Shown: positions 1 to 12,902 of the stretch, piece after piece
Numbering within the stretch: position 1 is the first letter of the stretch
How the letters are laid out: every line of letters begins with the position of its first letter
Source of the DNA: a virus
Taxonomy: Duplodnaviria > Heunggongvirae > Uroviricota > Caudoviricetes
DNA: 12,902 nt
Reading direction: 5' to 3' (one strand)
Virus record (IMG/VR): IMGVR_UViG_2671180501_000005
Notes under the pieces: model-generated
The model's database searches: none
Told to the model about the DNA's origin: nothing
The model's input: only the letters and a program-made list of their open reading frames with translations
Translations under genes and position numbers: made by a program

Positions 1-20
1 CAAGAGCCTGTCCAATGTGC

Positions 21-56
21 ATAAAAAAATCCGGAAACAAGTGAGCGTTTCCGGAT
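21..56 (-). terminator. Rho-independent terminator downstream of the portal gene
   Basis: Inverted repeat ATCCGGAAAC / GTTTCCGGAT (plus 29-38 and 47-56) with an 8-nt loop; on the minus strand it is followed by a run of 7 T (plus A-run 23-29). Confidence 0.55.
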
Positions 57-89
57 TCTTACACAGCCACTGGATCGGTCAACTGATCC

Positions 90-1337
90 TTAACTGATCG
101 GCATTACACCACCGGGACGCGGATTCATATCTTCCAGGTCGCGGCAGTCATTGGAAGAGTAAATTCCCCAGTTGATCCCGGTGGCGTAGGCTTCAAAACG
201 GGACTTCATATCCCCGCGCAGTAACGCCCCGGCGTTAAATTTGGCGTAATAAACGCCCTGCTTACTTTTTCGTACCAGTCCGGTGTTGATCCGCTGTTCG
301 ATGCGGGTCAGATACGGCACCAGTGAATAGTTGATAAATCCCAGCCCCAGCTCTTCGATATTGTTGAAGGTGGCGCGATCGGTGTTCTGCACCATGTGCA
401 ACGGCACCCGGAACAGACGACAGATTTCTTCCAGCTGAAACTTGCGGGTTTCCAGGAACTGACTGTCCTCGGCGTTCAGCGCCATCGACTTCCAGTCCAG
501 CCCCATTTCCAGAATCATCGGGCGGTGAGCATTGCCAAGCCCCGTGTGACACTCCTCAAAATCTTTCTTCAGACGCTCGTAAGCATCCGGCGTGAGCTTT
601 TGTTCCGTACGCAACACACCGGATGTCACCGCACCATTACTAAACAACCTGGCACCGTGCTCCTCGGTTGCCGCTGCCAGTGAAATGGCCTCACGCGCAT
701 ACGCAATGGGATTCAGCCCGACAAGTCCATCCAGCGTCAGGGTGCGCACATGCCAGATTTCATTCTGGGTCAACACATCCACGGAACCATCCGGAAACGT
801 CACCTGATAAACCGGCTGCCACTGGCTGTTCAGCTTCGGTTCCACACAGCCCGGATCTATCGGAAGAAGCTCCACCACTTCTCCCAGTGCCTTTACCTTG
901 TAGGCGTAAAAATTCCCCCGTAGACACAGGCAGACAATAACCAGCTCCCAGAATTCCTGCGGTGTCATGTAGCCATTAGGTTTTGCCGAAACCAACTTAT
1001 GCAGTCGTTCATCCACCGCCCGTGTTTTCAGGGTACCGCTGATTTTGTAGAGACTGCAGGGCAGCATACCAACAGACTCTGCCAGCACCCTGACGCAAGA
1101 ATAGACCGCCGTCAGGCGCATGGCCCGCTGGCTACTGATCCGCTTTCCGGTATAGGTGTCGTATGACAGCCCGATAGCATCAGCAGTTCTGCTGGCGTGG
1201 TCACCGGCACATCGCTTTTTCGTTGAAATAATCCCGAAAAGAACACTATTTACCTCCGCCGACAGACTGCCGTGTACGGTCGAGATATCGCGCCACCAGC
1301 CACGACCAGAACAGGCACAGCGCCCCGGCAACAACAA
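90..1337 (-). CDS. Phage portal protein, HK97 family; start codon uncertain
   Basis: 415-aa ORF directly downstream of large terminase with portal-like motifs ([19 protein letters not shown] near the N-terminus). The listed first codon is TTG at 1337; no in-frame ATG exists until residue 73. The 5' 92 nt overlap the small ORF 1246..1428 in another frame. Confidence 0.8.
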
Positions 1338-1428
1338 AACCCGCCGGGGGATAAATCAGCCAGGCACCATACGCCAGCAAAAGCGCACCCAGCACGCCCA
1401 CCAGAGGCGCGAGAATCAGCATGATCAT
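1246..1428 (-). CDS. Hypothetical small membrane protein (60 aa, two predicted TM segments)
   Basis: ATG at 1428 preceded by GAGGT at about 5 nt spacing, 12 nt after the terL stop; hydrophobic sequence [49 protein letters not shown]. No family recognised. Confidence 0.45.
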
Positions 1429-1439
1429 AATTACCTCAG

Positions 1440-3173
1440 TTAAAGCGAGCGGATCCCGTAGGACTCAATGTGGTCAGACAGCGTGTCTTCTTTCTCGTAC
1501 AGCATGGCTCTGCCAACCGCCATAATCAGCGCAACTGCACCATCGATTTTGTTTTCCGCCTGCTCTTTGACGGGTTTCACCACATCATCGTTACCCGGCA
1601 TGTTTTTGCCGACCACGTTGCCGATACACCAGGTCATGATGGGATTGCCGTCATGATGAAAACGTCCCGATTCAATCGCTGCTTCCAGCTCTTTCATCGG
1701 ATCGGACATATTGGTGAAGTTCTGGACGATAGTGACGGGATTCAGGTCTTCATCAGCAAGGTCATGTGACAACCCGGTCGCCCCGAAGGGGTCGATGGGT
1801 GACTCACTGACCGGGCTGATTTTGTTCGCCGCTTTGGCCTCCTCGAGGATGTAGCGATAATCCACCTCCGCACCATCGGTAACGGTCAGAACGCCCATTT
1901 CCACCCATTTCTGAAAGCGTTCGGCTGTCCGTCGATCTTCATTTTTCTCGACGCTGTACACCGTGTCATACGGTACCCAGAAACGCGGGGCCACACTGTA
2001 GTAATGCGTTTTACCGTCAATCTCGCGGGTATAAAGTCGCGCCATGCTGTTCATATCCAGCTTACGCGCCAGGTCAAAGGCCAGAATGCACGGCTGCCCC
2101 TCGAACTGCTCAAGGGTCAGTGATTTATCCTCGCAGCTCTGCCAGCTCACCAAGTTGAAATACGCCGAACGCGCCGACACCCAGATATTGAGGTGTTTTG
2201 TTTTAAAGACGTTTGCCAGACGGGCGTTATTTTTCGCACGCTGCTGCTGACTTAACAAAAATTCGCGATAAACCGACACGCCAATATTTGGATTGGCTTT
2301 TTCCAGCACCTGCGGGCCGGTCCAGTCGTCACCTTCATCAACGGTATAGATGATCCCGAACAGTTCATCGTTAGGCACCGAGCCGTTGAGCATCTCGATG
2401 ACTTCCCGCCGCTTGTCGTAGCACGGCCCCTCAATGTTGTACCCGGCGGTGGTGATGGCCCACATCAGTGGCTGACGTCGCGCCCCCATCCCGGTAAGCA
2501 TTGTGGTATAAAGCGCATCGGTGGCATGCTCGTGATATTCATCAACCACGGCACAGTGGGGTGATGAACCATCACCTGGGTTGCCGATCAGCGGTTCAAA
2601 CCGCGCGCCATCCTCCGGACGGTTCATGTTTGAGGCGTTAACCTCAATCCCGAACGCTTCCGTCAGCATGGGTGTGCGTTTACACATCAGTCGCGCCGGG
2701 CGAAAGACTTCCCACGCCTGTTTCTCTGTCGTGGCACCGGAATACACTTCCGCGCCAAACTCGTTATCACAGGCAAAACAATACAGGGCAACACCGGCAG
2801 AGATTGCTGATTTGCCGTTCTTACGGGGGATTTCGGTGTACACCTCCCGGAAGCGGCGCAACCGGGTGCCTTTATTGACCCAGCCAAACGCACAGCAGAT
2901 CACAAATAGCTGCCACGGCTCCAGCGTGATGGGCATCCGTTTGAATGCCCACTCCCCCTTGGTGTGCGGCAACAGCTGAATAAATTTCGCGGCCCGTTCA
3001 GCCAGGTCCTTGTCGAAGCGGTAACGAAACGACTTACTTTTTTCCGCCATCAGGTCATCAAGATGGCGCTGGCAGGCCTGAATCACAAACTGGCAGGCAA
3101 CAATCTTTCCGCGCACGACATCCCGGGCATACTGATTTGCAGCATTTACGTTGGGGTAAGATTTCCGGCTCAT
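1440..3173 (-). CDS. Terminase large subunit
   Basis: 577-aa ORF with ATG start; terminase ATPase/nuclease-like sequence; its start overlaps the stop of the upstream small terminase ORF (ATGA). Confidence 0.9.
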
Positions 3174-3664
3174 GATTCGATAATTTTCAGAAACGGGTTA
3201 GTGGCTTTCTTCTGCCCCGCCAGGCCAATCAGACGCTGGCGGCTGCTGGGGTCGAGTCCGAGCATTGCCCCCGTGCTGCTCATCTCGGACTCCTGTTCTT
3301 TTTTGGCGGTCAGCTCCGGATTTTTGACCCTGCCGCCCATTGCACCGGTGATGGTGTTGCCCTGTATGGCAATATTTTTCACGGCACGTCGCCAGAACTC
3401 ATAGGCCACGCACCACCGCTCAAGTACCGCCAGGTCAGTCACGCACAGCAGGCCCTGACCGCAGAGTTCTTTGGTTGTCAGTTGCCACATGATCGTGGCG
3501 AGAGGGAGATCTTCTTCAGCGAACCACTCTGGTGGCTCAACACCTTTGATGGGCGTAAAAACAGGTTCATCTTTGTTCAGGGCTCGCTTGCCGGGGTTTC
3601 CGGCCAGCGCCTTGCGCGCCGTTGGCTTGGGGCGACGCCCGGAACGCCCCGCCGTTCCAGCCAT
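3170..3664 (-). CDS. Terminase small subunit (P27-family-like)
   Basis: The ORF track starts at GTG 3673, but ATG 3664 has AGGAG about 8 nt upstream, so 3664 is the preferred start. Basic N-terminus ([22 protein letters not shown]) typical of P27-type small terminases; stop overlaps the terL start. Confidence 0.8.
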
Positions 3665-3785
3665 ATGCGGCACTCCTGGTTAAATTTCATTTTTCGCGGG
3701 TATAAAAAAACGATGGGGCGGGCAGTCCGGAAGACGTCAGGTCACAGGGATTTGCCCCGCCCCTCCCTACAAGTGAGAATAATTA

Positions 3786-4136
3786 TCACCGGATTCGTTC
3801 GCGCGCTGTTTTCGCTTTATGGCAGGGCCAGCACAGACTCTGCAGGTTGCTGTCTGCGTCTGTTCCGCCATGCGCTTTCGGGATGATGTGGTCGACGGTT
3901 TTCGCCTCGCTCACCACACCGACACGCAGACACAACTGACACAGACCTTTATCGCGCTTCAGAATACGGGCACGAATCACCGTCCATTTTGAGCCATAGC
4001 CACGCTGGTGGCGGCTCAGTCCGCGCTGGTGCTGCACCCAGCCTTCACCGCGATGTTTATCGCAGTAACCCGAACTGTCTGTGGTTGTACCTGCACATCC
4101 ACGCTTACGGCAGGCACGTGGGATTAGTGATGGCAT
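3786..4136 (-). CDS. HNH endonuclease (terminase-associated)
   Basis: 116-aa ORF with Cys-rich zinc-binding motifs (CRKRGC, CDKH, CQLC) and an HNH core (DHIIPKAHGGTD...N...LCWPCH); GAGGT RBS upstream of ATG 4136; position immediately upstream of terS. Confidence 0.85.
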   Translation of the reverse strand: MPSLIPRACRKRGCAGTTTDSSGYCDKHRGEGWVQHQRGLSRHQRGYGSKWTVIRARILKRDKGLCQLCLRVGVVSEAKTVDHIIPKAHGGTDADSNLQSLCWPCHKAKTARERIR

Positions 4137-4178
4137 AAATACCTCATACCCTGCGAAATGTTTACCACGATAAAAAGG

Positions 4179-4643
4179 CTACTTAATGCACTGAGTGCGG
4201 ATATACTCCTGTGCCCCTTCCAGTTGCATCTGCATCGTCATCAGCCGCTCTCTGAGGGTGAAATAATCCCGTTCAGCGGTGTCTGCCAGTCGGGGGCTGG
4301 TTGCATTATCCACGCCGGAGGCGGTGGTGGCTTCACGCACTGACTGACAGACTGCTTTGATGTGCAACCGACGACGACCAGCGGCAACATCAGCGCGCAG
4401 AGTTTCATTTTCAGCTTTCGCATCAGCTAACTCCTTCGTGTATTTAGCATCGAGTGCATTAACATCACGCTGTCTCTGCTGCATGTCAGTAATGGTTGCG
4501 TTCGCCAGCTTCAGTTCTCTTGCGTTTTTGTCGCGCTGCTCTTTGTAGGTAATGGCGTTATCACGGTAATGATTAACAGCCCATGACAGGCAGACGATGA
4601 TGCAGATAACCAGAGCGGAGATAATCGCGGTGACTCTGCTCAT
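4179..4643 (-). CDS. Rz: i-spanin Rz
   Basis: From [29 protein letters not shown] the sequence is near-identical to lambda Rz as I recall it; ATG 4643 overlaps the endolysin stop (ATGA). The listed ORF start at 4655 is probably an upstream extension. Confidence 0.9.
4241..4423 (-). CDS. Rz1: o-spanin Rz1, embedded in Rz in the +1 frame
   Basis: 60-aa [63 protein letters not shown]: lipoprotein signal with lipobox LVVVGC and proline-rich stretch, matching lambda Rz1; lies wholly inside Rz. Confidence 0.85.
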
Positions 4644-5137
4644 TGCTGCCCCCACAAACAGACTTCACGCTCAATCTCACGACGGGTCATCAGCCCTTTC
4701 CATTGCTTACCGCCAGCATATGTCCAGCGACGTAGCTGGTCACATGCGCCTTTGATATCGCCCTGGTTTATTTTGCGAAGAAGCGTCGATGTTCTGAAAT
4801 TGCCAGCGCCCACGTTGTAAACGAACGAGTAAAGAGCGCCGCGCGTTGTTTCCGGTATATCGACTTTGATGTACGGGTTAATTTGTCTGGCGACAGTGGC
4901 AAGGTCTTTATTCAGGAGGGCTTTGCATTCTGCTTCGGTATACGTTTTACCGAGCATGATGTCTTTTCCGGTGTGTCCGTGACATACAGTCCATACACCA
5001 ATGATATCTTTGTATGGTATGTAGCTGACACCTTCCAGACCATCGTTACCACCTGGGCCAGTGATTAACACAGATGCTATAGCAACAGCCCCACCACCAA
5101 TAGCAGCTGCAACAGCCTTGCGTAATGATGGCGACAT
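4640..5137 (-). CDS. R: SAR endolysin (phage lysozyme, R21 / rrrD-like)
   Basis: 165 aa; N-terminal Gly/Ala-rich signal-anchor-release segment ([20 protein letters not shown]) followed by a lysozyme domain; matches my recollection of DLP12 RrrD / phage 21 R. Start ATG overlaps the holin stop. Confidence 0.9.
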
Positions 5138-5318
5138 TATTCACCTCTCGCAGCCTTACGCTTGTCTTCTCTTATTTTGAAATACAGATTTGTCAGATAA
5201 GTCAGAAGCCCCAGAAGCAGACTTCCCAGCACACCAATCGCAGCCCACTGTGATGGACTGACCTGATCCAACCACTGCAAAAACCAGTAGCCGGCACTGC
5301 CGGCGGAGGTGCCGTAGG
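5137..5318 (-). CDS. S: Holin (class II / pinholin-like, S21 / essD-like); 5' end lost in assembly gap
   Basis: Resolved C-terminal 59 aa [59 protein letters not shown] match DLP12 EssD (about 71 aa) as I recall it. About 12 N-terminal codons fall in the N run; stop TAA at 5137-5139. Confidence 0.8.
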
Positions 5319-5713
5319 NNNNNNNNNNNNNNNNNNNNNNNNNNNNNNNNNNNNNNNNNNNNNNNNNNNNNNNNNNNNNNNNNNNNNNNNNNNNNNNNNN
5401 NNNNNNNNNNNNNNNNNNNNNNNNNNNNNNNNNNNNNNNNNNNNNNNNNNNNNNNNNNNNNNNNNNNNNNNNNNNNNNNNNNNNNNNNNNNNNNNNNNNN
5501 NNNNNNNNNNNNNNNNNNNNNNNNNNNNNNNNNNNNNNNNNNNNNNNNNNNNNNNNNNNNNNNNNNNNNNNNNNNNNNNNNNNNNNNNNNNNNNNNNNNN
5601 NNNNNNNNNNNNNNNNNNNNNNNNNNNNNNNNNNNNNNNNNNNNNNNNNNNNNNNNNNNNNNNNNNNNNNNNNNNNNNNNNNNNNNNNNNNNNNNNNNNN
5701 NNNNNNNNNNNNN
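5319..5713. other. Assembly gap (395 N)
   Basis: Uninterrupted run of N; true length and content unknown. The long ORFs the track draws through it are artefacts. Confidence 0.99.
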
Positions 5714-5776
5714 GAGTCAGACATTCCCACACAATATTGTGTCAGTGCAAATAACAACCTTCGTCTCAAATCTCGC

Positions 5777-5851
<75 letters not shown>

Positions 5852-5854
5852 ATA

Positions 5855-5930
<76 letters not shown>

Positions 5931-5932
5931 GC

Positions 5933-6009
5933 TGGCCCACCACCGAGGACTCGAACCTCGCACCGTCAACTTAGAAGGTTGATGCTCTATCCGGATGAGC
6001 TAGTGGTGG
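5933..6009 (-). tRNA. tRNA-Arg (anticodon UCU)
   Basis: Minus-strand CCACCACTAGCTCATCCGGATAGAGCATCAACCTTCTAAGTTGACGGTGCGAGGTTCGAGTCCTCGGTGGTGGGCCA; perfect acceptor (with an unusual C1:G72 pair), D and T stems perfect, anticodon loop CTTCTAA. Confidence 0.8.
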
Positions 6010-6010
6010 T

Positions 6011-6087
6011 TGGTGGCCCTTGCTGGACTTGAACCAGCGACCTGGCGATTATGAGTCGCTCGCTCTGACCAACTGAGCTAAAGGGCC
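6011..6087 (-). tRNA. tRNA with CAU anticodon, most like tRNA-Ile2 (lysidine-type, ileX/ileZ-like) rather than elongator Met
   Basis: Minus-strand GGCCCTTTAGCTCAGTTGGTCAGAGCGAGCGACTCATAATCGCCAGGTCGCTGGTTCAAGTCCAGCAAGGGCCACCA; anticodon loop CTCATAA; overall close to E. coli ileX as recalled. Ile versus Met cannot be settled from the anticodon alone. Confidence 0.8.
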
Positions 6088-6096
6088 GGAGGCAGA

Positions 6097-6125
6097 ATAA
6101 TAACCATATGTCATCACATCTGCAA
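6097..6125 (-). promoter_or_regulatory. Candidate sigma70 promoter for the tRNA cluster
   Basis: On the minus strand TTGCAG (plus 6120-6125), 17-nt spacer, TATTAT (plus 6097-6102), ending about 9 nt upstream of the first tRNA. Hand-matched to consensus only. Confidence 0.3.
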
Positions 6126-6173
6126 ACTCATCTGACCACCAGCACGTTTAACGTCCTGTGCCGTTTTTCAGGT

Positions 6174-6201
6174 ATAAAAAAACCCGCTCATCGGCGGGTT
6201 T
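6174..6201 (-). terminator. Rho-independent terminator after the ORF6N gene
   Basis: Stem AACCCGC / GCGGGTT (7 bp, plus 6181-6187 and 6194-6200) with a 6-nt loop, followed on the minus strand by a T-run (plus A-run 6176-6181). Confidence 0.65.
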
Positions 6202-6276
6202 AAGCTGTGTGGCGTAGTAACCACTCTTAACAGGATATTCAACTTTTTACGATCGTAAAGTTTTCGGAAAAAATTT

Positions 6277-6846
6277 TTAAAACCGCATCAACCGCTCCAC
6301 CAGTTGCTCTTTACGGGCAACGATCCACCCGTGTTGCTCCAGATAAAATTTAAACCGTTCCAGAGTACATACCATCGCATCGGCGGGTACCTTTTCCGTG
6401 AACTCAACCTGACCGTGTTTATCGAAGTGGCTCAGTAATGCGCATCCATCATTTTCGATAGATGTGTTTTGTGCCGCTGGTGGCTGTTTCTGGTTGAAAT
6501 AACAGTCTTCCAGTTTTTCGAACACTTCCCACGCCTGATCGGTTTCGAGCATTTTGGCGTGACGGGCTGCGCCACGTTCTGTCCAGAGGATGAGGGAGCG
6601 AACGTTACGGGCAATTTTCACAGAAACTCTTAAAGAGTTTTCGTTCTTCAACTCTCGTAACGCATCACCTTCTATCAGGAAAAAATGTTTACCTTCTATA
6701 AACCGTTCTTTGTTTCGATTGAAATTGTTTGTCAAACGCTGGCGCTCTGTTCCGTACAAATCAGCCAGCAGCTCTGTTGTCATGACAGGAAGATGGTTAT
6801 GCGTAAGTGACGGGAGTTTTTCAATAGACGTGCGATTCATAGACAT
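6277..6846 (-). CDS. ORF6N-domain phage protein (cargo gene downstream of Q)
   Basis: Motifs LPVMTTELLADLYGTE, NFNRNKERFIEGKHFFL and LWTERGAARHAKML are characteristic of the ORF6N domain (recalled). Start chosen at ATG 6846 (AAAGGAC RBS, then MSMNRTSIEK); in-frame alternative ATG at 6930 lacks an RBS; the track start at 7038 is probably a non-coding extension. Confidence 0.7.
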   Translation of the reverse strand: MSMNRTSIEKLPSLTHNHLPVMTTELLADLYGTERQRLTNNFNRNKERFIEGKHFFLIEGDALRELKNENSLRVSVKIARNVRSLILWTERGAARHAKMLETDQAWEVFEKLEDCYFNQKQPPAAQNTSIENDGCALLSHFDKHGQVEFTEKVPADAMVCTLERFKFYLEQHGWIVARKEQLVERLMRF

Positions 6847-7046
6847 GTCCTTTCGAATATTTTGATTTACCCCTTTTGAGAGGGTGACCGGGCGCTCAAA
6901 ACCGTCGAAAGTCGGCGGGCGTATTTCCATTGCTGGTATTGTATTAGCCGCACACCCGGTCATAAACCAAGAATTCTGGACACAAAAAAACCACATGGCT
7001 ATCGGGTGTGGATACCGCTTTCGAGGTGTTTTGAGCACCGCGGGGA

Positions 7047-7075
7047 AATGTAAACTGCAAACCTGAAACTGTCAA
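7047..7075 (-). promoter_or_regulatory. Candidate sigma70 promoter for the ORF6N gene
   Basis: Minus strand TTGACA (plus 7070-7075), 17-nt spacer, TACATT (plus 7047-7052); about 190 nt upstream of the ORF6N start. Confidence 0.35.
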
Positions 7076-7199
7076 CACCGTCAGGTTCCAATCATCGGGT
7101 GGTGAGACGCACAGGGTTGGAACTACCGGGAAACCGACCGGCGAGCTTTTCAGCTCCCCCATGCGCCCCACCATAATTCAGATGTGCGCGTGCATACGA

Positions 7200-7225
7200 C
7201 AATAAAAAACACGCTCGCGGCGTGT
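7200..7225 (-). terminator. Rho-independent terminator downstream of Q (candidate tR-prime)
   Basis: Minus strand ACACGC-CGCGA-GCGTGT hairpin (plus 7209-7225) followed by TTTTTTATT (plus 7200-7208); about 80 nt downstream of the candidate pR-prime. Confidence 0.6.
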
Positions 7226-7286
7226 GTCTGTCGCGGTCTCTATCCGGGGTTCCAATCCCGACGCCAGATTTTGCTGGCGCGTGAGG

Positions 7287-7316
7287 AATATAGCCCCGGA
7301 CAATGTGTCTGGTCAA
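7287..7316 (-). promoter_or_regulatory. Candidate late promoter pR-prime
   Basis: Minus strand TTGACC (plus 7311-7316), 17-18 nt spacer, CTATAT/TATATT (plus 7287-7292), beginning 5 nt downstream of the Q stop codon. Confidence 0.45.
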
Positions 7317-7320
7317 GCAC

Positions 7321-7707
7321 CTACATAATTCGTTCTACGTATCTGTCCATCTCCAGCCGGATATCAAGCATCATCAACATGCCATCAATAACCCCTTCCG
7401 CTTTCTGCAGGCGCTTGCCAATACAGGTATCCGAACACCCATGTTTCCGTGCCAGACTCATAAAAGTCATTCCACCTACGTAATAATCCACCAGCAAATC
7501 GTGCAAATCCTGATTTTTCTTGTTCAACCGGGCCATACAGCCACAAATTATCATTGCATCATCATCAGAACACTGAGGGCGTGATTTCACTTTCGACGGA
7601 ATTAACCCTTTAAAACCAGCAGCGATCGACGCCCAGGATACATCTTCATGAGTGTTTGCAGCCCAAGCCCCCCACCGTTCCATAACCTGCTGAATATCAC
7701 GCGCCAT
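7321..7707 (-). CDS. Q: Late-gene antitermination protein Q (quuD-like)
   Basis: From [36 protein letters not shown] the protein matches DLP12 QuuD (about 127 aa) as I recall it. ATG 7707 has AGGTGA about 5 nt upstream; the track start at 7728 is a likely over-extension. Confidence 0.85.
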
Positions 7708-8068
7708 CGTTATCACCTGTGATTTCATAAATCTTCACGCCCAGTCGCCCACCAGGAACGAGCTGACCGCGCACAATATTGATTTCATCAAACTGCTCGT
7801 CGTCTATGAGTAGTCCGGCATGCGTCAGCGCATCCAGTGGTGCTTTCAGGATATTGTCCAGGTCACGACGGCGCTTATCCGGTGGCTCTGCAATAATCTT
7901 TATCGCCAGCCTTCCGGACAGGTTTAATTTCAGCCGCTGCTGGCGAACAATTAGCGTCACATCACGGCGATAACGCTCACCAACTTTTGATACAAAATAT
8001 GTGCTGCCACGACGTCGCCAGTAAGTATTCACCGTCGGCGGATAAGGTAAAATAAACTCATGGCGCAT
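7697..8068 (-). CDS. rusA: RusA-family Holliday junction resolvase
   Basis: 123 aa with conserved RusA motifs ([31 protein letters not shown]); position between the replication genes and Q as in lambdoid nin regions. Confidence 0.85.
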
Positions 8069-8310
8069 CAGCGCAGCACCTCCTGCACCATTTTTTCAAA
8101 CTTTCCAACTTTGGTTTCCAGCTCTGCCACACAATCAACGAGCTCATCCACCGCTTTTTGTGCGCGATGTTTCGCCTGCATCAGTTCCCTGAGCGCTGGC
8201 ACCATATCCCGACGAATGGCATCTTTTGTTACACCTGTTTTTTCCAGTTGTTCCGCCTGTCGCAACATTTCCTGCGCGTGTTTACGCAATTGTTCAGAGG
8301 TAAAAGTCAT
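8068..8310 (-). CDS. Hypothetical phage protein (about 80 aa, predicted helical)
   Basis: ORF between helicase and rusA; track start is TTG at 8325, first ATG is 8310 (MTFTSEQLRKHAQ...), weak RBS. Stop overlaps the rusA start (TGATG). No family recognised. Confidence 0.4.
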   Translation of the reverse strand: MTFTSEQLRKHAQEMLRQAEQLEKTGVTKDAIRRDMVPALRELMQAKHRAQKAVDELVDCVAELETKVGKFEKMVQEVLR

Positions 8311-8321
8311 TGTCTGGTTGT

Positions 8322-9713
8322 TCAAAAGAAACGCTCCATCTTACTGCTGTCGGTACGTGTATTGCTGTATCTGCGCGGCTGGGGCTGCCGCATTGGGGTG
8401 GAAAGAACCTGTGCGCTTTCCTGGTCCACAGGCAGAAAATGTCCGTTATAAAAACGCCGGTAAATCGTCCCCAGAGAACCGTTACGTTGTTTCGTGATAT
8501 TAATTTCTGCTATGCCTGTAGCCTGTGTATCCGGGTTGTACACTTCATCCCTGTAAAGCATCAGAATGATGTCTGCATCCGCCTCTATTTCTCCGGAATT
8601 TTTCAGGTCTGAGTTCATGGGACGTTTATTGGGTCTGGACTCCACACCGCGGGAGAGCTGGCTCAGCGCAATCAACGGAAAACCACCGGATTTTGCCAGG
8701 CCTTTAAGCCCCTTTGAGATTTCACCCACGGCAAGGTCATGACGCCCCGTGGTTCGGGTTTTTATCAGCCCGAGATAATCAACCACCACCAGCGCCGTTT
8801 CCGGATGTTTAATCAGATGGTGTTTCGTTGTTGCGCATATCTCATCAATGGTCAGGTTCGCCTGGTCCACCATCCAGATATTGCGCCCGGTCATCCGCCC
8901 CACCCCTTGTGAGAAACGCGCCCAGTCTTCATCTTCAAAGTGAGCCACAGATTTCAGGCGTGATACTGGCATCCCTCCAGCCGCAGACACCATACGTTCA
9001 CCAATCTGGATGTTCGCCATCTCCATGGTGAACAGAAGCACACCATGCCCCTGCTCAGTCACCTTGTCGATGATGTCCAGCGCAAGTTCGGTTTTCCCCA
9101 TCGAAGGACGGGCGGCAATGAATACCAGGTCTCCGGGCTCCATACCGCCTGTTTTTGCGTCCAGTTCATCAATACCGGTCATCAACGTCCTGGATTTCTC
9201 CAGCCCCTGATTCCGGCATTCAACACGCTCAACCACTTCCGGAAGCACATCATCAATATGTACCGGCTGAATGACGCCCTTTCCTGTCGACAGTGTGACC
9301 ATCATGTTCTGCGCATCCTTCAGGGCATCTTCAGCTGCTTCACAGGTATGCGCATCACGTAATTTCTGCAGCGCCTCATTCAGTGTTTTTTCTGCATCGC
9401 GCAGTGCGGCATTGCGCCGCAACGCTGCAACATAGTGCTCCAGTGAAGACTTCACCCAGGTTTTACGCCCGGTATCAGTAATCACCGGGGCAAGTTCCGG
9501 CATCTCATTACACAACAGCACGGGGTCAATCACTCCTGAAACACGGGCCTGTCTGCAGATGCCTGTGTAGATATCCCGATACGCTCGTACAGAAAAAATG
9601 TCCGCCGGTAGTGTGATCAGAATATCCATCACTTCATGATCTGCCCCACGCAGAAAGAATGCGCCAATGACAGCGCCTTCCAGGTCATCATTACGCCAGA
9701 CTGGTGTTGTCAT
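8322..9713 (-). CDS. DnaB-like replicative DNA helicase
   Basis: Walker A-like SMGKTELALDI, DnaB-like C-terminal motifs and N-terminal domain. Start taken at ATG 9713 (MTTPVWRNDDLEG); the track's longer N-terminal extension runs into the IS2 end and is not credible. Confidence 0.85.
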   Translation of the reverse strand: MTTPVWRNDDLEGAVIGAFFLRGADHEVMDILITLPADIFSVRAYRDIYTGICRQARVSGVIDPVLLCNEMPELAPVITDTGRKTWVKSSLEHYVAALRRNAALRDAEKTLNEALQKLRDAHTCEAAEDALKDAQNMMVTLSTGKGVIQPVHIDDVLPEVVERVECRNQGLEKSRTLMTGIDELDAKTGGMEPGDLVFIAARPSMGKTELALDIIDKVTEQGHGVLLFTMEMANIQIGERMVSAAGGMPVSRLKSVAHFEDEDWARFSQGVGRMTGRNIWMVDQANLTIDEICATTKHHLIKHPETALVVVDYLGLIKTRTTGRHDLAVGEISKGLKGLAKSGGFPLIALSQLSRGVESRPNKRPMNSDLKNSGEIEADADIILMLYRDEVYNPDTQATGIAEINITKQRNGSLGTIYRRFYNGHFLPVDQESAQVLSTPMRQPQPRRYSNTRTDSSKMERFF

Positions 9714-9817
9714 GCAGCCACACCTCTGATACAAGAACGGTAGCTGGGCCAGTTGAACGACAACCAGTTGCGCCCCCCGTCTGTGATCCTGTCGGCAATG
9801 CGGGGGCTGATGAACGC
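9710..9817 (-). pseudogene. 3' remnant (about 35 codons) of an upstream phage replication gene truncated by IS2
   Basis: Open frame ...AFISPRIADRITDGGRNWLSFNWPSYRSCIRGVAA ending in TGA that overlaps the helicase ATG (ATGA), running without a start directly from the IS2 terminus. Confidence 0.3.
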
Positions 9818-9828
9818 TGGATTTGCCC

Positions 9829-10734
9829 CTATATTTCCAGACACCTGTTATCACTTAACCCATTACTGGCTTGCTGCCGTAGATATTCCCGTGGCGAGCG
9901 ATAACCCAGTGCACTATGCGGATGCCATTCGTTATAATGCTCGAACGCCTCTGCAAGGTTCTTTGCTGCCGTTAACCCGTCTGGTTTGGGCATGACACTG
10001 ATGTAGTCACGCTTTATCGTTTTCACGAAGCTCTCTGCTATGCCGTTACTCTCCGGACTCCGCACCGCCGTGCTCTTCGGTTCAAGCCCCAACATCCGGG
10101 CAAACTGCCGTGTTTCATTAGCCCGGTAGCATGAACCATTATCCGTCAGCCACTCTACTGGAGACGCCGGAAGCTCGTTGCCGAAGCGGCGTTCCACCGC
10201 TCCCAGCATGACGTCCTGTACTGTTTCACTGTTGAAGCCGCCCGTAGTGACCGCCCAGTGCAGTGCCTCACGGTCACAGCAGTCCAGCGCGAACGTGACT
10301 CGCAGTTTTTCTCCGTTATCACAGCGGAACTCGAACCCGTCAGAGCACCATCGCTGATTACTTTCTTTCACAGCCACTCTGCCTGTATGTGCCCGTTTCG
10401 ATGGCGGTACAGCAGGTTTTCGCTCAAGCAACAGCGCATTCTGGCGCATGATCCGGTAAACACGTTTGGCATTGATCGCAGGCATACCATCAAGTTCTGC
10501 CTGTCTGCGAAGCAGCGCCCATACCCGACGATAACCATACGTGGGCAGCTCTCCGATAACATGGTGTATACGGAGAAGCACATCCGTATCATCAGTGTGA
10601 CGACTGCGGCGGCCATCCATCCAGTCATCGGTTCGTCTGAGAATGACGTGCAACTGCGCACGCGACACCCGGAGACAACGGCTGACTAAGCTTACTCCCC
10701 ATCCCCGGGCAATAAGGGCGCGTGCGCTATCCAC
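9829..10734 (-). CDS. insD: IS2 transposase OrfB (InsD)
   Basis: 301-aa ORF matching InsD as recalled (DDE integrase core); overlaps insC at the A-AAA-AAG slippery heptamer (plus 10734-10740). Confidence 0.9.
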
Positions 10735-10977
10735 TTTTTTGCCCGTCCATATTCAACGGCTTCTTTGAGGAGTTCATTTTCCATCGTTTTCTTGCCGAGC
10801 AGGCGCTGGAGTTCTTTAATCTGCTTCATGGCGGCAGCAAGTTCAGAGGCAGGAACAACCTGTTCTCCGGCGGCCACAGCAGTAAGACTTCCTTCCTGGT
10901 ATTGCTTACGCCAGAGAAATAACTGGCTGGCTGCTACACCATGTTGCCGGGCAACGAGGGAGACCGTCATCCCCGGT
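10692..10977 (-). pseudogene. insC: IS2 OrfA (InsC), 5'-truncated
   Basis: Encodes ...[27 protein letters not shown]...LPGDGE, the C-terminal about 92 aa of InsC; similarity to IS2 stops at plus 10977, where unrelated sequence begins. Confidence 0.8.
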
Positions 10978-10985
10978 AACAGGGA

Positions 10986-11837
10986 TTAATCCGCATAAGC
11001 TGCCAGCATTTCCTGCGCCGCCAGTTTACCCAACGCATTCGCTGCGAAAGGACTGTCGCCGGTGAGAACTTTACGGTCCTTATGTACTCGCCCGGTGATG
11101 TCGTCATTAATAATGTTCATGCCCATTTTCTTCAGCTCTTCGCCGAAGTACCAGGTGAGATGACCCGGCATATAGCCTATCTCTGGCGTTTGTTTGTCTG
11201 CGGCGTCTGGGAATGCGCAAATGGAATAACCATTCAGTGGGTTATCGCCGTGGCGAAGCGCCAGAAAAGCCGCCGGGCCGTGGCAAAGGGAGATAACAAA
11301 ACGGTCATTTTTGATTGCCCACTGCAAAGCAGCAGCTACGTCCTGGCTTTCTGGTAAACCAATAAGTGCGCCATGACCACCAGGAACAAAGATTGCTGCA
11401 TATTCGCTATCAGCGTTGAGGCTGGCGACAACATCCGCGAGTTTCTTCGGATTGCGGAACAACGATTTATGCTGCTCAAAGAATGGCATTACTTTTTCAT
11501 CTTTGTGCGGCATAGCCCAGTATTCAAACTTGGTCATCAGACCGGAAATGGTCGCCACTTCGAATTCGAAACCAGCAGCATGGAGATGATACAACGGCAG
11601 CAACGTTTCAATCGGATGGTTACCGGTCGAGAACAGTTTTCCGTTATCGGTTGGCAAATAACGTTCGTCCGCGGCGATCACCAGAATTTTATGCTTACCG
11701 CGATACGGTTTTGGATAGTCCACGCCATCAAGATCAGAGACGGGACTGGTATATTGGCTAAGCGAATATTCTGAAGGGAAGAATGCATTATCTTCAGCAA
11801 TATCGACCTGCGGATTTTTACTTGTTTGAACAGTCAT
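10986..11837 (-). CDS. hchA: Hsp31 glyoxalase/chaperone HchA
   Basis: 283-aa ORF beginning MTVQTSKNPQVDIAEDNAFFPSEYSLSQYTSPVSDLDGVDYPKPYRGKHKILVIAADERYLPTDNGKLFSTGNHP, matching E. coli HchA as recalled; ATG start with AAGGA RBS. Confidence 0.9.
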   Translation of the reverse strand: MTVQTSKNPQVDIAEDNAFFPSEYSLSQYTSPVSDLDGVDYPKPYRGKHKILVIAADERYLPTDNGKLFSTGNHPIETLLPLYHLHAAGFEFEVATISGLMTKFEYWAMPHKDEKVMPFFEQHKSLFRNPKKLADVVASLNADSEYAAIFVPGGHGALIGLPESQDVAAALQWAIKNDRFVISLCHGPAAFLALRHGDNPLNGYSICAFPDAADKQTPEIGYMPGHLTWYFGEELKKMGMNIINDDITGRVHKDRKVLTGDSPFAANALGKLAAQEMLAAYAD

Positions 11838-12427
11838 AGTGTATTCCTTATTGTTGCTTAGTTAGGGTAGTCACTATATTTGCGACTGAGCTGGTCGCTA
11901 TTTTTAACCAGTCTGGAAAATTGAGTCAATATATCGAAAGCGGTAGTCGGCGGGTGTAAGTATGTAATGATGATGCTGCACTGGTGTTGAATATTATTCA
12001 CGCCAAATTTTCCTTATTGAGCAACGTCGTCGCAAGTGGCCTCAATGATTTTAGGCCATTATCAAAGGTACGGGGCGGCGGGGAGAGATTTAGTGCTGTG
12101 AAATATTGTGGTACTGATGAATATTTATATCGCGGATTGGTAGAGAAAAGATTATTTCATGCACTATTTTTGCAAATATTTCTATATGGGAAGCGTGTTT
12201 GTTACGGATTAATTCATAAAGAAATGCATTTGGGTGTTGGTTTGAAGAGTCGCTGGTTGATGTTATTGTGCCAGGAGGGGCAGGGTAAGGTGCTGTATCG
12301 ATATGCATTGGCAATTGCGTGTGCCGCAGATGGAGATGAAATGCCAATAAAAAAGCCTGAATTCGATGAGGGACGAACTCAGGCTAGTGTTTAGTTTTAC
12401 AGTAACACGCCGCAGCACGTTGGCTGA

Positions 12428-12798
12428 TTAGAACTGGTAGACTAAGCCCACACCAACAACGTCATCTGTTGCGATGCCATTGTTGTCATAGAAATCGTCA
12501 TCTTTATCCAACAAGTTTATTTTATAGTCAACATATGTTGAGAAGTTCTTATTGAAATAGTAGGTCGCTCCAATTTCAACATAGTTGACCAGATCCTGAT
12601 CAACATACTCCTGATGACCATTGTTGTTATAGTCGTTACCGCCGAGGTCTTTGCCTTTTGAATAAACATATGCAAGAGATGGGCGCAGACCAAAATCGAA
12701 CTGATACTGTGCTACAGCTTCAAAGTTCTGGGTTTTATTTGCGATACCCACATTACCATATGGTGTCATATTGCGGGTTTCAGCATACATCATTGCAA
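12428..12798 (-). pseudogene. OmpC-family porin gene (yedS-like), 3' portion only; interrupted by IS1
   Basis: Encodes the porin C-terminus (...[23 protein letters not shown]...[22 protein letters not shown]...GLVYQF); reading frame runs open to the IS1 junction at 12798/12799. Confidence 0.8.
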
Positions 12799-12902
12799 GG
12801 GTAATGACTCCAACTTATTGATAGTGTTTTATGTTCAGATAATGCCCGATGACTTTGTCATGCAGCTCCACCGATTTTGAGAACGACAGCGACTTCCGTC
12901 CC
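12799..12902 (-). mobile_element. IS1, partial (continues beyond window end)
   Basis: GGTAATGACTCCAACTTATTGATAGTGTTTTATGTTCAGATAATGCCCGATGACTTTGTCATGCAGCTCCACCGATTTTGAGAACGACAGCGACTTCCGTCCC matches an IS1 terminal inverted repeat and adjacent sequence as recalled; orientation places insAB on the minus strand. Confidence 0.9.

Follow-up and report, generated by a model that had tools for sequence, protein, structure and literature searches.

A run of Ns between the tRNA array and the holin gene of a Shigella sonnei-type defective lambdoid prophage very probably hides a non-coding late-operon leader

What lies between the tRNA genes and the lysis genes of a lambdoid prophage when its assembly leaves that interval blank? 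In 933W-type Stx2 phages, the late region runs from Q through pR′, tR′ and the tRNA genes ileZ-argN-argO to stxAB and then to S. The window analysed here, a stretch of viral DNA of 12,902 nt, resembles this arrangement in having Q, rare-codon tRNAs with CAT and TCT anticodons, lysis genes and terminators through which Q-modified polymerase presumably transcribes, and it carries an assembly gap directly upstream of its holin gene. An earlier note on this DNA had marked the gap as a place where a toxin or another cargo gene might be hidden.

Layout of the late region around the gap

The window contains a single run of Ns, and all genes flanking it lie on the minus strand. In the order of transcription these are the antiterminator gene Q, a gene for an ORF6N-domain protein, four tRNA genes (Met, Arg, Thr, Gly), 63 resolved nt, the gap, and the holin, lysozyme and Rz-like genes. 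The features, in window coordinates, are as follows.

4179-5137, minus strand: rest of the lysis cassette (lysozyme and Rz-like genes)
4179-4655, minus strand: Rz-like lysis protein gene (PF03245 on the equivalent Ss046 gene; annotation of relatives)
4640-5137, minus strand: lysozyme gene (PF00959, 2.1e-45)
5137-5318, minus strand: holin gene of the phage-21-type class II, resolved 3′ part of 182 nt (PF04971, 9.6e-31 for the fragment)
5319-5713, no strand: assembly gap of 395 N between the four-tRNA array and the 5′-truncated holin gene
5714-5776, minus strand: tRNA-side end of the tRNA-Gly-to-holin spacer, 63 nt, resolved; used as the diagnostic flank
5777-6087, minus strand: phage tRNA array of four genes (annotation of relatives; Rfam tRNA matches in the related locus L003)
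5777-5851, minus strand: tRNA-Gly(tcc)
5855-5930, minus strand: tRNA-Thr(tgt)
5933-6009, minus strand: tRNA-Arg(tct)
6011-6087, minus strand: tRNA-Met(cat), called by ARAGORN
6277-7038, minus strand: ORF6N-domain protein gene, an ORF of 253 aa (PF10543, 1.5e-20)
7321-7728, minus strand: antiterminator Q gene (PF06530, 2.7e-52)

These gene and tRNA calls confirmed the anatomy of Q, tRNA array, gap and holin that had been described from the letters of the window. Q lies upstream of the lysis genes on the same strand, and the holin, endolysin and spanin genes follow one another downstream (PF04971, PF00959, PF03245). In relatives the holin gene is 216 nt long including its stop codon, and the gap covers 34 nt of it (11 codons and 1 base), leaving 361 of the 395 N that the holin does not explain; the earlier figures of about 12 missing codons and some 360 nt left over were therefore close to the mark.

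Apart from the ORF6N gene, which sits in resolved sequence and whose identical product is encoded in S. sonnei Ss046, no extra protein gene separates Q from the holin. The ORF6N gene lies between Q and the tRNAs and is flanked by a promoter-like and a terminator-like site of its own. The equivalent of the window's tRNA-Met(cat) in relatives is called tRNA-Ile, of the lysidine type, by PGAP; with tRNA-Arg(tct), a tRNA of this anticodon would make up the rare-codon pair for AUA and AGA that is typical of the tRNA clusters of Stx phages.

At the far side of the phage genes, within the stretch 9818-12902, the phage dnaB region abuts an IS2 fragment of 1160 nt (9818-10977, 98.9%), which is followed directly by chromosomal hchA (10986-11837; NCBIfam equivalog, 528 bits) and then by the C-terminal fragment of an OmpC-like porin gene (12428-12793). 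The prophage is therefore a remnant that has lost its early region and one of its attachment sites.

Closure of the gap and coding content of the spacer

Two IMG/VR contigs match the window on both sides of the gap. One of them (L024) equals positions 13-5318 and 5714-9882 at 100% identity; the other (L035) is 100% identical over 90-5318 and 99.98% identical over 5714-10977. Between the positions that correspond to 5318 and 5714 each holds 651 nt, and the two stretches are identical. The finished chromosome of S. sonnei Ss046, reached through an exact look-up of the ORF6N protein, carries the same 651 nt: all 6762 nt of its segment CP000038.1 2,932,518-2,939,279 (L045) match the closed sequence at 100% identity. 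In these three sequences, the identical flank is 1.8-5.3 kb long to the left of the gap and 4.2-5.3 kb long to its right. The closure is that of relatives with identical flanks; the source strain's own reads are not its basis.

The Ss046 prophage also lies beside hchA and has the gene order of the window (IS2, DnaB, RusA, Q, ORF6N, tRNAs, holin, lysozyme, Rz, HNH, terminase), from which it differs only in the 651 resolved bases that replace the 395 N. On the strength of these matches, the window almost certainly derives from an S. sonnei-type draft genome, and the true length of the interval is almost certainly 651 nt and not 395. The suggestion that the real length could exceed the number of Ns thus proved correct for the sequences with identical flanks.

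The 651 nt consist of the 34-nt holin 5′ end and 617 nt of spacer; together with the 63 resolved nt, the distance from tRNA-Gly to the holin ATG is 680 nt. We used the 63-nt flank as a tag for this spacer in larger collections. Of 5426 complete E. coli genomes, 9 had it, with 14 occurrences in all; it was also present in two GTDB representatives (S. flexneri SFBU1023 and E. coli ECMA0423, at two places each in an exact 40-mer scan) and in 29 IMG/VR loci, none of which contains an N run. In all 36 loci with the flank that were compared, the same spacer follows as far as the contigs reach, with 0-18 differences per aligned stretch, and nine of the 36 are 100% identical to it. The only additional insert among them is the insertion sequence ISEc20. 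No shortened spacer was found in any of the 36, and no variant of 395 nt occurred among relatives.

Completed in this way, the holin has 71 aa, begins with MYQMEK and matches PF04971 at 1.5e-35 (121.4 bits, against a Pfam gathering cutoff of 26) as well as PHROG holin families. The Pfam family is that of the 'Bacteriophage P21 holin S', and the lysis region is ~92% identical in DNA to that of phage 21, whose cassette is composed of the S21 class II pinholin, lysozyme and Rz/Rz1; by the same profile match the window's holin would likewise belong to class II. Unlike in phage 21, a four-tRNA array and the 680-nt spacer lie upstream of the holin in the window's prophage. The N-terminus of the completed holin reads MYQM (L024 4787-4798, within the gap), such that Met1 and Met4 offer possible dual starts as in S21. 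The N-terminus of S21 is MKSM, with a lysine in the short extension. This lysine is missing from the MYQM start, and the distinction between antiholin and holin may therefore work differently from that in S21.

Several lines of analysis addressed whether the spacer encodes a protein. No gene is called in it by the PGAP annotation of two related loci (L002 and L003) or by the annotation of Ss046. The spacer ORFs that we examined, of 98, 71, 37 and 26 aa on the gene strand and 61, 53 and 50 aa on the other, gave no Pfam match and no significant PHROG match at E up to 1. Codon usage was scored with a model trained on the structural and lysis genes of the window, and the held-out ORF6N, Q, RusA and DnaB genes were scored along with the holin gene; the log-likelihood was -0.17 for the 98-aa ORF (ORF98) and -0.13 for the 71-aa ORF, compared with +0.08 to +0.16 for real genes. 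An Rfam search at E up to 1 of the equivalent region of L003 returned the tRNAs and noise only.

ORF98 (L024 4284-4580) deserves separate mention, as many NCBI entries list it under the name 'hypothetical protein [Shigella]'. In a search of 5.8 billion proteins it matched six clusters only, with lengths of 60-115 aa and no Pfam domain, and the four of the six with a source name are all from Shigella. Many of its entries are 'partial' and stand at the ends of short Shigella contigs. The homology block that is common to distant copies of the spacer begins within ORF98, and in the copies of the holin-proximal 350 nt that are ~85% identical, many indels are not multiples of three. Taking codon usage, the few homologues and the frame-breaking indels in related copies together, ORF98 looks like a spurious call. 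In another related locus (L007), the annotation places a 63-aa 'hypothetical protein' ahead of the holin; this was also rejected as a gene, its frame being shifted to 26 aa in the window's spacer.

With regard to toxins, stxAB had been named as a gene to look for in the closed sequence. A tblastn search of the closed window with the subunits of Stx2f and LT-IIb gave a best E of 1.8, and stxAB did not turn up. In the 'phages' collection no record had a high-identity copy of the spacer; there we found just 50-80 nt beside the holin start, plus 71-74% similarity over ~110-180 nt in the LT-IIb prophage and in vB_EcoS-683R6.

As read from its codon usage, homology and annotation, the hidden 617 nt is a non-coding leader with no credible gene and no cargo gene. 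The earlier note had expected that a gap without cargo would close to the holin 5′ end and a short spacer free of any added ORF; this describes the closure well except for 'short', given the 680 nt from tRNA-Gly to the ATG. By comparison with Ss046, the hidden stretch is an ordinary late-operon leader that had already been sequenced.

Cause of the gap and alternative readings

We consider it very probable that the Ns stand for a scaffold gap whose size was estimated, and that this gap hides the 34 nt of holin and the 617 nt of non-coding leader in an S. sonnei-type defective lambdoid prophage. The module of tRNAs and spacer often occurs twice per genome: the 14 places in E. coli are spread over nine genomes, S. 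flexneri SFBU1023 and E. coli ECMA0423 have two copies each, and two IMG taxa are represented by two loci each. Copies within a genome differ by few SNPs, and 8 of the 29 IMG/VR contigs terminate within the spacer. Near-identical copies of the module in more than one prophage per genome would be unresolvable by short-read assemblers and would leave a gap. From the multiple copies, the contig ends and the 'partial' ORF98 entries at contig ends, we infer that the repeat is probably the cause of the gap. The length of the N run is a counterpoint, as 395 N face 651 nt and no relative has a spacer that is 256 nt shorter; gap sizes estimated from paired reads are commonly wrong by hundreds of bases. 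As an account of the exact break points the repeat is incomplete. The ends of the N run differ from the points at which homology breaks in other loci, and we rejected both repeat boundaries and the positions of SNPs between copies as explanations of these ends, neither giving a clean match. In Shigella and EIEC draft assemblies, the module is a site of recurrent breaks at which the lengths of N runs are unreliable.

The same 651 nt could in principle be interrupted by an insertion sequence that broke the assembly, the likeliest being ISEc20 (1449 bp), placed 7 nt before the holin ATG. IS elements abound in Shigella, and a fragment of one, IS2, lies in the window. ISEc20 lies at exactly that point in eight loci (L008, L010, L017, L021, L022, L026, L027 and L034), one of which, L021, displays both junctions, and a further contig (L023), 100% identical to window 5714-10242, ends exactly at the ISEc20 junction. 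However, the junction is uninterrupted in all five spanning loci with 100% identity to the closed sequence (L016, L024, L031, L035 and L045), and the window contains no ISEc20 sequence. An ISEc20 at this point would moreover leave the 611 nt of spacer up to the tRNA flank assembled, as in L023, whereas the window misses those bases too, and the interval expected, ~2.1 kb, is far larger than the estimated 395. We therefore regard an inserted ISEc20 as quite unlikely. A run of Ns at its true length, either as a mask or as a 395-nt deletion variant with a spacer 256 nt below that of every relative, is very unlikely. In its favour, 395 is unlike a conventional placeholder size such as 100, and N-masked stretches are mentioned in the description of one sequence collection; yet a shortened spacer occurs in none of the 36 loci with the 63-nt flank, and 651 nt is the length in relatives that match the window at 100% identity across more than 9 kb. 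As an exact-length deliberate mask the N run was likewise rejected as unsupported, the 395-nt variant being missing among relatives.

That the gap conceals a strain-specific cargo gene, be it a toxin or another moron, is scarcely credible on this evidence, even though the interval itself can carry genes. The view of the interval between Q and S as a variable slot is borne out by distant relatives. Relatives that share the lysis cassette span the stretch between tRNAs and holin at very different lengths, and only some have the 63-nt flank: the slot is empty at 292 nt in L001 and phi467, holds small, doubtful hypothetical ORFs in L042, TerB and DUF3927 genes in E. coli 06-00048 (L043) and a YagU gene in E. 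coli 377323_2f (L044). The latter two have the same cassette of class II holin, RrrD and Rz, at 90-92% identity and after a tRNA array, but one or two protein genes stand between their tRNAs and holin, and their flanks differ from that of the window. Toxin genes also occur nearby in related lambdoid prophages, namely stx2f in phage phi467 and LT-IIb in the SerU prophage; both nevertheless lie outside the interval, stx2f upstream of the tRNAs and elt after the endolysin gene. The relatives that do carry cargo lack the window's 63-nt flank, this flank always leads into the empty spacer in the 9 of 5426 complete E. coli genomes that contain it, sequences with identical flanks hold no gene, and at ~1.2 kb stxAB exceeds the estimated gap size. 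The possibility of a hidden toxin or other cargo did not survive the comparison with the three sequences with 100% identical flanks, finished Ss046 among them, all of which give the holin end and an ORF-less spacer. As far as identical sequence can speak for the source strain, the slot is empty in the window's prophage and the finished sequence refutes hidden cargo; unlike in 933W-type phages, the tRNA-to-S interval is non-coding and holds no toxin operon. Since the finished genome resolves the same sequence and contains the holin start and a non-coding leader only, a potential hiding place for a toxin in a Shigella-type prophage could be cleared without wet-lab work, a result of little biological weight.

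The comparison with phi467 (LN997803.1), an Stx2f-converting phage, illustrates how the same modules can be combined differently. Its HNH-terminase and lysis modules are of the same type, at 93% identity over the matched parts, and tRNA-Thr and tRNA-Gly are followed by a class II holin as in the window. Upstream of its tRNAs, however, phi467 has stxAB where the window has ORF6N, two more tRNAs and no stx, and its 292-nt spacer between tRNA-Gly and the holin is without the window's 63-nt flank. The counterpart of the ORF6N position in phi467 is the stx2f operon.

ISEc20, so named by PGAP, is an IS110-family element with a DEDD transposase (PF01548, 6.9e-49); its copy in L021 occupies 2267-3715. 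In all eight loci the insertion falls at the same nucleotide, closed coordinate 5359, which is part of a G run downstream of the leader terminator and ahead of the holin start. Identical insertion points look like site-specific targeting. With an ISEc20 at this pre-holin G run, the lysis cassette would be cut off from late transcription.

Hairpins and promoter-like sites of the late region

Scans and folding of the closed late region yielded a set of candidate regulatory sites. Those in resolved sequence, in window coordinates, are as follows.

6097-6126, minus strand: sigma-70 promoter-like site directly upstream of the tRNA array (consensus match only)
6180-6201, minus strand: terminator-like hairpin and T run downstream of the ORF6N gene (-12.0 kcal/mol, z -3.1)
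7075-7047, minus strand: promoter-like site before ORF6N
7209-7316, minus strand: candidate late promoter and short hairpin directly downstream of Q

The last of these comprises a candidate late promoter at 7316-7287 (TTGACC-18-TATATT, a consensus match only) and a weak terminator-like hairpin at 7225-7209 (z -1.6), which by their position may be putative counterparts of pR′ and tR′.

Within the closed spacer, the strongest predicted intrinsic terminator is a hairpin at L024 4720-4746 with a 10-bp stem that includes 6 G-C pairs (-18.8 kcal/mol, z -3.2), followed by TTTTTTCTTTC; on the transcribed strand the U run after the hairpin is UUUUUUCUUUCC, and the holin ATG lies 41 nt downstream of the terminator. 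A weaker terminator-like hairpin is predicted at L024 4365-4384, and a hairpin with an 11-bp stem at 4555-4610 (-25.2 kcal/mol, z -4.8). Two loci with unrelated spacer types (L042 and L044) also have a hairpin-like repeat and a T run at the equivalent pre-holin position, as read by eye from the alignment, outside the terminator scan. Folding of the whole 680-nt spacer gave a z of -1.97 (20 shuffles) and no convincing global structure.

By analogy with lambda and 933W-type phages, these sites would fit a simple scheme. Late transcription would start at the promoter just past Q, and Q would render the polymerase resistant to terminators. The late transcript would then cross the ORF6N gene, the four tRNAs and the 680-nt spacer before expressing holin, lysozyme and Rz. 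In the lysogen, transcripts begun at the tRNA and ORF6N promoters would end at the spacer terminators, and without Q the lysis genes would remain silent. The promoter and terminator roles assigned here are suggested by consensus scans and folding. It seems unlikely that the leader is a functional regulatory RNA element that gates the lysis genes, or else that ORF98 is a real Shigella-specific small protein.

A further observation concerns the holin-proximal part of the leader. An unannotated block of 350 nt (L024 4405-4754, in the gap) lies directly upstream of class II holins, and the very stable 11-bp-stem hairpin, which is conserved, sits within it, as does a predicted terminator. Copies of this block are found at L005 3001-3344, L006 3001-3348 and L007 3001-3377. 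At ~85% identity the block is present in 1428 of the 5426 complete E. coli genomes, including 639 places on plasmids; on ColV plasmids it stands beside iss and Rz remnants, and the holin gene is gone.

Follow-up and report, generated by a model that had tools for sequence, protein, structure and literature searches.

An antirepressor-family gene in a lambdoid prophage is probably held off by a c4-like antisense RNA from its own leader

An ORF6N-domain gene is located between the start of the late region and the tRNA genes of a lambdoid prophage, and its leader is long and contains inverted repeats. This raises the question of what the leader does, and of whether the gene is an independent unit. 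We analyzed the locus in a window of 12,902 nucleotides, the whole stretch of DNA studied here (IMG/VR record IMGVR_UViG_2671180501_000005). The original prediction described positions 6174-7075 as a self-contained promoter, gene and terminator, a 'moron', with a structured leader. Our analysis indicated that the region is probably an immI-type anti-immunity cassette, in which an antirepressor gene is held off by a c4-like antisense RNA from its own leader.

The gene and its surroundings

The relevant genes are all on the minus strand, and the region is the start of the late operon. A RusA gene is found upstream of the cassette together with a Q-family gene. The lysis genes, identified by a holin family match, follow downstream of the tRNA genes. 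The main features are:

7728-7321, minus strand: Q-family antiterminator gene (Pfam E 2.7e-52)
7316-7287, minus strand: pR'-like promoter (promoter scan)
7293-7241, minus strand: c4-a1b1 RNA, overlapping isrK (Rfam, 50.1 bits)
7280-7204, minus strand: isrK RNA, ending in tR' (Rfam, 77.5 bits)
7256-7249, minus strand: b1 site for the neighboring C4 RNA, AUUGGAAC, within isrK and c4-a1b1
7225-7209, minus strand: tR'-like terminator (terminator scan)
7178-7095, minus strand: C4 antisense RNA (Rfam, 71 bits)
7092-7085, minus strand: b2 site of the C4 RNA, AUUGGAAC
7075-7047, minus strand: sigma-70-type cassette promoter, with -35 TTGACA (7075-7070), a 17-nt spacer and -10 TACATT (7052-7047)
6840-6277, minus strand: antirepressor-family gene with an ORF6N domain, AnrP-like, 187 aa (ATG 6840, stop 6279-6277)
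6201-6174, minus strand: intrinsic terminator of the cassette, with a stem at 6201-6180 (8 bp, five of them G-C pairs) and then a T run
6087-5777, minus strand: four tRNA genes, downstream of the cassette terminator

The predicted ORF6N gene is present, and an HMM search of its product gave Pfam ORF6N with an E value of 8.8e-21. The product also has a full-length match to phrog_2379 'anti-repressor' in PHROG (E 4.4e-85), and is 49% identical to the protein at the anrP position of a Gifsy-1-type locus (L088) that carries isrK, C4, a 45-aa ORF over C4 and isrJ. The function of the gene had been regarded as open. Instead, the gene is a member of an antirepressor family in which AnrP of Gifsy-1 has already been studied; AnrP raises transcription of the antQ operon (PMC4825925). 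The best E. coli match to the product is 87.7% identical. Exact copies of the protein are found on IS-rich chromosomes with the gene order unchanged, and the protein search of genome contigs returned only distant homologues with identities of at most 63%. Among solved structures, no relative was found by sequence.

The Rfam scan of the minus strand gave four matches to families other than tRNA: isrK, c4-a1b1, C4 and sRNA-Xcc1. The isrK and c4-a1b1 matches together are the short pR'-to-tR' transcript. The Xcc1 cassette adjoins, on the 3' side, this second related RNA system of isrK and C4 on the same strand. No a2/Shine-Dalgarno target for the C4 RNA was found within the window, and the Xcc1 module's promoter is located where it would be expected.

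Two in-frame AUGs, at 7174 and 7162, lie over C4. ORFs overlapping C4 in relatives range from 14 to 76 aa, and the one in P13374 is fused to a 261-aa ORF. The 76-aa ORF at 7174-6944 was rejected as a real gene, because the C4-overlapping ORF is unconserved (14-45 aa in relatives), ends before the second module in loci of the same architecture and has no Pfam match. A 44-aa ORF from a GTG at 7078 was also rejected, being not conserved.

The cassette has its own promoter and its own intrinsic terminator after the gene, as proposed. The promoter matches 10/12 consensus positions and is the sole such match in the window, where 0.06 would be expected by chance. Its -35 and -10 hexamers are kept in relatives L066, L070, L001 and L092 despite different spacers. 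A promoter with at least 9/12 matches is found within 85 nt upstream of a1, the first of the target sites described below, in 36/64 sequence classes, at a regular distance.

The block at 7039-6857, which begins just past the promoter, is about 87% identical to sequences upstream of antB in the Stx phages Nil2, P13374 and 2851. These copies are in the nin region, far from Q, and this argues that the cassette is portable. In Nil2 the block directly follows an annotated promoter. In both Nil2 and P13374 another gene stands between the C4 module and the Xcc1 module, and the latter is followed by antB.

The cassette is not isolated from Q, since it lies inside the Q-dependent late transcription unit. 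The 'self-contained' description thus holds for the promoter and the terminator, but the gene has an RNA switch attached and is within a Q-dependent transcript. The 'moron' label fits a portable single gene with its own promoter and terminator, but the gene is a phage regulator and not cargo that benefits the host.

The leader and its covariation across relatives

The leader contains an antisense-type RNA flanked by two pairs of complementary sites. We refer to the upstream sites as b1 and a1, the downstream sites as b2 and a2, and the segments of the RNA that complement them as a' and b'.

7039-7025, minus strand: b1 site CUCAAAA (7035-7029), in the loop of a 4-bp hairpin (GGUG/CACC), complementing b'
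7024-7018, minus strand: a1 site UCGAAAG, complementing the a' loop of the Xcc1 RNA
7011-6984, minus strand: weak hairpin of CCACA (7011-7007) and UGUGG (6995-6991), followed by U7 (6990-6984)
6961-6878, minus strand: sRNA-Xcc1-family RNA, 84 nt, with a closing stem, two hairpins, a 3' single-stranded junction and an ACCC tail
6911-6905, minus strand: a' CUUUCGA, loop of hairpin 2 and variable specificity element
6901-6895, minus strand: b' UUUUGAG, junction 3' of hairpin 2
6880-6874, minus strand: b2 site CUCAAAA, in the loop of a hairpin whose stem pairs the Xcc1 tail CCCU with GGGG
6856-6848, minus strand: a2 site UCGAAAG (6856-6850), overlapping the Shine-Dalgarno AAGGA (6852-6848)

The match to Rfam sRNA-Xcc1 (RF02221) scores 77.4 bits against a gathering score of 53 and covers model positions 1-87/87. 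The leader can no longer be described as an anonymous structured 5' UTR, as it holds this RNA and its repeats are antisense and target pairs. A repeat search found both imperfect repeats of the original prediction in place, as arms 6891-6902/7028-7039 (12 nt, 92% complementary) and 6898-6911/7018-7031 (14 nt, 79% complementary). Judged from the sequence, this inverted repeat is the a' and b' segments of the Xcc1 RNA pairing with the upstream b1/a1 site pair. Two further inverted pairs, 6850-6865/6896-6911 and 6874-6880/6895-6901, had not been listed before. The heptamer at 7018-7024 is repeated at 6850-6856, adjoining the start codon, and the Shine-Dalgarno sits 7 nt before the ATG at 6840.

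The leader folding suggested with the original prediction was run on 7041-6835. The minimum free energy fold, at -62.3 kcal/mol (z -2.33), pairs the upstream site with a' and b' in cis. Single-sequence folding of the Shine-Dalgarno region was uninformative (z +0.54), as was that of the short RNA; the 61-nt stretch 7041-6981 folds no better than shuffles (z +0.91). The duplex energy of the Xcc1 RNA with the Shine-Dalgarno region is -21.9, a modest gain over -15.1 +/- 3.0 for shuffled targets. The heptamer duplexes are short, and RNAduplex scans along the window were poor at telling sites apart.

The predicted hairpin and U run exist. However, the hairpin is weak, with a 5-bp stem and an 11-nt loop before U7, and the terminator scan did not call it. 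Hairpin and U7 are a candidate 3' end of a short RNA of about 57 nt, or a candidate partial terminator. Because the hairpin is weak and uncalled, and the fold is no better than shuffles, a discrete short 'decoy' RNA may not exist.

Relatives were gathered from matches to the protein and also with a pattern built on the conserved core of Xcc1. The sample contains 95 unique instances of Xcc1, among which the hairpin-2 region takes 64 distinct forms. For a permutation test, 71 representatives from phage contigs were used and their RNAs were re-paired with the flanks of other loci, counting exact Watson-Crick complements of length at least k. The results are:

a' against the downstream 75 nt, k at least 7: 48/71 observed; permuted mean 3.9, maximum 10
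a' against the upstream 170 nt, k at least 7: 56/71 observed; permuted mean 9.6, maximum 20
b' against the downstream 40 nt, k at least 6: 53/71 observed; permuted mean 18.7, maximum 32
b' against the upstream 170 nt, k at least 7: 50/71 observed; permuted mean 18.7, maximum 28

The a' loop varies between classes, and the upstream and downstream sites vary in step with it, as the following examples illustrate:

Window: a' CUUUCGA, upstream site UCGAAAG, Shine-Dalgarno site UCGAAAGG
L070: a' CUACUGA, upstream site UCAGUAG, Shine-Dalgarno site UCAGUAGG
Nil2: a' CUACUUG, upstream site CAAGUAG, Shine-Dalgarno site CAAGUAGG
Acinetobacter phage 4316: a' CUUCGUA, upstream site UACGAAG, Shine-Dalgarno site ACGAAGGAG

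Another a' loop, CUUGUUA, also has a matching site, UAACAAG. In most instances 6-11 nt separate the end of the downstream site from the start codon, and a T run of 5-8 starts 25-30 nt past a1 in most classes. One locus (L092) contains tandem modules with different a' loops. The leader repeats are thus conserved in relatives and beyond chance, since the covariation across related loci is far above the permuted controls. At the sequence level, this covariation demonstrates that pairing of a' and b' with both sites is under selection; it is compatible with either sign of regulation, and with pairing in cis or in trans.

The helices of the Xcc1 RNA covary as well. In 55 relatives there are 102 double-sided compensatory changes compared to 28 in shuffles, and 83.8% of cells are paired compared to 73.1% in shuffles and at most 57% with the partner slid, with the structure supplied by hand from the window sequence, which biases these counts somewhat towards that structure. 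RNAalifold on a plain MAFFT alignment recovered only hairpin 1 and not the full structure.

The genes next to these RNAs are of a consistent type. The 77 distinct proteins encoded directly behind Xcc1 RNAs are almost all antirepressor types, with Pfam matches to KilA-N (16), ORF6N (16), Bro-N (15), Rha (11), P22_AR_N (8) and AntA (4). In addition, many close homologues of the gene in the window (about 70-77% identity) are found without an Xcc1 module and have a C4 RNA about 60 nt before the start codon. In these loci the a' loop of C4 matches a1 in isrK and a2 on the Shine-Dalgarno of the gene, and b' matches b1 and b2, in the same geometry as Xcc1 in the window. The best evidence for a common function of C4 and Xcc1 is their equivalent position in front of one gene family.

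A proposed antisense switch and the alternatives

These observations suggest the following mechanism. Transcription from the cassette promoter would begin near 7040. The first 57 nt or so would present b1 in a hairpin loop, then a1, then the weak hairpin with U7, where some transcripts probably end. Read-through transcripts would hold the 84-nt Xcc1-family RNA, exposing a' in the loop of hairpin 2 and b' in the junction. These segments are predicted to pair with a2 and b2 directly downstream. As a2 spans the Shine-Dalgarno, we propose that this pairing covers it, shutting out ribosomes and preventing synthesis of the antirepressor. The upstream a1/b1 copy would compete for a' and b', in cis or as a free short RNA, and lift the block, as IsrK does with the C4-type RNA of Gifsy-1. 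Once made, the antirepressor is expected to inactivate a prophage repressor.

Several of these steps are modeled on P1 c4, on IsrK of Gifsy-1 and on the 88-nt sRNA-Xcc1 species of Xanthomonas. By analogy with them, the Xcc1 RNA may be excised, possibly by RNase P, and may act in trans, the short RNA may be a decoy produced by partial termination, and a prophage repressor is the likely protein target. The sign of the regulation, repression of translation by the Xcc1 RNA, is likewise presumed from these models. Control of the c4 type involves processing of the RNA from the operon transcript by RNase P, action in trans that sets immunity specificity, and Rho-dependent polarity. A U is found at position -1 of the Xcc1 RNA in 11/11 instances and an N-CC(C/A) tail follows the closing stem, features compatible with RNase P processing.

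The same elements may be arranged into a purely cis-acting leader switch, in which the Xcc1 element is never free and either folds on the Shine-Dalgarno (off) or is captured by a1/b1 (on), as in the alternative structures A and B of isrK-orf45. The arrangement of the leader is consistent with this: b2 begins at the 3' tail of the Xcc1 RNA, a2 is only about 50 nt from a', and the minimum free energy fold contains the cis pairing with the upstream site. Alternative cis structures have also been demonstrated for the Gifsy-1 locus (PMC4825925). However, family members pile up as discrete RNAs of about 80-90 nt in other species (PMC2996969; STnc1160, PMC4825925), and both the high diversity of a' and the tandem modules of L092 are expected from selection for orthogonal specificities acting in trans. 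We consider a cis-only switch somewhat unlikely, and it is compatible with the anti-immunity cassette proposed here. Control of the P4/N15 type would instead have a processed Xcc1 RNA bind nascent a1/b1 (and a2/b2) and enforce termination at the hairpin and U7, without a block of translation. The fixed distance of 25-30 nt from the upstream site to the U run in most classes would suit it. The CI RNA of P4, flanked by seqA and seqC, acts in this way, and IsrK and C4 have been described as structural homologues of seqA and CI (PMC3632133; PMC4825925). Yet nearly all members have their downstream site on the Shine-Dalgarno, which P1-type control requires and pure termination does not, and no conserved antiterminator alternative was found. 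An 8-nt complement between the 5' strand of the Xcc1 RNA and the leader hairpin (6951-6958/7003-7010), perfect in the window, is found in 23/71 relatives, not above the permuted 20.3, and was set aside as chance. Termination control appears unlikely. The coincidence of a2 with the Shine-Dalgarno favors translational control.

A very improbable alternative is that the region is an ordinary moron, either with a merely structured leader or with an Xcc1 RNA that targets the host in trans and is unlinked to the gene. It would explain the promoter and terminator of the cassette, and many host targets have been predicted for sRNA-Xcc1 (PMC2996969, PMC12189769). However, in dozens of independent sequence classes the variable loop changes together with the Shine-Dalgarno region of the neighboring gene, and that gene is nearly always of an antirepressor type. 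The covariation strongly disfavors this reading.

The proposed antirepressor cassette would give a testable function to an Rfam family so far seen as a host-targeting virulence sRNA, and would carry the antisense principle of c4 over to a second RNA scaffold. Shiga-toxin phages have this cassette as well, ahead of antB; one of them is P13374, from the O104:H4 outbreak strain. Since prophage induction can be driven by antirepressors, the switch may be relevant to how toxin phages are induced. The many natural a'/a2 pairs are also a set of potentially orthogonal translational repressors. More tentatively, the sRNA-Xcc1 RNAs could be a second branch of the c4/CI class: programmable two-site antisense repressors with decoys, with dozens of orthogonal specificities for antirepressors and other toxic genes such as symE in gamma-proteobacterial phages. 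As part of this tentative idea, the tandem C4 and Xcc1 modules in the window, of which the C4 module would have lost its own Shine-Dalgarno target, could form a two-tier or cross-prophage anti-immunity network.

Comparison with known systems

Neither the RNA family nor the protein family nor the c4 principle is new; the link between them is not found in the searchable literature. The sRNA-Xcc1 RNA was mapped as an 88-nt RNA with defined ends in Xanthomonas campestris 8004 (PMC2996969), and has been regarded as acting in trans on predicted host targets in Xanthomonas and Xylella (PMC2996969, PMC12189769). The sRNA-Xcc1 of Xanthomonas integron cassettes is described as trans-acting and controlled by HrpG/HrpX; the element in the window is a full-length member of this family. 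That sRNA-Xcc1 precedes an ORF6N gene in APSE phages and symE in Xanthomonas cassettes has received passing mention only (10.1101/2020.03.17.996009; 10.1101/2025.06.18.660453). The searchable literature describes no target pairing and no role in antirepressor control for sRNA-Xcc1.

In the CI RNA system of P4 (seqA/seqB/seqC) and the CA RNA system of N15, a processed small RNA is located between upstream and downstream complementary sites, an arrangement shared by the leader, where processing is presumed. These systems control lytic or anti-immunity genes, which in the case of the N15 CA RNA are antirepressor genes. They act by premature termination of transcription, whereas the downstream site here is the Shine-Dalgarno.

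The immI c4 RNA of P1 and P7 (C4 RF01695, c4-a1b1 RF03163) is closer. According to PMC12197685, which cites Citron & Schuster 1990, c4 prevents synthesis of the antirepressor by pairing around a ribosome-binding site of the ant operon. Both c4 and the Xcc1 element are RNAs of about 80 nt in the leader of an antirepressor operon, with a closing stem, two hairpins, a CC(C/A) tail and a specificity that varies in the a' loop. In both, the a' loop and the b' junction complement a1/b1 upstream and a2/b2 downstream at the ribosome-binding site. Unlike c4, the Xcc1 RNA has as its target the Shine-Dalgarno of the antirepressor gene itself, without an icd-like upstream ORF, and its hairpin 1 is long with a conserved CUAAUACAAUACC...GGRAAUA core. 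The Rfam C4 model gave no match at 6961-6878 at E of at most 1, and sRNA-Xcc1 is outside the C4 clan CL00128 and in no clan. The likeness to c4 is an analogy of shared topology and target geometry.

The isrK-orf45-anrP-isrJ locus of Gifsy-1 is in the same slot, directly after Q and its promoter and terminator, and has the same order of isrK and then C4 (STnc1160/orf45). Its orf45 over C4 has the same two in-frame AUGs. The 76-aa ORF over C4 in the window stops at 6944, leaving about 100 nt to the ATG at 6840 and no overlap with the gene start, so that translational coupling of the orf45 type cannot apply. No isrJ match was found in the 3' UTR of the gene at E of at most 1. The major difference is that a complete second module, consisting of promoter, a1/b1, Xcc1 RNA and a2/b2, is inserted between C4 and the gene. 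In Gifsy-1, the IsrK RNA is short, carries a1/b1 and activates anrP translation in trans about 140-fold, and the STnc1160 species of about 80 nt is processed from the read-through transcript (PMC4825925). The activator there is a short terminated RNA carrying a copy of the target, and the short a1/b1 RNA of the cassette is its candidate counterpart.

Protein C-terminal part and Xcc1 modules in related loci

Residues 118-187 of the 187-aa ORF6N antirepressor-family protein, its C-terminal 70, reappear with 90% identity at L096-L101, in proteins that differ over the rest of their length. This suggests that the C-terminal part is a domain shuffled separately.

Xcc1 modules are also repeated elsewhere. 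Locus L092 contains two in tandem (1163-1247 and 1369-1453), which differ in their a' loops. One Xylella strain carries five consecutive Xcc1 copies, and another carries an Xcc1-isrK-C4 run (PMC12189769, Table 4). In phage P13374 (L104), Rfam matches Xcc1 at 2583-2666. The 49-aa CDS annotated there as 'antB2' overlies the Xcc1 RNA and its leader, as does ORF28 on the opposite strand (2548-2694 and 2355-2549); both are probably mis-called ORFs.

Regions downstream of the cassette gene

The ~100-nt 3' UTR (6174-6276, minus strand) is predicted to form two additional hairpins ahead of the terminator (fold z -2.35). Its position is that of isrJ in Gifsy-1, and no isrJ match was found in it. Two features lie further downstream:

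5777-6087, minus strand: four tRNA genes (Met-CAT, Arg-TCT, Thr-TGT, Gly-TCC)
5137-5769, minus strand: 210-aa ORF with a TTG start

The tRNA cluster follows the cassette terminator and precedes the lysis genes, in the slot that holds tRNAs and stx in Stx phages. The tRNA with the CAT anticodon could be of the Ile2 type. The 210-aa ORF is over-extended: only residues 151-206 match the P21-type holin, and a 71-aa holin is called at identical loci.

RNAs upstream of the cassette

Two RNAs are located on the promoter side:

7204-7316, minus strand: short pR'-to-tR' transcript, the isrK / c4-a1b1 RNA
7085-7178, minus strand: C4 RNA including the b2 site, adjoining the cassette

The C4 RNA retains its downstream complementary site b2 (AUUGGAAC, 7092-7085, minus strand), and lacks an a2/Shine-Dalgarno target of its own in the window. 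In single-module relatives, similarity to the window falls off at the start of the cassette promoter. One possibility is that the C4 RNA is an orphan; another is that it acts on other prophages.

The counterpart of the short pR'-to-tR' transcript in lambda is the Q-controlled leader RNA. Here this transcript is itself isrK / c4-a1b1, and therefore the late-promoter leader also serves as a C4 target copy.
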